Of a DNA stretch of 64,000 nucleotides, positions 1-64,000 are shown one piece after another. Under the pieces are notes generated by a model, which worked only from the letters and a program-made list of their open reading frames with translations, searched no databases and was not told where the DNA came from. Origin of the DNA: a bacterium (lineage in GTDB: Bacteria; Electryoneota; Electryoneia; Electryoneales; Electryoneaceae); contig CAXXKJ010000002.1 in NCBI GenBank assembly GCA_963675295.2, positions 2,880,001 to 2,944,000 on the forward strand, in the 5' to 3' direction. Positions within the stretch are counted from its first letter, which is position 1. Each line of letters starts with the position of its first letter. The position numbers and the translations under genes were made by a program.

Positions 1-418
1 GGTGCGAGGTCATCGCCATCCGTGCCCAGTCGCCCGCGATACGGCGCTGGCCGGTGTTGTCGAGGTACAGTCCGCCGCCAACTTCACCCGGAATCAGGTG
101 TGCGAGGATCGCGGAAACGAGGTCATAGCTGAGGTTGAATACCTTGTCGAACGGGATGTTGAGCAGCTCGCCGAGTTCGCCGCTCTGTTTCCTGTAGAGG
201 TCAATCAGCGGCTCACGCTTCGCGGTCGCGACGATCAACGCGTCGGTGTCGATCGTGTGCACCTCGGCCACCCGCATCCCCTGCCCCACCTCACGGAAGG
301 GTTTCGGCACGATCAGGTGCAGCTCCGCTTTCGGGTAGAGCCGATGCAACCGTTCGATGAACGGCGCGGCGAGCAGGATGTCGCCCATGCGGCTGAGTGT
401 CAGCACGGCGATCTTCAT
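1..418 (-). CDS. GT9 (heptosyltransferase-like) glycosyltransferase, runs off the left window edge
   Basis: Not in ORF track; translated by hand from ATG 418: MKIAVLTLSRMGDILLAAPFIERLHRLYPKAELHLIV, the GT9 N-terminal R(M/F)GD motif; ATGA overlap with the upstream stop at 415-417. Confidence 0.85.
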   Translation of the reverse strand, partial: MKIAVLTLSRMGDILLAAPFIERLHRLYPKAELHLIVPKPFREVGQGMRVAEVHTIDTDALIVATAKREPLIDLYRKQSGELGELLNIPFDKVFNLSYDLVSAILAHLIPGEVGGGLYLDNTGQRRIAGDWARMAMTSH

Positions 419-2256
419 GCCAGCCCCTTCTCTTCGGCTTTGAGCTGGAATTCGTGCAGCAGCAGGAACAACGCTTCGGGACGGCTGAGGTCACCCTCTC
501 CCTTGCGAATCGTTTCGGCGATGGTATCAATCGACAGTTCGTCGTGATCGTCGCCCAATGTGCGGAGAAACGCCTGCAGTTCCTTGTCATCGGCAGCGGA
601 TGCTACCAGTTCGGCGACGGTGTTGCCGGTCTGTTTCGCGGCCTGCACCGGGGCGTTTTCACGGATCACACGTACTGCCTCTTCCATCCGGTGGGCGTAG
701 GTGTGATCGTGCAGCACACGTTCCCGTCCTGCTTCCGCGATTGCCTTCGCTTCGTCCGGATGGGCGAGGAAATGGTCAATCTGCGCGCGGCATTCGTCCA
801 GGTTGTGGAAGACGGCGATTTCCTTGCCCGGCTCGAACATTTCGGCCAACAGGGAACGGTGATCAACCAGTTGGAACGCGCCGCAGGATGCGATTTCGAA
901 GGTGCGCGGGTTGACGAAATCACCGTGCGGATTGACACCCTGCGCGTACGTCGACGAGTGCAGGTTGAGGTTGATCCGGGACGCGTTGAAGATGCGAACT
1001 GTTTCCTCTGTACTCACCCTGCGGCCGTTGTCCTGCAACACTTTCGCCAGACCCGGCGCTTCGTCCCAATCATTGCCCCACAGCTTGAAATCACGGTCGA
1101 GCAGGTGCAGGAAGAAGCGGCGGCGGTTGAAGTAGCCCGCCCCGACATGGCTGACATCGGCGTCGTATTTCGCCCGGTCTTCGGCGGAGAGATCCAGCGG
1201 ACGGTGGATACGTGGATCGGCAGCCACCGGCAGGTAGTGAGCGTGCTTCGCGCCCGCCTGCAACAGTTGATCGCTGAATTTGTCGCCCTGAATATGGAAG
1301 AAAACGTCGTATTCCGGCGCAACCTGCGGCCACCATGTGGCCAACTCCGAATCTTCCACGAACCACATCGCGCTGACGATACCCTCATCCCGCAGCGCGA
1401 GCAGCGCCTCTTTCGTGCCCGGTGCCTGAGCGAGGAAGAACACGACTTGCGCACGCATGTCTTTCGCTCGCGCCACGATACCGCGTCCGAGCAGCTGCGT
1501 GAACTCGGTCATCAGCTGCGCGTGCTGCTGTTTGTCGCCGGTCAGCGAATCGAGCAGCTTGCGGCCCTCGTCAAGCGCGGAATAGTCCAGCAATTCGGCG
1601 TGATGGCCAATCTTGCGGAAAGCGTCGGTGACATACGGCCCCATCGGCAGCGTGCCACCGTACACTGGCCCGGCAACGAGGATGCGCAACGGTTCATCTG
1701 TCATTCGAACAGTCACCGTTGACAGCATCTTGAGCAGCGTGTCGGCTGTGCCCGGTGCGTACTCACGCGTACCCGGCCATTCAACAAAGACGGGCGTGTG
1801 GCCGTTGGTCAGGCCGCGCTGATGGAAGGTATCCGCCAGTTCTTCCAGTCCAGAAGATCCGACATGGAGAGACGTTCCGGAGATCACCTCATGCAGTTCA
1901 CGAGCACGGACCGCGTGCCGAAACAACTCTTCGTCCGGCTCGAGGATGAACAGTTCGTCGTCGGGTCGCGCTTCCAGCCACGCTTCCGCCAGGTAGCCGA
2001 GGCCGAGGCCGATCAGCACCAGTGTCGATTTGTCCGGAAGGTTGGCGCTGAGTCGCGCGAGCTGCTGCTTCGCCTCCCGGATCGGATCGTAGCTGCTGTG
2101 CAGCGACTTGCCGTTAACGCGCAGAGACGGGGTCCCGGACCGGGACTCCGTCACCTCGAACCGGTCACTGGCCGGTTCGGATACCGCTGTGTCCGCGAGC
2201 ATTGTCAAACCCTTGTCCCGCAAGGCTCGCAGGTTACTGTCCAGCGGTGCGCTCAT
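415..2256 (-). CDS. Maf-type N-terminal domain fused to CgeB/DUF3880-like glycosyltransferase
   Basis: N-term LHSSYDPIREA...LIGLGLGY resembles Maf N-termini; C-term YLPVAADP, ASRINLNLH, VNPRTFEIASCGAFQL, HTYAHRM is CgeB-like. Confidence 0.8.
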   Translation of the reverse strand: MSAPLDSNLRALRDKGLTMLADTAVSEPASDRFEVTESRSGTPSLRVNGKSLHSSYDPIREAKQQLARLSANLPDKSTLVLIGLGLGYLAEAWLEARPDDELFILEPDEELFRHAVRARELHEVISGTSLHVGSSGLEELADTFHQRGLTNGHTPVFVEWPGTREYAPGTADTLLKMLSTVTVRMTDEPLRILVAGPVYGGTLPMGPYVTDAFRKIGHHAELLDYSALDEGRKLLDSLTGDKQQHAQLMTEFTQLLGRGIVARAKDMRAQVVFFLAQAPGTKEALLALRDEGIVSAMWFVEDSELATWWPQVAPEYDVFFHIQGDKFSDQLLQAGAKHAHYLPVAADPRIHRPLDLSAEDRAKYDADVSHVGAGYFNRRRFFLHLLDRDFKLWGNDWDEAPGLAKVLQDNGRRVSTEETVRIFNASRINLNLHSSTYAQGVNPHGDFVNPRTFEIASCGAFQLVDHRSLLAEMFEPGKEIAVFHNLDECRAQIDHFLAHPDEAKAIAEAGRERVLHDHTYAHRMEEAVRVIRENAPVQAAKQTGNTVAELVASAADDKELQAFLRTLGDDHDELSIDTIAETIRKGEGDLSRPEALFLLLHEFQLKAEEKGLA

Positions 2257-3869
2257 CCGGCAGCCCTCCGTCGTTGAATGTGCACCGTTCGGGCGCGCGT
2301 CGTCTGCGGCATCGCCTGCACGTTCGCGCGAGTGTCACGCGGCTTGCGTTTCACCATCGACGGGATGAAATACCCGGCCTTTGCGCGGCGTACGAGCAGC
2401 CGTTCGATCTCTTCATTCTTCGGGCTGCGCGAATGGTAGCGTTGCCACAACGGCAGCATGAATTCCGGCGACCGGTGCTGCATCAACACCTTATCTAGCC
2501 CCTCGAGCGCTTCGCGCGAGGTTTCGTCCATGCTGTGCACGACGGAAAAATGCTCGAACGCTGTCCACGCCGAACGTGGCGCGTGCATCCGGTTGAAGCC
2601 GGGTGTCAGATCCTGCTCCAACGCCAGCAGTCGTTCTCCGGTCGCGAGGTGCAGCATCATGCGGTCAGCACCATCCATCTCCAGCGCCTCACGGGCGGTC
2701 GTATCATCACCGATGGACAGCGCGAGGCTGGCCAACGCGGGCTTGAGTGTCGGGCTGGCGATCCCTTCCTGCAGCATCTGCTTGAGGTAATCTCGTGCCT
2801 GTTCCGCCTGGCCGACTCCTTCGAGAAAGATCGTCTGCCGGCCCGGATCGAGCAGATGGAACCGGTCCACCAGCCACTCGGCGGCGCGGTGGCGGTGTTC
2901 GCGAAGGTGTTCCCACTTCCACGACGCCATCCACTTGCCCCATTCGTAGCGGGCTCGGGCGTCATCGCTATCACGTGCGTCACGGATCTTCAACCCGGCC
3001 AACTCACGCAGTACCTTGCGCGCACGGTGTTGAATCGAGTGCGTCGTCCGGATCACTTCGGCGGCGGAGTTTCCGACCTGCTGCATGGTTTCCGGATCGT
3101 CCAGCAGTTGCTGAACGACAGTTTCCAGGTTTTGTGCGTTGAAGGTGACCAGCTCACGGTTATCGCCGAACAACTTATCCTCGCCGCGGCCCTGCTCGGT
3201 CAGCAACACCGCGCCGCATGCCATCGCTTCGAAGGTGCGCAGGTTAACGCCGTCGAACAGCAGTTCGTTGAGCACGATCTTCGCGCGGCGGTAGTAGTTC
3301 GCGACATCGTCAGACCCGACCGACCGTGTGCCGCCACCGTCAACGAGCGTCACGTCCGCAATTCGGCGCAGACGGTGCAGGATCGCCGAACGTTTTGGCC
3401 GGCGGTCATAGTCCATCGTGCCGACGAATACGACGTCGAGATCACGTTCCTTAGAATCGTCCGGCGGAAAGAAGACATTGCGGTCGGCGGCCAGGGGAAG
3501 CCAATTCGCCCACGTAATGCCCTGTTTGCGCCAGTGTTCGACGGTTTCCGGCTGATCAACCCACACCTGGTCCCAGAAGTGGGCGAAATCCTGCTGCCAG
3601 AAATCGTTGATCGGCGTATCGATGGCGTAAAATGCACGCGGCGCGCGGATCTTTTCCAGTCCATGGAAGAAAACGTGCCGATTGATGCTGTCCACCTGGA
3701 GGATCGCGTCTGGCCTGAATGGCAACTTCGCAATCGCTTCCGAAATGTCATCGTAATCCGGATCGACGACGACATCATTGTCTTCGCCTGGTCCGACGCG
3801 CAGCACCTGCACCCCGGCTTCCTCGATCGTCGATCCGAAATAGCTATCGTTCAGCAACAGGAGATTCAT
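2253..3869 (-). CDS. CgeB-like glycosyltransferase with helical C-terminal extension
   Basis: WLPLAAD, DVVFVG, AKIVLNE, VNLRTFEAMACGAVLL, HSIQHRA motifs. Confidence 0.8.
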   Translation of the reverse strand: MNLLLLNDSYFGSTIEEAGVQVLRVGPGEDNDVVVDPDYDDISEAIAKLPFRPDAILQVDSINRHVFFHGLEKIRAPRAFYAIDTPINDFWQQDFAHFWDQVWVDQPETVEHWRKQGITWANWLPLAADRNVFFPPDDSKERDLDVVFVGTMDYDRRPKRSAILHRLRRIADVTLVDGGGTRSVGSDDVANYYRRAKIVLNELLFDGVNLRTFEAMACGAVLLTEQGRGEDKLFGDNRELVTFNAQNLETVVQQLLDDPETMQQVGNSAAEVIRTTHSIQHRARKVLRELAGLKIRDARDSDDARARYEWGKWMASWKWEHLREHRHRAAEWLVDRFHLLDPGRQTIFLEGVGQAEQARDYLKQMLQEGIASPTLKPALASLALSIGDDTTAREALEMDGADRMMLHLATGERLLALEQDLTPGFNRMHAPRSAWTAFEHFSVVHSMDETSREALEGLDKVLMQHRSPEFMLPLWQRYHSRSPKNEEIERLLVRRAKAGYFIPSMVKRKPRDTRANVQAMPQTTRARTVHIQRRRAAG

Positions 3870-4174
3870 GCGGCCTCCTCCCCGTTTGCGTGAGTGGTTG
3901 TGACCGTCATCCGGTCACTCCAGCGGCGGTTGGCGTAGGGGTAGCCGTCCGGGCGAAGCGGCAGCAGCCGGTTCGGACGTGCGTGCGGACGCGACCCCAT
4001 TCGCGAGCTGCGGCGTACCGCTAGATCGCTGGTGTTGTAGATCGGGGAGGCATGGACGAAAATGGAGTACGGCGTCACCGGCACGAGCGACCGGCTCAGG
4101 TTGAGCTGACTGCCCGGCACTCTCTGTGGTTGCTGTGAAGTCATGGTCCATCTCCGTGAACTGTATTGTCTCAT
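3866..4174 (-). CDS. small hypothetical protein (102 aa; alternative start 4144)
   Basis: ATGA overlaps with both neighbours; GGAG ahead of ATG 4144; no recognisable motif. Confidence 0.45.
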   Translation of the reverse strand: MRQYSSRRWTMTSQQPQRVPGSQLNLSRSLVPVTPYSIFVHASPIYNTSDLAVRRSSRMGSRPHARPNRLLPLRPDGYPYANRRWSDRMTVTTTHANGEEAA

Positions 4175-5598
4175 GCCTGTATCCCCATTCTCTGCGATAC
4201 CGCGCTGGATTTTTCCGTCAACAGGACCACCGTCTCCCGCACGAAGGCCTGTACAATCGAGCCCAGCCAGCGTTCTTCACCCTGGAACGCCGCGCCGGGA
4301 CTGGTCATCAGTTTTGCCAGGACGCCTCGTTGCTCGTCGCTGAGGACAGCATCGTCCGGGACGTTGGCCGTGCCGAGCGCTGCTTGTCCGTGGATGAGCC
4401 AACGGAGGTAAGGTGTCCATCGTTGCCCCTGGCCGAGTGGAACGCGTTCCGTGCCGGCGAGGGGTGCGTAGCGGAGACCCACATCGTCAGGTCGGGCCAC
4501 CAGTACAGCGAAGGCGTCGTTCGCATCGATCAGACTCCGTTGCGGCTCGTCACCATCCGCCAGGGCTGACGCGAGCCTGACAATCGTTTGAACGGGCAAC
4601 CCGTGCAGGTCATCCCGTTGGTTTTCGTTGAATTCAAGCGTGTTCCGCCGCACAATCGCGACCGCGCCCTTCATGTACGGCCCGGTCTCAACCGGATTCG
4701 CGCCAGCCATGAACAATCCGACGCAGGGCGTCTTGGTCGCCGCCGCCAGTTGCAGGGTGCCGGTATCACTGCTGATCAGCACGTCGCACGCGTTGAGCAC
4801 GCCGGGCAGGTCCGAAATTCTGGTCGCCCCGGCGAGGTCGGTGATCCTGTCGCGCTGGCTGTCCGGCAATGATTGGATCAACATCGCCGCGGTATCCCTG
4901 TCTTCCGGCAGGCCAAGCAGTACGATCTCGGCGTCACCCGTCGCGAGCAATCCAGCCGTGATCTCGGCAAGCTTTTCCCATGGAGGACGTCTTCCTGCCG
5001 CTTTCGCACCCAGATTGAGGGCAAAACGCTTGATTTTCATAGAGCTTACACTGCTACTACGCGTAGATAGGGCAAAGCCTGTGCCCAGTTGATAATTTTG
5101 GATTTGCGGTTCTGGTACCGGTCCGGAAGCAGCGGCATAGGCCGCCCAGATCTCGCTCAGGTGGATCGGGTTGAACGCGCGATCCTGCGTCGCAACCGCC
5201 AGGTAGCGATGCGGAGCGGGCACCGTCCGGCGCGGACGCGGACCCAACCGCTCACAGGCGGGGATCAGCTCCGCCAGCGCTCCGCTGAACGGGTCCATGT
5301 TCAATGTGATCAACGTGTTAAGGGGATCACGATCCAGCAGCGGACGCAGCCAGTCGCGCAGTGCACGGATACTGTCCGTGAGACCGGCGTCTGGATCGTA
5401 GGGCAGGCGGCTGACCGGTAACGGCAGGACCTCGTCAACCTCCACCAGCATCTCCGCGATGGGTGCGTTGCGGGCGTCCACGAGCAACAACAGCCGCGCG
5501 TCCGGATGGGTCGCGCGGAGCCGTTGGATCAACGGTGACGTTTGGATCAGGTCGCCGAAACGGGCGAGCTGCAGGATACCGATCACCGGCCCGGGCAT
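4171..5598 (-). CDS. GT9 family glycosyltransferase
   Basis: QLARFGDLIQT N-term; DLAGAT...CDVLISSDTGTLQLAAA...ETGPY motifs. Confidence 0.85.
   Translation of the reverse strand: MPGPVIGILQLARFGDLIQTSPLIQRLRATHPDARLLLLVDARNAPIAEMLVEVDEVLPLPVSRLPYDPDAGLTDSIRALRDWLRPLLDRDPLNTLITLNMDPFSGALAELIPACERLGPRPRRTVPAPHRYLAVATQDRAFNPIHLSEIWAAYAAASGPVPEPQIQNYQLGTGFALSTRSSSVSSMKIKRFALNLGAKAAGRRPPWEKLAEITAGLLATGDAEIVLLGLPEDRDTAAMLIQSLPDSQRDRITDLAGATRISDLPGVLNACDVLISSDTGTLQLAAATKTPCVGLFMAGANPVETGPYMKGAVAIVRRNTLEFNENQRDDLHGLPVQTIVRLASALADGDEPQRSLIDANDAFAVLVARPDDVGLRYAPLAGTERVPLGQGQRWTPYLRWLIHGQAALGTANVPDDAVLSDEQRGVLAKLMTSPGAAFQGEERWLGSIVQAFVRETVVLLTEKSSAVSQRMGIQA
5070..5086. promoter_or_regulatory. candidate intragenic sigma54 -24/-12 element inside the GT9 gene
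   Basis: Minus strand GGGCAC-AGGCT-TTGCC fits GGCAC-N5-TTGC; plus strand also has GG-N10-GC; lies in an AT-richer patch. Confidence 0.4.
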
Positions 5599-5602
5599 AC
5601 GC

Positions 5603-7822
5603 CTACCCCTGGCCGCTGGGAGCAGGTCCGGCGAGATGGGCGATGATCTGCCGCGCGCCGTCGTGGTTCGGATTCACCTTAAGCACCGTTTCGGCTTCGT
5701 TCTTCGCCAACGCCGCCTGGTTGGTACCGAAGTAGATCGCCGCCAGGTGGAAGCGTGCTTCCACGTCCTCCGGGCAATGCTCGAGGTAGGTTGACAGTCC
5801 GGACACCGCCTCGCTCATCTTCTCTGACTGCACCGCCGCGGCGACAAGTCCGACCACCGCGTGCCGGAACGCCGGGTTGTGGCTCAACGCCTGCTGGAAG
5901 TGCTGCAGGGCTTCACCGGGCTTCTCCTCCTTGAGGAAGCTGTTGCCGAGTCCGAGGTGCCCGCGCTGGTTGGACGGATTCAGCTCGACGACGCGGCTGA
6001 AGATCGAGCGCGCCTGCTCGAGTTCGTCCTTGATCATGTGGTACGTGCCGATGCCGATCCATGCGCGTTCGGCGGACGCGTCGTCCTTGACCGCCTTCTG
6101 GTAGCACTGGAAGGCTTCGTCGGGCCGGTCCTGACGGAAACGGGCATCCCCGAGCAATGTCCAGAAGATGACCCGTTCCGCGACGTGCCCGTTCAACGCC
6201 GGCTGCATCTCAACCAGCGCCGACTCCGCGCTGCTGTAGTCCCCCTCTTTGATCAGGGCATCAGCTTGCGCGAGCAAATCGGACATGTTGGATGTGCCGG
6301 GAGTGCTGGTTTTCGGAGGCTGTGCGGTTCCGGTGGTTGACAGCTCCATGGAACGGGCCCTCGTTACGTACGTAGTCGGATCGAACTGATCCTTGCGGTA
6401 CACAGTGGACGGCTTGCCAGTTAACGCCGCGCGCATCTGATCGGGCAACCAACCAGGTTGCAACGTTTCGGACGGCTTGATCGGGGCGATATACGGTGCC
6501 TTCGCTTCCTCGACGACATGCGCCAGATTCTCGGAAGTGCAGAGCTCCCCCGCGACCTTGACCGTGTACGCGCCGACTTCATCGAGCAGCTTGATCAATG
6601 CTGGATCCGCCGCGTCAGGCAGGCAGACAAGCAGTTCGAAGGGGATGGTGTCAGTGTGATCCAGCACCTGGTTGACCGCGTTGCGCGCTGCGTCGGAGGT
6701 GTCATCAAGCGCCAGCAGCAGGCTGACCAGCGGCATGCTTTGGTCCGCCCACACACCATAAACGTGATCTTCGACCTCGAGCATCGCTTTGTCACGGTCC
6801 TGCGGCGCGGTTGCCGGGAAGCGGTTCCACACCTCGGCCAATGTCTCCAGCATCAGCAGAGATCCGCTGGGATCGCTGAACATTCCGGCGACCACGTCGT
6901 CCGTAGTGAAGGTTCCCACTTCCGGCTCGGCAGTCTCGGGTTGCGCGGTACCGTTCGTGTGATCTGCGTACGAATCCTCGGATTCACTCTCCGTCACTCG
7001 TTCTGTCTCATCGTCTTCGGGCAACGGTTGAGGCTTCAGCGCACCCATCGCCTCCAGCCGTGCGGCGAGTTCGATGCGATGTTTCAGCGAGATCGTATCA
7101 CACGATGCCGCGTCCGACTGATTGGCCAGTGAGAGTAATGCCACGGCTGGCTCAACGCGATCGAGCTTCGCGAGTACGATCCCCGCCCGGGTCTGCAATT
7201 GCACCGGAGCGTTCGCCGCCCACGCGTCCACATCCTCGAGGTTCGTGCTGCTGATCTGTTGTTCGATCAGGGCGCGGGTGGCGTCATCCTTGCTGATCGC
7301 CAGCAGATCGACAAGGCTGAGCAAACCGTGCAACGTTTCCGTCAGATCGTCGGACCACAGTGGTGCGGTGTCGAGCAGGGCGTGAATGCGCAGAATGCCG
7401 GCGTCGAGGAGGGCTGGTTCCTGCCGGGCCATTCCGGCGAGCACCAAGGCGCGTGCAAGCCTCAATTCACGCTCCATCGGTTCCAGCGGCGGAGCGGAAC
7501 GGAGCACATTCACCGCGAACTCAAGCGCCTCGACGACACCGTCAACCGGCAGGTTGCGCAGCTTCAGACCGACCAGCGACTCGACGGCGATGACCGTCGT
7601 CCACGTGTCGTCCCACCCGCCTTCCTCGTCGCGTGCATCCAGCACGGTCCGCGTGATCTCCCGGACTTCCTCGACACAGCCTCTCTCCCCCAGCGTCGGA
7701 AGCGCATGCAGGGTTGAGAGCAGATCGGGAGTGCCGTCATGAGTGTCGCTGACGTACCCGTCCGCGTGAATGCGGGCGAGCAATTCGACGAGATCGGTAT
7801 GCAGCTTTGTTGGTTCAGCCAT
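5603..7822 (-). CDS. multi-domain protein: helical N-term, degenerate GT2-like segment, C-terminal TPR repeats
   Basis: TPR patterns (LGDARFRQDRPDEAFQCYQKA, GHLGLGNSF, ARFHLAAIY); PLVSLLL...FELLV...AKAPYI...PGWL resembles GT2. Confidence 0.75.
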   Translation of the reverse strand: MAEPTKLHTDLVELLARIHADGYVSDTHDGTPDLLSTLHALPTLGERGCVEEVREITRTVLDARDEEGGWDDTWTTVIAVESLVGLKLRNLPVDGVVEALEFAVNVLRSAPPLEPMERELRLARALVLAGMARQEPALLDAGILRIHALLDTAPLWSDDLTETLHGLLSLVDLLAISKDDATRALIEQQISSTNLEDVDAWAANAPVQLQTRAGIVLAKLDRVEPAVALLSLANQSDAASCDTISLKHRIELAARLEAMGALKPQPLPEDDETERVTESESEDSYADHTNGTAQPETAEPEVGTFTTDDVVAGMFSDPSGSLLMLETLAEVWNRFPATAPQDRDKAMLEVEDHVYGVWADQSMPLVSLLLALDDTSDAARNAVNQVLDHTDTIPFELLVCLPDAADPALIKLLDEVGAYTVKVAGELCTSENLAHVVEEAKAPYIAPIKPSETLQPGWLPDQMRAALTGKPSTVYRKDQFDPTTYVTRARSMELSTTGTAQPPKTSTPGTSNMSDLLAQADALIKEGDYSSAESALVEMQPALNGHVAERVIFWTLLGDARFRQDRPDEAFQCYQKAVKDDASAERAWIGIGTYHMIKDELEQARSIFSRVVELNPSNQRGHLGLGNSFLKEEKPGEALQHFQQALSHNPAFRHAVVGLVAAAVQSEKMSEAVSGLSTYLEHCPEDVEARFHLAAIYFGTNQAALAKNEAETVLKVNPNHDGARQIIAHLAGPAPSGQG

Positions 7823-7829
7823 GGGTCTC

Positions 7830-8768
7830 TCAACGCATGAAGTTGACGATGCTGGCGTTCAGCACCTGGGTTCCGACAGCCATTGCCTGTTCGAGCGCGA
7901 TGGATTGCAGTTCGAACTGGGTCAGCCACTCGGCGAGGTCGCCTTCCTCGGCGTCGACAAGCTGATCTTCCTCGCGGATCTCGACCTCGTAGTGACGGTT
8001 CTGGATCGACTGCAGCCGGTTGTAGCGTCCACCGATTTCGGTCTGAGCGTTCTGCACGAGGTCCATCGAGTCGTCGATCTTGCTGATCGACTGTTCGATG
8101 ATGGCGGTGTTCTGGTCGCTTTGATCCGACCGGAGGGCATCACGCAGTTCGATCAGTACCTGAAAGATGTCGCCGGACTGTGTCGGCGCGCCGGTCTGAA
8201 AAACGTCGCTGCCGTTAATGTTGATCTTGACCTCGAGACCTTCGTCCGCCATGACGGTGATTTCCCCGTCCATCCGTTCCTGCCGGCCGTTGACCTGCTG
8301 GATTTCGCCGGTGTTTGGATCGCGGACGACCTCGTACGGCGCTTCCTCGGTGTTGAAACCACCGAAGATGTAGGCGTCATCCTCACGCGTATTGCCCTGG
8401 GCAACGAGATCCTCGAGGATCAGGTTGATCGCGACTGCGACCGCTTCCCGTTGCGACGGCACAGATGCATCGTTCGCAATTTCCACTGCCTTCGCGCGCG
8501 CTTCGGTGAGGATATCGTTGACCGACATCAGCGATGCTTCCGCCATGCTCAGGCGTGACATGCCGAAGTCGAGGTTGCGGACATACTGGTTGCGGCGTGA
8601 CAGGGACGAGCGCAGCAGCAGCGACTTCTGCCCGCGCACGGGATCGTCGCTGGCTTTCTGCACTTCCCGGCCATCGGTGAGAACACTTTGCGCCCGGTAA
8701 AGGTCGGTCTGCAACCGTTCCAAGTCGTACAACATCGTGTTCCGGCGCATTTGGCTCGTAATTCTCAT
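7830..8768 (-). CDS. flgL: hook-associated protein 3 FlgL
   Basis: MRIT start, KASDDPV, YIFGG, SIVNFMR C-term; follows flgK. Confidence 0.93.
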   Translation of the reverse strand: MRITSQMRRNTMLYDLERLQTDLYRAQSVLTDGREVQKASDDPVRGQKSLLLRSSLSRRNQYVRNLDFGMSRLSMAEASLMSVNDILTEARAKAVEIANDASVPSQREAVAVAINLILEDLVAQGNTREDDAYIFGGFNTEEAPYEVVRDPNTGEIQQVNGRQERMDGEITVMADEGLEVKININGSDVFQTGAPTQSGDIFQVLIELRDALRSDQSDQNTAIIEQSISKIDDSMDLVQNAQTEIGGRYNRLQSIQNRHYEVEIREEDQLVDAEEGDLAEWLTQFELQSIALEQAMAVGTQVLNASIVNFMR

Positions 8769-8787
8769 GCGTCTATCCCTCGATTGG

Positions 8788-10200
8788 TCATGCCAATCCG
8801 TTGACTACGATATCCATCATCTTTTCGACGGTGTTGAACACTTTGGACGCGGCGTTGTAGGCGTATTGGGTGTTGATCATCGCAGACATCTCTTCGTCCA
8901 GGTTCACACCGGTGTATTCCTGCTGCAGGTTTTCCGTCTGCTGCAACGCTGCTTCCGCGGTTTCGTAGCGCAGGTCAGCGTTTTGCACCGTCGTACCGAT
9001 ATCCGCGACCAGTGTCGCGTAGCGGCCGTTGATGGTGCGACTGTCGCCCCACGGGTTCGCGAACTGCAGTTCGTAGATGTCGTGGGCGAGATCGTTCGCA
9101 CCGGTTGCGCTGACAGTGGATGCGGCGACCTTGTCCACGTTTTCCAGGATTTCATCGTCAACGAGCAGCGACCGTGCACCGGTGACATCATCACGGAAGA
9201 ACACGTTTCCGGTGGTATCGTCATGTCCAATCCCTTCGACATGCGCGGCGTTGACCGATGAACGGACCGCGTCGGCAATCATGTCCAGTTCCGCGAGGAT
9301 ATCGCCGATTTCGTCTCGTGTCTGCAGCATGCCGTAGATGTAGCCGCTGCTGATCGACACCTCGTTTCCGTTGTCCGACCAGACGAAATTGCCGCCGTTC
9401 TTGCCAAGGCTGCTGTCGCCGGTACCCTGCCACGCGATTTCGCGGTTGGAATCACGGTGCACCATTTCCTCGCTGCCGATGTAGACATTCGCCGCGCCGG
9501 TGTCTTCGTATTCAACATGGACGTTGACCAGCGCCGACAAATCTTTCAGCAGCAGTTCGCGCGCATCGAGCAGATCATTCGGCACCTGGCCGGAGGCGAC
9601 AAGATCGGCAATCTGTTCGTTGAGGTTGGCGATACGGGCGGCGTACAGGTTGATCGAACCGGACTGCGCCATCATCTCAGTGTTGATCTGTTCTCGTTGC
9701 GAGTCCATGCTGCTGTAGGTGGTCGCCATCGAGTAACCGAGGTCCTTGGCGGCGGTGACGACAGCCGTGCGTGCGGACGCGTTGTCCGCATCGTTGGCGA
9801 GATCCTGCCACGAGTTCCAGAAGTTGTCCAGCGCGGTGCCGATGCCGTAGTCGCCCAGTTCGTTAAGCGTTTCTTCAACCCGCATCATGCTGTCGCGTTG
9901 TCCACTCCAGCGTCCGACGAGGCTGGAATCCACGCGTTCCTGGCGGCTGATGTACTCCACCTGCGCACGCTGAATGCCGAGAACTTCGACGCCCTGGCCG
10001 TACGTCCCGTTGATACCGGGAAGTCCTGCTTTCGCGCCGAGCACGGTGCGTTGGCGGTGGTAGCCGAGCGTGTCCACGTTCGCCACGTTGTGGCTGATCG
10101 TGTTCAGGCTGTTCTGATGCGACAGCAACGCATCGCGTGCCATCGCCAGCTGTGCACCCAGGCTGAGGCCCCGATTTCCGCGTGTGTTGATGCTGTACAT
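8788..10200 (-). CDS. flgK: hook-associated protein 1 FlgK
   Basis: HNVANVDTLGYHRQR, PNDLLDARE, GVNLDEEM...QYAYNAASKV. Confidence 0.95.
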   Translation of the reverse strand: MYSINTRGNRGLSLGAQLAMARDALLSHQNSLNTISHNVANVDTLGYHRQRTVLGAKAGLPGINGTYGQGVEVLGIQRAQVEYISRQERVDSSLVGRWSGQRDSMMRVEETLNELGDYGIGTALDNFWNSWQDLANDADNASARTAVVTAAKDLGYSMATTYSSMDSQREQINTEMMAQSGSINLYAARIANLNEQIADLVASGQVPNDLLDARELLLKDLSALVNVHVEYEDTGAANVYIGSEEMVHRDSNREIAWQGTGDSSLGKNGGNFVWSDNGNEVSISSGYIYGMLQTRDEIGDILAELDMIADAVRSSVNAAHVEGIGHDDTTGNVFFRDDVTGARSLLVDDEILENVDKVAASTVSATGANDLAHDIYELQFANPWGDSRTINGRYATLVADIGTTVQNADLRYETAEAALQQTENLQQEYTGVNLDEEMSAMINTQYAYNAASKVFNTVEKMMDIVVNGLA

Positions 10201-10210
10201 GGCTCATCAC

Positions 10211-10292
10211 CTCGTCTCTCGTCTCTTGTCCTTTGTCTCTCCTGAATGGCCAACGGCTATCGCTCAAGACTCAGGACGCAAGACTCAGGACT
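10211..10292. repeat. two 7-bp tandem arrays in the flgN-flgK spacer
   Basis: CTCGTCT CTCGTCT CTTGTCC TTTGTCT (10211-10238); CAAGACT CAGGACG CAAGACT CAGGACT (10265-10292). Confidence 0.85.
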
Positions 10293-10296
10293 TGTT

Positions 10297-10800
10297 TTAC
10301 AAGGTCTTGTTCACCATCAGGCTGCGGCGATCCTGACCGTGCAGACGGCCGTCCTTCTCGTACGTCACGTCGCGCAGGTTTTCATCGATCAGGATGTCGA
10401 TAGTGCGATGGTTGATGTTCAGCGACCGCTTGATCAGGTACTGGTTGACCTGATTCGCGCGACGGATGCGGCTGACGAGTCCGTTCAGGTTCATCTTGGA
10501 CTGCCGCAGCTCGCTGGAGACCGTGCCGAGGCTCATTTCGACCAGGCGCGTGATCGTCAGCTCGCTTTCCTTGATCTCCATGTTGCTGGCGATCTTTCGC
10601 ACTTTGCCGATGCGCTGATCTTCAAGCGTCCGGATCTGCTCAATCAGCTCTTCCTGCTTCGCGACGGTGGTTTCAAAATCTTCCACTTCGTTGCGTACGA
10701 GCATCGATTTCTGCTCTTCCAGCAGGTTGAGAAAGTCGTTGAGCAGCGCTTCTTCCCGCTTGATGATGTCAATCAGCGCGCTGATCAGCTCCGTTTCCAT
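10297..10800 (-). CDS. flgN: export chaperone FlgN
   Basis: Helical 167 aa, EELIEQIRTLEDQR and RRANQVNQYLIKRSL patterns; directly upstream of flgK. Confidence 0.85.
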   Translation of the reverse strand: METELISALIDIIKREEALLNDFLNLLEEQKSMLVRNEVEDFETTVAKQEELIEQIRTLEDQRIGKVRKIASNMEIKESELTITRLVEMSLGTVSSELRQSKMNLNGLVSRIRRANQVNQYLIKRSLNINHRTIDILIDENLRDVTYEKDGRLHGQDRRSLMVNKTL

Positions 10801-11675
10801 GGTTCCTCCACGGCATCGCCGCTGTTATCGATGGATCGAGTGTTGTTCTGGATGAATTCACGTGCGTTCCGGATTGTTTCGCCGTCACGGGTCAGGGTCT
10901 GCTGCGGTCCTGAACCGGCAAGCCAGGAAAGGATTTTGCGCACGTAGGATTGCGTTTCTTCGAACGGCGGGATGCCGTCGTAGCGATCCACCGCGCCGGG
11001 GCCTGCGTTGTACGCCGCCAGTGCCTTTGGCACATCGCCGCTGTAGCGTTCCAGCATCTGGCCCAGATAGCGCACGCCACCGTCGATATTCTGCACCGGA
11101 TCGAACGGGTTCGTCACGCCGAGCGAATCGGCGGTTTCCGGCATTAGCTGCATCAACCCCATCGCGCCGGCATGCGAGACGGCGGTAGTATTCCAATCCG
11201 ACTCCGCACGGATGACCGATTCGACGATCTGCCTGTCGACACCGTATTTCTCCGCCACGGCGTTCGCGAGATGCATCAGGTCCAGCGGTGCACCGTCCGC
11301 GCGGGCGGTAGTCGCGGGATTGACACCATCGGGCATTTCCGGTTGGCTTGCCCTGTCGGTCTCGGTATACGGTTCCTGCCCGCGCCGTTCCATCAGTTGG
11401 CGGTAGATGAGGTCGGTGATGCCCAGCGCGCCCTGCCCGGCGAGCTGATCGCCGAGGACTTCGGTGAACATGCCGTTGTAAACCTCACCGCCGAGCCCTT
11501 CGCCGCCGATCATGCTGGTCGAGCCCTGCATCTGCTTGACCATGTATTGCGCGAAATGGGCCTCGAAGCCGCGTGCGGCCTTGAAGGTTTCCGGGTCGGT
11601 GACATTACGCGGAACCGGCTGTTCGAGCCACGCACCGCTGACACCGCCGGGCAGATTTGCGGAATAGCTGCTCAT
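10785..11675 (-). CDS. flgJ: FlgJ-like rod-binding domain fused to an SLT lytic transglycosylase
   Basis: AARGFEAHFAQYMVKQM rod-binding motif; AES, AVSHAGAMGLMQLMP, ALAAYNAG SLT motifs; follows flgI. Confidence 0.8.
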   Translation of the reverse strand: MSSYSANLPGGVSGAWLEQPVPRNVTDPETFKAARGFEAHFAQYMVKQMQGSTSMIGGEGLGGEVYNGMFTEVLGDQLAGQGALGITDLIYRQLMERRGQEPYTETDRASQPEMPDGVNPATTARADGAPLDLMHLANAVAEKYGVDRQIVESVIRAESDWNTTAVSHAGAMGLMQLMPETADSLGVTNPFDPVQNIDGGVRYLGQMLERYSGDVPKALAAYNAGPGAVDRYDGIPPFEETQSYVRKILSWLAGSGPQQTLTRDGETIRNAREFIQNNTRSIDNSGDAVEEPWKRS

Positions 11676-12802
11676 CAGATAATCACCAGTTCGCCACGCA
11701 GGGCACCTGCCTGTTGCAAGGCCTGGAAAATCGCGATGATGTCACGCGGGGTGACGCCAAGACTGTTCAGCGCCGCCGCGACATCGCCCACATTTGCCGC
11801 TTCCTCCATCACAACCACACCGGTTCCCTGCTCCTCGACTTCGATCTGTGTCGCGCTGCGGGAGACCGTCTGTCCCTGCGAAAAAGCTCCCGGCTGGCTG
11901 ATCACCGGCGTGTTGACGATGCTGATCGACAACGTGCCGTGGCTGATCGCAACATTTGAGATGCCTACATCAGCGCCGATAACGACGGTACCGGTGCGTT
12001 CGTTGACGACGACTCGCGCCTCGACATCCTGCGTCACGGTCAGCAGTTCGAGGTCGGAAATCTGCGCCATCGTGCCGCCGGGATAATCCTCGATCTTCTC
12101 GACGACGACGCTGACCGGATCGAGCGCGCTGGCAACCTCACGGCCGAACGCAGTGTTGATCGCGTCCGCCATCCGGCGTGCCGTGGTGTAGTCGGGATCG
12201 TTGAGCACGAACTGGATGCTTTCCATGTCTTCCAATGTCGTACCGGGGGATTGTTCGACGAGGAATCCGTTCGGAATGCGTCCTACAGACGACGAGTTCT
12301 TGCGGATGCTGACCGCACCCTGTTCAATGTGGAACCCACCGACGCTGAGCGGCCCCTGCGCGACACCGTACACGGTCTGGTCTGTCGCGACGAGCGGCGT
12401 AATCAGCAGCGTCCCGCCCTGCAGGCTGCGCGCGTCCCCGAGTGAGGAAACGGTCACATCCAACCGCTGGCCGGGCTTGGCGAAATTGTTCAACGTTCCG
12501 GTGACCATCACGCCGGCGACGTTTCGCGTGCGCACACGTTCGGAATTGATTGAGATGCCGAAGCGTTCCATCATGTTGCCCAGCGCCTGGTTGGTGAACA
12601 GCGAGCGCGGGCTGTCGCCGGTGCCTTCGAGGCCGACGACGATGCCGTAGCCAACCATCGGAATGCCGCCCTGGCCTTCGAGGTTGGCGATGTCCTTGAT
12701 CCGTTGCTGGCCGAACGCGGTCACCGTAAACGCCAGCAGCAGGGCCGCGAAAATCGCGATCCTGGCTGTGCGGCGGTGTATGTCTTGTGGATGGGTTGTC
12801 AT
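11675..12802 (-). CDS. flgI: P-ring protein FlgI
   Basis: RIKDIA, GYGIVVGLEGTGD, SLQGGTLL, VVVNERTGTVVIG. Confidence 0.97.
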   Translation of the reverse strand: MTTHPQDIHRRTARIAIFAALLLAFTVTAFGQQRIKDIANLEGQGGIPMVGYGIVVGLEGTGDSPRSLFTNQALGNMMERFGISINSERVRTRNVAGVMVTGTLNNFAKPGQRLDVTVSSLGDARSLQGGTLLITPLVATDQTVYGVAQGPLSVGGFHIEQGAVSIRKNSSSVGRIPNGFLVEQSPGTTLEDMESIQFVLNDPDYTTARRMADAINTAFGREVASALDPVSVVVEKIEDYPGGTMAQISDLELLTVTQDVEARVVVNERTGTVVIGADVGISNVAISHGTLSISIVNTPVISQPGAFSQGQTVSRSATQIEVEEQGTGVVVMEEAANVGDVAAALNSLGVTPRDIIAIFQALQQAGALRGELVII

Positions 12803-12820
12803 CAGACCGTCCTCACATCC

Positions 12821-13411
12821 TTAGAAGAACCAGTTCCACATGCGGGCGAAGAATCCCGGCTTCCCGGCGTCGTTGACCATGCCCTTGCCAGCGTAGCTGA
12901 TCGTCGCGTTTGCGATGTTGTAGCTGTAGACGGTGTTGTCCGAGCCGACATCTTCCGCGCGTACGGTACCAGTGACAGTAGTTGTCTGCGCTTCACCGTT
13001 TACCTCCAGCGTGCGCGTGCCCTGAATGATCAGCAGTCCGTTCTCCTGCACCTCGGTAACGACCGCCGTCATCCGGCTTTCCAGCATGTTGCGGCTTTCG
13101 GTCTTGCCGGTGGATTCGTTACGGTTGGTCAGGTCACTGTCGAGACCGAGGGTTGGGATCAGATCGTTGAACGTGCCGCTGGTGCGAACGTCCGCACTGG
13201 TCCGGTTGTCGGAATTCGTCGTGGTCCCGGTTTCGTTCGCACCTTTGGTGAATTCAACGATCAGCACGGTGATGATGTCGCCTTCGCCGAACGCCTTCTG
13301 ATCGGAATACATCGACCGGGCAACGACGCCCTTGATCGTCTGCGCCGGAGCGGCGATTGCCGCGGCAAGCACGACGACAACGATGATTCCGGTGATCAGC
13401 CAACGGTTCAT
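12821..13411 (-). CDS. flgH: L-ring protein FlgH
   Basis: GDIITVLIVE, NGLLIIQG, NTVYSYNIANATISYAGKG. Confidence 0.93.
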   Translation of the reverse strand: MNRWLITGIIVVVVLAAAIAAPAQTIKGVVARSMYSDQKAFGEGDIITVLIVEFTKGANETGTTTNSDNRTSADVRTSGTFNDLIPTLGLDSDLTNRNESTGKTESRNMLESRMTAVVTEVQENGLLIIQGTRTLEVNGEAQTTTVTGTVRAEDVGSDNTVYSYNIANATISYAGKGMVNDAGKPGFFARMWNWFF

Positions 13412-13419
13412 GATTCCTC

Positions 13420-14124
13420 CTACCGGCCGAGTGAGCGGATGATTTCCGCACGTTTCGGTCCGACCACTCTCACTTTCAGCAACGAGCCCAGCTCCTGCTG
13501 CTCGACCCGGATCGTTTCTCCAGTCCGGCCGTCTTGCAGCGCGATTCCTTCCGTCTCCAACATCACCGCGCCCCGTTGCAGCAGCAGGTTGACCTGGTCA
13601 CCCCGGCAAACTTCCGGCTCTTCTTCGACATCCGGCCAGGTCAACACCTCGCCGGGGTTCATTGACCGTCTTGCCCGTAAGCGTGCATCGGTGAACGCGT
13701 CGGGAGATTCGGGCCAGGGGTGGCGAATCTCCGTGACTTCGCGGCGTTCCCAGCGGAGCGCATCAGCGGTGATCACATCACCACGGCTGAGCTGGCGATC
13801 CACGACCGGTGTCCACGCGAACGGCATCACCCGGATGCGGAACGGAACTCGCCGCAAGCGGGTATCGCCGTCCATCACGTTCACGTACAGCACCGTCTTC
13901 CCGCGCGGCAGCTCCGGGCCGTCCAGCGTCCAGTGGTCGCCAGCGTCCATCAGCTTCGCGTCGGGCATCGACAACTCGATCCAATCCACAGGGCAGTCCG
14001 TCCACTCGGCGGCAAGGTACCCGTCGATGGCGGCGCGCAGATCGGTGGCAACCTGTTCGCCGGCGACACTTACGCCGGCGAACAGCAGCACGATCAGGGC
14101 GATGCTGTGGATGGTCCGAATCAT
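13420..14124 (-). CDS. flgA: P-ring assembly chaperone FlgA
   Basis: Signal peptide, SAF-like region, VCRGDQV...GIALQDGRTGETIRV; between flgG and flgH. Confidence 0.9.
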   Translation of the reverse strand: MIRTIHSIALIVLLFAGVSVAGEQVATDLRAAIDGYLAAEWTDCPVDWIELSMPDAKLMDAGDHWTLDGPELPRGKTVLYVNVMDGDTRLRRVPFRIRVMPFAWTPVVDRQLSRGDVITADALRWERREVTEIRHPWPESPDAFTDARLRARRSMNPGEVLTWPDVEEEPEVCRGDQVNLLLQRGAVMLETEGIALQDGRTGETIRVEQQELGSLLKVRVVGPKRAEIIRSLGR

Positions 14125-14916
14125 TTAGCCACGCTTCAGGTTGTTGGCTTCCTGCATCATGCTGTCGGCGGTGCGGATCGCACGGGACGACAGTTCGTAC
14201 GCGCGCTGAGCGACGATCATGTCGACCATTTCCTCAACCACCGCGACATTCGACGACTCGAGGTAACCCTGATTGATCTCGCCGAAACCTTCCTGGCCGG
14301 GATTGGCGAGAATCGGCACGCCGGACGCTTCCGTTTCCTGGAACAGGTTCTGTCCCAACGCACGCAGGCCGGAGGGATTGGTAAACCGTGCCAGCTCGAT
14401 CTGACCGACTTCGGTCGACTCGGTGTCGCCATACAGCGTCGCGAAGACGTAGCCTTCACGGTCGATGGTGACATCAACGGTGTCTTCCGGGATGATGATT
14501 TCCGGGTCCAGCAGGTAGCCGTCACCGTTGACCACGCGTCCGTCCGGACTGACGCTGAAATTGCCGTTGCGGGTGTAGGCGCTGGATCCATCAGGGCGGA
14601 TGATCTGGAAGAATCCCTCGCCTTCGATGGAGAGGTCCAGCTGGTTGCCGGTCTGGGACGGGCTGCCCTGGCTGAAGTTCTTCTCGATTGCGACCGGCTT
14701 GACACCGTGACCGATCTGCAATTCAGCAGGAACCGTGGTCCCTAGTCCACGCACCGAGTGTGTCGCCTGAATCGTCTGGTAGATCAGATCCTGGAATTCG
14801 ACTTTCGATTTCTTGTACCCGGTGGTGTTGACGTTCGCCAGGTTGTTGGAAATCGTGTCGATCTGCAGCTGTTGTGCGTACATGCCACTGGCGGCTGTAC
14901 GCAGGGCGCGCATCAT
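14125..14916 (-). CDS. flgG: distal rod protein FlgG
   Basis: SNNLANVNTTGYKK, FQDLIYQ, YTRNG, LESSNV, AQRAYE. Confidence 0.96.
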   Translation of the reverse strand: MMRALRTAASGMYAQQLQIDTISNNLANVNTTGYKKSKVEFQDLIYQTIQATHSVRGLGTTVPAELQIGHGVKPVAIEKNFSQGSPSQTGNQLDLSIEGEGFFQIIRPDGSSAYTRNGNFSVSPDGRVVNGDGYLLDPEIIIPEDTVDVTIDREGYVFATLYGDTESTEVGQIELARFTNPSGLRALGQNLFQETEASGVPILANPGQEGFGEINQGYLESSNVAVVEEMVDMIVAQRAYELSSRAIRTADSMMQEANNLKRG

Positions 14917-14955
14917 ATGGTTTCTCCTCCCCGTTCGGGGCTAGTTCGCTTTGTT

Positions 14956-15060
14956 CGGTACTTGATACTCAGTATTCAGTAGCCAGTACTCTGTGGTCAG
15001 TGCTCAGTGCTCAGTGGTCCGTTGTCGACTCACCACTCATCACTCAGCGCTCACCACTCT
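14956..15060. repeat. 15 in-phase 7-bp units forming an imperfect inverted repeat in the flgF-flgG spacer
   Basis: Ten CAGTnnT-type units (14956-15025) then five nnACTCA-type units; 105 nt = 15 x 7. Confidence 0.92.
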
Positions 15061-15062
15061 TT

Positions 15063-15800
15063 CTAGAACCTCGGCACCCGGTCGATGAGCCGGCCGAGCG
15101 TGCTATCCTGTGACAGCATCGCGCGTTGCGAGGTGTCGTAGTTGCGGTTCAGGGCGATCATTTCGACCATTTCCTGCACGACGTTGACGTTAGACGCTTC
15201 CACATGTTCCTGATGCACCGTGGTCGTCTCAACTGTATTCAGGTTATCGTCGTTGTCCTTACGGTACAGGTTGTCGCCAACCTTGGTGATCGTATCCGGG
15301 TTGTCGACATCGGCGATCATGAACTTGGTCGTCACCTGTCCGTCCACATGAATCACGCCGGTGTCATCGGTGAAAAAGAGACCATCCGGGATACGTACAG
15401 GGGTCATGCTTTCGTCAAGGACCTTGTACCCGTTGGAGGCGACCAGTTCGCGATTATCGTTGATGTGGAACCGGCCGTCGCGAGTGAGGAACGTCTGGCC
15501 TTCGTCATCCTGCACGACGAAGAAGCCGCGTCCCTTGAGTGCGAAATCGGTCTTGCGTCCGGTCGGATTGATCGCGCCCTGTTCCCAGTCGGTGTAGAGG
15601 CCTTCGTTCAGGCGTTCCACCTGCTTTGCCTGGCCGTCGATGCCGGGCTGGGTCAGCTCGTTGTTCAACGTGAAACTGAAAAAGCGGCGGTCAGCCTTGA
15701 ACGACGTGGTCGACGCGTTCGCGAGGTTGTTCGAGATGTTGGTCAGCTTGTGATAGCGGGGCAACATCCCGGCAGCACTGTGGTAGATCCCTCGAATCAT
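15063..15800 (-). CDS. flgF: proximal rod protein FlgF
   Basis: SNNLANASTTSFK, LTRDGRF, EASNVNVVQEMVEMI; precedes flgG. Confidence 0.88.
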   Translation of the reverse strand: MIRGIYHSAAGMLPRYHKLTNISNNLANASTTSFKADRRFFSFTLNNELTQPGIDGQAKQVERLNEGLYTDWEQGAINPTGRKTDFALKGRGFFVVQDDEGQTFLTRDGRFHINDNRELVASNGYKVLDESMTPVRIPDGLFFTDDTGVIHVDGQVTTKFMIADVDNPDTITKVGDNLYRKDNDDNLNTVETTTVHQEHVEASNVNVVQEMVEMIALNRNYDTSQRAMLSQDSTLGRLIDRVPRF

Positions 15801-15843
15801 GGTCGGTCCCTGAGTTGATCGCAGAGCCTTTCACGGAGGGATT

Positions 15844-15859
15844 GGCAAATGGTGTGCCG
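15844..15859 (-). promoter_or_regulatory. sigma54 -24/-12 promoter upstream of flgF
   Basis: Minus strand CGGCAC-ACCAT-TTGCC, about 44 nt before the flgF ATG. Confidence 0.8.
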
Positions 15860-16016
15860 AATGAGTAACGAGGGCCTAACAGGTAGTATGGAAAGAGGTT
15901 ACAGCGTTGTTACAACAAACTGGAAACAATTCCGGGCCGAGCATGCTTGCCTGATCGCACGGAAGAAAGTGCCGTACTGCTGAAGGAGTTCCGGGTACAA
16001 GGTGGTTGGGGATGGA

Positions 16017-17357
16017 TTACGGTTCCGCGGTGACGCCTTCCATTTGCAGCGCCATGCGGATTTCGTCCTGGCTCTTGCCGGTAATCTCGGCGATCTCTCG
16101 CACCGAATTACCGTTGTTGTGCATGTCAACCACCATCTTGCGGGTTTCGGCGGAAACGTTCATTTCACGGGGTTTCGGCCTTGTGCCATTCGGCTTCTCA
16201 CCGGCCAGTTCAGCTTCCAGCGAACCGGTGGCGTCTTCGTCCTCATCGTTCTCGTCGCCCCAGAATACCGCATCTTCACGCGGATCGACTGGTGATTCCT
16301 TCTTGTCCTTTTTCCGGTTGCGATGGAGCAGCAGACCACCCGCGATGCCGCCGGTGACGAACAGTGCGATAACGATGATGATCAGCACACGTGTATCGAA
16401 GAATTCCATCGGTGTACCATTGCCATCGAACGTGATGCCGGAGGATTCACCTCGTTGCTGCACGTCCGATGCGTTGCGGACAAATTGCCGTTCACTGCTG
16501 CCCGCGCCTTCACCCTGCCCTTGAGCCAGCGGCGGGACGCTGGCGTCATCGGACCGCAGCACCATCTCCCACATGTCCTCTGCCTTTTCCTGCTCACCCC
16601 GGCGCTGATGCCACAGGGCGATGCTGGTTGCGGCGGCGGACATGGTCTGACGGTATTCCAGCGCTTTCTCGTACTCACGTTTCGCGCCTGGATCATCACC
16701 TTCTTCTTCCTTGATGTTGCCCATCAACAGGCGGCCCCACGGATACGAGTCGGAATTAGCGGGGATCTGCTCGATGGTTTCCTTCGCTGCCTCATTCCGT
16801 CCCTGCAGCTTGTGCAACTGGGCGAGCATCAACAGGTCGGCGTCGCTGAGTTGATCCTCAACTTGCACGGGCTCGGGTTCAGAATCGCGTTCCGTTTCTG
16901 TCTGTTCGACAGGAGGAGGCGGTTGCGTTCGGGTCTGGGGTTGGGTAGCGGTTCGACGTTCCGCTTGCACCGGTTGCGGTGGTTCGCCGGTGGGACGCAG
17001 CATCAGCAACCACATTCCGGCGCCGGCGCGACGGAGCGACGCCTTCGCCGGTTTGTTGCAGGACAGCGAAAGGGTGTTGTTGTCGACGTCAATACCGGTC
17101 AGGAGTTGCGAAGCGGGAACGACGGCATCGTTGAAAAACGACGAGGTGCCCTGCAGCTGAATGCTTTGTCCGGAAGCAGTGGTGATCCGCAGCGAGAGGT
17201 CCTGATCAAAGGTCAGGGTGAGCAGTTCGCCGTCGTCCATTGCGGTACTTCTCACCTGCAACAACGACACCGCCTGGGCAGCACCGCTCCAACCTGCCAT
17301 CAGGACACACGCCAGCAGCACCCGCAGCAATACGGGTCTGACACGGATCATCGTCAT
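16017..17357 (-). CDS. membrane protein: signal peptide, periplasmic region with TPR-like helices, TM helix, C-terminal HTH-like (SwrB/DUF6115-like) domain
   Basis: Start 17357 inferred from signal peptide ending AQA; TM VLIIIVIALFVTGGIAGGLLL; GNSVREIAEITGKSQDEIRMAL. Confidence 0.75.
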   Translation of the reverse strand: MTMIRVRPVLLRVLLACVLMAGWSGAAQAVSLLQVRSTAMDDGELLTLTFDQDLSLRITTASGQSIQLQGTSSFFNDAVVPASQLLTGIDVDNNTLSLSCNKPAKASLRRAGAGMWLLMLRPTGEPPQPVQAERRTATQPQTRTQPPPPVEQTETERDSEPEPVQVEDQLSDADLLMLAQLHKLQGRNEAAKETIEQIPANSDSYPWGRLLMGNIKEEEGDDPGAKREYEKALEYRQTMSAAATSIALWHQRRGEQEKAEDMWEMVLRSDDASVPPLAQGQGEGAGSSERQFVRNASDVQQRGESSGITFDGNGTPMEFFDTRVLIIIVIALFVTGGIAGGLLLHRNRKKDKKESPVDPREDAVFWGDENDEDEDATGSLEAELAGEKPNGTRPKPREMNVSAETRKMVVDMHNNGNSVREIAEITGKSQDEIRMALQMEGVTAEP

Positions 17358-17482
17358 GTGTGTTGGGTGGACCATGCGACCTTGCGCAACAGGTTCCGGT
17401 AACGTGTCGCCGCTACCCTGCCAATATAGAACTATTAGAAGTACCTGCAGTAGAATTCCGGGTTCATGGAGAGCGGATGGGT

Positions 17483-17836
17483 TCACCCGCGCACGTCCAG
17501 CTTATCCCCTTTGCCCCTGTCATCTTCGGCGGTCCGACGTCGCAGATCCTGCTGGTCACCGTCCTCTTCCGTCTCGGGCTTTTCCTCGTCATGTTGCTGC
17601 GAGTCTTTGAACTTCCGCCGTTTTTCCCGATGAGCGTCCTTGCGTGTGCGCTTCAACGGGTGGCGCTCATCAGTGACCTCGATTTCCTCGCGTGCCCGGC
17701 GCTGCTGCTCCTCCGCAATTATCTGCTGGCGGATGTGTTTCTCACGCTCCACGCCGTCGTGCAGCCGGTCAGCTTCGCGCTGAGCCCAGAGGGTCTTCTG
17801 GTAGACGTTGCGTTCATCGATGGGACGCGGTGGCAT
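17483..17836 (-). CDS. charged hypothetical protein downstream of fliA
   Basis: 117 aa, Q/E/R/K-rich, ends GKGDKLDVRG; in operon orientation. Confidence 0.7.
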   Translation of the reverse strand: MPPRPIDERNVYQKTLWAQREADRLHDGVEREKHIRQQIIAEEQQRRAREEIEVTDERHPLKRTRKDAHREKRRKFKDSQQHDEEKPETEEDGDQQDLRRRTAEDDRGKGDKLDVRG

Positions 17837-17851
17837 CAGGGTACCGGGCGG

Positions 17852-18637
17852 CTAACCGCCCGCCTCCAGTTTCGCCCGCAGCTTGCCCTTGAGTGTCAGC
17901 ATCACCTTGCTGTGGATCTGAGAAACGCGCGACTCGCTGATGTCGAGTACTTCGCCGACTTCCCGCAGCGTCAGCTCTTCGAAGTAGTACAACGCGATGA
18001 CCAGGCGCTCCTGCTGTTTCAGCCCCTGGATCATCTTCTTCGCAACGGCTTTCGCTTCGTTCCAGTTGATGACGTCATGCGGGTCCTCGATATCCTCGTC
18101 GCTGATCATCTCCGACAGGCTGCTCATCTCCCCTTCCGGTCCCGGGATCGGCTGATCCAGGGAGAGGATCGACGCCACTTTCACCTCATCCAGCATCGAA
18201 TAGTAATCATCCAGCGACAGCCCCAGCTCTTCCGCGACTTGATCGTCGGAGGGGACTTCGCCCAGCGATCCTTCCAGCTTGACCAGCGCGTTTTCCAGTT
18301 GCCGTGTTTTGGAGCGGATCGAGCGAGGCATCCAGTCGTAGTCGCGCAGGGTGTCGAGGATTGCGCCACGGATTCGGTTACCGGCGTAGGTTTCGAATCG
18401 GAATCCGCGTTCCGGTTCGAAATTCTCGACAGCGGAGATGAGTCCGATGATACCGGCGTTGGTCAGTTCATCAACTTGCACCGAACGCGGCAGGCCGATC
18501 TTCATCCGTCCGGCGGTTTGTTCGACGACAGTCAGGTAGCGCAGGACGAGTTCGTCCTTGATCTCCTGTGACCGTTCGCGGACCCAGAGTTGCCAGATCT
18601 CGTCGTCGGACAGTTTTGCCAGTGGCGCGGGGGTCAT
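17852..18637 (-). CDS. fliA: sigma28 factor FliA/WhiG
   Basis: GIIGLISAVENF, FETYAGNRIRGAILDTLRDYDW, ISESRVSQIH. Confidence 0.96.
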   Translation of the reverse strand: MTPAPLAKLSDDEIWQLWVRERSQEIKDELVLRYLTVVEQTAGRMKIGLPRSVQVDELTNAGIIGLISAVENFEPERGFRFETYAGNRIRGAILDTLRDYDWMPRSIRSKTRQLENALVKLEGSLGEVPSDDQVAEELGLSLDDYYSMLDEVKVASILSLDQPIPGPEGEMSSLSEMISDEDIEDPHDVINWNEAKAVAKKMIQGLKQQERLVIALYYFEELTLREVGEVLDISESRVSQIHSKVMLTLKGKLRAKLEAGG

Positions 18638-18930
18638 TCAGCTGACCCTTCCGCACGGGCCGCACGTGGGAGATCGTCTTCATCATCGTCATAGCCGAGC
18701 TCATCCGCGAGCTGGTTCAAATCTTCCAGCCGTTGGGTTTCGAACTCGTGGATGACCTTGTAGATGATCGTGGTCAGCAAAGTGTTGAGGATGGTGAAGA
18801 CGAGATAGGCGGCGACACCCCGGAACAGCGAGCTGAGAATGTCGGTGCCGATGAACAAATTGAAGGCGATGAGAGAGAGCGCAAGGATGACCCCGATGTA
18901 CTTACTGATATCGCGCCAACTGCTGCTCAT
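18634..18930 (-). CDS. small two-TM hypothetical protein with acidic tail
   Basis: Two hydrophobic segments; ATGA overlaps with flhG and fliA. Confidence 0.75.
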   Translation of the reverse strand: MSSSWRDISKYIGVILALSLIAFNLFIGTDILSSLFRGVAAYLVFTILNTLLTTIIYKVIHEFETQRLEDLNQLADELGYDDDEDDLPRAARAEGSAE

Positions 18931-19799
18931 TCATCCTCCCTCCGTGCGAGAACCTGGAACAGGTAGTTCGAGGTGCTGGTCTGTTTAAAGGGAGTACGAA
19001 GCAATTTGCGCGCCATCATGGTCAACGCGGAGCTTGCCGCGCTGCGCGGGAACAGCAATAGGAACGGTTCCCGTTCATCCACGGCTTTCGGGACATTGGG
19101 ATCCATCGGGATGTGACCGAGCATGGAGAGTTCACGCTGCAGAAATTGCCGTGTTGCCAGCTGCAGGTTCTCGAAGGTGATCAACGCATCCTTCTGTTTC
19201 GCGGCGAGGTTGATGATGACGTGCATCGTCTGTGTCGAATTCAGGTGCGCCGCGACCTTGACCATCGCGTACGCGTCGGTGATCGCGGTCGGTTCGGAAT
19301 TTGTCACCAGGATTGCTTCGTCCGATCCAGCCACAAGCTGCACCACATTATCCGATAAACCGGCGCCGGTGTCGATCAGCAGGACGTCGTATTCCTTTTC
19401 CAGCTCGTCGAAGGCGTTCATCAAACGTTGGCGGTAGACATGATCCTGGTCTACCATCTCCACCATGCCGCTGGATCCGGGCAGGATGGTGATGCCTTCC
19501 GGTCCGGGCACGAGCACGTCGCTGAGGAACGCTCCGCCGAAAATGGCGTCCGCGAGGGTATGCTGAACGCGGAGGCCCAGCAGGATGTCGATATTTGCGA
19601 GGTTGGTGTCGGCGTCCACCAGCAGCACCTTCTTCCCCAGCTTGCCGAGCGCAATGGCGAGGTTCAGGCTGACGTTGGACTTGCCAACGCCTCCCTTGCC
19701 ACTGGTAACCGCAATTCGCCGGGCGCGCGGGATTTCGTCGCGATCATGGTCGCGCCGTGCCAGGTTTCTGCTTCTCAGGCTGGATGCCTGATCGTTCAC
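18927..19799 (-). CDS. flhG: MinD-like ATPase FlhG/FleN
   Basis: SGKGGVGKS, LIDTGAG, EPTAITDAYAMVK; follows flhF. Confidence 0.95.
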   Translation of the reverse strand: MNDQASSLRSRNLARRDHDRDEIPRARRIAVTSGKGGVGKSNVSLNLAIALGKLGKKVLLVDADTNLANIDILLGLRVQHTLADAIFGGAFLSDVLVPGPEGITILPGSSGMVEMVDQDHVYRQRLMNAFDELEKEYDVLLIDTGAGLSDNVVQLVAGSDEAILVTNSEPTAITDAYAMVKVAAHLNSTQTMHVIINLAAKQKDALITFENLQLATRQFLQRELSMLGHIPMDPNVPKAVDEREPFLLLFPRSAASSALTMMARKLLRTPFKQTSTSNYLFQVLARREDE

Positions 19800-19819
19800 A
19801 CAACCTCCTGAAATCGGTT

Positions 19820-19842
19820 ACCGTTCCGGTTTCGGGAACGGT
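19820..19842. other. stem-loop in the flhF-flhG spacer
   Basis: ACCGTTCC-ggtttcg-GGAACGGT, perfect 8-bp stem; no U-tract. Confidence 0.5.
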
Positions 19843-19860
19843 CAATTCTCGCTCATTGTC

Positions 19861-21237
19861 TCATTGTGCGGACATTTGAAATGCCTGCTCACGCAGATGC
19901 AAGAAGTATTCCCGTCGCACGACCATCGCCGCCAACAAGAAGGGATCGGCCTGGAGAATATCGTCCGGCACAGACTGTCCCGTTGTCAGGTACATCCACG
20001 GCGCGTTATCTGCGATCAGGCACATGTCGATCAGATGTCCAGCTGAACTGACCTCGTCCAGCTTGGTGATGATCACGTCGGAAAAACGCAGCTTGCGGTA
20101 ATTGGCGATCACCTCGCGCTGGTCTTCCAATCGCATGTTCGCGGACAGGGTTAGGATCGTACGCGCCGGCCGGGCGTGTTCAATAAACTCTGTCAGTTCC
20201 GCAAGCGCTTCTTCGTCGTTCTGGCTGCGCCCAGCGGTGTCCAGCAACAGGACATCGTAGTCGCGGTAGCGCTCGATCGCAGCCGGGAGTTCCTCTGCCC
20301 GGTAAACGACTTCCAGCGGCAGTCCGGCAATGCCAGCGAAGGTGCGCAACTGCTCGACCGCGGCAACGCGATAGGTATCCGTCGAAATCAGCGCCACTTT
20401 CCGTCGGCCGAGTACGTCAAAGTTGGTCGCCATTTTCGCGAGCGTGGTCGTCTTCCCCACTCCGGTCGGCCCGACCACGGCAATAAGCTGCGGTCCCGCA
20501 GTGCCAGTGAGCACATTATCCAGCCGGCTCGTCTTGAATTTGCTCGCGATCAGTTCATGCAGGCGGGTTTCCAGCCCTTCCAGATCCTCAAGCTGCTTCG
20601 GGTCAAGCTGCTGTGACAGGGGGTCGACAATCGAAGCTGTCGTTTCCAGGCTGCAGCCGTTCTTGCGCAACGCTTCGCGGAACATGTCGAGGCCGTCATC
20701 GGCCTTGCCGATATCCTGACGGGCCAGTTTTTCCGCGAGATCGCGAATCGAACCCTTCAGCGTCTCGATCTCGCTGCGCAGATCCTTGACCGTCTCGCCG
20801 TCTTCCGCCGATTCCGATCCCCACTGGCTGATGCTGATGCCCTGTGACCGCTTCGGAGCGCCATCGGGTTTACGCGGGCTGATCGGGATAGTGCGGACAT
20901 TGGACATCTCATCCGCGTCCTTCGACTTGCCCGTCTGCTGCGCGTATTCGCGAATCCCCAGCAACGCCGGCGGCGGTGCGAGGGTTTCGTGCTGGATGCG
21001 CTCCCGGCGACGTTTTGGTTCGGGCTTGGAACTGGCTGGTTTGCTGCTGGGTTTAGGCATCGGGTGACGGTCCGGCGTGGCAGCCGTGACTTCCACCTGA
21101 TGCTTGCCGCTAAGACCGAGCAGACCACCCTTATCCAGTTTGCGTGACTGGAGAATGACGGCGTCCTCTCCCAGGTCAGCCTTCACCTGGGCGAGCGCTT
21201 CGTTCATGGTGGCTGCGACGTATTTCTTGATCAGCAT
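19861..21237 (-). CDS. flhF: SRP-type GTPase FlhF
   Basis: VKADLGEDAVIL, GPTGVGKTTT, DTYRVAAVEQL, DTAGRS, TKLDE, GQSVPDD. Confidence 0.96.
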   Translation of the reverse strand: MLIKKYVAATMNEALAQVKADLGEDAVILQSRKLDKGGLLGLSGKHQVEVTAATPDRHPMPKPSSKPASSKPEPKRRRERIQHETLAPPPALLGIREYAQQTGKSKDADEMSNVRTIPISPRKPDGAPKRSQGISISQWGSESAEDGETVKDLRSEIETLKGSIRDLAEKLARQDIGKADDGLDMFREALRKNGCSLETTASIVDPLSQQLDPKQLEDLEGLETRLHELIASKFKTSRLDNVLTGTAGPQLIAVVGPTGVGKTTTLAKMATNFDVLGRRKVALISTDTYRVAAVEQLRTFAGIAGLPLEVVYRAEELPAAIERYRDYDVLLLDTAGRSQNDEEALAELTEFIEHARPARTILTLSANMRLEDQREVIANYRKLRFSDVIITKLDEVSSAGHLIDMCLIADNAPWMYLTTGQSVPDDILQADPFLLAAMVVRREYFLHLREQAFQMSAQ

Positions 21238-21314
21238 GTACGCTGTCCGCTACCCAGCAACTGCCGTTATGTTGTTATCTCGTGTACCGCGCCGGTTGGG
21301 ATTGCTGGAATCGG

Positions 21315-23516
21315 TCAGGCCGGAGCCGGTTCACGGGCGGGTCTCCGCTTCTTCTGCTGTGCGGGTTTCCGCTCCGGTTCACTGGCTGGATTCCGCGGCG
21401 GCTGCATCGTGATCAGCCCCACCGATTCGACCTGCACGTTGACCAGCAATTCACCGTAAGATAGTACGATAAGTTGTGGTAAAACAGGCTCAGTCAGTTT
21501 CCTGAACGCTTGCCGGATCGTGGGCGACGTGACCACAATCGGCTGCCGTCCACTGTTCGTCATCTGATCCACTTGCTTCGACAGGCTGGCGTAGATCGCG
21601 TTGATTTTCTGCGGCGGCAGGTCAATCACACCGAACTGTCCCTGGCGGCTTGACTGCTGAGCCGCGTCGGACAAGGTCTGTTCCACCTCCGGATCCAACG
21701 TCAGCGAGTACAGTTTGCCGTCGTCATCCACGAACTTCTGCGTGATTGTCGGCGACAACGCATAGCGCACGTATTCCACGAGAATGTCGGTGTCCTTGGT
21801 CATCGGGACGTAGTCGGACAGGGTCTCGAGAATCATGCCGAGGTCGCGGATTGGTATACCCTCACGCAGCAGCCGCTGCAGCACCTTATGCACCGCCCCG
21901 ACGCTCATCAAATTCGGAATCAGCTCTTCGACCACGGTCGGATTGTCCGTCTTCAGGTTCTCGATCAGGGTGTGGACATCTTTGCGTGTCAGCAGCTTGT
22001 ACGCGTTGTTCTTGATCACCTCGACAATGTGCGTCGCGAGCACGGCGGTCGGTTCGACGACAGTGTAGCCGGCATTCTCAGCACGTGCCTTGTTCTTCTG
22101 GTTAACCCACAGTGCGGGCAGACCGTAGGTCGGTTCCTTGGTCGCGGTGCCGTCGATTTTCTCGGTGGCGGTGCCCGGGTTCAACGCGAGGAAATGACCC
22201 ATCCGCAGATCGCCACGGGCGATTTCGTTGCCGCGAATCTTGAGCACGTACTCGTTCGGCTTCAGCTGGATATTATCCCGGATACGAATCGGCGGGATCA
22301 CCAGCCCCATCTGCATCGCCTGCTGCTTGCGGATCTGCGTGATCCGGCTGAGCAAGTCACCTTCCTGGTCTTTATCGACAAGTGGGATCAGGCTGTAGCC
22401 GATTTCCAGCTCCATCGGATCAACGTAGAGGTAATCCTCGATCTTGTCGCTCTCCGTCCTCGGCGTGGTGCCTTCGATAGCTGCAACCTCCATCTCCTGA
22501 TCTTTCTCACGCTTTGATTGCACCGTGCGGTAGGAAATCCAACCGAGGATCGCGGAGAGGATCACGAACGGGATCGTCGGCATGCCCGGAATTATCGAGA
22601 AGAACAGCGCCACACCAGCTGCGATAAATCCGGCGCGCGGATGCATCAGCATCTGCCCGGCGAATTCACGGCCCATCTCCATTTCCGAGGCGGCACGTGA
22701 AACGATCAAACCGGCGGAAACGGAAATAATCAGCGCCGGAATCTGCGAGACAAGACCGTCACCAATGGTCAGGATCGAGTAAGTTTGCAGCGCCTGGCCG
22801 ATTTGCATATCGCGCTGGAAGAAGCCGATCGCGAGACCGCCGAGAATGTTGATCGCGGTGATAATCAGGCCAGCCATGGCGTCCCCGCGGACGAATTTCG
22901 CGGCACCGTCCATCGCGCCGTAAAAGTCGGCTTCGCGGCGGATGTCTTCACGGCGACGATTGGCTTCCTCTTCCTCGATCAGTCCGTTGTTCATGTCGGC
23001 GTCGACCGCCATCTGCTTACCAGGCATGGCGTCCAGGGTAAACCGCGCGGCGACTTCCGCGATACGGCCCGACCCCTTGGTGATGACCATGAAGTTGATC
23101 AGCACGAGAATCAGGAAGATGACAACACCAACGACGAAATTTCCGGCTACAACGAACGAGCCGAACGATTCGATGATCTTCCCGGCGTAGGCTTCGCCGA
23201 GGATCATACGGGTCGTGGCAACGTTCAAACCGAGCCGGAACAGGGTGAGCAACAGCAACAGGGCCGGGAACACGCTGAAGTCCAGTGCGCGGTCCATGTA
23301 CAGCGTAACCATCAGCACCACCAGCGCGGTGGTAATGTTCATCGCAAGGAAAAAGTCGATCAGGGACGACGGGATCGGAATGATCATCAACAGGATCACG
23401 CCGACCGCGGCAACCGCGAGAACAACGTCCGCCCGTTTCGTCAGTTGATCGAGAAACGGCGACTGCTCGAGCTTCTGCTTTGTGCTGAGGTATCCTTTGG
23501 ACTGGGCTTCGGCCAT
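21315..23516 (-). CDS. flhA: export gate protein FlhA
   Basis: AEVAARFTLDAMPGKQMAVDAD, FYGAMDGAAKFVRGDA. Confidence 0.98.
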   Translation of the reverse strand: MAEAQSKGYLSTKQKLEQSPFLDQLTKRADVVLAVAAVGVILLMIIPIPSSLIDFFLAMNITTALVVLMVTLYMDRALDFSVFPALLLLLTLFRLGLNVATTRMILGEAYAGKIIESFGSFVVAGNFVVGVVIFLILVLINFMVITKGSGRIAEVAARFTLDAMPGKQMAVDADMNNGLIEEEEANRRREDIRREADFYGAMDGAAKFVRGDAMAGLIITAINILGGLAIGFFQRDMQIGQALQTYSILTIGDGLVSQIPALIISVSAGLIVSRAASEMEMGREFAGQMLMHPRAGFIAAGVALFFSIIPGMPTIPFVILSAILGWISYRTVQSKREKDQEMEVAAIEGTTPRTESDKIEDYLYVDPMELEIGYSLIPLVDKDQEGDLLSRITQIRKQQAMQMGLVIPPIRIRDNIQLKPNEYVLKIRGNEIARGDLRMGHFLALNPGTATEKIDGTATKEPTYGLPALWVNQKNKARAENAGYTVVEPTAVLATHIVEVIKNNAYKLLTRKDVHTLIENLKTDNPTVVEELIPNLMSVGAVHKVLQRLLREGIPIRDLGMILETLSDYVPMTKDTDILVEYVRYALSPTITQKFVDDDGKLYSLTLDPEVEQTLSDAAQQSSRQGQFGVIDLPPQKINAIYASLSKQVDQMTNSGRQPIVVTSPTIRQAFRKLTEPVLPQLIVLSYGELLVNVQVESVGLITMQPPRNPASEPERKPAQQKKRRPAREPAPA

Positions 23517-23518
23517 GT

Positions 23519-23553
23519 CAGTTATCAGTCGTCTGTCATCAGTGGTCAGTGAA
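23519..23553. repeat. 7-bp tandem array abutting the flhA start codon
   Basis: CAGTTAT CAGTCGT CTGTCAT CAGTGGT CAGTGAA. Confidence 0.85.
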
Positions 23554-23601
23554 AAACAAACACCTTCGAGCTCACAGCATCCTGCTGGTTGTAACGGTCC
23601 A

Positions 23602-23666
23602 GGGACAGCTGAACAGCTTGAGCAAGCTCAAGTTCTTCCCAAAACTTGAAACTGTTCACCTGTCCC
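23602..23666. other. nested inverted repeat in the flhB-flhA spacer
   Basis: GGGACAGCTGAACAG / CTGTTCACCTGTCCC (14 of 15 pairs) enclosing two overlapping 7-bp inner stems. Confidence 0.75.
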
Positions 23667-23698
23667 CGTTGACATGAAAGCAATCCCGGGGCCAATGG

Positions 23699-24790
23699 CT
23701 AAGCCATTGTTTCTTCTAGCTCTTCTTCTTCCCGGAGACGGTAGATCTGGGCGATAATTTCCGCCACATCCTGGTAGAATTCGCCGGGGATCTCGTCCCC
23801 GATCTCACAGTGCTTGTACAGCGACCGCGCCAACGGTGGACTCTCAATCACCGGGATGCCGTGTTCGCGGGCGACTTCCTTGATCCGTTGCGCCAGCTTG
23901 CGCAAACCCTTCCCGACAACACGCGGCGCATCCATCGTTTCCGGATCGTATTTGAGGGCAACTGCTACGTGCGTCGGGTTGGTGACGACCACATCCGCCT
24001 GCGGCAGTTCCTTGATCATCCGGTTGAACGCGATGCGGAACTGTAGCTGCCGCTGCTGGTTCTTCACCTTCGGATCGCCTTCCATCATCTTGCGCTCGTC
24101 CTTCACCTCCTGCTTCGACATCTTCAGGTTCTCGATGTACTTGTACTTCTGATAGCTGAAGTCGATGATCGCGAGAATCAACAGCACAACGACGGTCCAG
24201 ACCATCACCTTGAGGATGGTGCGGACGAGAAACAGGAAAATTGCCGGGACTTCGGCGTCCATCAGCGGAAGAAATTTCGGGTACTCATGGCGAACAACAG
24301 CGAAGGCGACATACCCGATCAAGGTCACCTTGATGATGTTCATCAACAGCTTGACCAGCGCCTGCTGGTTGAACAGGTTCTTCATCCCCTTGAACGGATT
24401 CAGGCGTTCGAACTTCGGTTTCAGCGCTTTCTGCGAGAACAGAAAACCGAACTGCATCAGACTGGCACTGACACCGATGATCGGGATGAGGATGAAGAAC
24501 GGGGCAATGGTTCCCAGCAGGTATTTCGCGGTACCGTCGATGTAAGCGCGGAAATTCGACCCATCCAGCTGGATCTCGTCAAGACTGAGGTACATCCCGC
24601 TGGCAAACTCCATCAGCCGGGTCAACACGTAGCCACCGAAAATCGCGAGCAGAGACAACCCGCCGATCAGCACCAACGCGCTGTTCAGGTCCTGAGAGCG
24701 AGGGACGTTCCCGTCGTTACGGGCGTCTCGTTTTCGCTTCTCAGTTGGTTTTTCTGTTTTTTCCTGACCTTGCTCGTTTTCTTTTGGCAT
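23699..24790 (-). CDS. flhB: export switch protein FlhB
   Basis: EKTEKPTEKR, KMSKQEVKDE, NPTH autocleavage motif. Confidence 0.98.
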   Translation of the reverse strand: MPKENEQGQEKTEKPTEKRKRDARNDGNVPRSQDLNSALVLIGGLSLLAIFGGYVLTRLMEFASGMYLSLDEIQLDGSNFRAYIDGTAKYLLGTIAPFFILIPIIGVSASLMQFGFLFSQKALKPKFERLNPFKGMKNLFNQQALVKLLMNIIKVTLIGYVAFAVVRHEYPKFLPLMDAEVPAIFLFLVRTILKVMVWTVVVLLILAIIDFSYQKYKYIENLKMSKQEVKDERKMMEGDPKVKNQQRQLQFRIAFNRMIKELPQADVVVTNPTHVAVALKYDPETMDAPRVVGKGLRKLAQRIKEVAREHGIPVIESPPLARSLYKHCEIGDEIPGEFYQDVAEIIAQIYRLREEEELEETMA

Positions 24791-24846
24791 TGGGCAGCCA
24801 TTTCCCGGGATTTCACGAGAGAGTCATGCGAAGACGTGATGAGACG

Positions 24847-24862
24847 AGCAAATGCGGGTCCA
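24847..24862 (-). promoter_or_regulatory. probable sigma54 promoter upstream of flhB
   Basis: Minus strand TGGACC-CGCAT-TTGCT keeps GG-N10-GC but deviates from TGGCAC; AT-rich tract upstream. Confidence 0.55.
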
Positions 24863-25023
24863 ATGAGGAGATGCCTGAATTGAAGGCGAGGATGACACCG
24901 GTAGCAGAAACTATGGGATGAGTAGTCGGTGTTCACAAACTATTAAATAACAAATAGTAAAACACAAACAATGAATATGCGGGTGATCAGAGAATGCAGA
25001 CTCCCCCGCGTATGGCGACAAAC

Positions 25024-25806
25024 TCACCCGACCATCGCTCGGAGAAAATCAATCACACTCCCTTCCCATCCCCGGAAGATCTTGCCGAACACATAGACCA
25101 CCATCGGCAACGCGATGCTGAGCGTCAACAGGCCGGCCATGATCTTGAGCGGGAAGCCGATGATCCAGACGTTCATCTGCGGTACCGTCCGTGCCATCAT
25201 ACCGAGCGCAAATTCGGAAACCAGGATCGTGATCAACACTGGTGCAGCAACCTTGATGCCGACGCTGAAGATCTCGCCGCTGAGGCGGGCAAATCCCCAG
25301 ATCGCTTCGTCGGATAACGCACCGGTCCCGATCGGAATCCGCACGAACGATTCATCGACCGCCTGGAGTAGAAAGTGATGGCCGTTCATCATCAGGAACA
25401 GCACAAGGGTAAACATGGTCAGCAGCTGGCCGAGCACCGGCATGTGTTCTTCACTGAACGGGTCAATTGCGTTGATCATGCCGAAGCCCATCGAGTGCCC
25501 CATCACATGCCCGGCGAACTGAACGCCGGTAAAAATGAAGACAGTCACCAGTCCGATGGATAGCCCGATAAACACCTCGCGAATGACGACGCCGAAGAAT
25601 TCGAGCACACCCGGCGCGAGGGTCAACTGCATCTCCGGGTGCAGGGGGAACAGTGCCGAGGTGACAAAAAACGCCACCGCGACACGCGCGGTGACGGGGA
25701 TTGAGTTGTAGCCGAACACCGGCATTACCATCAGCATGCTGCTGATGCGAAACAGCATCAGGAACCAGCGTTCCAGCTCATCAATGGTGTAGTTGAGCAA
25801 CTCCAC
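25024..25806 (-). CDS. fliR: export protein FliR
   Basis: Polytopic; MNGHHFLL, ARTVPQMNVWIIGFPLK. Confidence 0.96.
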   Translation of the reverse strand: MELLNYTIDELERWFLMLFRISSMLMVMPVFGYNSIPVTARVAVAFFVTSALFPLHPEMQLTLAPGVLEFFGVVIREVFIGLSIGLVTVFIFTGVQFAGHVMGHSMGFGMINAIDPFSEEHMPVLGQLLTMFTLVLFLMMNGHHFLLQAVDESFVRIPIGTGALSDEAIWGFARLSGEIFSVGIKVAAPVLITILVSEFALGMMARTVPQMNVWIIGFPLKIMAGLLTLSIALPMVVYVFGKIFRGWEGSVIDFLRAMVG

Positions 25807-25829
25807 GATGGTTCCTCAATCGTCCACGA

Positions 25830-27149
25830 TCAGATTGTGCTCTTGGCGGGTTCTTCCTTATCCGCCACCAGCACTCTGATCCGTCCGCTGATCGGGTCGA
25901 CCTGCTGAATGTCCTGGATCGACTTGATGTTGCTCTCAGTGAGCATCTGCGAACGCGGCAGCAGGAAGATGCCCTTGCCGGTTTTCAAGTCGTCGGACAG
26001 GATCATGCCCGCCTTCAACTCGTGGAAGAAGACTTCGAGCTCACGCTTCGGCGTCTCGACCTTTTCTTCGTCTGCGAAGATGATGTCGAACATGACGTCG
26101 ATGAACTGCGGATCGAACTGGATGTTCGAATTGTTGCGGAAGTATTTCAGGATGAACGGACGGCTGTTGCCATCCTCCCTGTTTTTCAGGCGGAAGTAGG
26201 TATTGCACACCGCAAGCAGCCGCGACTCTTCCGGAATGTCTTCCTTCTTCAAGCCGTCCGGGAAGCCGGACCCGTCGTACCACTCGTCCTGATGCCTTAC
26301 AATCAACGCCGCTTCTTCGAACGCGGGAATCGTGCTCAGCATCGTCTGCGCCATGATCGGATGATGCCGGATCAAGCGGCGTTCATCCTCGCTGAGGTAC
26401 TGCGATTGCCGGTTCAACACGGCGTCCGGGATTCCCATCTTGCCGGCGTTGAGCATCAGTGCGGCGATTTCCAGCTTGCGGATGCGTTCCTCGGTCCAAT
26501 CCAGTTTCTTCGCGATGTTGACCGCAAGTTGCGCCAGCGAGCGATTGTCGCGGCAGAGGACGGGACGGCTGATCTCCATCATGTTGATGGTGAAGCGGAC
26601 GGTGCTGACCAGCGATTTTTCCAGCTCGGCATTCAGCTTGCCCAGTTCGATGTTCTTCTTCGCGATGATCGCCGTGCGTTCTTTCACGCGTGCGGTGAGT
26701 TGATCGTTGACGGAGTTCAGTTGCTCGTTCTTGTCGTGCAGTTCCGCCATCAGCTCTTCGTTGCGGCGTTCGAGCTTGAAATGGTGGATGGCACGGCGAA
26801 CCGTGGACCGCAGTTCTTCATCGTTCCATGGTTTGAACACGAAATGGTAGATATTTCCGGTGTTGATCGCATCGACCGCCGCGCCCATATCGGCGAATCC
26901 GGTGAGGATGATGCGCTTTGTTTCCGGCTTGACCTTGACGACTTCGCTGAACAGCTGCGTGCCGGTCATCCCGGGCATGCGCTGGTCAGAAACGATGAGT
27001 ACGACGTCGTTTTCCTTGATAAACTCAAGGGCTTCGGACGCCTGGGTAAACGTCTCGATGTCGTACTCGTCCTCAAAAAACACGCGCTGCAGTGCTTTCA
27101 GGATGTTGGGTTCGTCGTCGACGAAGACGAGTTGGACGTTTTCATACAT
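25830..27149 (-). CDS. response regulator with degenerate HD-GYP output domain
   Basis: REC FVDDEPNIL...SDQRMPGM; HD-GYP-like LMLNAGKMGIPD...HQDEWYDGSGFPDGL. Confidence 0.9.
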   Translation of the reverse strand: MYENVQLVFVDDEPNILKALQRVFFEDEYDIETFTQASEALEFIKENDVVLIVSDQRMPGMTGTQLFSEVVKVKPETKRIILTGFADMGAAVDAINTGNIYHFVFKPWNDEELRSTVRRAIHHFKLERRNEELMAELHDKNEQLNSVNDQLTARVKERTAIIAKKNIELGKLNAELEKSLVSTVRFTINMMEISRPVLCRDNRSLAQLAVNIAKKLDWTEERIRKLEIAALMLNAGKMGIPDAVLNRQSQYLSEDERRLIRHHPIMAQTMLSTIPAFEEAALIVRHQDEWYDGSGFPDGLKKEDIPEESRLLAVCNTYFRLKNREDGNSRPFILKYFRNNSNIQFDPQFIDVMFDIIFADEEKVETPKRELEVFFHELKAGMILSDDLKTGKGIFLLPRSQMLTESNIKSIQDIQQVDPISGRIRVLVADKEEPAKSTI

Positions 27150-27151
27150 GT

Positions 27152-28912
27152 TTAATTGTCCACCTTGTTTTCAAACGCCCTGCCGTCAGTAGGCAGGATG
27201 ATCCTGAATGTTGTGCCCTTGCCCGGTTCGCTGTCAACTTCGATTTCACCACCATGTTCCTGGACAATCCGGTAGCTGATCGACAGGCCGAGCCCCGTAC
27301 CCTTGCCGATTTCCTTTGTGGTGAAGAACGCATCAAAGATCTTTGAGCGGGTTTCCTCATCCATGCCGCTGCCGTTGTCTTCAATTTCAAGCGCCACCAT
27401 GGAATCGCCACGGTCGTGTGTTCGCACGATGATCTTGCCTGGGGGGTCGTCGATGGCGTGCGCGGCGTTGACCAGGATGTTGAGGAACACCTGGTTCAGT
27501 TGCTGCGGATTGCAGGTGACAGCCGGGATTCCGGTGTATTCCTTCTCGACCTCGGCTTTGTACTTGATCTCGTTCCAGACGATGTTCAGCGTGCTGTCCA
27601 GCGCCTGTTCGAGGTCAGACTCCATGATCTGGGAACGGTCGATGTTGCTGACGTTCTTCAGGTCCTTGACAATGGTGCTGACGCGCTGGGTGCCGTCAAT
27701 CGACTCATCCAGCAACTCCCCGAGATCCTCGAGGATGAAGTCAACCTTCGCCTTTTTCCAGACCTGCTGAATCTCCTCGTCGCCGTCCAGCTTGTCCTTC
27801 ATCGTGTGCAGGACGTCCGACACTTTGGCCACATACTTCTTCAGCGAGTTGAGGTTGGAATGGACAAACCCGATCGGGTTGTTGATCTCATGGGCGACAC
27901 CGGCGGCAAGTTGACCGATCGACGCCATTTTCTCCGAGGAGATCAACTGCGCCTGGGCGTTGCTCAGATCGTGCAACGTTTTTTCCAGCTGCTGGTTGCG
28001 GTCGGACAATTCCTTCGTCCGTGCCTCGACCAGTTTTTCAAGGTTCTCGGTGTGTTTCTTGACTTCCCGTTCGAGCTTCTTCTGCTCGGTGATGTCTTTC
28101 GCGATGCACAGTGCACCGATAATGTTCTCGTTCTTGTCGGACAAGGTACCGACGGACATCGAGACCACGATCAACACGCCGTCATTGCGTTTGACAATCG
28201 CCTCGCTGTGTTGAATGTCGCCGGGCTTGAGCTCATCGACGGAGACGCCGAACGGTCCATCCTGATCATTATCATCCGGCGGGAACAGCAGCCGGGTGTG
28301 TTCGCCCCGCATGTCTTCGGCGGAATAACCGAACAGGCGAGCCGCGCCCTGGTTGAACAGTGAGATTCGTCCGCCACGTCCCGCCGCGATTATCGCGTAA
28401 TCACGAGATGAATCGAGAACGGACTGCAGGAAGTTTTTTGTTTCGGTCAGCTCGGCGGTCCGTTTCCGGACAATCCGCTCGAGGTTTTTCTGGTATTCCT
28501 GGTTCTCACGGGTGAGACGGTGGCGCTCCATCGCCTTGCGCACGGTGAGGAACAGCTCCTCCATATTCATCGGTTTCTGGAGGTAGTCGTACGCACCTTT
28601 CTTCAGCGCCTCGATAGCGCTTTCCTGCGTACCCAGACCAGTCAAGACAATGACTTCGATGTCTGGATCGAGCTTGTGCGCTTCGTCCAACACTTGCAGC
28701 CCGTCCATCACCGGCATCATCAAGTCGGTGAGGATGACATGGATGTTGTTTTCCGGGATGAACAGGTCCATCCCTTCCTGCCCGTTCTCGGCGGGATACA
28801 CCTTGTATCCGCCGTACTCGAGGGCTTGAGTGAGCAAGGTACGGACGCTCTCCTCGTCATCGATGACGAGAATCCCGGGGGCTCTTTCTTCGTCTTTGTC
28901 GACCTGGTGCAT
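27152..28912 (-). CDS. cytoplasmic hybrid histidine kinase (REC-PAS-HisKA-HATPase)
   Basis: VIDDE...TDLMMP; [14 protein letters not shown]; H-box AHEINNP; DNGSG, FFTTK, GTGLGL; no TM segment. Confidence 0.93.
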
Positions 28913-28913
28913 G

Positions 28914-29180
28914 TCAGTTGACTTGTGAGATGTAAGCGTAAATCAAGTTGACGAATTTGAACATGATCCCGAGCATCCACGGTGCAAGCAGAATCAGCAC
29001 GGTCACCACGGTGAGGATCTTTGGGATGAAGGTCAGTGTCATCTCCTGTACCTGCGTCACCGACTGCAGCAGGCTGATCCCCACACCCACAACCAGGCCG
29101 GAGAGGAGCATCGGTCCCGCGATAATCAGCGCGGTGAAAAGCGTTTCACGCACAATTTCGATGGCGAGTTGTTCAGTCAT
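28914..29180 (-). CDS. fliQ: export protein FliQ
   Basis: QSVTQVQEMTLTFIPK. Confidence 0.97.
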   Translation of the reverse strand: MTEQLAIEIVRETLFTALIIAGPMLLSGLVVGVGISLLQSVTQVQEMTLTFIPKILTVVTVLILLAPWMLGIMFKFVNLIYAYISQVN

Positions 29181-29938
29181 CGGAAACTCTGCACCATGGA
29201 TTCAACGACCAGGTACCAGCCGTCCACGAGCACGAACAGTAGCAATTTGAACGGCAGAGATATCATCACCGGGGGCAGCATCATCATCCCCATTGACATC
29301 AGGACGGACGCCACCACCATATCAACAATCAGCATCGGCATATAAATCAGGAACCCGATCTGGAACCCGATACGCAACTCACTGATGATGAACGCGGGAA
29401 TGATGACCCGCATCGGCAGTTGATCCGGATTGTCCGGCTGTGAAATTTCTGCAACCCGGACAAACAGGGCGAGGTCCTTCTCTCGAGTCTGCCCCAGCAT
29501 GAAATCGCGCAATGGTTCCTGGGCACGGTCCCAGGCCTGTTCGAGCGTGATCTCCTGCTTGGAATAGGGAGTCCACGCGTTATCGTGAATGTCGGTGATC
29601 ACCGGCGCCATGATAAACACGGTGAGGAACAGCGACAGGCCGACAATCATCTGGTTCGGGGGTAGCGACTGCGTGCTCAACGCCTGGCGCAGGAAGTGAA
29701 AGGCAACAATCAGGCGAACAAAACTGGTGGTCATAATCAGTATCGACGGAGCCAGGGTGAGTACGGTCAGCAGCAGCAGGATCTGAATCGTGACCGCCAG
29801 ATCGGCCGGGCCGGTAGCTGGATCAACATCCAGCGTGATGGCCGGCAGACCGGGAGTCTGTGCCCGTGCGGACGGAATCATCAGGACCGCGGCCAGCACA
29901 ACCAGTCCCAGGCTCAGTGTAAGCCATCTGCGCTTCAT
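29177..29938 (-). CDS. fliP: export protein FliP
   Basis: MTTSFVR, PPNQ, PAFIISEL, MGMMMLPP. Confidence 0.98.
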   Translation of the reverse strand: MKRRWLTLSLGLVVLAAVLMIPSARAQTPGLPAITLDVDPATGPADLAVTIQILLLLTVLTLAPSILIMTTSFVRLIVAFHFLRQALSTQSLPPNQMIVGLSLFLTVFIMAPVITDIHDNAWTPYSKQEITLEQAWDRAQEPLRDFMLGQTREKDLALFVRVAEISQPDNPDQLPMRVIIPAFIISELRIGFQIGFLIYMPMLIVDMVVASVLMSMGMMMLPPVMISLPFKLLLFVLVDGWYLVVESMVQSFR

Positions 29939-29943
29939 TAGCG

Positions 29944-31680
29944 CTACTTCCCCTTTTTCGCCATGTTGCCCACCACCATGTCGTCTTCCAGTCGGAATTC
30001 CGACCGGCCGTAGTCTTCCTCGATCAATTTCGAACGGGAGCCAATCGTAATTTTTACCCCGGAATGGACTTCGTTGTCAACAAGAACGCGCGCTTCTTTT
30101 TCCAGCTGGCTGATTTGTCCGAACCACTGATCCCGCAGAGTTTCAATTTCCTCAGTCCAACGATCGATTCCGCCCATGTGTTCGTACAGCAGATCAATCG
30201 CCTCGGACTGCTCTGGCGACAGCGGGTTCTTGCCCTCGTATTTCTTCTTCATCAGGCTATCGAGCGCCTGCTGCAGAATTTCCTTCATGTCCGTCCGGTG
30301 AGCCAGGGCGTCCGTCGCCTTGTTTAGCCGTTCGCTGAGCAACTGGTTCACGCCAACAATCATGTTGGTACGCTGGTTGTGCAGGTTGCCGGCGATTTTG
30401 GCGTTGATCCCCTTCGTGGCGGCAACCGTCCCACCGATAATTGCTCCCTTGCCATAGCGGACAACGACCTGGCCGAGGGTGATCACGTTCGCGTAGATGA
30501 TCTCTTCCGCAATGTGCACGTCCCCATTTCCAATCACCTTCTGGTTCTCGAGGAAACGGATGTGGGTCTCACCACAGACCCTCGCGATGCCTTTCCCCTT
30601 GCCGAGGAAACCGCCACGAACCTGCAGGTTTCCGCCGCAGTGGATGTAGGCGTCTTCCACCACGCCGTTGATTTCGATATCGCCGGATGCATAGATGGCG
30701 AACCCGGCGATCACGTTTCCGAGCACGTGGACCGCGCCGTCAAACCGGATGTTGCCGGTTGAAAAATCAACGTCACCTTCCACGATGAACTGCTCCGAAA
30801 CCGAGATCCGGTTGTCGTCCTGCATGCTGACCGCGCCACTGGTCGTCGCGACCAGACGGAACCCGTCCTTGTCCTCGAACTTGGTTCCGGGACCGGCATT
30901 CAGCGGGATGTCGTGACCAATCACACCCACCAGCTGCTTATCGCGCACTGTAAAGCCGGGATCACCCCGCTCCGCCGGGGTCTTCACCGCCAGCAGCTCA
31001 CCCTCCTTCACCTGCTGGATGACACCGACTTCCTTGTAATTGGCGTGGCCCTTCTCGTCGTAGGAGACCTGCGGCTGTGGGTTGCGTTCGAAAAACAGCT
31101 CGAGCTTTGCACTGATGCCTTCGCCCGGCGGTTTTCCCCGGGCAACAACGACAGGGAACCCTCGCGGCCCCTCTTCGTCCATCAGCTTATCAATCGCGTC
31201 ATTATCGTATCCAGCGATCACACCGGCACGCTGCAACGCGTTGACAATGGCGGACCGGGACACGGCTCCGTTGACCTTGACGTTGACGCTGGCTTCCATG
31301 CCGTCGTCACTAACGGTCGCCGCAACCTCGCTGTCGGTTAAACCGCTGTCGTCAAAGAACTCCGTGCTCTCTTCTTCGCCGTCTTCTTCAGATTCTTCGC
31401 CTGCGGTGATGGTTTCGGTCGCCTCACCAGCGTCAGTGGTGGTTTCATCCTTCGGACCCGAGTCGGTATCCCCGGGTTCGGCGGTACCAGTCGTCTCCTC
31501 GGTTTGGCCTGCCACGGCTTCGGGAGTGGATTCAGCTTCTGCTTCAGCGGGCGATGGGTCGATGGAGTCTTCTGGTTTGCGAGCCTCCTCCCCATTCTCG
31601 TCCTCCGCTCGACCAGGCACGGCCGGTTGTTGCAGGAAGACGCGATAACGCGGATGCAATCGTTCGAGGAGGATGCTCAT
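29944..31680 (-). CDS. fapA: DUF342/FapA family protein with acidic N-terminal extension
   Basis: VARGKPP, V.GDVDFSTGNIRFDGAV.V.G, GAIIGG, C-terminal coiled coil. Confidence 0.85.
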   Translation of the reverse strand: MSILLERLHPRYRVFLQQPAVPGRAEDENGEEARKPEDSIDPSPAEAEAESTPEAVAGQTEETTGTAEPGDTDSGPKDETTTDAGEATETITAGEESEEDGEEESTEFFDDSGLTDSEVAATVSDDGMEASVNVKVNGAVSRSAIVNALQRAGVIAGYDNDAIDKLMDEEGPRGFPVVVARGKPPGEGISAKLELFFERNPQPQVSYDEKGHANYKEVGVIQQVKEGELLAVKTPAERGDPGFTVRDKQLVGVIGHDIPLNAGPGTKFEDKDGFRLVATTSGAVSMQDDNRISVSEQFIVEGDVDFSTGNIRFDGAVHVLGNVIAGFAIYASGDIEINGVVEDAYIHCGGNLQVRGGFLGKGKGIARVCGETHIRFLENQKVIGNGDVHIAEEIIYANVITLGQVVVRYGKGAIIGGTVAATKGINAKIAGNLHNQRTNMIVGVNQLLSERLNKATDALAHRTDMKEILQQALDSLMKKKYEGKNPLSPEQSEAIDLLYEHMGGIDRWTEEIETLRDQWFGQISQLEKEARVLVDNEVHSGVKITIGSRSKLIEEDYGRSEFRLEDDMVVGNMAKKGK

Positions 31681-32102
31681 CAGGATTCCAGGTCGGAGGG
31701 TGGTCCGGAGGTGGACAGGGTGCGGTGCGTGTCACTGTCATCGGTCCACTGGTCGATCTTGTTCAAGGATTGGTCCGATCCGCCGATGAGATAGTTCATC
31801 TTGCCGATCCGGACGATGTACAGGAAGCGCTTCGGTCCCAGAGCACGAGTAGCCCGAAGTTCGATTCTTTCTCCCCGTTGTGGAGCGTTTGGCAGTTTTT
31901 CCAGCATCCTCGGATAGTAGCGGCGGATGAGGTAGACCATCAGGAAGAACAGAGCGAGCACAAACGCCAGAGCAACAATCGCCTTGAGGATGCTGAAGGT
32001 CAGATCCCCCTGCAATTCGCTCTGCGCGTACGCAGACTGCGCCATGCTGATCAGGGCAGACGAAAGTACCGTGCGTTTGACCGGCGGGTTGAATCCTCTC
32101 AT
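31680..32102 (-). CDS. fliO: FliO/FliZ
   Basis: One TM then ALGPKRFLYIVRIGKMNYLIG; follows fliN-type gene. Confidence 0.85.
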   Translation of the reverse strand: MRGFNPPVKRTVLSSALISMAQSAYAQSELQGDLTFSILKAIVALAFVLALFFLMVYLIRRYYPRMLEKLPNAPQRGERIELRATRALGPKRFLYIVRIGKMNYLIGGSDQSLNKIDQWTDDSDTHRTLSTSGPPSDLES

Positions 32103-33031
32103 CGAAGCGCCTTTATCCGATCCTCCACACTGAGCAATTCGGTGATGCGAATGCCGAAGTTTTCATCGATGACAACAACTTCGCCAAGCGCGAACTGCTT
32201 GTCGTTAATATAGAGATCCACAGGTTCCCCCGAGAGCTTCTGCAACTCGATGACGGAACCCGGTCCCAATTCCAACACATCACGGATCAGCATCTCGGTA
32301 CGGCCCAGTTCAATTGTGACCGGCAGCGAGATGTCCATCAGCAGGTCGAGATTGCGTGGCATTTCTCCGTTGGTGCTCGCACCATCGGAATCGAACTCGC
32401 CGAACTCGGCCCGTTTCACCTTCTGCGCATCATCACCGGTCGCCGGCAGATCCCCGGCGGCGGCGTCGGGAGCTTTCACCGTGGCGGGATCGATCAGCGT
32501 TTTCAACGTGTCGAACAACTCACGGTTGGCGAAGTAGCAGACCTGGGACTCGCCCCACCCCTCAATGGTAACGTTGAGCACGGTCCCGAAGTATGCCGGC
32601 AGATCAATCTCCAGATCCCCGGCGAGCACCACGCTGGCCTGCGCGCCTTCGGGATTGAGGTCGGTCTTGAGCTCCTCGGCCCACTGGGTTGCCTGCGCTC
32701 CGACAATCTGGTTGATGGCCTCGGCGACACCGTCCAACGATTCGTGTTCGTTGAATTCGGCGGAACCATCGCCCATCACCATCAGGTCGGTAATCGCGGC
32801 GGCAAGCTTCTTGGCGAAGAAATAGTACTGGCCGGCCTCAACGCCACCGGCAAGCGGCGCTTCGACCATCACCATTTCTTCTTCGAAGGTGCGTTTCAGC
32901 ATTTCGTAGGACGCGTCCTGGAACTCGTAAATGCTGATCTCGACATCGCGATTGAGGATCGGGCGCAGAACCTCAACGACAATTTCCAGCGCCTTATCCA
33001 TCACGGCGGTATAAATCGGGTCAATCGCCAT
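32099..33031 (-). CDS. fliY: switch protein FliY/FliN (CheC-like plus FliN domains)
   Basis: AEAINQIVG (E-x2-N); NLDLLMDISL...GEVVVIDENFGIRIT; start 33031 inferred. Confidence 0.85.
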   Translation of the reverse strand: MAIDPIYTAVMDKALEIVVEVLRPILNRDVEISIYEFQDASYEMLKRTFEEEMVMVEAPLAGGVEAGQYYFFAKKLAAAITDLMVMGDGSAEFNEHESLDGVAEAINQIVGAQATQWAEELKTDLNPEGAQASVVLAGDLEIDLPAYFGTVLNVTIEGWGESQVCYFANRELFDTLKTLIDPATVKAPDAAAGDLPATGDDAQKVKRAEFGEFDSDGASTNGEMPRNLDLLMDISLPVTIELGRTEMLIRDVLELGPGSVIELQKLSGEPVDLYINDKQFALGEVVVIDENFGIRITELLSVEDRIKALR

Positions 33032-33041
33032 GGGTGCCTCT

Positions 33042-34034
33042 TTAGAATTCGATGGAGAGTTTTTCATCATCAGACAACTGCCGGGTTACGCGAACGGCCA
33101 TTTTCCGGCCGGACTTGCCCGGCAGACCGAACATTTTCGTCCGGTTGCCCACCTTGATGACCAACTCCTCCTTCAGATCTTTGTCAAGTTGAATGATGTC
33201 ATCCTTGCGCAGGGACAGGAAATCCTTCACACGGATGGATGTTTCGTCGAAAACCGCGCTAACGTCCACGCTGGTCGCCTTGAGGCGATCCTCAAGCATC
33301 TTGACTTCTTCCTCACCGATCTTGCGTGTGGTGGTGAAGAAGGTCTGCGAGGACAATTTCTGCAAAATTGGTTCGAGCACGAAGTACGGGAAGCCGATGT
33401 TCATCGGATACACTGCCCCGCGCACCTTCACCTCGAAAAAGATGATGGCGATGGTTTCACTCGAACGGGCAATCTGCACGAACTGCGGGTCCGTCTCAAA
33501 CGAATCGAACGAAGCGTTGAGCGGAAAAACCTGCGACCAGACTTCGTTCAGCGTGGTAATCAGGTTGTTGATAATGCGTTGCACAATGTTCTGCTCGATC
33601 AGGGTGATCTCACGGACTTCGATTTCCGTCTCCCCCGACCCTCCAAGCAGCCGGTCAACGATAAACAGCAGCAGTTGCGGGCTGATCTCGACAACGGCCT
33701 TGCCCTCGATGTCCTGAAATTTGAGCAGGTAGAGACTGGACGGCATCGACAGCGACATCGTGTATTCGCTGTACGTGACCTGGTCGATGGAAATCACGTT
33801 GACATCGACCAGCGCGCGCATGTTCGTCGAAAGGAACGTCGCCAGCAGTCGGGCGAAGTTCTCATGGATCGTGCGCATCGAACGGATCTGCTCTTTGCTG
33901 ATCCGGTCGGGGTGCTTGAAATCGTAGACGGTAACAGCTTTCCGGGTTTCCGTCTCAATCGAGTCGTACGATTTGCCCTTGGATACACTGCTTAAGAGGG
34001 CATCGATTTCGTCCTGTGAAAGAATACGGTTCAT
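33042..34034 (-). CDS. fliM: switch protein FliM
   Basis: LSQDEIDALL, YDFKHPDR, ETDPQFVQI. Confidence 0.97.
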   Translation of the reverse strand: MNRILSQDEIDALLSSVSKGKSYDSIETETRKAVTVYDFKHPDRISKEQIRSMRTIHENFARLLATFLSTNMRALVDVNVISIDQVTYSEYTMSLSMPSSLYLLKFQDIEGKAVVEISPQLLLFIVDRLLGGSGETEIEVREITLIEQNIVQRIINNLITTLNEVWSQVFPLNASFDSFETDPQFVQIARSSETIAIIFFEVKVRGAVYPMNIGFPYFVLEPILQKLSSQTFFTTTRKIGEEEVKMLEDRLKATSVDVSAVFDETSIRVKDFLSLRKDDIIQLDKDLKEELVIKVGNRTKMFGLPGKSGRKMAVRVTRQLSDDEKLSIEF

Positions 34035-34049
34035 CGCAACACCGCGTCG

Positions 34050-34583
34050 CTATTGCAGCACGTAGCGGACGAAAAAGACTCGTCCGACTTTGCCGCTGGT
34101 CAGGTGATGGTTGGCGATCTGCTGCACCCGGTCACGGATTTTATCCCGGTACGAGATGTCAGACAGGACCGGCAATCGTTGAGCCGACAGGAAGGTGTTG
34201 ATGTTATCGCGCAGCAGGGGTTCCATCGAGCCCATCTCCGCGACAACCGCGTCACTGCCGGTTTCGAACCCGATATCGACGAGCAGGATCTTCGTGCCCT
34301 TGGAATCGGTCGGGTTGACGATAATCCCTTCAATGGTATAGAGCAGGCCTGTCAGGTTTTCCTCTTCCATCGGCGGGCCGCCGGGGAAATACGGATTCGC
34401 CTCCAGCAGCCAGTTCATGATGGTCCAGGAAGAAAAGCCCTGCAGCGCAACGATACCGACGAGGATGCCGATGAAGATGGGCATGCTCAAGCCGCGGCTT
34501 CCGCCTCCGCTCGGTGCACCACCTTCCGGCATTTCGTTTTCCGGCAGCTCTACGCTTGCCACATCCTGATCAGCTTCGTTCAT
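34050..34583 (-). CDS. fliL: FliL
   Basis: Single TM, IIVNP, PLLRD, VFFVRYVLQ; between motB and fliM. Confidence 0.88.
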   Translation of the reverse strand: MNEADQDVASVELPENEMPEGGAPSGGGSRGLSMPIFIGILVGIVALQGFSSWTIMNWLLEANPYFPGGPPMEEENLTGLLYTIEGIIVNPTDSKGTKILLVDIGFETGSDAVVAEMGSMEPLLRDNINTFLSAQRLPVLSDISYRDKIRDRVQQIANHHLTSGKVGRVFFVRYVLQ

Positions 34584-35311
34584 GGGTAGTACCCTCTCGC
34601 GGCCGCTTCCGGTGCAAGCGGGTCCGCAAATTCCAGGAAAATCTCCACCCGCCGGTTTCTCGCCCGTCCGGCCGGGGTATCATTGGTCGATCGGGGACGG
34701 TACTCGCCGTACCCGACTCCACTCATCTTCTGCGGTGGAATGTCCGAATTCGCTGCAAGGTACTTGACAACCTGCACCGCACGGGACGCGCTCAGCTCCC
34801 AGTTGCTCGGGTAGCGCACCGTGTTGATCGGCACGTCGTCCGTATGTCCCTCCACCCGGATCAGGTCGAAGGATCGTTTCGAAATCATGTCACCAAGGCG
34901 AACCAGCAAATTCTGAAAGATCGGTGTCAGATCCGCGGATCCGCTGTTGAACAATAACGAGTCCGACAGGATCAGGCGCACACCCTGCGGCGTGTTGTAC
35001 ACCTCGATAAATTCCAGCGCCGAGTTTTCTTCCTGCATCTCGGCGACTTCCTCGACCACTTCCTCGGCTTCGCGGGCCTGGTCTTGCATGTTCCGCAGGT
35101 AGGTCATCGGGATGGCATTGTTCATGCTGGGCATGACACCCAAACCTTCCCGCAGACTTTCCATCGCCGCGCGGAATTTGACAACTTCGGTCGACGAGAA
35201 CGAGACGATGAGCACGAAGAAGGTGAGCAGCAGCGTCATCATGTCACCATAGGTGACCATCCACGCTGGCGCTCCACTGGGTTCCGGTGGCGGACACTTC
35301 TTCTTTGCCAT
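34580..35311 (-). CDS. motB: stator protein MotB
   Basis: WMVTYGDMMTLLLTFF; GHTDDVP, NWELSASRA, NRRVEI. Confidence 0.97.
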   Translation of the reverse strand: MAKKKCPPPEPSGAPAWMVTYGDMMTLLLTFFVLIVSFSSTEVVKFRAAMESLREGLGVMPSMNNAIPMTYLRNMQDQAREAEEVVEEVAEMQEENSALEFIEVYNTPQGVRLILSDSLLFNSGSADLTPIFQNLLVRLGDMISKRSFDLIRVEGHTDDVPINTVRYPSNWELSASRAVQVVKYLAANSDIPPQKMSGVGYGEYRPRSTNDTPAGRARNRRVEIFLEFADPLAPEAAARGYYP

Positions 35312-35325
35312 CGCTCAGGGTCTCG

Positions 35326-36102
35326 TTACGCGGCTTGCGCCGCATCATCATCCACGCGTACCGCCGGTGGCAAGAAGGTTGTCAGCTTCTGCTTCACCAC
35401 GCGTGGGTTATCACCAGACTGAATCGAAAGAATACCCTCGATAACCATCTCTTTCTGCCGGATTTCCTCTCCGGACCGGTATTCCAGTTTGCCCGCCATC
35501 GGCAGGAAAATGATGTTCGCCGCCATCGACCCGTACAAGGTCGTCACCAGCGCCGTCGCCATACCGGCGCCGATCTTGGACGGATCATCCAGCGCGGCTA
35601 GCATCTGGATCAACCCGATCAGGGTACCGACCATGCCGAACGCCGGAGCGTACGTACCCAGCGCCTCAAACACCTTTTTGCCAAGCATGTGGCGGGTTTC
35701 CATTCCGCCGAGCTCACTCTCGAGAATGCTGCGGATGACTTCCGGCTCGACACCGTCGACCGCATACTGAATCCCAAGCCGCATGAACGGATCGGTGATG
35801 GAATCCAGTTCGCGTTCTATCGCGAGGATGCCTTCACGCCGGGCCTTTTCCGCGATCTTAACCAGGGTTTCAATGGTTTCCTGCGGCGCATCGATGGTGC
35901 TCATGAACGTTTTCTTGGCCACGTTCACCACCGCGAGTACGTCCTTCAACGGGAAATTGACAAGGGTTGCGCCAAACGCACCACCGAAAACGATCATCAC
36001 CGACGGCAGGCTGAAGAAGAAACTGACGCCTGATCCGGTGAGGATGGACGCAATCACCAGTACCGCGGATGCGATCAAGCCGATTAAAGTTGCGATATCC
36101 AT
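35326..36102 (-). CDS. motA: stator protein MotA/PomA
   Basis: ARREGILA, APAFGMVGTLIGLI, ALVTTLYG. Confidence 0.97.
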   Translation of the reverse strand: MDIATLIGLIASAVLVIASILTGSGVSFFFSLPSVMIVFGGAFGATLVNFPLKDVLAVVNVAKKTFMSTIDAPQETIETLVKIAEKARREGILAIERELDSITDPFMRLGIQYAVDGVEPEVIRSILESELGGMETRHMLGKKVFEALGTYAPAFGMVGTLIGLIQMLAALDDPSKIGAGMATALVTTLYGSMAANIIFLPMAGKLEYRSGEEIRQKEMVIEGILSIQSGDNPRVVKQKLTTFLPPAVRVDDDAAQAA

Positions 36103-36114
36103 CGTTCGTTCCCG

Positions 36115-36315
36115 CTACCGGTTGCCCGCCATGGGTTGCATCACACGTTGCCGGAAGGCAACGATCCTGTCCACCAGTTCTTCCGGCGACAGGCTCGTGA
36201 TGATTTTCTTGCCATCGGTCAAAGTGATGATGGTGTCTGGAGTCTGCTCGATGAATTCGATCATATCCGAATTCACGATCAGTTCGCTGTCGTCCAGCCG
36301 GGTTACATGAATCAT
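36115..36315 (-). CDS. flbD: flagellar FlbD/SwrD-family small protein
   Basis: MIHVTRLD...NSDMIEFIEQTPDTIITLTDGKK; start 36315 with GGAGG RBS. Confidence 0.9.
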   Translation of the reverse strand: MIHVTRLDDSELIVNSDMIEFIEQTPDTIITLTDGKKIITSLSPEELVDRIVAFRQRVMQPMAGNR

Positions 36316-36369
36316 CCTGCCTCCCCACCGCTTCAGGTGGCGCGAACCACACTGAACGGGGTTATGATC

Positions 36370-36396
36370 AGGCGGCGGCCATCCAGGCCGCCGCCT
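36370..36396 (-). terminator. GC-rich stem-loop after flgE (stabiliser or weak terminator)
   Basis: AGGCGGCGGCC-atcca-GGCCGCCGCCT, 11-bp stem; no U-tract. Confidence 0.5.
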
Positions 36397-36408
36397 CATG
36401 CGTATTGC

Positions 36409-38334
36409 TTACCGCTTCAGGTTCGTCACTTCCTGCAGAATCTGGTCGGACACCGTGATCACACGCGAACTGGCCTGGAAGCCACGCTGCGCCTTGATCA
36501 TATCGGTGAATTCTTCGACCAGGTCCACATTGGACATCTCCAGCTTGCCCGATTCGATCGTACTGCCGAAATCGGAATCGGCGTTGCCAAGCCGTGGATC
36601 ACCCGAAACTTCGGTCGCCAGCCACATGTTGTTGCCGGCCTTTTCCAGCCCGTCGGCGTTGGCGAAATCCGCGAGCACCATCTCACCGATCAGCAGTTCC
36701 TGACCGTTGGTGAAGTTGCCCATGATCCGGCCATCGTAGTTGATGTCGATGTCGGACAAGGTGCCCATTGCGTAGCCATCCTGGCCGACCAACGTTGTCG
36801 AGAACGCCGCGGCGGTCTGCGTGATGCCGTTCATGCCGTTGAAATCGCCGGCGCTGAACGACAGGCTGACCACATTCGTGCCGTCACCCGGGTCGAACGA
36901 GAAGGTGTCGCCACCGTCGTCGAACACCCAGTTGCGGAAGCTGCCGTCGGAGTTAAAGCTGACAATGCCGGAGGAACCGCCGACATTCACCGCCGGTTCA
37001 TCCACATCGGCTTCCCACATCCACTCGTTGGGGTTCGCCGTCTTGGTGAAGGTGACGTTCAGGTTGTGCATCGCGCCCTTCTCGTCATAAACGGCAATCG
37101 AGGTGGCATGCGTGGTCGCCTCGGTGTCGATGGACAGCGTGCCGGCGTTAAAGCCATCCGCCGCGACAATGCTGACTCCGCCACCACCAAGATCGGTCAT
37201 CGTGGTCATCAGACCAGTTGCCGGATCGGGTTCGAAGCCGAGCGTGGTCGTGATCGTCGCGCCGGTCGCAGCGTCGGTGAAGACGTCGTTTGCAACCAGC
37301 GTACTCGCCTGTCCACTGTTGACCGTCACATCCGCTGCGCCGAACAGGTCGTTGATCACCGTCGAGGTTCCGCCGTCGATCATGCGCACGTTGTACTCGT
37401 TGCCGTCACCGGCGTACGTGCGGGTCACGTTGATCTGCTGAGCCTGGTCATCGTAGTCAAAGTCAACGCCGGATACCTGCGCGTTCAGCTTGGTGAGCAG
37501 ATCGCCGACAGTGGATTCATTATCGAGGCCGGTGATGGTAACCGTCGATTCATGGTTCGAACCGTCATCGACAACGATGGTCAAGTCATCAACTCCAGTC
37601 AGACCCGCACCTGCGAGGTCCGTCAGCAGGGTGTCCATACCAAATCCGGTCAGCGTACTACCCAACGTGGAATTCTGGGCGTTCGCACCGGTGATGGTGA
37701 TGTCGTGCGTACCGCCGAGACCGTTCGCGGCTACACCCGCGACGCTGGTAACGCCGGTGGTGGTCGCATCGACGAGGGACGCCTCGGAATCGGTCGCGTC
37801 GGCGTCGAGGTTGCTGTAGACTTCCACCTCGGTCGTCGCGCGGGCCGGGATCTTGCGTGCGAGCGGAATCTGCAGACCGGTCAGGGCGGTATCCTCGATC
37901 ACGCCGTCCTCGTTGGCCATGCGTCCGAGCACCGTGCCAATACCGTTACCGGCAATCATGTTGCCCTCGGCGTCGAGGGTGAAATTGCCGGCACGGGTGT
38001 AGTAGGTCGTGTCGCCACCCTGCACCATGAAGAATCCATCGCCGAGCAGCGCGAGGTCGGTGGCGTAGCCGGTCGACTCGAGGCTGCCCTGGCTAAAGTT
38101 GTTGCTGATTGACTGCAACTGCACCCCGAGACCGACCTGGACCGGGTTGACCGTGCCACGGTTGGTCAACGATCCCTGGCCGGGACGCAGGATCTGGGAA
38201 ATCGCGTCCGCAAAGTTCGCGCGCGAAGATTTGAAACCGATCGTGTTGACGTTGGCGACGTTGTTGCCGACGACGTCCATCATGATCTGGTGACTCTGTA
38301 CGCCTGTCACACCACTGTTCAATGACCGCATCAT
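36409..38334 (-). CDS. flgE: hook protein FlgE (641 aa, large central insertion)
   Basis: GNNVANVNTIGFK, YTRAGNF, QDGY, LEMSNVDL, AQRGFQASSR. Confidence 0.97.
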   Translation of the reverse strand: MMRSLNSGVTGVQSHQIMMDVVGNNVANVNTIGFKSSRANFADAISQILRPGQGSLTNRGTVNPVQVGLGVQLQSISNNFSQGSLESTGYATDLALLGDGFFMVQGGDTTYYTRAGNFTLDAEGNMIAGNGIGTVLGRMANEDGVIEDTALTGLQIPLARKIPARATTEVEVYSNLDADATDSEASLVDATTTGVTSVAGVAANGLGGTHDITITGANAQNSTLGSTLTGFGMDTLLTDLAGAGLTGVDDLTIVVDDGSNHESTVTITGLDNESTVGDLLTKLNAQVSGVDFDYDDQAQQINVTRTYAGDGNEYNVRMIDGGTSTVINDLFGAADVTVNSGQASTLVANDVFTDAATGATITTTLGFEPDPATGLMTTMTDLGGGGVSIVAADGFNAGTLSIDTEATTHATSIAVYDEKGAMHNLNVTFTKTANPNEWMWEADVDEPAVNVGGSSGIVSFNSDGSFRNWVFDDGGDTFSFDPGDGTNVVSLSFSAGDFNGMNGITQTAAAFSTTLVGQDGYAMGTLSDIDINYDGRIMGNFTNGQELLIGEMVLADFANADGLEKAGNNMWLATEVSGDPRLGNADSDFGSTIESGKLEMSNVDLVEEFTDMIKAQRGFQASSRVITVSDQILQEVTNLKR

Positions 38335-38353
38335 GAGAAGGTTCTCCTTGTTT

Positions 38354-38452
38354 GGGCAATTTGCCCCGGATACATCTCAGGGATCCTTCGGTTGAGGACG
38401 GTTCCGCATCTGTCGGTTAGCAGAACCAAGGCCTCCTCACAGAGGTCCAGCC
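38354..38452 (-). promoter_or_regulatory. structured 5' leader of flgE (candidate cis-regulatory RNA)
   Basis: mRNA hairpins GGC-UGGA-CCUC-UGU-GAGG-AG-GCC, GGUUCUGC-N12-GCGGAACC and GGGCAAAUUGCCC before the AAGGAG RBS. Confidence 0.55.
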
Positions 38453-38461
38453 TTCCCTGTA

Positions 38462-38672
38462 CTCGTCTCTCGTCTCTAGGCTCTAGTCTCTCGTCCAGTG
38501 TGACGGAGATTGTGAATTGCTTGTTTCGGGTCCGCGTCCCATGTCTTCTGGCTGAGCATGAGCCGCGTTTCCAGACGCTTGTCTTTTGTTCTCTCAAGTC
38601 TCAAGTCTCACATCTCTAGTCTTTTATCTTTCGACTTCAGTTCGACTTTCGACTCTGTACTTCTTTTCGACT
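38462..38672. repeat. two 7-bp tandem arrays between the TIGR02530-type gene and flgE
   Basis: CTCGTCT CTCGTCT CTAGGCT CTAGTCT CTCGTCC (38462-38496); CTCAAGT CTCAAGT CTCACAT CTCTAGT CTTTTAT CTTTCGA, then TCGACT units (38593-38672). Confidence 0.85.
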
Positions 38673-38676
38673 ATTC

Positions 38677-39084
38677 CTAATCGATCAGCACCGCGCTGTC
38701 GATCTGTGTAAAGACATTTTCCCGTGCCTGCTCACCTTGCAGGGCGGTAATCACGGTTCGGTTTTCGACGCTTACGATCAGCGCGAGGTCCCGCATCAGG
38801 AAGAGCGATTCCTTCGCGCCCTTGGCCTGTGCCTGGTCCATCGCACTGCTGATCTTGGTCAAATCCTGCTGGTCGAGGCTGACACCGCGTTGCAGCAGAC
38901 GCTGGCTCGCGTGTGCGCTGATGGTAACGTTCGGCGCGGACGCATTCGCGGGGGCGGAAGCCTTGCGGACAGCATCTTTGAACGAGTCACCGGTGGCAAC
39001 GGTTGACGGTTTGTTGACAGACGTTTGCGGCTGAACCGGACCAACACGTCCCAGGCTCGCCTGGATGCGCGGGTCGAGGTTCAT
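38677..39084 (-). CDS. flagellar operon protein (TIGR02530 type)
   Basis: SAHASQRL..RG, AKGAKESL, VSVENRTVITA, NVFTQIDSAV; between flgD and flgE. Confidence 0.9.
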   Translation of the reverse strand: MNLDPRIQASLGRVGPVQPQTSVNKPSTVATGDSFKDAVRKASAPANASAPNVTISAHASQRLLQRGVSLDQQDLTKISSAMDQAQAKGAKESLFLMRDLALIVSVENRTVITALQGEQARENVFTQIDSAVLID

Positions 39085-39827
39085 GATCCACCTCCCAGCC
39101 CGATCATGCCGGCGATATCCAGTCCGCCGCCGTTCTTGTCATCGTCCGGGTTGCGCAGCTCGAGCACGTTTCCGAAGTACACCTTGACCCCGTCCACGAC
39201 CAGCATCGCGCCGTTGGCGTCGTACCGAACGGCATCAATCGTACCGATGATGTAGGTCGTCGCCTGGGTTTCCTTGCCAGCACTGTCAGTGGCGGTTACT
39301 TCGACAGTGTATTCGCCGTCCGCGAGCGAATTACCCTTGTTGTCCTCGCCATCCCATTCGATGGTGTGTTCACCGGACAGGGTCTTGCCGAGATCGATAC
39401 TGCGGAGCTCGTTTCCGTCACTGTCCAGGATGGTGATTTCGACGTCCTCGGCGATATCGTTCAACTCGAACGAGATATCGCTGCCTTCGCCGTCGGACAC
39501 GACCAAGGTATCGCTGTAGGCCTTGACATCAGTGCCAACCAGCGACCCGGCGAGGGTGTTGTTGATCGCCTGGGAGAGGATGTAGTCCGCCTGCAGGCTC
39601 TCTTCGAGCACGGAGGTCTGGTTCTGCATCTCTTCCAGGGTGGTGAACTGCGCCAGCTGTGCCGTGTACTCGGTCGAATCCATCGGGTTCATCGGATCCT
39701 GGTTCTTCATCTGCTCGATCAGCAGCTGGAGGAACCCATCCTTGTCGACAGTTCCGGACTGAGCATCGGTGCCATAAGTGGTCGCAGATCTCCCAACGAG
39801 AGAATCAATCGACAGCGTATCGTCCAT
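39081..39827 (-). CDS. flgD: hook-capping protein FlgD
   Basis: FLQLLIEQMKNQDPMNPMD..QLAQF, WDGED..G. Confidence 0.96.
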   Translation of the reverse strand: MDDTLSIDSLVGRSATTYGTDAQSGTVDKDGFLQLLIEQMKNQDPMNPMDSTEYTAQLAQFTTLEEMQNQTSVLEESLQADYILSQAINNTLAGSLVGTDVKAYSDTLVVSDGEGSDISFELNDIAEDVEITILDSDGNELRSIDLGKTLSGEHTIEWDGEDNKGNSLADGEYTVEVTATDSAGKETQATTYIIGTIDAVRYDANGAMLVVDGVKVYFGNVLELRNPDDDKNGGGLDIAGMIGLGGGS

Positions 39828-39923
39828 AGGCCAATCCTCCTTTCACGGGGACCCGTGATCGCCGGCTTCGTCCGTCCCCTGAAGCGAAGCGGCTGAAATC
39901 CTTACATAACCACTTTACATTCA

Positions 39924-40028
39924 AGCAAACCACATGCCTTTGCTGCAATCAAAAGCTGATGCGGTGTTGCGGTTCTCGCGCCCTGCGACATGGGGTAGCT
40001 TTCACCCTGATCCGGGCAGCTTCTGCCC
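39924..40028 (-). promoter_or_regulatory. sigma54 promoter of flgD with IHF-like site and tandem palindromes
   Basis: AGGCAT-GTGGT-TTGCT (39924-39939); AATCAAAAGCTGA (39947-39959, one mismatch to IHF consensus); GGGTAGCTTTCACCC (39993) and GGGCAGCTTCTGCCC (40014). Confidence 0.75.
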
Positions 40029-40033
40029 GGTAG

Positions 40034-42169
40034 TTAGCCGGTATACTCCACCGTGTTCAAGCCGGTCCGCAGCGGCCGTTGCCCAGCCTCCGGATCGGAC
40101 TCAGCGTCCGCCATCTCACGTCGAGACTGCCCGTTTCGGGATGATGCATTACGTCGCTGGGCCTGACGTTCGGCTGCATCGCGCCGTTGCTGATCGGCTG
40201 CGGAATCCTGCTGCCGGGTCTGGCCGGTTTCCACTTCGACCCGATCCACCTGGATACCCTGGCTGTTCAGGTGTTCTCGCAACGCCGGCAGGTGCTGTTC
40301 AAGGCTGCGGGTCGCGTCCGCTCGGTCGACCGTCATCTTGATGATGTACTTGCCGTTGCTGCGGATCACGTTCAGCAGCACATTGCCCAACTTGGCGGGT
40401 TTCAACGCCACCTGCAGCCGGACAACTCCATCGCCCTTCAGCACTTTCGCCTGCGAGCTGACCTTCTGCATCAACTCCTGCAGGTTCTGAAGGCCCTGCG
40501 CGGACGATGGTGTGCCCCGCCCCACCTTCGCCCCCAGCGCCGCGCTGAGGTTGTTGATCACGTTCGGTTTGGCGTTCGCGGGCTTGATCGACCCGCTGTC
40601 ATCTGTCCTGGCCGCCTTCGGCTTGCTGGTGTTGCTGGATGTCGCGGCGTTTTTCGCATCTCGGGCGGACGGTTTCACGCTCTTCTGCCCTGCCTTCGCC
40701 TGTTTCACCCCTTCCGCGGAGCGGTCGCTGGCGGTCGGAGCGGTCTTGCCGGACGGCGTGTGCACATGCCAGCCGCTGCGTTCCATCGAGGCGACACGTG
40801 ACCGGGCCTGCCCGGCGGACGCAGCCGCTGCGGCGGACTGTGTCACGGTCTGGTTGGACGCTGTTTCGACGGTGACCGGTGACGGATTACTCGGCGTGGC
40901 AGCACGAGCCTGCCGGGTGAACGCACCGCGATCCGCCTGCGCGGATTCCGGCCGGGACGCCAGCCGTGATCCACGGCCCTGCCGTTGGGGCGCATCCTGT
41001 TCGCTCTGCTTCGCGATCTCAGCGGCGGTTTCGTTGGACCGTTCGACGGTGACATTGGCTACCGCTTTCGGCGTGGTCAGCTTCGCCGTCGTTTGCAGGC
41101 CGCCATCATCCTCACGGACCGTTCCCGCGCCGGACCATGCCGAAGAACGGGCGGTGCCGCCGGTTTTGGCACGCAACTGCGCGAGCAGGTCGGAACGGGT
41201 CGGTTGCGGCCGGGCGTTCACGGTCACCTTCTGCGCGACCGGTTTGTCCGCCTCGGGCTTGCCATCCAGCGCCGGTTTCTGCCCCATCTCACTCTTGAAC
41301 TCAGGCGTGGCGGCGGCTTTCTTCGCGCCGATCTTCCCCGCAGACCTGGTCAATTCGGCCACGGCCAATTGGGAAAGATCCAGCTTCTGTGCGGTTCTGG
41401 CGGCTGCCAGTGTGGCCTGTTTCGCGTCACCGTCAACGCTGACTTTCGTGGTCTGAACGGTGTTCGTGGAACGGTTGACCTTCGGCGGCGCGAACGGCTT
41501 CACATCCGGCCCGAACGGACTCTTCAACTCGACGTGCTTGCGTCCCTCCTGCCCCTCGCCCTCCGTCATCGCGCGAGCCTGGGCGACAAGCCGGGCGGCG
41601 TCGCCGTCCTGCGAGCGGGCCATGTGCGTGCGAACCTCCTGCAGCCACATGGACGGGTCTTCGAGTCCCTGTTCCTTGCGCTGCTCTTCCAGCCGTTTCT
41701 TGAGCACATAGGACCGGTTGCCGGGGGTTTCCACCTCACCGCTGAGGATGCCGATACGCAGCTGGTCGGTGAGCAGCAGGTGTTCGGCGGCGCGTTTCTT
41801 GAAGCCGGTCATCAACTGGGAGGTGCCCTGGTTGCTGCTCAGCTCCATCTCACGGGTGAGGTACGGGTCGTTGGCCTGCGGACGGCGTCCCCGGTGGCCT
41901 TCTTCCGTACGGCGCAGGCTGTCCGGATCATCCGGATCGACGCTGTTGCCGAATTGGTCAACGAAGGGGATGCTGTCAAACGTAACCGACGAGCCGCTGC
42001 GTACCAGCGCCATCGGGGACGTCTGTGGCTTGAGGCCGAAATCCGCCAGCAGGCGGGTGAACATGCCGGGCCGGGAGGAACGTGCACTGCTCCCGGTCGA
42101 CGACGCGGCGGCAGCGGAAGTATTCCGTTGCGACGCGCTGTTCAGTTGGGTGTCGAGGCTTCCGTTCAT
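40034..42169 (-). CDS. fliK: hook-length control protein FliK
   Basis: Long A/S/T/K-rich disordered region; C-term LKPAKLGNV...LEQHLPALREHLNSQGI; upstream of flgD. Confidence 0.88.
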   Translation of the reverse strand: MNGSLDTQLNSASQRNTSAAAASSTGSSARSSRPGMFTRLLADFGLKPQTSPMALVRSGSSVTFDSIPFVDQFGNSVDPDDPDSLRRTEEGHRGRRPQANDPYLTREMELSSNQGTSQLMTGFKKRAAEHLLLTDQLRIGILSGEVETPGNRSYVLKKRLEEQRKEQGLEDPSMWLQEVRTHMARSQDGDAARLVAQARAMTEGEGQEGRKHVELKSPFGPDVKPFAPPKVNRSTNTVQTTKVSVDGDAKQATLAAARTAQKLDLSQLAVAELTRSAGKIGAKKAAATPEFKSEMGQKPALDGKPEADKPVAQKVTVNARPQPTRSDLLAQLRAKTGGTARSSAWSGAGTVREDDGGLQTTAKLTTPKAVANVTVERSNETAAEIAKQSEQDAPQRQGRGSRLASRPESAQADRGAFTRQARAATPSNPSPVTVETASNQTVTQSAAAAASAGQARSRVASMERSGWHVHTPSGKTAPTASDRSAEGVKQAKAGQKSVKPSARDAKNAATSSNTSKPKAARTDDSGSIKPANAKPNVINNLSAALGAKVGRGTPSSAQGLQNLQELMQKVSSQAKVLKGDGVVRLQVALKPAKLGNVLLNVIRSNGKYIIKMTVDRADATRSLEQHLPALREHLNSQGIQVDRVEVETGQTRQQDSAADQQRRDAAERQAQRRNASSRNGQSRREMADAESDPEAGQRPLRTGLNTVEYTG

Positions 42170-42849
42170 CAGATCGCACTCTTTTCGTAGGCCTGGGACA
42201 GGTATCGCGCCACTTCGGCGGCTCGTTCACGGGGCATCGCGGCAAGGATTTTCGCCGCCTGCCGTTGCCGCATCGTGATCAGCAATCGTGCGGAGGTTTT
42301 GCTGCCGAGGCCGTTCAATACGGCGGCGGCCTCGACCGGACGCATGTTCTCGATGATCTTGGAAAGGCGCTTGGCGTTGGCCTGATCGACACTGTCAGCG
42401 TCCGCGCTCAGCATCGCCAGCAGGTTCGCGAGATCGTCCACCTTCTCCTCGGCTTCCGCGACCTGTGCCTGGGTCTGCTGGACGTCTTCACGTACCGGAT
42501 CGGTCTTCGCGGTGGCGACGCTGTCCATCATTTCGGTGATGGTTTGCGTGCCGCCTCCGTCAGCTGTCTGGATTTGTCCATCTTCGTCCAGCATCACTGC
42601 GCCGCTGTCACCTTCGGCGGGCAGCATCATTGGACCGCCGCCGGGGCGCGACTGCTGCAGTTGCGAGATGTCCTTCGTCAGGTCGATCGGGGCGCGTCGA
42701 GCAGCTTCTTCGAGTGAATCCGCGATCGCCAGCGAATCGAGCAGGCTGGTGTCGGTTTCTCCCTTCAGCATGAAGTAACTGCCGCCAAGTGTGATCGCAT
42801 ACCCGACAACCAACACAATGATCAGGATCAACAACTGTTTCTTGCTCAT
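42169..42849 (-). CDS. MotE/FlbB/YlxF-like membrane protein (MgtE_N-like helical repeats)
   Basis: N-term TM; LSKIIENMRPVEAAAVL...QAAKILAAMPRERAAEV; between fliJ and fliK. Confidence 0.8.
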   Translation of the reverse strand: MSKKQLLILIIVLVVGYAITLGGSYFMLKGETDTSLLDSLAIADSLEEAARRAPIDLTKDISQLQQSRPGGGPMMLPAEGDSGAVMLDEDGQIQTADGGGTQTITEMMDSVATAKTDPVREDVQQTQAQVAEAEEKVDDLANLLAMLSADADSVDQANAKRLSKIIENMRPVEAAAVLNGLGSKTSARLLITMRQRQAAKILAAMPRERAAEVARYLSQAYEKSAI

Positions 42850-43328
42850 GATCCGTATCCCGCACTAGGGTTCTGGCCGTTGGTTGACTCCGCGCGTGTC
42901 GCGGCACGTCCGCCGATGTCATCCAGTGTGGCCTGTTGTTCTTTCAGGGTGAGCTGCGTGTGTTCCGCGCGTTTCTTCTCTTTCAGCCGGTCGAGGACCT
43001 TGCGTTCACGCGTGGCATCCAGCAGCTCCTGCCGCCGTTGAGCGACCACCTTCTCCGCTTCCCGGCATTTCTCGATCTGAGTCCGCAGCCGTTTTTCCAG
43101 TTCGCGTTGCCAGCGGTGGTGCTGCATGGCGGTTCCGGCGGTAACCGTGCCGCCGAGCATGTTCCGTTGCTGCTTGACAAGTTGCGCGATTTCAGTTTGG
43201 ATCTGATTTTTCACCGTTTCCAGTTCTGTCAACGTCCGCTGCGCCTCACCGAGCTTGCGCTGGGCCTCGCGCTCGACCACCTCACGGGCGTCGAGGACTT
43301 TCTGCAGGCGGAAGTGGAAACGTTTCAT
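42846..43328 (-). CDS. fliJ: export protein FliJ
   Basis: MKRFHFRLQKVLD, ERKVLDRLKEK, EQQATLDD. Confidence 0.93.
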   Translation of the reverse strand: MKRFHFRLQKVLDAREVVEREAQRKLGEAQRTLTELETVKNQIQTEIAQLVKQQRNMLGGTVTAGTAMQHHRWQRELEKRLRTQIEKCREAEKVVAQRRQELLDATRERKVLDRLKEKKRAEHTQLTLKEQQATLDDIGGRAATRAESTNGQNPSAGYGS

Positions 43329-43334
43329 GACGGA

Positions 43335-43842
43335 CTCAGTTCTCAGTGATCAGTGGTCAGTGCTCAGTTAAAACAACCGGAAATCTGTGATCGAGCACTT
43401 CAACCTGCTAACCTCTTTCTTTTACCTTTTGAATCAAACCAAAAATCGTTTTCGCGGTTTCTTCCGATTTAGGTTTAACTTTATCGTATGTAAGATCCGT
43501 CAGATAAGACAATCGTCTGGCCAGCGATAACTGATAATCCAGTTCTCGGACTGAACCGTATGCAATATGCAGAAAGTGTAGAAATTCTTTCGTTGTTGCT
43601 CTGGCACAACCCTCAACAATATTTGATGGTACGGAAACAGCCGCTCGTCGCATTTGATTTGTCAAGCCGAAGCGTTCCTCGTCCGGCATACTCAAGGTGG
43701 CCCGATAAACTTCAAGCGCCAGATCATCTGCAAGGTCAAAAGCTTTTAGATTCCTGTGATCCTGCATTTAGCATTCCTTTCCTGATCACCTGTATTTGCT
43801 TTCACTGACCACTGAGAACTGAGCACTGAAAACTGATAACTG
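43335..43842. mobile_element. candidate cassette: four-helix-bundle gene bracketed by inverted 7-bp repeat arrays
   Basis: Left arm 5 x CAGTKNT-type (43335-43371), right arm 6 x NNMACTG (43801-43842); low-GC gene; interrupts fliI-fliJ. Mobility is inferred. Confidence 0.6.
43408..43767 (-). CDS. four-helix-bundle protein (23S rRNA IVS-protein / bAvd-like family)
   Basis: [38 protein letters not shown] family motifs; hand count about 43% GC. Confidence 0.92.
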
Positions 43843-43849
43843 TCTCGCG

Positions 43850-45205
43850 CTATTGCGCTAGATTGATCACGCTATCCCACGTCCCCTTCAACTCCGACCC
43901 TTCATTCATATCCTGGATCAGGAAATCTTCGATCGCCTGTCGTTTGTGGACAGCGCGGTCGATTCGCGGATTTGAACCTTGCTTATACGCTCCGATGTTG
44001 ATCAGGTCTTCATTTTCACGCCACACGGCCATGTCCGTCTGCACCAGTTTCGCCGCCTTTTTCAACTCATCCGGCACCACTTCGACCATCACACGGCTGA
44101 TACTGTTGAGCACGTCCACCGCCGGATAGTGGCCCTCGGTCGCCAATTTGCGGCTGAGCACGATGTGGCCGTCGAGGATTGAACGGACCGCGTCCGCGAC
44201 AGGCTCATTCATATCATCGCCTTCAACCAGCACGGTGTACAGCGCGGTGATCGAGCCTTTGTCGCCACGTCCGGCGCGTTCGAGCAATTTCGGCAGCATC
44301 GCGAACACGGACGGCGTGTAGCCGCGTGTCGTCGGCGGTTCCCCGACTGCGAGACCGATTTCACGTTGCGCCATCGCGAGACGAGTGACTGAATCCATCA
44401 TCAGCATCACATCTTTGCCCTGGTCACGGAAGTATTCCGCGATCGCGGTGGCAAGCATCGCGCCCTTGATCCGGATCAACGCCGGTTTGTCCGAGGTGAC
44501 AACCACCACGACAGATCGTGCCAACCCTTCCTGCCCGAGGTCGCGTTCGATGAAGTCACGGACCTCGCGTCCACGTTCCCCGACCAGCGCGATCACGTTC
44601 ACCTCGGCTTCGGTGTGGCGTGCGACCATGCCCATGGTGACGCTTTTCCCGACACCGGACCCGGCGAAGATGCCGAATCGCTGGCCTTTGCCGCAGGTCA
44701 ACAATCCGTCTATCGAACGAATGCCCAACGCGAGCGGTTCGGTGACTCGTTGCCGTTTCAGGGGATGCGGTGGATCCGCGGTAATCGGAACCCTGGTTTC
44801 GGTGTCGAGCGGTCCGAGGTCGTCCAACGCATTGCCCAACCCGTCCAGCACCCGTCCGAGCAGCCCCGGCCCGGCTTTGACGGTAAATGGCCGCCGCAGG
44901 GAACGCACGATCGACCCCGGCGCAATACCGCCGAGATCGCCCAACGGCATCAACAGCACGTGATGGTCACGGAACCCGACCACCTCGGCCAACCCCTGAC
45001 GCTGATTCTTTTTATCCAAAAGCTCACAGATTTCACCGACCGACGCTTCCGGCCCGGAGGATTCAATCACCAGCCCGACCACCCGCACAACACGTCCACG
45101 CGGCACGAGCGGCTGCGCGGCGTCCAGCAGCTCTTCATGGCCGCGAAACAGCTCTTCCGGTGCCGGCGGTTGCGCCAACGGTGCGAGGGTCGGTGAATCA
45201 GTCAT
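43850..45205 (-). CDS. fliI: export ATPase FliI
   Basis: FAGSGVGKS, GERGREV, DSVTR, GEPPTTRGY. Confidence 0.97.
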   Translation of the reverse strand: MTDSPTLAPLAQPPAPEELFRGHEELLDAAQPLVPRGRVVRVVGLVIESSGPEASVGEICELLDKKNQRQGLAEVVGFRDHHVLLMPLGDLGGIAPGSIVRSLRRPFTVKAGPGLLGRVLDGLGNALDDLGPLDTETRVPITADPPHPLKRQRVTEPLALGIRSIDGLLTCGKGQRFGIFAGSGVGKSVTMGMVARHTEAEVNVIALVGERGREVRDFIERDLGQEGLARSVVVVVTSDKPALIRIKGAMLATAIAEYFRDQGKDVMLMMDSVTRLAMAQREIGLAVGEPPTTRGYTPSVFAMLPKLLERAGRGDKGSITALYTVLVEGDDMNEPVADAVRSILDGHIVLSRKLATEGHYPAVDVLNSISRVMVEVVPDELKKAAKLVQTDMAVWRENEDLINIGAYKQGSNPRIDRAVHKRQAIEDFLIQDMNEGSELKGTWDSVINLAQ

Positions 45206-46092
45206 GACGCATCCCCGCTGGTCGGGAATTCTTCTTCGAGCAGGGCGATGTGCAGTTCGTTAAGGATTGTTTCGATGGTTGCGTCGATGGACCCGCCGTT
45301 GGTTTCGAGGATCACACTGCCACGGCTGACACGCTGGCTCGGTTGCACCTCGATCTCACGGATACCCTCGCTGACGGTCTTCAAATCCACCCCTGCTTCC
45401 GTAAGCTCAGTTTCATCTTCCGGGTTGCAGAGGATGGTGACGCTCGTGCGTTCGCTGGCCTGCTTCAACGCTTCCTTCGCCAGCCTTGTCGCGACCTGTT
45501 CATGGTTCGCGGCGGCGTCGCCTACGACTTTCCGGGCAATCATCAACGCAAACCGCACCAACTCGGTTTCCACCTGCTGGTAGTAGTCGCTGGTCGCTTC
45601 AGTGATGGATTGCAGCACACGCTGGATCTCGGTCAGGCGGGCGTCGTGTTCGGCCTTCAGCTCTTCGATCGTCTGCTGCCGGCCCTGTTCGATTCCGACC
45701 GCGAGGCCTTCATCGTGTCCCTGCTGGCGTGCCTGCTTGACCTTGTCCTGCGCGGCCTTCAGCTCACGCCGCATGGTTTCCAGCTCAGCCTTATGCCGTT
45801 GCTCACGTTCGTCAACCGTCTCGACCTTCATGATCCCGTACCTGGACGGATCGTATTCGATCCGGACCTCATCCGGCCTGTCGTCGCTGATCGTGCGCAG
45901 CTTGGAGTGGGTTACGGTTCGCATCGCAACCGGCTCACTACCCAGCAGCACCGAAGCTTCTTCGAGGGTATAGTTTCCCCGCAGCACGCGCGCCCGGTTT
46001 GCCGGTTTCGCGGCTTCACCCTCGACCGCCTGGCCCGCTCCACGAAGCAGGCCGGAGCGGGACTGGCTAGACCATCTGGTCTTCAGATCCAT
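45202..46092 (-). CDS. fliH: FliH
   Basis: GxxxG repeats (QGHDEGLAVGIEQG), GSVILET.GGSIDATI. Confidence 0.92.
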   Translation of the reverse strand: MDLKTRWSSQSRSGLLRGAGQAVEGEAAKPANRARVLRGNYTLEEASVLLGSEPVAMRTVTHSKLRTISDDRPDEVRIEYDPSRYGIMKVETVDEREQRHKAELETMRRELKAAQDKVKQARQQGHDEGLAVGIEQGRQQTIEELKAEHDARLTEIQRVLQSITEATSDYYQQVETELVRFALMIARKVVGDAAANHEQVATRLAKEALKQASERTSVTILCNPEDETELTEAGVDLKTVSEGIREIEVQPSQRVSRGSVILETNGGSIDATIETILNELHIALLEEEFPTSGDAS

Positions 46093-47101
46093 GCGTGATC
46101 ACAATTTGGCCTTCCTCTTCGAGGCGGCGGATGATGTCGATGATGCGCTGCTGCACTTCTTCCACTTCGCGCAACCGGACCGGGCCCATGTAGTCGAGTT
46201 CTTCCTCGATCATTTCGGCGGCACGGCGTGACATGTTCGCGAGAATCTTGCTCTTCAGTTCTTCGCTGGATGCCTTCAGCGCCATCGCGAGTTCCTTGTT
46301 GTCGACCTCGCGCAGCACCTTCTGGATCGACCGGTCGTCCAGGTTGACCACATCTTCGAAGACGAACATCAGGTTCTTGATTTCGCTGGCCAGGTCCGGA
46401 TTCTCCTTCGCAATACCGGCGAGGATGTTTTTCTCAAAGCGCTGGCCGACGAGGTTCAGGATGTCGGCGGCGGTCTGGACACCACCGATCTGCGACGATC
46501 CGGAGCTGAAGTCGATGCGGCTTTCCAGCACCTTCTCGACGGCGGCGATGGTTTCCGGACTGACGCGTTCCATCTGTGACAGGCGGTACATCACGTCCAC
46601 CTGCACCTGCGGGCTGAGTTCGGTGAGCACATTCGCGGCCTGTACCGGCGTCACCTGTGTCAAGACCAGCGCGATGGTCTGCGGGTGTTCCTTCTGCAGG
46701 AAGGCAATCAGCTGGTTGGTGTCAACATTCTCCAGCACGTTGAAGCCCTTGATCTGAAGGGCCCGTTCGACGCGCTTGAGGATCTCCATCGCCTTGCCCT
46801 CACCGAGGGCGGCTTCGAGCACTTCCTGGGCGTACTGCAGACCGCCGGCGGCGATGTACTGTTGCGCCAACACCATCTGATGGAATTCCTGATTCACTTG
46901 ATGAAGCACGGAACTCGGGACACCATCCAGCATGGCGATTTCACGGCTGACCCGTTCCACTTCGCCTTCTGTCAGGTATTGATAGACCTTGGAGGAGGCT
47001 TCCGCACCGAGCGACACCAGGAAGATCGCTGCCTTCTTAGTCCCGGACAGGTTCTCGATGCTCATCGCGTTGCTTTCTTTCTTCACAACGTTTGCCATCA
47101 T
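46067..47101 (-). CDS. fliG: switch protein FliG
   Basis: KAAIFLVSLG, EHPQTIAL, MFVFED, MGPVRL. Confidence 0.98.
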   Translation of the reverse strand: MMANVVKKESNAMSIENLSGTKKAAIFLVSLGAEASSKVYQYLTEGEVERVSREIAMLDGVPSSVLHQVNQEFHQMVLAQQYIAAGGLQYAQEVLEAALGEGKAMEILKRVERALQIKGFNVLENVDTNQLIAFLQKEHPQTIALVLTQVTPVQAANVLTELSPQVQVDVMYRLSQMERVSPETIAAVEKVLESRIDFSSGSSQIGGVQTAADILNLVGQRFEKNILAGIAKENPDLASEIKNLMFVFEDVVNLDDRSIQKVLREVDNKELAMALKASSEELKSKILANMSRRAAEMIEEELDYMGPVRLREVEEVQQRIIDIIRRLEEEGQIVITHGSEDQMV

Positions 47102-48723
47102 CGACCTCCAAAGTCAACGAGCCAGGTTTTCAGCAACCGGGCAGACACTTCAGGCTTTTCTGCGACGAAATCAACCAGGCGCTTCTGCAACTGATTCGCT
47201 TCGACCACTTCTTCCGGCAGTTCGCTATCAAGGTCCGGCAGGGCTAGCGCTTCAGCACCGTCGCTGGTCGCACCCGGCAAGGCCGGCATCGAACCGCCAC
47301 CCGGCAACGATGCGATCTTGCGTTCCCATACCTGTCGCGCGGCGTTTGTCGATGCGGTCAACAGGTTGCGCACATAAAACAGGATTCCGATCACCGCCGC
47401 ACCGATCAGGATGCTGCGTAGCATGCTCGACCAGTTGTTCTTCAACCAGTCCATGAAGCCGCCGCCAGTGTCGAGCACCTCCGGCTGCTCGAACGGAATG
47501 TTGATTACGGAAATCTCATCTCCACGATCGAGATCCACACCCAACGCCCCACGCACCGCCTGCTCGATCTTGGTCATCTCGTCCGGCGTACGTTCGAAGT
47601 AGGTGCGCTGCATCTCACCCTCTTCGGTCTCAACATCCCGGTAGACACCGTCAATCAGCACCGACGCCGAAATTCGCTCGACGCCACCAGTATTGCGGGT
47701 TTCTGTGGTCAGGGTCTTGGACACTTCATAGTTAGTGATGTTGTTGGTCTCGAGTTGGCTTTCCGTGCTTTCCAGTGGCGGTTGCGTCGGATCAACCGGA
47801 TTGACCGACTGCGGCGTGTTGACATTCATCGAGGTCTCATTGATCTCTTCCGAACGCACCGCTGTCCGCTCCGGATCATACAGCTCACTCGAAATCTGGC
47901 TCTGCGTGAAGTCCAGCTCGACCGACACGCGCACAATCGACTTGTTCGCCCCAAGCAACTGCTGCAACATGGTCTCAACCTTCTGCGTCAGATTGTTCTC
48001 GACCTGGTTCTTCAGCTGCATTTGCGAATTGGACATCGCCAGCAACGGGTCGCCGGCCTGCATGTTCGACAGCACATTCCCGCGGCTGTCGACGATCGTC
48101 ACCTGGTCGCTTTCGAGACCTTCGACCGATGACGCGATCAAGTGGGCGATACCATTCACCTGACCGTCCTTCAAGCCGCCACGCAATTTGAGCGTGACCG
48201 AGGCGGTTGCCGGTTTTTCCTGCTCCCGGAACAACGCGGCTTCCGGCAACACGATATGGACCCGCGCCTCATCCACCTCTTCCAACGAACTGACCGTACG
48301 GGATAATTCCCCTTCCAATGCCCGGCGGAAGTTCAGCTTCTGCACAAACTCGCTCATGCCGAGGTTGGTCTGGTCAAAGATCTCGTAGCCCGTTGACCGT
48401 TGCGCCGGCAAACCTTCCTGTGCCAGCTCAATGCGCGCCTGGTATTGGTTGGCACGGGGAACAAGAATTCGCGATCCACCCTGCTCCAGGGTGTATTCGA
48501 TGCTGTTTTCGTCAAGCCACTGGGTGATCTTCCCGGCATCTTCCGGCGGCAGGTTCGAGAACAGGGGAACCATCTCCGGAGCACTCGCCCAGCGCACCAT
48601 CACGATGATCACCAGCAGGGTAACTGCAACCGCGCTTCCCACTGTGATCTTCTGTGTCGTGGTCAGGTTGCGGAAGACGCTGGATATGCGTCCCGGCATC
48701 GATGTGTTCTGGCGTTCGTTCAT
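47098..48723 (-). CDS. fliF: MS-ring protein FliF
   Basis: GYEIFD, RALEGEL.RT, ARVHIVLP, TASV, NYEVSK. Confidence 0.97.
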   Translation of the reverse strand: MNERQNTSMPGRISSVFRNLTTTQKITVGSAVAVTLLVIIVMVRWASAPEMVPLFSNLPPEDAGKITQWLDENSIEYTLEQGGSRILVPRANQYQARIELAQEGLPAQRSTGYEIFDQTNLGMSEFVQKLNFRRALEGELSRTVSSLEEVDEARVHIVLPEAALFREQEKPATASVTLKLRGGLKDGQVNGIAHLIASSVEGLESDQVTIVDSRGNVLSNMQAGDPLLAMSNSQMQLKNQVENNLTQKVETMLQQLLGANKSIVRVSVELDFTQSQISSELYDPERTAVRSEEINETSMNVNTPQSVNPVDPTQPPLESTESQLETNNITNYEVSKTLTTETRNTGGVERISASVLIDGVYRDVETEEGEMQRTYFERTPDEMTKIEQAVRGALGVDLDRGDEISVINIPFEQPEVLDTGGGFMDWLKNNWSSMLRSILIGAAVIGILFYVRNLLTASTNAARQVWERKIASLPGGGSMPALPGATSDGAEALALPDLDSELPEEVVEANQLQKRLVDFVAEKPEVSARLLKTWLVDFGGR

Positions 48724-48795
48724 GCTGCGTCAACCCATGGTATGCAGCCGGCTTCTCAATCGGCTGAGTAAGGTACAAAAAATGAGTGTCAGAAT

Positions 48796-49140
48796 CTAAA
48801 CCTGCATCCGCATCACTTCCCGGTACGCATCGACGATCTTGTTGCGCACCTCCATCATCAGATGGAAGGATGTCTGTGCCTCCTCGACCGCGACCATGAC
48901 CTGGTGCACGTCTTCGATCTCGCCGGTCAGCATTCGGCGTGTGGCTTCGTGCGCGCTCTTCTGGATCGCGTCAACGTTGTGGATCAAACCGCCGAGGGTT
49001 TCACCGAATCCGGGACCGCCGGACGTACGGTGTGGCGATGAGGTTGTCTGGCTGGTGTCCACCTCCGGGAGCCTGCCGACACTTGGCAGTTCGGACGGGA
49101 AGTTTCCGACAAGTCCTTGAATTCCGATACCATCAGCCAT
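48796..49140 (-). CDS. fliE: FliE
   Basis: VHQVMVA...EVRNKIVDAYREVMRMQV. Confidence 0.96.
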   Translation of the reverse strand: MADGIGIQGLVGNFPSELPSVGRLPEVDTSQTTSSPHRTSGGPGFGETLGGLIHNVDAIQKSAHEATRRMLTGEIEDVHQVMVAVEEAQTSFHLMMEVRNKIVDAYREVMRMQV

Positions 49141-49172
49141 GTTGTTCTCCCTTATCTGCTGCTACTGCTTGT

Positions 49173-49589
49173 TTACGCGTAGGTGTCGATGCTCTTGCCC
49201 AGCCCCGGCGCGGGTGCCGGCCGTTGGGGTACCGCCAGCAGATCGTTGACCGCCGGCGCGGTACCCGGACGGGAAGCCCGGCCAGCGCCATTTGACGCGG
49301 AAACGGATGCGATTGACTGCATCGCCGATGTGCGCACGCTGGTTTGCGTCTCGCGTGCTTGGGCCAGCTTCGCCGCCAGGACGGGGTTGCGTGCGGCCAT
49401 TGCAGCACGAGCGCGTTCCGCCGCGTCAGAGAACCGCGAGTTGACACGTGCGACCGGCTTGGTGCTGGTCAGAGCGGGGGTTGTGGTCAAAGAGCGGGCG
49501 CGCGTCGCGTTGCCGGACATTCCCGGCTGGCGCATTCGCTGCTGTTCGATCAGGGCGGTGAACTGTTGCAATCGTGGATCAACACGCAC
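49173..49589 (-). CDS. hypothetical protein between flgC and fliE
   Basis: GTG start with GGAG RBS; A/R/S-rich; ends GLGKSIDTYA. Confidence 0.7.
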   Translation of the reverse strand: MRVDPRLQQFTALIEQQRMRQPGMSGNATRARSLTTTPALTSTKPVARVNSRFSDAAERARAAMAARNPVLAAKLAQARETQTSVRTSAMQSIASVSASNGAGRASRPGTAPAVNDLLAVPQRPAPAPGLGKSIDTYA

Positions 49590-49603
49590 TGGAACCAGCT
49601 CCG

Positions 49604-50104
49604 TCAGATTTCAAGCGCTCGCTTGGCCATGTTCTTTGCGGCGTCAATCGCCGACACGTTGGCTTCGTAATTTCTCGTCGCCGCGATCATGTCCGTCATC
49701 TCGGTGATGATGTTGATCTTCGGACGTGCGACATACCCGAATTCGTTGGAGTCCGGGTGGGATGGATCGTAGTAGTAATCCGGTGTTGAATCATCGCGGA
49801 TTTCGTACTGCTTGACACCGGAAAAGTCGCGTGCGCTGATGCTGGATCCACCGGGACTCATGTGCGACCCGCTGGTCGATCCGAGGCCGAGTCCGGATTC
49901 CGCATGGTGCTGGTTGCGGTAGATTTGCGCGTCGCGAACATCTTCCTGGAAAATGGAGATGCGACGCCGGTACGGCCCGCCTTCGTCGGTGCGCGTGGTG
50001 TTCACGTTCGCGATGTTCTCCGCGATCGCGTCCATCCTGCGGCGGTTGGCGGCGAGGCCGGTGGCGCTGATATCGATGCTGGAGAAAAGTCCGCGTATTT
50101 CCAT
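49604..50104 (-). CDS. flgC: rod protein FlgC
   Basis: ENIANVNTTR..GGPYRR, YDPSHPD, ATRNYEAN. Confidence 0.97.
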   Translation of the reverse strand: MEIRGLFSSIDISATGLAANRRRMDAIAENIANVNTTRTDEGGPYRRRISIFQEDVRDAQIYRNQHHAESGLGLGSTSGSHMSPGGSSISARDFSGVKQYEIRDDSTPDYYYDPSHPDSNEFGYVARPKINIITEMTDMIAATRNYEANVSAIDAAKNMAKRALEI

Positions 50105-50120
50105 CGTTTCCCTCTCTCTC

Positions 50121-50528
50121 CTACTTCACACTTCCGAGCAGGCGCATGGCGGTGAACAGGCCGGCCGTGCGCTTCGCAACCATCGAGTATTGCATGCTGT
50201 TGGTCAGTATGGTCGAGACTTCCTGTTCGATGACGACACCGTTCGCACCGTTCGCGTGAGCGTTGTCCTCATCCTTCCACACCGCATGCCGGACGTTGGC
50301 CGGATTGCTCGGATCGGCCGGCCCGAGCGGTCGTTCGATCCCGCGATGGCCCCAGCGATCCAGCGATTTGGCCAGTTGCTTCTCAAAGCTGACACGGGTG
50401 GAGGCAAATCCGGGAGTGGACGCGTTTGCGATGTTCGACGCGACCGCACGGTGGCGGGCGGCGTAGGCATCCAACGCGTTCTTGTACAGCGGAAGTGGGG
50501 TGTTGTTGTAAACCAATTCCCGAATCAT
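50121..50528 (-). CDS. flgB: rod protein FlgB
   Basis: ALD...RHRAVASNIANASTPGF, NGVVIEQE; start 50528 inferred. Confidence 0.9.
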   Translation of the reverse strand: MIRELVYNNTPLPLYKNALDAYAARHRAVASNIANASTPGFASTRVSFEKQLAKSLDRWGHRGIERPLGPADPSNPANVRHAVWKDEDNAHANGANGVVIEQEVSTILTNSMQYSMVAKRTAGLFTAMRLLGSVK

Positions 50529-50559
50529 ACGGGTACTCCCGGTTAGCCGCAAACCAGTG

Positions 50560-50664
50560 AGCAACCCATATGCCAGTGGTAGTGGATTAAGAATCAATGA
50601 GTTAGCGAGTGGTCGAGAATGATGCTCAAGGCAAGATGATCCGTGAGGGCGGAAAGGGATGCCG
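50560..50664 (-). promoter_or_regulatory. sigma54 promoter of the flgB operon with IHF site and tandem palindromes
   Basis: TGGCAT-ATGGG-TTGCT (50560-50575); AATCAATGAGTTA (50592-50604) matches WATCAANNNNTTR; AGGCAAGATGATCCG (50629) and CGGAAAGGGATGCCG (50650). Confidence 0.85.
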
Positions 50665-50672
50665 CACTGGAT

Positions 50673-50734
50673 GTCCTGAGTCCTGAGTCTTGAGTCCTGA
50701 GACTGAAAAACCTGGGATGTGAGATGTGAGACGG
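50673..50734. repeat. 7-bp tandem arrays upstream of the flgB promoter
   Basis: GTCCTGA GTCCTGA GTCTTGA GTCCTGA (50673-50700); GGGATGT GAGATGT GAGACGG (50714-50734). Confidence 0.85.
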
Positions 50735-50852
50735 GTGGGCTGCGGTCTGCGAATGGGATCGTGCGTGAGCTGAGGAGATGACTGGACTATGATACGAGCG
50801 AAAAGAGATAATGCACGTTTGAATGGAGAACCTGCACGAGTGAATGACATAT

Positions 50853-50960
50853 CCGCCGTGGAACGGCGGGGCGTGGTTAGCGTGTGGCTTCAGCCACACG
50901 AAGGGGATCCCCCCTCCCTCCTTCGCCCTTCTGGACCTCTCGCCGCGCCCTGCAGCGGCG
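50853..50960. repeat. cluster of short palindromes downstream of nadD (REP-like)
   Basis: CCGCCGT-gga-ACGGCGG; CGTGTGGCT-tc-AGCCACACG; CGCCGC-N8-GCGGCG. Confidence 0.55.
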
Positions 50961-50975
50961 CCACAAATTGGACTA

Positions 50976-51566
50976 TTACCGGTACAGCTTCAGATCGTGA
51001 ATGATCTTCAGGGCAGGTTGCGGCACAAGGAACCGCACTGACTTTCCTTCCGCCACACGTTGCCGCACGAGCGTAGCGGACACGGCCAGCTCCGGAATTT
51101 CAACGGGACGGATGTGATCGCGAACCTTGGGGTCGGCGTCCTCGAGCTTCCACCCGGGACGCACCACCGCGGCGATGTCCGCGCGTTCGATGATCTCGTC
51201 GGGGTCTTTCCAGCGCATCAGGCTGTGGACGGAATCACCGCCGAGAATCAGGGTGATCCGGCGGTCCGGGTGTTCGTCGTTGAGCCGGCGGAGGGTATCG
51301 ACGGTGTAGCTGACACCGCCCCGCAGGATCTCATCGTCGCGTACAATGAAGTGATTGACACCGGAACACGATTCGCGCAGCATCCGAAGGCGGATGTCGG
51401 CTGGTGTGGTGATGTTGTCCTGCTTGAACGGGTTGACCGCGGCGGGCATAAACCAGACGCAGTCCAGCGCAAGGGCGTCCCGCACCCATTCCGCGATCAA
51501 CAGATGGGCGACCGTCGGCGGATCAAACGTGCCCCCGAACAGCCCGGTGGGAATGCCGTCAGTCAT
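50976..51566 (-). CDS. nadD: nicotinate-nucleotide adenylyltransferase
   Basis: GGTFDPPTVAH, SYTVDTL, GGDS...WK, VSATLVR; start 51566 inferred. Confidence 0.93.
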   Translation of the reverse strand: MTDGIPTGLFGGTFDPPTVAHLLIAEWVRDALALDCVWFMPAAVNPFKQDNITTPADIRLRMLRESCSGVNHFIVRDDEILRGGVSYTVDTLRRLNDEHPDRRITLILGGDSVHSLMRWKDPDEIIERADIAAVVRPGWKLEDADPKVRDHIRPVEIPELAVSATLVRQRVAEGKSVRFLVPQPALKIIHDLKLYR

Positions 51567-52392
51567 CGGAACCGAAGATATCGAAGATGCTTTTGCCTTC
51601 CTTCTGTTCCTTCTCAAGCTGCTTGCGTTTGCTCTCTTTCACTTCTTCGATGCGGTCGAGCACGTCATCGCGATGGTCACTTTCCGGGTAGCGATTGAGA
51701 TAGCCCTGCAGCGCGGCAAGTGCTTCGTCCCACTTCTTTTCATCCGCCCAGCTCTCGGCCTTGTGCAGCTGCGCGTCTTCTGCGAACTCGGAATCGTAGT
51801 AGTCGTCCAGCACCGACTGGTAGTAGATGCGTGCAGCCTTGTACTGGCCCATCCGGTGGTATAAACGTCCTGCCCGGTATTCCTTTTTCGCCAGTTTGCT
51901 GCGGAGTTCCTGGATGCGTTCCTCGGCATCGGACACCAACATGCTGCTGGGGAAATCTTCGATGAACAGCTGGAACATCTCCACCGCTTTTTCGGTATAG
52001 ACCTGTTCCTTATGGTACTTCGGCGAGAGTTCGTAGTAGCTCAGCCCGAGCTTGTACTCCCCTTCCTCGACCAACCGGCTGCGCGGATACTGCGTGATCA
52101 GCTTCTCATATTCGCTTGCGGAGATGATGTACTCCTTCATCTCGAAGTGGCTTTCCGCGAGCAGCCACTGGGCGGAGTCGGCAAGAGTCGAACCGGCATA
52201 GTTAATGAGGAAGATTTCGAGGTGTTCAGCAGCGTCGAGATGGCGCCCGCGTTCGTGGTAGTCCTTGATCTTCGCCCATGCAGCGTCCATCGGGAGATCA
52301 TCCACACCCCGCCGGCTGCAACCATTGACCAGGATCAGGGACAGCAACATCAAAGCGATCAGAGATGATAAAACGAGCGTCGTCCTGCGCAT
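51559..52392 (-). CDS. bamD: outer membrane assembly lipoprotein BamD
   Basis: Lipobox-like VNGC, TPR helices, YP.S and LAKKEY patterns. Confidence 0.88.
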   Translation of the reverse strand: MRRTTLVLSSLIALMLLSLILVNGCSRRGVDDLPMDAAWAKIKDYHERGRHLDAAEHLEIFLINYAGSTLADSAQWLLAESHFEMKEYIISASEYEKLITQYPRSRLVEEGEYKLGLSYYELSPKYHKEQVYTEKAVEMFQLFIEDFPSSMLVSDAEERIQELRSKLAKKEYRAGRLYHRMGQYKAARIYYQSVLDDYYDSEFAEDAQLHKAESWADEKKWDEALAALQGYLNRYPESDHRDDVLDRIEEVKESKRKQLEKEQKEGKSIFDIFGSDD

Positions 52393-52767
52393 TCAACTGC
52401 TCCGAAGCGTAAACAGCAACCAGGTGGCGGTACCAACCCCCACCGTGATCAGGATGGGTCCGAGAACGGGCCAATATGAGGGAGATTGGCCCTCAGACTC
52501 AACCTCGGCCTCCCCATTGAACCATAGCCACGTTCCCGTGCCGACGTCCACCGGATTTTCGATCCGACGCACGGACTCAACACTGAGACCCGACAGCAGG
52601 GGCCGAGGTAACGGTAACCGGGGGCTGAAGTCAACATCGTTCAAGTCGGCGGAAAGTTCCATTACAGGGGAGACAGCTGCCGGCGGCGCCAGGGTTGCGC
52701 TCTCAGCCAACGCTGCAGTGTAGGACAACAGGACCACCAGAACGATGTACAGAACCGCGCTTTTCAT
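52393..52767 (-). CDS. hypothetical exported protein with C-terminal TM anchor
   Basis: ATG 52767 overlaps lnt stop; signal peptide; C-term ILITVGVGTATWLLFTLRS. Confidence 0.7.
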   Translation of the reverse strand: MKSAVLYIVLVVLLSYTAALAESATLAPPAAVSPVMELSADLNDVDFSPRLPLPRPLLSGLSVESVRRIENPVDVGTGTWLWFNGEAEVESEGQSPSYWPVLGPILITVGVGTATWLLFTLRSS

Positions 52768-54311
52768 CGCCGACTCAGACGTTTGACCACCGACACGATC
52801 AAGCTGAGGATAACCAATGCGCCTCCTGTCCACAAGGCCAGGAGATTGATGTGCCAGCCCCACGCGACGAAGGGCGTGTCCACCGGCCGTTCGACGGTAT
52901 GCACAATCACCCCGCGTTGATCCGAGCCCAGCAGCCCGGCGAACCGGCCGGACGGCGTAATAAACGCCGAGATTCCGGTGTTTGTCGAACGTACGAGGCT
53001 GCGGCCGGTTTCGATGGAACGCATGCGGCTCAACAGCAGATGCTGCAATTGCTGGCCCGTACCGGTGAACCAGCCGTCATTGGTCATGTTCAGCAGGATA
53101 TCGGCGTCCAGGTGTGTCGCCTTCCACCCCGCTTCCGGGAAGATGGCTTCGTAGCAGATGAGTGGCGAGACGCACAGGCTGTCTCCATTCACGCGGAACG
53201 GCCAGGAGACGATCCCGTCGCCGGGCGCGAATTCCGCCTGCCCGAAGTCAAGATTGCGGAGAAACGGGAATGCCCACTGGAATGGAATCCGTTCCCCGAA
53301 CGGCACCAGGTACACCTTGTTGTAGACGAGGAACTGGTTCATCCCGTTCGGGCGAATCAGAAACGCGGCGTTGTAGGGTGTCCTGGAATTGTCTTCGTGG
53401 AATTCGGCGAACCGTCCGCCGGTGACCAGCGTCGCACCGATCCGGTCAACCATCTTCTGGATGTAGCGTCGCCAGCGGTAATCCTGCTCGACGTACACCG
53501 GCGCGGCATTCTCCGGCCACACCATCAAATCGACGCTATCGGCGACATTGGCCGTGCTTAAGGCGTCGTACATGTTCATCGAATAGTCGTACCCGAGCTT
53601 GTATTTCCAGTCCGGGTCGATGTTTCCCTGCACGATGGCGACAGTTGCGGCGTCAGTGCCAGCGGTCTGATCGTGGACGATGTGTTCGCGGTGGTTGCCC
53701 CAGGTCCAGACGGAAACCAGCAGCAGGACAGTCAGCGCGAGGCTCGCCCAGTGACGGCCTCCGATGGTGAGGATCGCGTTCAACAAGGCAATGAAGCCGG
53801 TCATCAGCACGCTGCCGCCGATGGCGGTGAGTTGCAGCAGCTGGAGTGATTGGCCCTGTGTCAATGCAAACGAGATCCACGGGAACGACCAGTCACCGGA
53901 TTGCCAGACGACATCGCTGGCCATGTACAGGATAACCGCGAGCAGGTGAGCCCAGGTTCCGAACGCACGCAGCAGTTGCCGGTGCAGCACGGCGACGAGG
54001 CCGAACCACAGCGACAGCAGCCACGCCAACCCCAGCGCTGAGACGATGCTGACGGCGACATGGGTTCCGCTGTTCCAGGCGATCCAGTACATCGTGCCGG
54101 CGTGCCAGACAAACGCAAAGGTGAAGCCTAGCATCTGCGCTTCACGGCGGGATTCGGCGTGCTCAAGTGCGCGGAAAAACGGGACCAGCCCGAACCAGGC
54201 CAGAGCGTACAGGGGAATTGGGGGAGTGGCGAGAATCAGCAATAGGCCACTGATTGCGGCGAGCAGACGGCGTTTCGGTCTGGATTGAACCTGCAGCAGG
54301 CTGTCATTCAC
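52764..54311 (-). CDS. lnt: apolipoprotein N-acyltransferase
   Basis: FPW, VQGNI, WPE, YNKVYLVPFGE, ICYE, TNDGWF, NTGIS. Confidence 0.96.
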   Translation of the reverse strand: MNDSLLQVQSRPKRRLLAAISGLLLILATPPIPLYALAWFGLVPFFRALEHAESRREAQMLGFTFAFVWHAGTMYWIAWNSGTHVAVSIVSALGLAWLLSLWFGLVAVLHRQLLRAFGTWAHLLAVILYMASDVVWQSGDWSFPWISFALTQGQSLQLLQLTAIGGSVLMTGFIALLNAILTIGGRHWASLALTVLLLVSVWTWGNHREHIVHDQTAGTDAATVAIVQGNIDPDWKYKLGYDYSMNMYDALSTANVADSVDLMVWPENAAPVYVEQDYRWRRYIQKMVDRIGATLVTGGRFAEFHEDNSRTPYNAAFLIRPNGMNQFLVYNKVYLVPFGERIPFQWAFPFLRNLDFGQAEFAPGDGIVSWPFRVNGDSLCVSPLICYEAIFPEAGWKATHLDADILLNMTNDGWFTGTGQQLQHLLLSRMRSIETGRSLVRSTNTGISAFITPSGRFAGLLGSDQRGVIVHTVERPVDTPFVAWGWHINLLALWTGGALVILSLIVSVVKRLSRR

Positions 54312-54330
54312 GGGATGGGCTCACCACAAG

Positions 54331-54807
54331 TCAAAGCGGCTGGTCAGCATCAGCTGGATACTTGTTGTTCAAGCTGTCGAGGTACTCTTGAAGAAACAGC
54401 GTCGCGGCAACGCGGTCAACCCGTCCCTTGTCCTTCGAGGGCTTGCGTCCGATGGAAATCAGGGTTTGCTCGGCGGAGAAGCTGGACAGGCGTTCGTCGA
54501 CGCACTCCACCAGCACACCGAGTTGTTCGCCGACTTCGGTGGCAAACTCCCGTGCTTTCTGCGCACTCTTGCCCTCGCTACCGTCCATGTTGACCGGCAG
54601 TCCGACGACAATCAGGGAGATTTCCTCACGAGTCACGATCTTGCGGAGTCGGTTCAGCAGTTCCGCGAGCGGCTTTGCGGGAAACGTGTCGAATGGACTG
54701 GCCAGAGACCGTCCGGGATCCGAAATCGCGGCTCCAACACGGACCGTACCCCAGTCCAGGGCGAGGATTCTGCCAGTGTCGCTAGTCTTGTTCGGCGAGC
54801 TCGTCAA
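54331..54807 (-). CDS. yqgF: YqgF/RuvX pre-16S rRNA nuclease
   Basis: LALDWGTVRVGAAISD, VGLP, DERLSS, VD.VAA..FLQ. Confidence 0.95.
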   Translation of the reverse strand: MTSSPNKTSDTGRILALDWGTVRVGAAISDPGRSLASPFDTFPAKPLAELLNRLRKIVTREEISLIVVGLPVNMDGSEGKSAQKAREFATEVGEQLGVLVECVDERLSSFSAEQTLISIGRKPSKDKGRVDRVAATLFLQEYLDSLNNKYPADADQPL

Positions 54808-55105
54808 GTGGCACTTTCAACGCGTTTCGCAACAGTTTGCCCGGTTTGAAATGGACCTTGCGTCGTGCAGGAACCTGGATGATCTCGTTCGTCTTCGGGT
54901 TGCGAGCGTGCGGTTTCGACTTCGTCTGCCGGACCTCGAACACACCAAAGTCCCGAATCTCGATCCGCAGCTCATTGTCATCCGACGACAGGATCGTCCT
55001 CAACGCCTGGAACATCTCATTGACGACTGCTGCAGTCACCTCGGGACGCTCCCCCGTCCTTTCGGTGACGACTTCTACGACGTCTTTTTTAATGAACGTC
55101 CGCAT
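54782..55105 (-). CDS. HU/IHF family DNA-binding protein
   Basis: IEIRDFGVFEV, ARNPKT, VHFKPGK; start 55105 inferred. Confidence 0.92.
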   Translation of the reverse strand: MRTFIKKDVVEVVTERTGERPEVTAAVVNEMFQALRTILSSDDNELRIEIRDFGVFEVRQTKSKPHARNPKTNEIIQVPARRKVHFKPGKLLRNALKVPLDELAEQD

Positions 55106-55172
55106 ACATCCCCCCCATTCCGGATGTAACGCTTCAGTCTGCCCGATCTTATGTCTAATCATTATACGGACT

Positions 55173-57404
55173 TCAGACCACGTCAGCAACGCTCACACGT
55201 TCAACTTGCACGACTCCCTTGATCTTCCCGATTCGGCTTCTCAGCTTCGACAGATGCGACAGGGACCGCACCATCAGTACCAGATTCCCGATACCGATGG
55301 TCCCTTCGGTGCGCAAATTGACTTCCAGCGCGGAGACGGATTGCTTGCTGAGCACCTCGGCGATGTCACGCAGCAGATGTGCGCGATCCTCGGTTACGAT
55401 CCGCAGCCGCACCGGGAATGTGTCGGTCGGACCGGCATCCCAGTCGACCTCGGTTATTCGGTCTTTGTCCTTGCTCAGTTCGCTCATGTTCGGGCAGTCG
55501 GTGCGGTGGACGACAATCCCGCGATTCTTCGAGATGTAGCCAAGAATCGGGTCGCCGGGCAACGGGTTGCAGCAGCGCCCGAATGTCGTCACCAGATTAT
55601 CGCCACCCTTGATGCGTACGCCGGACGATGAAGACGACCCGACGCGCAACTTCTGCTTTTTGATGGCATCTTGAGCCGGTTGATCCTTGCCGTTGAGGTT
55701 AACGTACTTGTCGACAACGGCTCTGGCTTGCAGATCTCCGACACCGATCGCAGCCCACATGCTTTCGATGTCATTGTGGCCGAGTCTGTTCGCCAGCTCG
55801 AGTAGATCCTTGGTTGATGGTTTTTTCCTGGCGCGCTGAACTTCACGCTTGAACATGTCCTCGCCGAGCTGGACAGAATCCTCGAAATGCGCGCGTTTGT
55901 AGAACCGTTTGATCTTGGAACGGGCACGGTGCGTCTTGACGAACCGCAACCATTCCACGTTCGGTTTGGCCGTGTTGCTGGTGAGAATTTCAACATTGTC
56001 ACCGTTGTGCAGCTCTTCGCTGAGCGGCACCATGCGGCCATTGATTTTCGCGCCGAGGGTCGTCAACCCGACATCGGTGTGCACGGCGAACGCGAAGTCC
56101 ACCGGTGTCGATCCACGGGGGAGTTGGATCAGCTTGCCTCGGGGGGTAAAGACAAACACTTCATCTGTGAAGAGGTTGATTTTCAGCGTCCGCATGAATT
56201 CTTCGCTGGAATCTTCCTCTTTGGAACCCTCAATCAACTGCCGAAGCCAGTTGTAATATTCCATCAGGGCGGGATCTTCCTTCGCCGCCTTATGGTCGCC
56301 CTTCTCCTTGTATTGCCAGTGCGCGGCGATGCCGGCTTCAGCGACAAGGTCCATCTCATTCGAACGGATCTGAACTTCGACCACGTGCCCTTCCCGGTCC
56401 AGCACCTTGGTATGCAGCGACTGGTACATGTTCGCCTTGGGCGTGGCGATGTAGTCGCCGAACCGTTCCAGGATCGGAGTGTACATCCCGTGCACGATAC
56501 CGAGCGCCCGGTAGCAGGACGTGACATCATCCACAATAATACGCACGGCGAGCAGGTCGAGGATTTCCTCGAATGATTTCCCGCGCCGCTGAATCTTGTT
56601 GTAAATGCTGTAGAAGTGCTTCGCGCGGCCAAAGACCTTGGCGCTCATGCCTTCCTGCTGCAAACGTCGCAGCAGCGGATCGATGAACTTCTGCACATAT
56701 TCTTCGCGCTCTTCCCGCTTCATCGCGACACGTTCCGCGATCCGGCGGTACGCAATCGGGTCGAGCACCTTCAACGACAAGTCTTCCAGTTCCCACTTGA
56801 CTTTACCGACACCGAAGCGATGCGCCAGCGGAGCGTATATCTCGACGGTTTCGCGCGCGATCCGCTGCCTCGTTTTCGGCGGCAGGAAGTCGATTGTCCG
56901 CATGTTGTGCAGCCTATCGGCCAGCTTGATCAGGATGACGCGCAGGTCCTGCGCCATCGACAGCAGCATCTTGCGGAAGTATTCGGCCTGGCGCTCTTCG
57001 TTGCTGCGGTGATCGTAGCTCAGGGCGGACAGCTTCGTCATCCCCTCAACCAGCACACCGACCACCGGACCGAACTCACGCGCGACATCTTCAACCGTGA
57101 CACCGGTATCCTCAACCACATCGTGCAATAGCGCACCAATCAACGTTGTCGCGTCCACGTTGAGCGTCGACAGGATCGCCATCACGCCGAGTGGATGCGT
57201 GATGTACGGTTCGCCGGAGATCCGCGTCTGGCCGGAATGGGCTTCAGCGGCAAACTCGAACGCGCGCTCGATTTTCTCACGGTGCGGCGAATCCGGTTGC
57301 AGATTCGTCTTCGTCTCCATGATCATCGAGAACCGCTCGCGGGCCTCATCCAGCGTGCTGATCTTGCCCTGCATGCTTTCGATATGTTGGAGTTCCTGCG
57401 CCAT
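55173..57404 (-). CDS. spoT: long RelA/SpoT (p)ppGpp synthetase/hydrolase
   Basis: HD motif LLHDVVEDT, DRLHNMRT, YQSLHT, TGS and ACT regions. Confidence 0.95.
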   Translation of the reverse strand: MAQELQHIESMQGKISTLDEARERFSMIMETKTNLQPDSPHREKIERAFEFAAEAHSGQTRISGEPYITHPLGVMAILSTLNVDATTLIGALLHDVVEDTGVTVEDVAREFGPVVGVLVEGMTKLSALSYDHRSNEERQAEYFRKMLLSMAQDLRVILIKLADRLHNMRTIDFLPPKTRQRIARETVEIYAPLAHRFGVGKVKWELEDLSLKVLDPIAYRRIAERVAMKREEREEYVQKFIDPLLRRLQQEGMSAKVFGRAKHFYSIYNKIQRRGKSFEEILDLLAVRIIVDDVTSCYRALGIVHGMYTPILERFGDYIATPKANMYQSLHTKVLDREGHVVEVQIRSNEMDLVAEAGIAAHWQYKEKGDHKAAKEDPALMEYYNWLRQLIEGSKEEDSSEEFMRTLKINLFTDEVFVFTPRGKLIQLPRGSTPVDFAFAVHTDVGLTTLGAKINGRMVPLSEELHNGDNVEILTSNTAKPNVEWLRFVKTHRARSKIKRFYKRAHFEDSVQLGEDMFKREVQRARKKPSTKDLLELANRLGHNDIESMWAAIGVGDLQARAVVDKYVNLNGKDQPAQDAIKKQKLRVGSSSSSGVRIKGGDNLVTTFGRCCNPLPGDPILGYISKNRGIVVHRTDCPNMSELSKDKDRITEVDWDAGPTDTFPVRLRIVTEDRAHLLRDIAEVLSKQSVSALEVNLRTEGTIGIGNLVLMVRSLSHLSKLRSRIGKIKGVVQVERVSVADVV

Positions 57405-57406
57405 AC

Positions 57407-58855
57407 CTAAAACGGAGTCTCCTGATCGCCGGTGGATTCTGGAATATCGGCTTCGCTGAAGATACCCTCCTTGTCCTGGAATGCAGCAAATTCGCTCAGG
57501 AAAGTCAGTTCCGCGACGCCGGTCGGACCGTTACGCTGCTTGCCGATGATAACCTCGGCAGTATTGTCCAGCTCCTCATCGGACTTCTTTTCGAGTTTGT
57601 CGTAATACGCCTGCCGGTAGACGAACATCACCACGTCGGCGTCCTGCTCGATTGCGCCGGAGTCGCGCAAGTCCGAGAGGATCGGTCGCTTGCTGCCGCC
57701 ACGGGTTTCGACGGCACGGCTGAGCTGCGAGAGCGCAATCACCGGAACGTCCATCTCCTTCGCCAGTCCCTTGAGTTGACGCGAGACCATCGCGATGAAC
57801 TGCTGCTGGCTTTCGACGCGGTTCGGCGGCTGCATCAGCTGCAGGTAGTCGAACACGATCATCTCGCAGCCGTACGTCATCTTCAGCCGTTTCGCCCGTG
57901 CACGCACATCGGTAATCGTCTGATAAGCGGTATCGTCCACGTAGATCGGCAGCTCACTCAGCTTGGCGACCGCGTTCGCGATGCGGCGCCATTCTTCCTT
58001 GCTTGCCGACGCCTGCCGCACCTTGTACAACGGCACCTTGCTGTACGTCGAGATGAGACGCATCGCGATCTGCTTGGCGCTCATTTCCAACGAAACCACG
58101 CCCACCGGCTTCTTTGAATGCACGGCGGCGTTCAACGCAAAGCTCAACGCCAGCGCGGTTTTCCCCATCGAGGGGCGTGCGGCGAGAATGACGAGGTCAG
58201 ACGGCTGGAATCCACCGGTCAGCTTGTCCAGCGCCTTGAAACCGGAGGTGATTCCAGTCAGCTGACCGCCACGCTCGGAAATCTTGTTGAGTTCTTCCAG
58301 CGTTTCATGACCGATATCTTTCATCGGCCGGTAGGCGTGCCGGTCGCGATACTTCTGCAGGTCGAAGAATGAGGTGATCGCTTCTTCCAGGACGAATTGA
58401 GGATCGGCGTCCGGGTTATACACCTTCTCCGCCGTCTCATTGCTGACGGTGAAGATGGTGCGCAGGATGTACTTCTCTTGCACGACTTTCGCGTAGAACT
58501 CAACGTTGCTTGGAAACGGTGTCGCGTCCTGTAGTTCGTCCAGGTACAAGTCGCCGCCAACATTTTCGAGCTCGTTCTTCGCTTTCAGCGACTGGGTCAC
58601 GGTGACCAGATCGATGGGCTCGTTCTGGTTGAACAGATCCTGCATCACGATGAAAATGATGCGGTGCTTCGGCCAGTAGAACGAATCCTCGTGCACGAAG
58701 TCGACGATCTTCGAAAACGCGGTCGTGTCCACCAGCACCGCACCGAGCACGGACTGTTCCGCCTCATAACTCTGAGGCTGTACCTTGGTCGGCGAGGAAT
58801 CCGGCTTTCCGTTTGTCGATTCCCGCTGGGCGGACTTATCAACGCGTTCGTTCAT
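57407..58855 (-). CDS. dnaB: replicative DNA helicase
   Basis: AARPSMGKT, DYLQLM, LSQLSR, DLRDSGAIEQDAD, KQRNGP; no intein. Confidence 0.98.
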   Translation of the reverse strand: MNERVDKSAQRESTNGKPDSSPTKVQPQSYEAEQSVLGAVLVDTTAFSKIVDFVHEDSFYWPKHRIIFIVMQDLFNQNEPIDLVTVTQSLKAKNELENVGGDLYLDELQDATPFPSNVEFYAKVVQEKYILRTIFTVSNETAEKVYNPDADPQFVLEEAITSFFDLQKYRDRHAYRPMKDIGHETLEELNKISERGGQLTGITSGFKALDKLTGGFQPSDLVILAARPSMGKTALALSFALNAAVHSKKPVGVVSLEMSAKQIAMRLISTYSKVPLYKVRQASASKEEWRRIANAVAKLSELPIYVDDTAYQTITDVRARAKRLKMTYGCEMIVFDYLQLMQPPNRVESQQQFIAMVSRQLKGLAKEMDVPVIALSQLSRAVETRGGSKRPILSDLRDSGAIEQDADVVMFVYRQAYYDKLEKKSDEELDNTAEVIIGKQRNGPTGVAELTFLSEFAAFQDKEGIFSEADIPESTGDQETPF

Positions 58856-58863
58856 GCAAAAAC

Positions 58864-59772
58864 TCAGTTCTCGCGTGCTTCATCGAGCATACGCTTCATC
58901 TTTTGTACGTCCTCCCACGTCGGACGTTTCCAATTCGGGTTGCGCAACAGAGCAGCCGGATGGTACGTCACAATCAGCGGGATCCCATGATAGACAAGGT
59001 CCTGCTCACGCAGTTTGGTCAGGGATTCGTTGGTGCGGAGCAGGGTCTGTGCGGCGATCCGTCCCAGCGCGACAATCAACTTCGGTCGCAGCAACTGGAG
59101 TTGTTTCAACAGGTGCGGTTCACATTCGTGGACTTCCGAGGGCAGCGGGTCACGATTATTCGGCGGCCGGCACTTGAGAATGTTGCAGATGTAGACCCCG
59201 TCACCACGCTTCAAATCCACCGCCGCAAGAATCTGGTCCAGCAACTTGCCCGCGCGTCCAACAAAGGGCATCCCCTGCTTGTCTTCTTCCGCGCCCGGGG
59301 CTTCTCCGACCAGCACCAGGTCGGCGTTCGGATCACCGACTCCGAAAACGAAATGTTGCCGTGTCGCGCCCAGCGGACACTTCTGGCAGCCCTGAATTGC
59401 CTGGTTGAACTCGTCCAATTCGGTGTAATCCGGGAACGGATCGGTAAGTGTGAACACGTCCTCTGCGGCGGAATAGTCCGGGTCCGGCGCACCTCGTTCC
59501 CACTGCGACGAAGCCGTCGCGGCTGCCGGTTGGGTTTGCGGCTGCGGTGCTGGACTGGCGGGCTGCGGTTTCGGAGCCGGTTTGGTGGACGCCGCCGGTT
59601 GGGTTTGCCGTTCTGGCGTTGGTTGTGTTTCCGGTGGTTTGGACTGAGATTCGCTGCTGGAGGTACGTTCCATCCGTGTCACTCCCTCTGCTGGCGCGGC
59701 CCAGAGAGTTGACCCGTTCTCGGCTTGTTGTGCGAGGTAACGCTGGAAATCCCGCTTCAGTCCGTCTTCCAT
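58864..59772 (-). CDS. family-4 uracil-DNA glycosylase with P/Q-rich N-terminal linker
   Basis: [26 protein letters not shown]. Confidence 0.95.
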
Positions 59773-59885
59773 GGGTGGTAACGCAACAGTTGTGTTTGAA
59801 ATGGGTTAGCTGAGGAATATACGACCCCAGCGATCAGCGTGCGTCACAGGGGATGGATGGAAATGGAAAAAAGATGACGCTCGGC

Positions 59886-61124
59886 TCACCCGCGCTTCAT
59901 TCGCTCAAGAACTTGCTGCCACACACGTTCCGCGAGCTCTCGCTTGCCGCCAGACCCGAGCTCGATGCTCTCGTCAGCCGTAACCCAGGTCAACGCTCCC
60001 TCGTGCGCTCCGATGTTCGTCTCGCGGTTGAACAGGATCGCGTCGAGGGATTTCCTCTTGAGCTTCTCGTGTGCATGATCGAGCGCGTCCGACACTTCAA
60101 GCGCAAACCCGATCGCCAGTCCTTTAACCGACTTCGCCGTATTTGCGGCGATATCCGGATTTTCAACCAGCTCGATGCTGAACGAGTCGCTGTCCTGTTC
60201 CGTGCGCTTGAATTTGCCGTCAAACGTTTGCGCCGGACGCCAGTCCGACACAGCGGCAACGTAAAACGCGACATCCGCCTTTCCGGCGTGCTGCTGCACC
60301 GCGTCCAGCATCTGCAGCGCGGTCGGAGCATGAATCGCGGTCGCGTTGGCCGGCGGCGCGACGTCCATCCCGCCGTGCACGAAGATCACTTCCGCGCCCT
60401 GCCGGAATGCTTCGTCGGCGATGGCGGCGCCCATCCGTCCGCTGGACCGGTTGGTCAGTACCCGCACCTTGTCAATCGGTTCCTCGGTACGGCCGGCGGT
60501 GATCAGCACGGTTTTCCCGGCGAGCGGTTTGTTGCTAAGGAAATGGTCCACAATCCACGCGTCGATCTCGTCCGGCTCACTCATCCGGCCTTCGCCGGAT
60601 TTTTCGCCCGGCGCTGCCATCTCTCCAACGTTCGGACCGATACGGAAGACGCCGCGTTCTTCAAGCGCCAGGATATTGTCCTGTGTCGCGGGATTGGTCC
60701 ACATTGTCGGATTCATCGCCGGAGCGACCAGGATCGGACAGGTCGCGGCGAGCAACGCGGTGGATACCAGATCATCGGCGATGCCATGCCGCATCTTCGC
60801 CAGCATGTTCGCGGTTGCGGGGACGACGACAATCAGTTCCGCCCAATGGGGCAGTTCGAGATGATCGACCTGCGGTTCACCGCTGTTCGACCACATCGAC
60901 GTACTCACCCGCTGGCCGGTAATCGCGGCGAAGGTGGTGGGTTGGACAAAACGGGCCGCGGAGTCGGTCATCATCACCCGAACAGACGCGCCCCGTTTCA
61001 ACAGACGGCGGACCAGGTCAACGGTCTTGTAGGCGGCGATGCCGCCGGTGACCGCGACTAAAATGCGCCGAGACTGGAGATCCCGGCGCATGATGGATTC
61101 GTTGTCGGAATCTTGACTAGTCAT
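59886..61124 (-). CDS. coaBC: bifunctional CoaBC
   Basis: TGGIAAYK, PATAN, PAMN, TAGRT.E.ID.VR, NRSSGRMG, GFALE. Confidence 0.97.
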   Translation of the reverse strand: MTSQDSDNESIMRRDLQSRRILVAVTGGIAAYKTVDLVRRLLKRGASVRVMMTDSAARFVQPTTFAAITGQRVSTSMWSNSGEPQVDHLELPHWAELIVVVPATANMLAKMRHGIADDLVSTALLAATCPILVAPAMNPTMWTNPATQDNILALEERGVFRIGPNVGEMAAPGEKSGEGRMSEPDEIDAWIVDHFLSNKPLAGKTVLITAGRTEEPIDKVRVLTNRSSGRMGAAIADEAFRQGAEVIFVHGGMDVAPPANATAIHAPTALQMLDAVQQHAGKADVAFYVAAVSDWRPAQTFDGKFKRTEQDSDSFSIELVENPDIAANTAKSVKGLAIGFALEVSDALDHAHEKLKRKSLDAILFNRETNIGAHEGALTWVTADESIELGSGGKRELAERVWQQVLERMKRG

Positions 61125-61557
61125 CGAGATTCAGTTTGGATGGGAACGAAATCGGACTGTCGCCCGCACCCTTCTCCTCGTCATCATCAGCGGCGGACAG
61201 ATCGAGCTTGCCGGGCATTTCCATCCCGGTCTCAACCATTTCCACCACTTCGACCGGCTTCTGCGATTCCGGGTACTTGACTTCGAGCTTGTCGGAAATC
61301 ATCTCACGCAGCGCCAATACACTCGGCTTTTCGAACTGCAAGACCGGTTCGGAACGCATCATCGCGATGTCATCCAACGGACTCTCTTCTTCTTCCATCG
61401 CATCTTCGAGCATCCCGACCTGGGTCAGGTAAGCGTCCATTTCCTTGCGCTGCGCTTCGGCGAGCTGGCGTGCGCGCCGCGCGACCGCAACAATGGTTTC
61501 GTAAATGCCGCCACCACGGGCGTAAAAGTCTTCAGCAAGGAACATCTCGTGCGACAT
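61117..61557 (-). CDS. rpoZ: RNA polymerase omega subunit with acidic C-terminal tail
   Basis: IYETIVAVARRARQL...KPSVLALRE; gmk-rpoZ-coaBC context. Confidence 0.8.
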   Translation of the reverse strand: MSHEMFLAEDFYARGGGIYETIVAVARRARQLAEAQRKEMDAYLTQVGMLEDAMEEEESPLDDIAMMRSEPVLQFEKPSVLALREMISDKLEVKYPESQKPVEVVEMVETGMEMPGKLDLSAADDDEEKGAGDSPISFPSKLNLDD

Positions 61558-61602
61558 GCAACAACCTCCACTGGGGCGTTCTACACTCTGGATCGGGAAA
61601 GC

Positions 61603-62184
61603 TTACTGTTGCTTGCGGGCTTCGTTCACCGCGGTCACGGTTTCGCTGACGGCCTGCTTCAGGTCGTCATTCACGATAATCCGGTCGAACTGATCCGCCT
61701 TCTCACGTTCCATATCGTACCGTGTCAAGCGGCGTTCGATCTCATCCAGATCCTCGCGTCCACGCGCGAGCAATCGTTCGCGAAGCACTTCCCGGCCAAG
61801 CACGTCAATATAAAGGAGGAAAGCGTCCGGAAAAAGGCGTTTCAGCGACAGAGCTCCGAGCACATCGAGATCGAAGATGACATCGGTGCCGGCCTCCAGC
61901 AGCGGCCGGACACGGGATGCGCGTGTGCCATAGAGTTGGCCGTGCACATTCTCGTACTCGATAAAATCGCCCTCATCGATCGCCTGCTGGAACTGGTCGT
62001 GCGTCAGGAAATCGTAATCGACTCCGTCCACTTCGCCCTTGCGCTGCGAGCGAGTTGTCGATGACACGGAGAATACCAGCCCCTCAACCTGCTTCATCAT
62101 CTCGTGAATGATGGTCGTCTTCCCCGCCCCGGATGGTGCGGAGAACACAATCGGCCGTCCCCGCCGGGACCCGTCATGCGACAT
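61603..62184 (-). CDS. gmk: guanylate kinase
   Basis: SAPSGAGKTT, SVSSTTR, GEVDGVDY, YGT; start 62184 inferred. Confidence 0.96.
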   Translation of the reverse strand: MSHDGSRRGRPIVFSAPSGAGKTTIIHEMMKQVEGLVFSVSSTTRSQRKGEVDGVDYDFLTHDQFQQAIDEGDFIEYENVHGQLYGTRASRVRPLLEAGTDVIFDLDVLGALSLKRLFPDAFLLYIDVLGREVLRERLLARGREDLDEIERRLTRYDMEREKADQFDRIIVNDDLKQAVSETVTAVNEARKQQ

Positions 62185-63052
62185 TCTGTACCTGCTCCCG
62201 CAGCTTTTCCAGTTCTTCCTTGGCTTCCACGACATGCGTCGAGATCTCGGCGTCGAGGACTTTCGAGCCGGTAGTGTTCACCTCGCGGTTCATCTCCTGC
62301 AGGATGAAGTTCAGCCGCTTGCCAACCAGGCCGCCTTTCTTCAACGCCTGGCGGAACAGATCTACATGACTGGCGAGACGAACCAGTTCCTCGGTGATGT
62401 CGATCCGATCCACGAGGTACGCCACTTCCTGCTCGAGCCGGCCATCATCCACCTTGTCGGAGTCGATGAAGCGCTCGATGCGTTCGCGGACACGCTCCAA
62501 AGCAAGGTCGCGGTTTTCGACGGCACGGGTCTTGATCAACTCGGCCAGTTCTTCCATCCGGGTGAGCCGTTGCTGGAAATCCTTTTCCAGATTTGCCCCT
62601 TCCGCCTCGGCCATTTCTTCGAAATGGGTGATGGCTTCCTCAACACCGCGCAGCACCAGCTTCTGCCGCTTCTCGGCGATTTCTTCGCTTTCGCTGCCGG
62701 AGAGCATGTTGAGGTTGAACGCGATATCGCGGGTGGTGACATCATGCGCGATGTTGGTACGCTTGGCGATTTCACGCAGCGATTCGACGAGCGCCTCGGC
62801 AGCGCCCATGTCGATTTCGAGACGCGACCGCTGCACATCTTCCCGCGGTTCTTCGACGAACACGTTCACCTTGCCACGTTCGATGCGGTTCTTCACCGCC
62901 GCGCGGATTTCGGAATCCAGCGTCAGCAGGGTGCGCGGCATGCGGGTGGAAATATCGAGAAAGCGATTGTTGACACTGCGAACTTCGACGCTGTAGCGAA
63001 GTCCGTCATCGTCGACTTCGGCACGTCCAAAGGCGGTGAGGCTGCGAATCAT
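62174..63052 (-). CDS. yicC: YicC/YloC family endoribonuclease
   Basis: MIRSLTAFG, RSVNNRFLD, DITEELVRL, GKRLNFILQEMNREVNT; start 63052 inferred. Confidence 0.95.
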   Translation of the reverse strand: MIRSLTAFGRAEVDDDGLRYSVEVRSVNNRFLDISTRMPRTLLTLDSEIRAAVKNRIERGKVNVFVEEPREDVQRSRLEIDMGAAEALVESLREIAKRTNIAHDVTTRDIAFNLNMLSGSESEEIAEKRQKLVLRGVEEAITHFEEMAEAEGANLEKDFQQRLTRMEELAELIKTRAVENRDLALERVRERIERFIDSDKVDDGRLEQEVAYLVDRIDITEELVRLASHVDLFRQALKKGGLVGKRLNFILQEMNREVNTTGSKVLDAEISTHVVEAKEELEKLREQVQNVA

Positions 63053-63305
63053 CGGTAATGCTCCCTGTCCCGTTCTAGAGTGAGAAGAATCAAGTATAGT
63101 TTCGAGGTTGTACGAAAATGGAAAATCCACCTCCGCGAGACGTTGTGAAAGTTCTGTGTTTCGCTTGCTCAACCGTCGCGCAGACACCACTTTACGAGTA
63201 CACGCCTTACACGTTCATCCCGGCGCGAGGGATTTGAACTTCTGACACGACGTATCTTGCGACCTCCGCAGCTTCCCCAGCGTCGGCCACAACGCGGGAG
63301 ACGTC

Positions 63306-64000
63306 ATGTCCACCTCTGACGCAACCGGTTCCACCCTCAACACACGCAACCGTCTGGCACGTGAAGCCAGCGCTTACCTCCGGCAACATGCGAAAAACCC
63401 GGTGGACTGGTATCCATGGGGCGAGGAGGCGATCCGCCGGGCCCGGCGTGAAGATAAGCCAATCTTCGTCTCCATCGGCTATGCATCCTGTCACTGGTGC
63501 CATGTGATGGAGCGCGAAGTGTTCGACAATGAAGAAATCGCCGCCTACCTCAACGAACATTTCATCTGCATCAAGATCGACCGCGAGGAACGACCCGATC
63601 TTGACCGGATTTACATGGAGGCGGTGCAGTTGATGACCCGTGGCGGCGGGTGGCCGTTGAGTGTGTGGTTGACGCCGGAACTGCAACCGTTTTTCGGTGG
63701 CACCTACTACCCACCGGATTCGTTTTACAACCTGCTGCAACGCTTGCATTTCGCCTGGGACGAGAACCGCGACCAGATCGACGAAACCGCGGAGCAGTTG
63801 CAAGCCTACATTTCGCGCAATCCAATGAGCGCCAATCCTGAATCGTTCACGATGTACAACGTGAAGGAGATCGGTGAAACCGCGCTGAAGATGATGGACA
63901 ACTTGTACGGCGGATTTCAGGGTGGGATGAAATTTCCGGTACCGCTGCGTTGGCAGTTCCTGCTTCATCTTTATCGTGCCACGGGAGATAAACGGTACTC
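63306..64000 (+). CDS. DUF255/YyaL thioredoxin-domain protein, runs off the right window edge
   Basis: Not in ORF track; hand translation [47 protein letters not shown]. Confidence 0.93.

Follow-up and report, generated by a model that had tools for sequence, protein, structure and literature searches.

A four-helix-bundle gene between inverted heptamer arrays as a putative intervening-sequence-type hairpin cassette at a fliI-fliJ junction

The window, a stretch of 64,000 nucleotides (G000:C2:2880001-2944000, in which G000 is the label of the source genome), contains a pair of flagellar genes, fliI and fliJ, that are separated by a small open reading frame (ORF). The gene order on the minus strand is fliI, the ORF of 119 amino acids and fliJ, and all three are co-oriented. 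The features of the locus are listed below in the order of the operon sense.

43850-45205, minus strand: fliI, gene for the flagellar export ATPase, the upstream host gene (PF00006, PF18269, PF02874).
43329-43852, minus strand: whole insert of 524 nt, from the last fliI sense codon to the fliJ ATG, as judged by comparison with the cassette-free genomes G002 and G003.
43803-43842, minus strand: 5' arm in the operon sense, six heptamers (Tandem Repeats Finder (TRF), period 7; inverted repeat; paired in the MFE and centroid folds).
43786-43799, minus strand: inner inverted segment, 5' side (from the sequence; partly paired in the MFE fold).
43408-43767, minus strand: four-helix-bundle gene of 119 aa, 23S-rRNA-intervening-sequence protein family (PF05635, TIGR02436).
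43380-43392, minus strand: inner inverted segment, 3' side, an imperfect stem extension (from the sequence; partly paired in the MFE fold).
43335-43372, minus strand: 3' arm in the operon sense, ACTGAGC ACTGACC ACTGATC ACTGAGA ACTGAG (TRF, period 7; paired in the fold).
42846-43328, minus strand: fliJ, the downstream host gene (PF02050, E 4.7e-14).

The 119-aa protein matched PF05635 with an E-value of 1.3e-34 (119.1 bits; cut-off 33.8) and TIGR02436 with an E-value of 3.5e-34 (117.3 bits; cut-off 24). Its closest solved relative was Xanthomonas XCC0516 (PDB 2gsc, E 5.8e-22); the entries matched by sequence, 2gsc and 2rld, contain five chains each, and an X. campestris member of the family is described as a homopentameric toroid in PMC4990558. 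The protein also resembled Avd of diversity-generating retroelements (DGRs), with which it shares the four-helix-bundle fold family. Weak matches to bAvd (PF22296) were found consistently in 7 of 7 aligned family proteins (best E 4e-8); for the 119-aa protein, however, the scores fell far below the cut-offs, with 17.6 bits against 40 for bAvd and 21.1 bits against 80 (E 2.8e-4) for the Avd model NF033474. Overall, the profile matches support a placement in the family of ORF-bearing 23S rRNA intervening sequences (IVSs) with a distant, Avd-like relationship. PADLOC defence-system models matched none of the seven family proteins. The family itself is very large and of unknown function; at least 2717 PF05635/TIGR02436 proteins with E ≤ 1e-20 were present among the 8000 candidates scored in one search.

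In contrast to a DGR, the locus had no adjacent reverse transcriptase and no template/variable repeat. A link to reverse transcription was rejected for the genome as a whole, as its single match was retron-like and far from all six copies of the family, about 590 kb away. This sole match in G000 (RVT_1, C2:3515028-3515576, within C2:3513528-3517076) belongs to a 319-aa protein that adjoins a 295-aa low-GC protein with no Pfam match, and the pair looks like a retron-type defence module.

The two arms of the locus were composed of heptamers throughout. The plus strand reads CAGTTCT CAGTGAT CAGTGGT CAGTGCT CAGTTAA at 43337-43371, and the reverse complement of 43803-43842 reads CAGTTAT CAGTTTT CAGTGCT CAGTTCT CAGTGGT CAGTGAA. 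The 5' arm starts 7 nt past the fliI stop codon and the 3' arm ends 6 nt ahead of the fliJ ATG. TRF reported period 7 at 43335-43368 (4.9 copies, 85% matches) and at 43803-43842, and both arms are tandem arrays of 7-nt units in intergenic DNA that resemble short tandemly repeated repetitive (STRR) sequences. A repeat search paired 43336-43376 with 43796-43836 over 41 nt with 83% complementarity, and the best core of 21 nt reached 95%. The similarity continued inwards, where 43381-43392 (AAATCTGTGATC) resembles the reverse complement of 43786-43799 (AAATACAGGTGATC). For the array pair, the ungapped stem scored 22.5, which is more than expected by chance given a maximum of 15 among 145 shifted controls drawn from homologous loci. 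In four contig-only runs, the stretch was in one piece, and its arms were matched by other loci as well.

Upon folding of the sense strand of 43325-43852, we obtained a predicted structure of -161.3 kcal/mol (z -3.09), and 0 of 100 shuffled sequences folded as well. The arms were paired and the ORF was looped out in both the MFE and the centroid structures. The locus thus has complementary termini that would form a stable stem around the element, as IVSs do (41 nt, 83%; z -3.09). The predicted stem begins 4-16 nt downstream of the fliI UAG and is followed within 0-6 nt by the fliJ AUG; with both codons at the stem base, the ancestral stop/start neighbourhood would be restored in space. No known RNA family was found in 42800-44300 with Rfam, and a consensus scan of 43200-44000 revealed no promoter-like or terminator-like site.

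The original prediction had named much of this from the letters of the DNA. It had described a gene of about 43% GC that splits fliI-fliJ, and the gene at 43408-43767 on the minus strand has a GC content of 43-44%, compared with 0.60-0.62 for fliJ, fliI and the remaining locus (0.43-0.44 for the gene on the same scale). Its assignment to the intervening-sequence protein family with a relation to Avd agrees with the PF05635/TIGR02436 matches and the weak bAvd/Avd matches. The inverted heptamers that it had listed were recovered letter for letter, the further inner similarity was present and partly paired in the MFE fold, and its proposal that the arms could pair in the mRNA and loop out the ORF is borne out by the predicted fold.

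To place the locus in an evolutionary frame, we searched FliI in 41 genomes (G000 and 40 relatives). FliI was found in 34 of them; 30 loci were compared, and 29 had a fliJ match. A four-helix-bundle gene was present between fliI and fliJ in 2 of the 29, namely G000 and its nearest relative G001, whose FliI and FliJ are 94% and 88% identical to those of G000. The two genes were at most about 94 nt apart in 26 loci, which comprised G002 and G003 of the same genus and 24 further loci. In G002 and G003, the fliI stop codon overlaps the fliJ start codon (ATGA) and arrays are absent from the junction. Because cassette-free junctions exist in these congeners, the segment between fliI and fliJ is an inserted cassette, and since the FliI C-terminus has an equal length in all four congeners (G000-G003), the ATGA overlap places the insert at 43329-43852. 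The TAG that now ends fliI is part of the insert, while the old ATGA remains at fliJ. The best explanation of these sequences is an insertion on the branch leading to G000 and G001, exactly at the overlap of the fliI stop and fliJ start codons. The cassette is accordingly not fixed at this site. Neither a direct repeat or target-site duplication nor a transposase was detected when filled and empty fliI-fliJ junctions were compared, in agreement with what had been noted from G000 by itself; compared with a DNA transposon or MITE, which combines terminal inverted repeats with a target-site duplication, the element had the inverted arms and lacked the duplication.

The cassettes of G000 and G001 were related but clearly different. 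The G001 protein was 73% identical to that of G000, and its heptamers were TCGGTAG/ACCGACA, in place of CAGTGNT/ACTGAGN in G000. A recent horizontal swap from a distant donor was considered and rejected, since the nearest protein was the G001 copy at 73%. Among the matches listed from a collection of 5.8 billion sequences, those after the G001 copy reached at most 64% identity over at least 91% of the query, and two partial matches (P0062 and P0086) reached 71-72% over 76% of the query.

The same junction was also unusual in G028, a distant relative. Its fliI-fliJ gap of 667 nt (G028:C44 602-1269) contained inverted CAAGTTN/AACTTGN arrays, an AGGGTAA array and several REP-like palindromes, and the family HMM detected neither a four-helix-bundle gene nor a remnant of one in this gap. 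The array-filled gap suggests that the same junction was hit independently.

Six PF05635 genes were present in G000, and all six were bracketed by inverted period-7 arrays. The units differed among the copies: CAGTNNT, A-rich AAAGA-type, GGTGTGA (twice), GTCTATG and GGGCTCA. At least five of the six copies lay between co-oriented host genes. The 5' arm started at most 9 nt from the upstream stop codon or contained it in all six, and in four the distance from the 3' arm to the next start codon was about 15 nt or less. The PF05635 copies of G001-G003 likewise had inverted heptamer arms.

We then compared 80 homologous loci from across phyla, of which 76 were analysable, with 145 placements shifted by 1.1 kb as controls. 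A flank stem score of at least 14 was observed in 54 of the 76 loci and in 1 of the 145 controls, so that the inverted period-7 flanks anticipated for other family members were found well beyond the six copies of G000. Of the 76 loci, 24 had period 7 on both flanks, as did none of the 145 controls; by the same criterion, periods 5, 6 and 9 were found in no locus and period 8 in one. In a unit-level analysis, 48 of 99 loci showed clear period 7 on both sides, and in 44 of these 48 the upstream unit and the reverse-complemented downstream unit had no more than one mismatch, compared with 5% of between-locus pairs. As the units vary between loci while the arms within a locus agree, this amounts to covariation on a large scale. 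The gene with its repeats appears to be a widespread and largely undescribed kind of come-and-go cassette. In the literature searched, which took in few subscription journals, we found no description of PF05635 genes bracketed by inverted heptamer arrays outside rRNA.

These controls bear on the simplest reading, in which heptamer arrays fill the intergenic DNA and an ordinary small gene happens to lie between two of them. Arrays are certainly abundant, as G000 has 666 period-7 arrays, 522 of them intergenic, and a few ordinary genes are also situated between inverted arrays (e.g., C2:1093335-1094338 and C2:2375397-2376547). Coincidence is nevertheless contradicted by both the shifted-placement and the unit-level controls: 6 of 6 PF05635 copies are bracketed, 5 of 6 inverted pairs at 400-600 nt hold a PF05635 gene, the bracketing recurs in other phyla (54/76 versus 1/145), including lineages whose sampled genomes are array-poor, and the cassette-free fliI-fliJ junction occurs in congeners that have no arrays there. 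We consider this reading extremely improbable.

One locus in the comparison differed in layout. In G008 (C1:897600-900914), a four-helix-bundle gene was flanked by direct repeats of about 80 nt that included T-rich heptamers, and not by inverted arms; it sits 2.3 kb from a copy with normal inverted arms.

The cassettes also showed consistent orientation. Neighbours were assigned by a crude longest-open-frame call, which left 29 (upstream) and 31 (downstream) of the 80 loci uncalled; the family gene had the same direction as its upstream neighbour in 47 of the 51 loci that could be called, as its downstream neighbour in 41 of 49 and as both in 27 of 33. Together with the lack of a promoter-like site, this co-orientation fits a gene that lives on read-through transcription from the host genes. 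Additionally, the G-rich arm came first in 48 of the 52 loci with a G/C difference. Because the polarity of an inverted repeat reads alike on both strands, a G-rich arm in first position is a property of the hairpin and not of gene orientation. A conceivable explanation is that Rho might be attracted to a C-rich, G-poor arm that had no pairing partner while transcription was under way.

Within the genus of G000, empty and filled states of a site can be compared, as can sister cassettes whose arms differ, and one site is occupied throughout the four species; together these form a natural series. The PF05635 copy number was 7 in G001, 2 in G002 and 4-5 in G003, and besides fliI-fliJ, three sites were common to several congeners. 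At the junction of a uvrC-like end with purD, all four species carried a cassette, with TGAGGTG in both arms in G000 and G001, TGAGTTG in G002 and TGAGCTG in G003. At the junction before xthA, three species had GGGCTCN arms and G002 had CGTCTCT. In G003, the gene before xthA (G003:C11:9048-9308) was split between two frames while its GGCTCGG/GAGCCCA arms persisted, which suggests a decaying copy.

Third-codon-position identity between G000 and G001 was 0.38-0.39 for the fliI-fliJ cassette gene, 0.68 for fliI and 0.78 for fliJ. At two other shared sites it was 0.56 and 0.53 for the cassette genes against 0.71-0.78 for the flanks, and at the ribF/rpsO site the cassette gene (0.82) was comparable to its flanks (0.79 and 0.96). 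Judged from these alignments, the cassettes evolve faster than their flanks at three of the four shared sites. Among 81 ungapped orthologue pairs from a 134-kb sample of G001, the identity ranged from 0.55 to 0.90 with a median of 0.73, and the fliI-fliJ cassette is therefore far outside the ordinary orthologue range. The ORF appeared to be under purifying selection between the G000 and G001 copies (dN 0.19, with synonymous sites saturated). Two readings remain: the sister cassettes may have diverged unusually fast in place with the protein under purifying selection, or related alleles from an unsampled pool may have displaced each other. In each of the 17 cassettes examined within the genus, the gene had a lower GC content than the rest of its locus (0.37-0.52 versus 0.50-0.62), by 7-20 points. 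As this holds even at the site that is filled in all four species, the low GC is maintained and is not merely a mark of recent arrival. Low GC and fast divergence could stem from biased mutation in the hairpin loop, from relaxed codon usage or from replacement of alleles.

Taken as a whole, we consider it reasonably likely that the segment 43329-43852 represents a hairpin cassette of the intervening-sequence type that resides in operon transcripts. Direct support comes from the insertion polymorphism, the complementary turnover of the arms, the family-wide association, the co-orientation, the absence of a promoter- or terminator-like site of its own in the consensus scan and the faster evolution; from these we infer pairing in vivo, processing by RNase III, a role for the protein and movement of the cassette. 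In this account, a promoterless PF05635 gene would occupy the loop of a stem of roughly 40 bp made of two inverted heptamer arrays, and would be read as part of the flagellar operon transcript. Pairing of the arms would bring the fliI stop and fliJ start codons side by side at the stem base, and by this juxtaposition the insert would be tolerated in the same manner as the rRNA intervening sequences that carry the PF05635 family. The stem would probably be cut by RNase III, whose gene (rnc) is encoded in G000, or would otherwise bridge both host cistrons. If the stem stayed paired, it would also cover a weak GAG just upstream of the fliJ ATG. Of the original idea of an mRNA cassette resembling an intervening sequence, the inserted cassette is thus well founded, with an empty site, sister cassettes and family-wide controls, while the RNA-level mechanism is the best-supported account of it.

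The comparison with known rRNA elements is close in several respects. The IVS in helix 45 of Coxiella burnetii 23S rRNA contains an S23p ORF and a 28-bp terminal stem that RNase III cuts in the middle, and tandem heptameric repeats near its 5' end vary in copy number between strains (PMC4990558). ORF-bearing 23S IVSs also occur in Leptospira, in Brucella and as the Xanthomonas-type S23p (PMC4990558). The element studied here and the 23S rRNA IVSs share a PF05635 protein in the loop, a long terminal inverted-repeat stem, a location within a host transcript and a size of about 430-520 nt. In contrast to these IVSs, which reside in helix 25 or 45 of 23S rRNA, the present element is situated at an operon junction between fliI and fliJ, and both of its arms consist wholly of heptamer arrays. 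The ORFs differ as well, as that of Coxiella is described as decaying, whereas the fliI-fliJ ORF is intact and apparently under purifying selection. Within the same literature scope, PMC4990558 was the sole paper that joined heptameric repeats with an intervening sequence.

We examined whether the arm mismatches carried the wobble signature of a stem selected as RNA. There were 43 mismatches of G.U type on the sense strand, 48 of G.U type on the antisense strand and 94 transversions, and hence no asymmetry (43 versus 48), although the test is a weak one, given that variable units have no fixed register relative to each other. Nothing in the complementarity thus marks it as specific to RNA, and DNA-level processes, namely slippage inside each arm and template switching from one arm to the other, could also maintain it.

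This result fits a DNA-level foldback or MITE-like mobile element, in which the heptamer arrays would be terminal repeats or single-stranded hairpins for a trans-acting enzyme, template switching during replication would keep the arms complementary and any RNA stem would arise incidentally. Such an element would also suit a cassette that is present or absent at an exact junction, and a pattern in which both arms shift in concert yet each arm remains homogeneous, as slippage and palindrome correction would produce. Y1 transposases are enzymes that act on DNA hairpins, and G000 contains an IS200-like Y1 transposase in 8 equal-scoring copies (11 Y1_Tnp matches in total). However, Y1 matches were found in 36 of 41 relatives and were unrelated to arrays or cassettes, no target duplication and no cassette-linked enzyme were detected, and the co-orientation with host genes (47/51) points to a constraint at the transcript level. 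We therefore regard the foldback reading as unlikely, and the specific candidate of a Y1 transposase driving the arrays was rejected, as positivity in 36 of 41 relatives bore no relation to array density. One Y1 transposase (PF01797, E 4e-36) in G000 lies beside a superoxide dismutase gene between heptamer arrays (C2:1839300-1841100).

REP/BIME elements and MITEs are small, non-autonomous, hairpin-forming intergenic elements, found preferentially at the 3' ends of genes and seldom in promoter gaps. The sequences described here share this small size, lack of autonomy, hairpin formation and intergenic location, and the arrays have a similar distribution over gaps; the cassettes differ in having locus-specific heptamer arms in place of a conserved palindrome or terminal repeat, a conserved gene aboard and no target duplication.

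Arrays of heptanucleotides have long been known in the intergenic DNA of bacteria without an explanation. Mazel et al. reportedly described such STRR heptanucleotide repeats in filamentous cyanobacteria in 1990. STRRs are intergenic tandem arrays with a 7-nt period that fall into many sequence families and have an unknown origin, and they have been used for fingerprinting. The arrays of G000 share these properties but include inverted pairs around a PF05635 gene, which the literature searched does not describe for STRRs, and the organism here is flagellated. In G000, 666 merged arrays with periods of 7, 14, 21 or 28 were identified; TRF returned 630 rows at period 7 and 107 at period 8. The 522 intergenic arrays contrast with an intergenic share of 15% of the genome. 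Placement relied on a home-made gene caller that miscalls fliJ and skips AT-rich cassette genes; by this map, 302 arrays lay in co-oriented gaps, 186 in convergent gaps and 34 in divergent gaps, while about 317, 99 and 107, respectively, were expected from gap length, which indicates a preference for gene ends and an avoidance of promoter gaps. Most of the G000 arrays belong to about 20 unit families, and 592 period-7 units shared a weak pattern of roughly W-S-A-G-H-Y-S (4.83 bits, compared with 3.3-3.6 for letter-shuffled units). The unit families of the cassette arms are common among lone arrays, so the arms and the lone arrays are the same kind of sequence.

Among the 666 arrays, we found 20 inverted pairs with a stem score of at least 14. 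Six of them were spaced 400-600 nt apart, and five of these six held a PF05635 gene; the sixth cassette of G000 has A-rich arms that TRF missed. Searching the 15 gene-less inverted pairs with the family HMM revealed no remnant, as the only matches with E < 0.1 were the five known genes. Little therefore speaks for the suggestion that arrays without the gene serve as empty or target sites.

Array density was estimated from samples of 117-200 kb per genome. Per 200 kb, there were 18-34 arrays in G000 (6 gene copies), 33 in G001 (7), 7.9 in G002 (2), 9 in G008 (3), 8 in G027 (15) and 5 in G030 (5); the genomes with no gene copy had 3.4 (G004), 5 (G011), 5 (G025) and 16 (G034). G000 and G001 stand out for their richness in arrays, and no relation between array density and PF05635 copy number was observed in the sampled genomes.

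These data weigh on a protein-guided system, in which a ring-forming protein would attach to the heptamer arms of its own cassette, either to regulate itself or to propagate, and would be the source or the reader of the gene-less arrays. Its appeal lies in the homology to Avd, a pentamer that binds nucleic acid and reverse transcriptase, through the weak bAvd matches of all seven proteins, in the five chains of 2gsc and 2rld and the X. campestris toroid (PMC4990558), in the persistence of period 7 across phyla irrespective of the heptamer sequence and in the heptamer families that cassette arms share with lone arrays. Protein identity and heptamer similarity were weakly correlated (rho -0.16, permutation p 0.002). 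Even so, the mean unit distance was 3.18 for proteins with 55-65% identity and about 3.5 for distant pairs, which is close to random; density does not track copy number (e.g., 15 copies with 8 arrays in G027 and no copy with 16 in G034), and only 20 inverted pairs emerged from the array pairs tested among 666 arrays. The system as described is, in our assessment, quite improbable. The earlier claim that the protein spreads heptamer arrays is likewise unsupported, given that density varies regardless of copy number and that inverted pairs account for a minority of the arrays.

For the intervening-sequence-type cassette that we favour, the wider meaning lies in the gene and its arrays being one unit that appears to be gained at exact operon junctions and to outpace its surroundings while its arms stay complementary. 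This unit links the ORF-bearing rRNA intervening sequences with both the PF05635 family and the heptamer arrays. A bolder extension, to which we give little credence, would be an autonomous class of elements residing in rRNA helices and at operon stop/start junctions, with a stem that hides the insert and joins the upstream stop to the downstream start, a ring protein that binds the stem with its 7-nt period and makes it more uniform and more widespread, and solo arrays that are left behind. If this were true, the stem would make the insert topologically invisible, so that translational coupling or RNase III maturation would continue as if the insert were absent, and the leftover solo arrays would explain the long-unexplained heptamer repeats of bacterial genomes.

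Several further arrays were observed within the window. A gene-less heptamer hairpin at 14966-15059 fills a 146-nt gap between the co-oriented flagellar-region ORFs 14125-14916 and 15063-15800 (both on the minus strand). In the sense direction it consists of a GAGTGNT array, 7 nt and an ACTGAGC/ACCACTG array, the second of which is almost identical to the 3' arm of the fliI-fliJ cassette. Period-7 arrays were also present in short operon gaps at 10211-10292, 23517-23550, 38462-38622 and 50673-50731. In particular, the 96-nt gap 10201-10296 is filled by two different purine-rich arrays in tandem, an ACTGAYN array adjoins the ATG at 23516, and the gap 38335-39080 contains three arrays. Elsewhere in G000, families of REP-like palindromes recur beside heptamer arrays, including C2 near 973200, 1093400 and 3927090; examples are CCACGGAC-N4-GTCCGTGG and GGGGACAC-N-GTGTCCCC.
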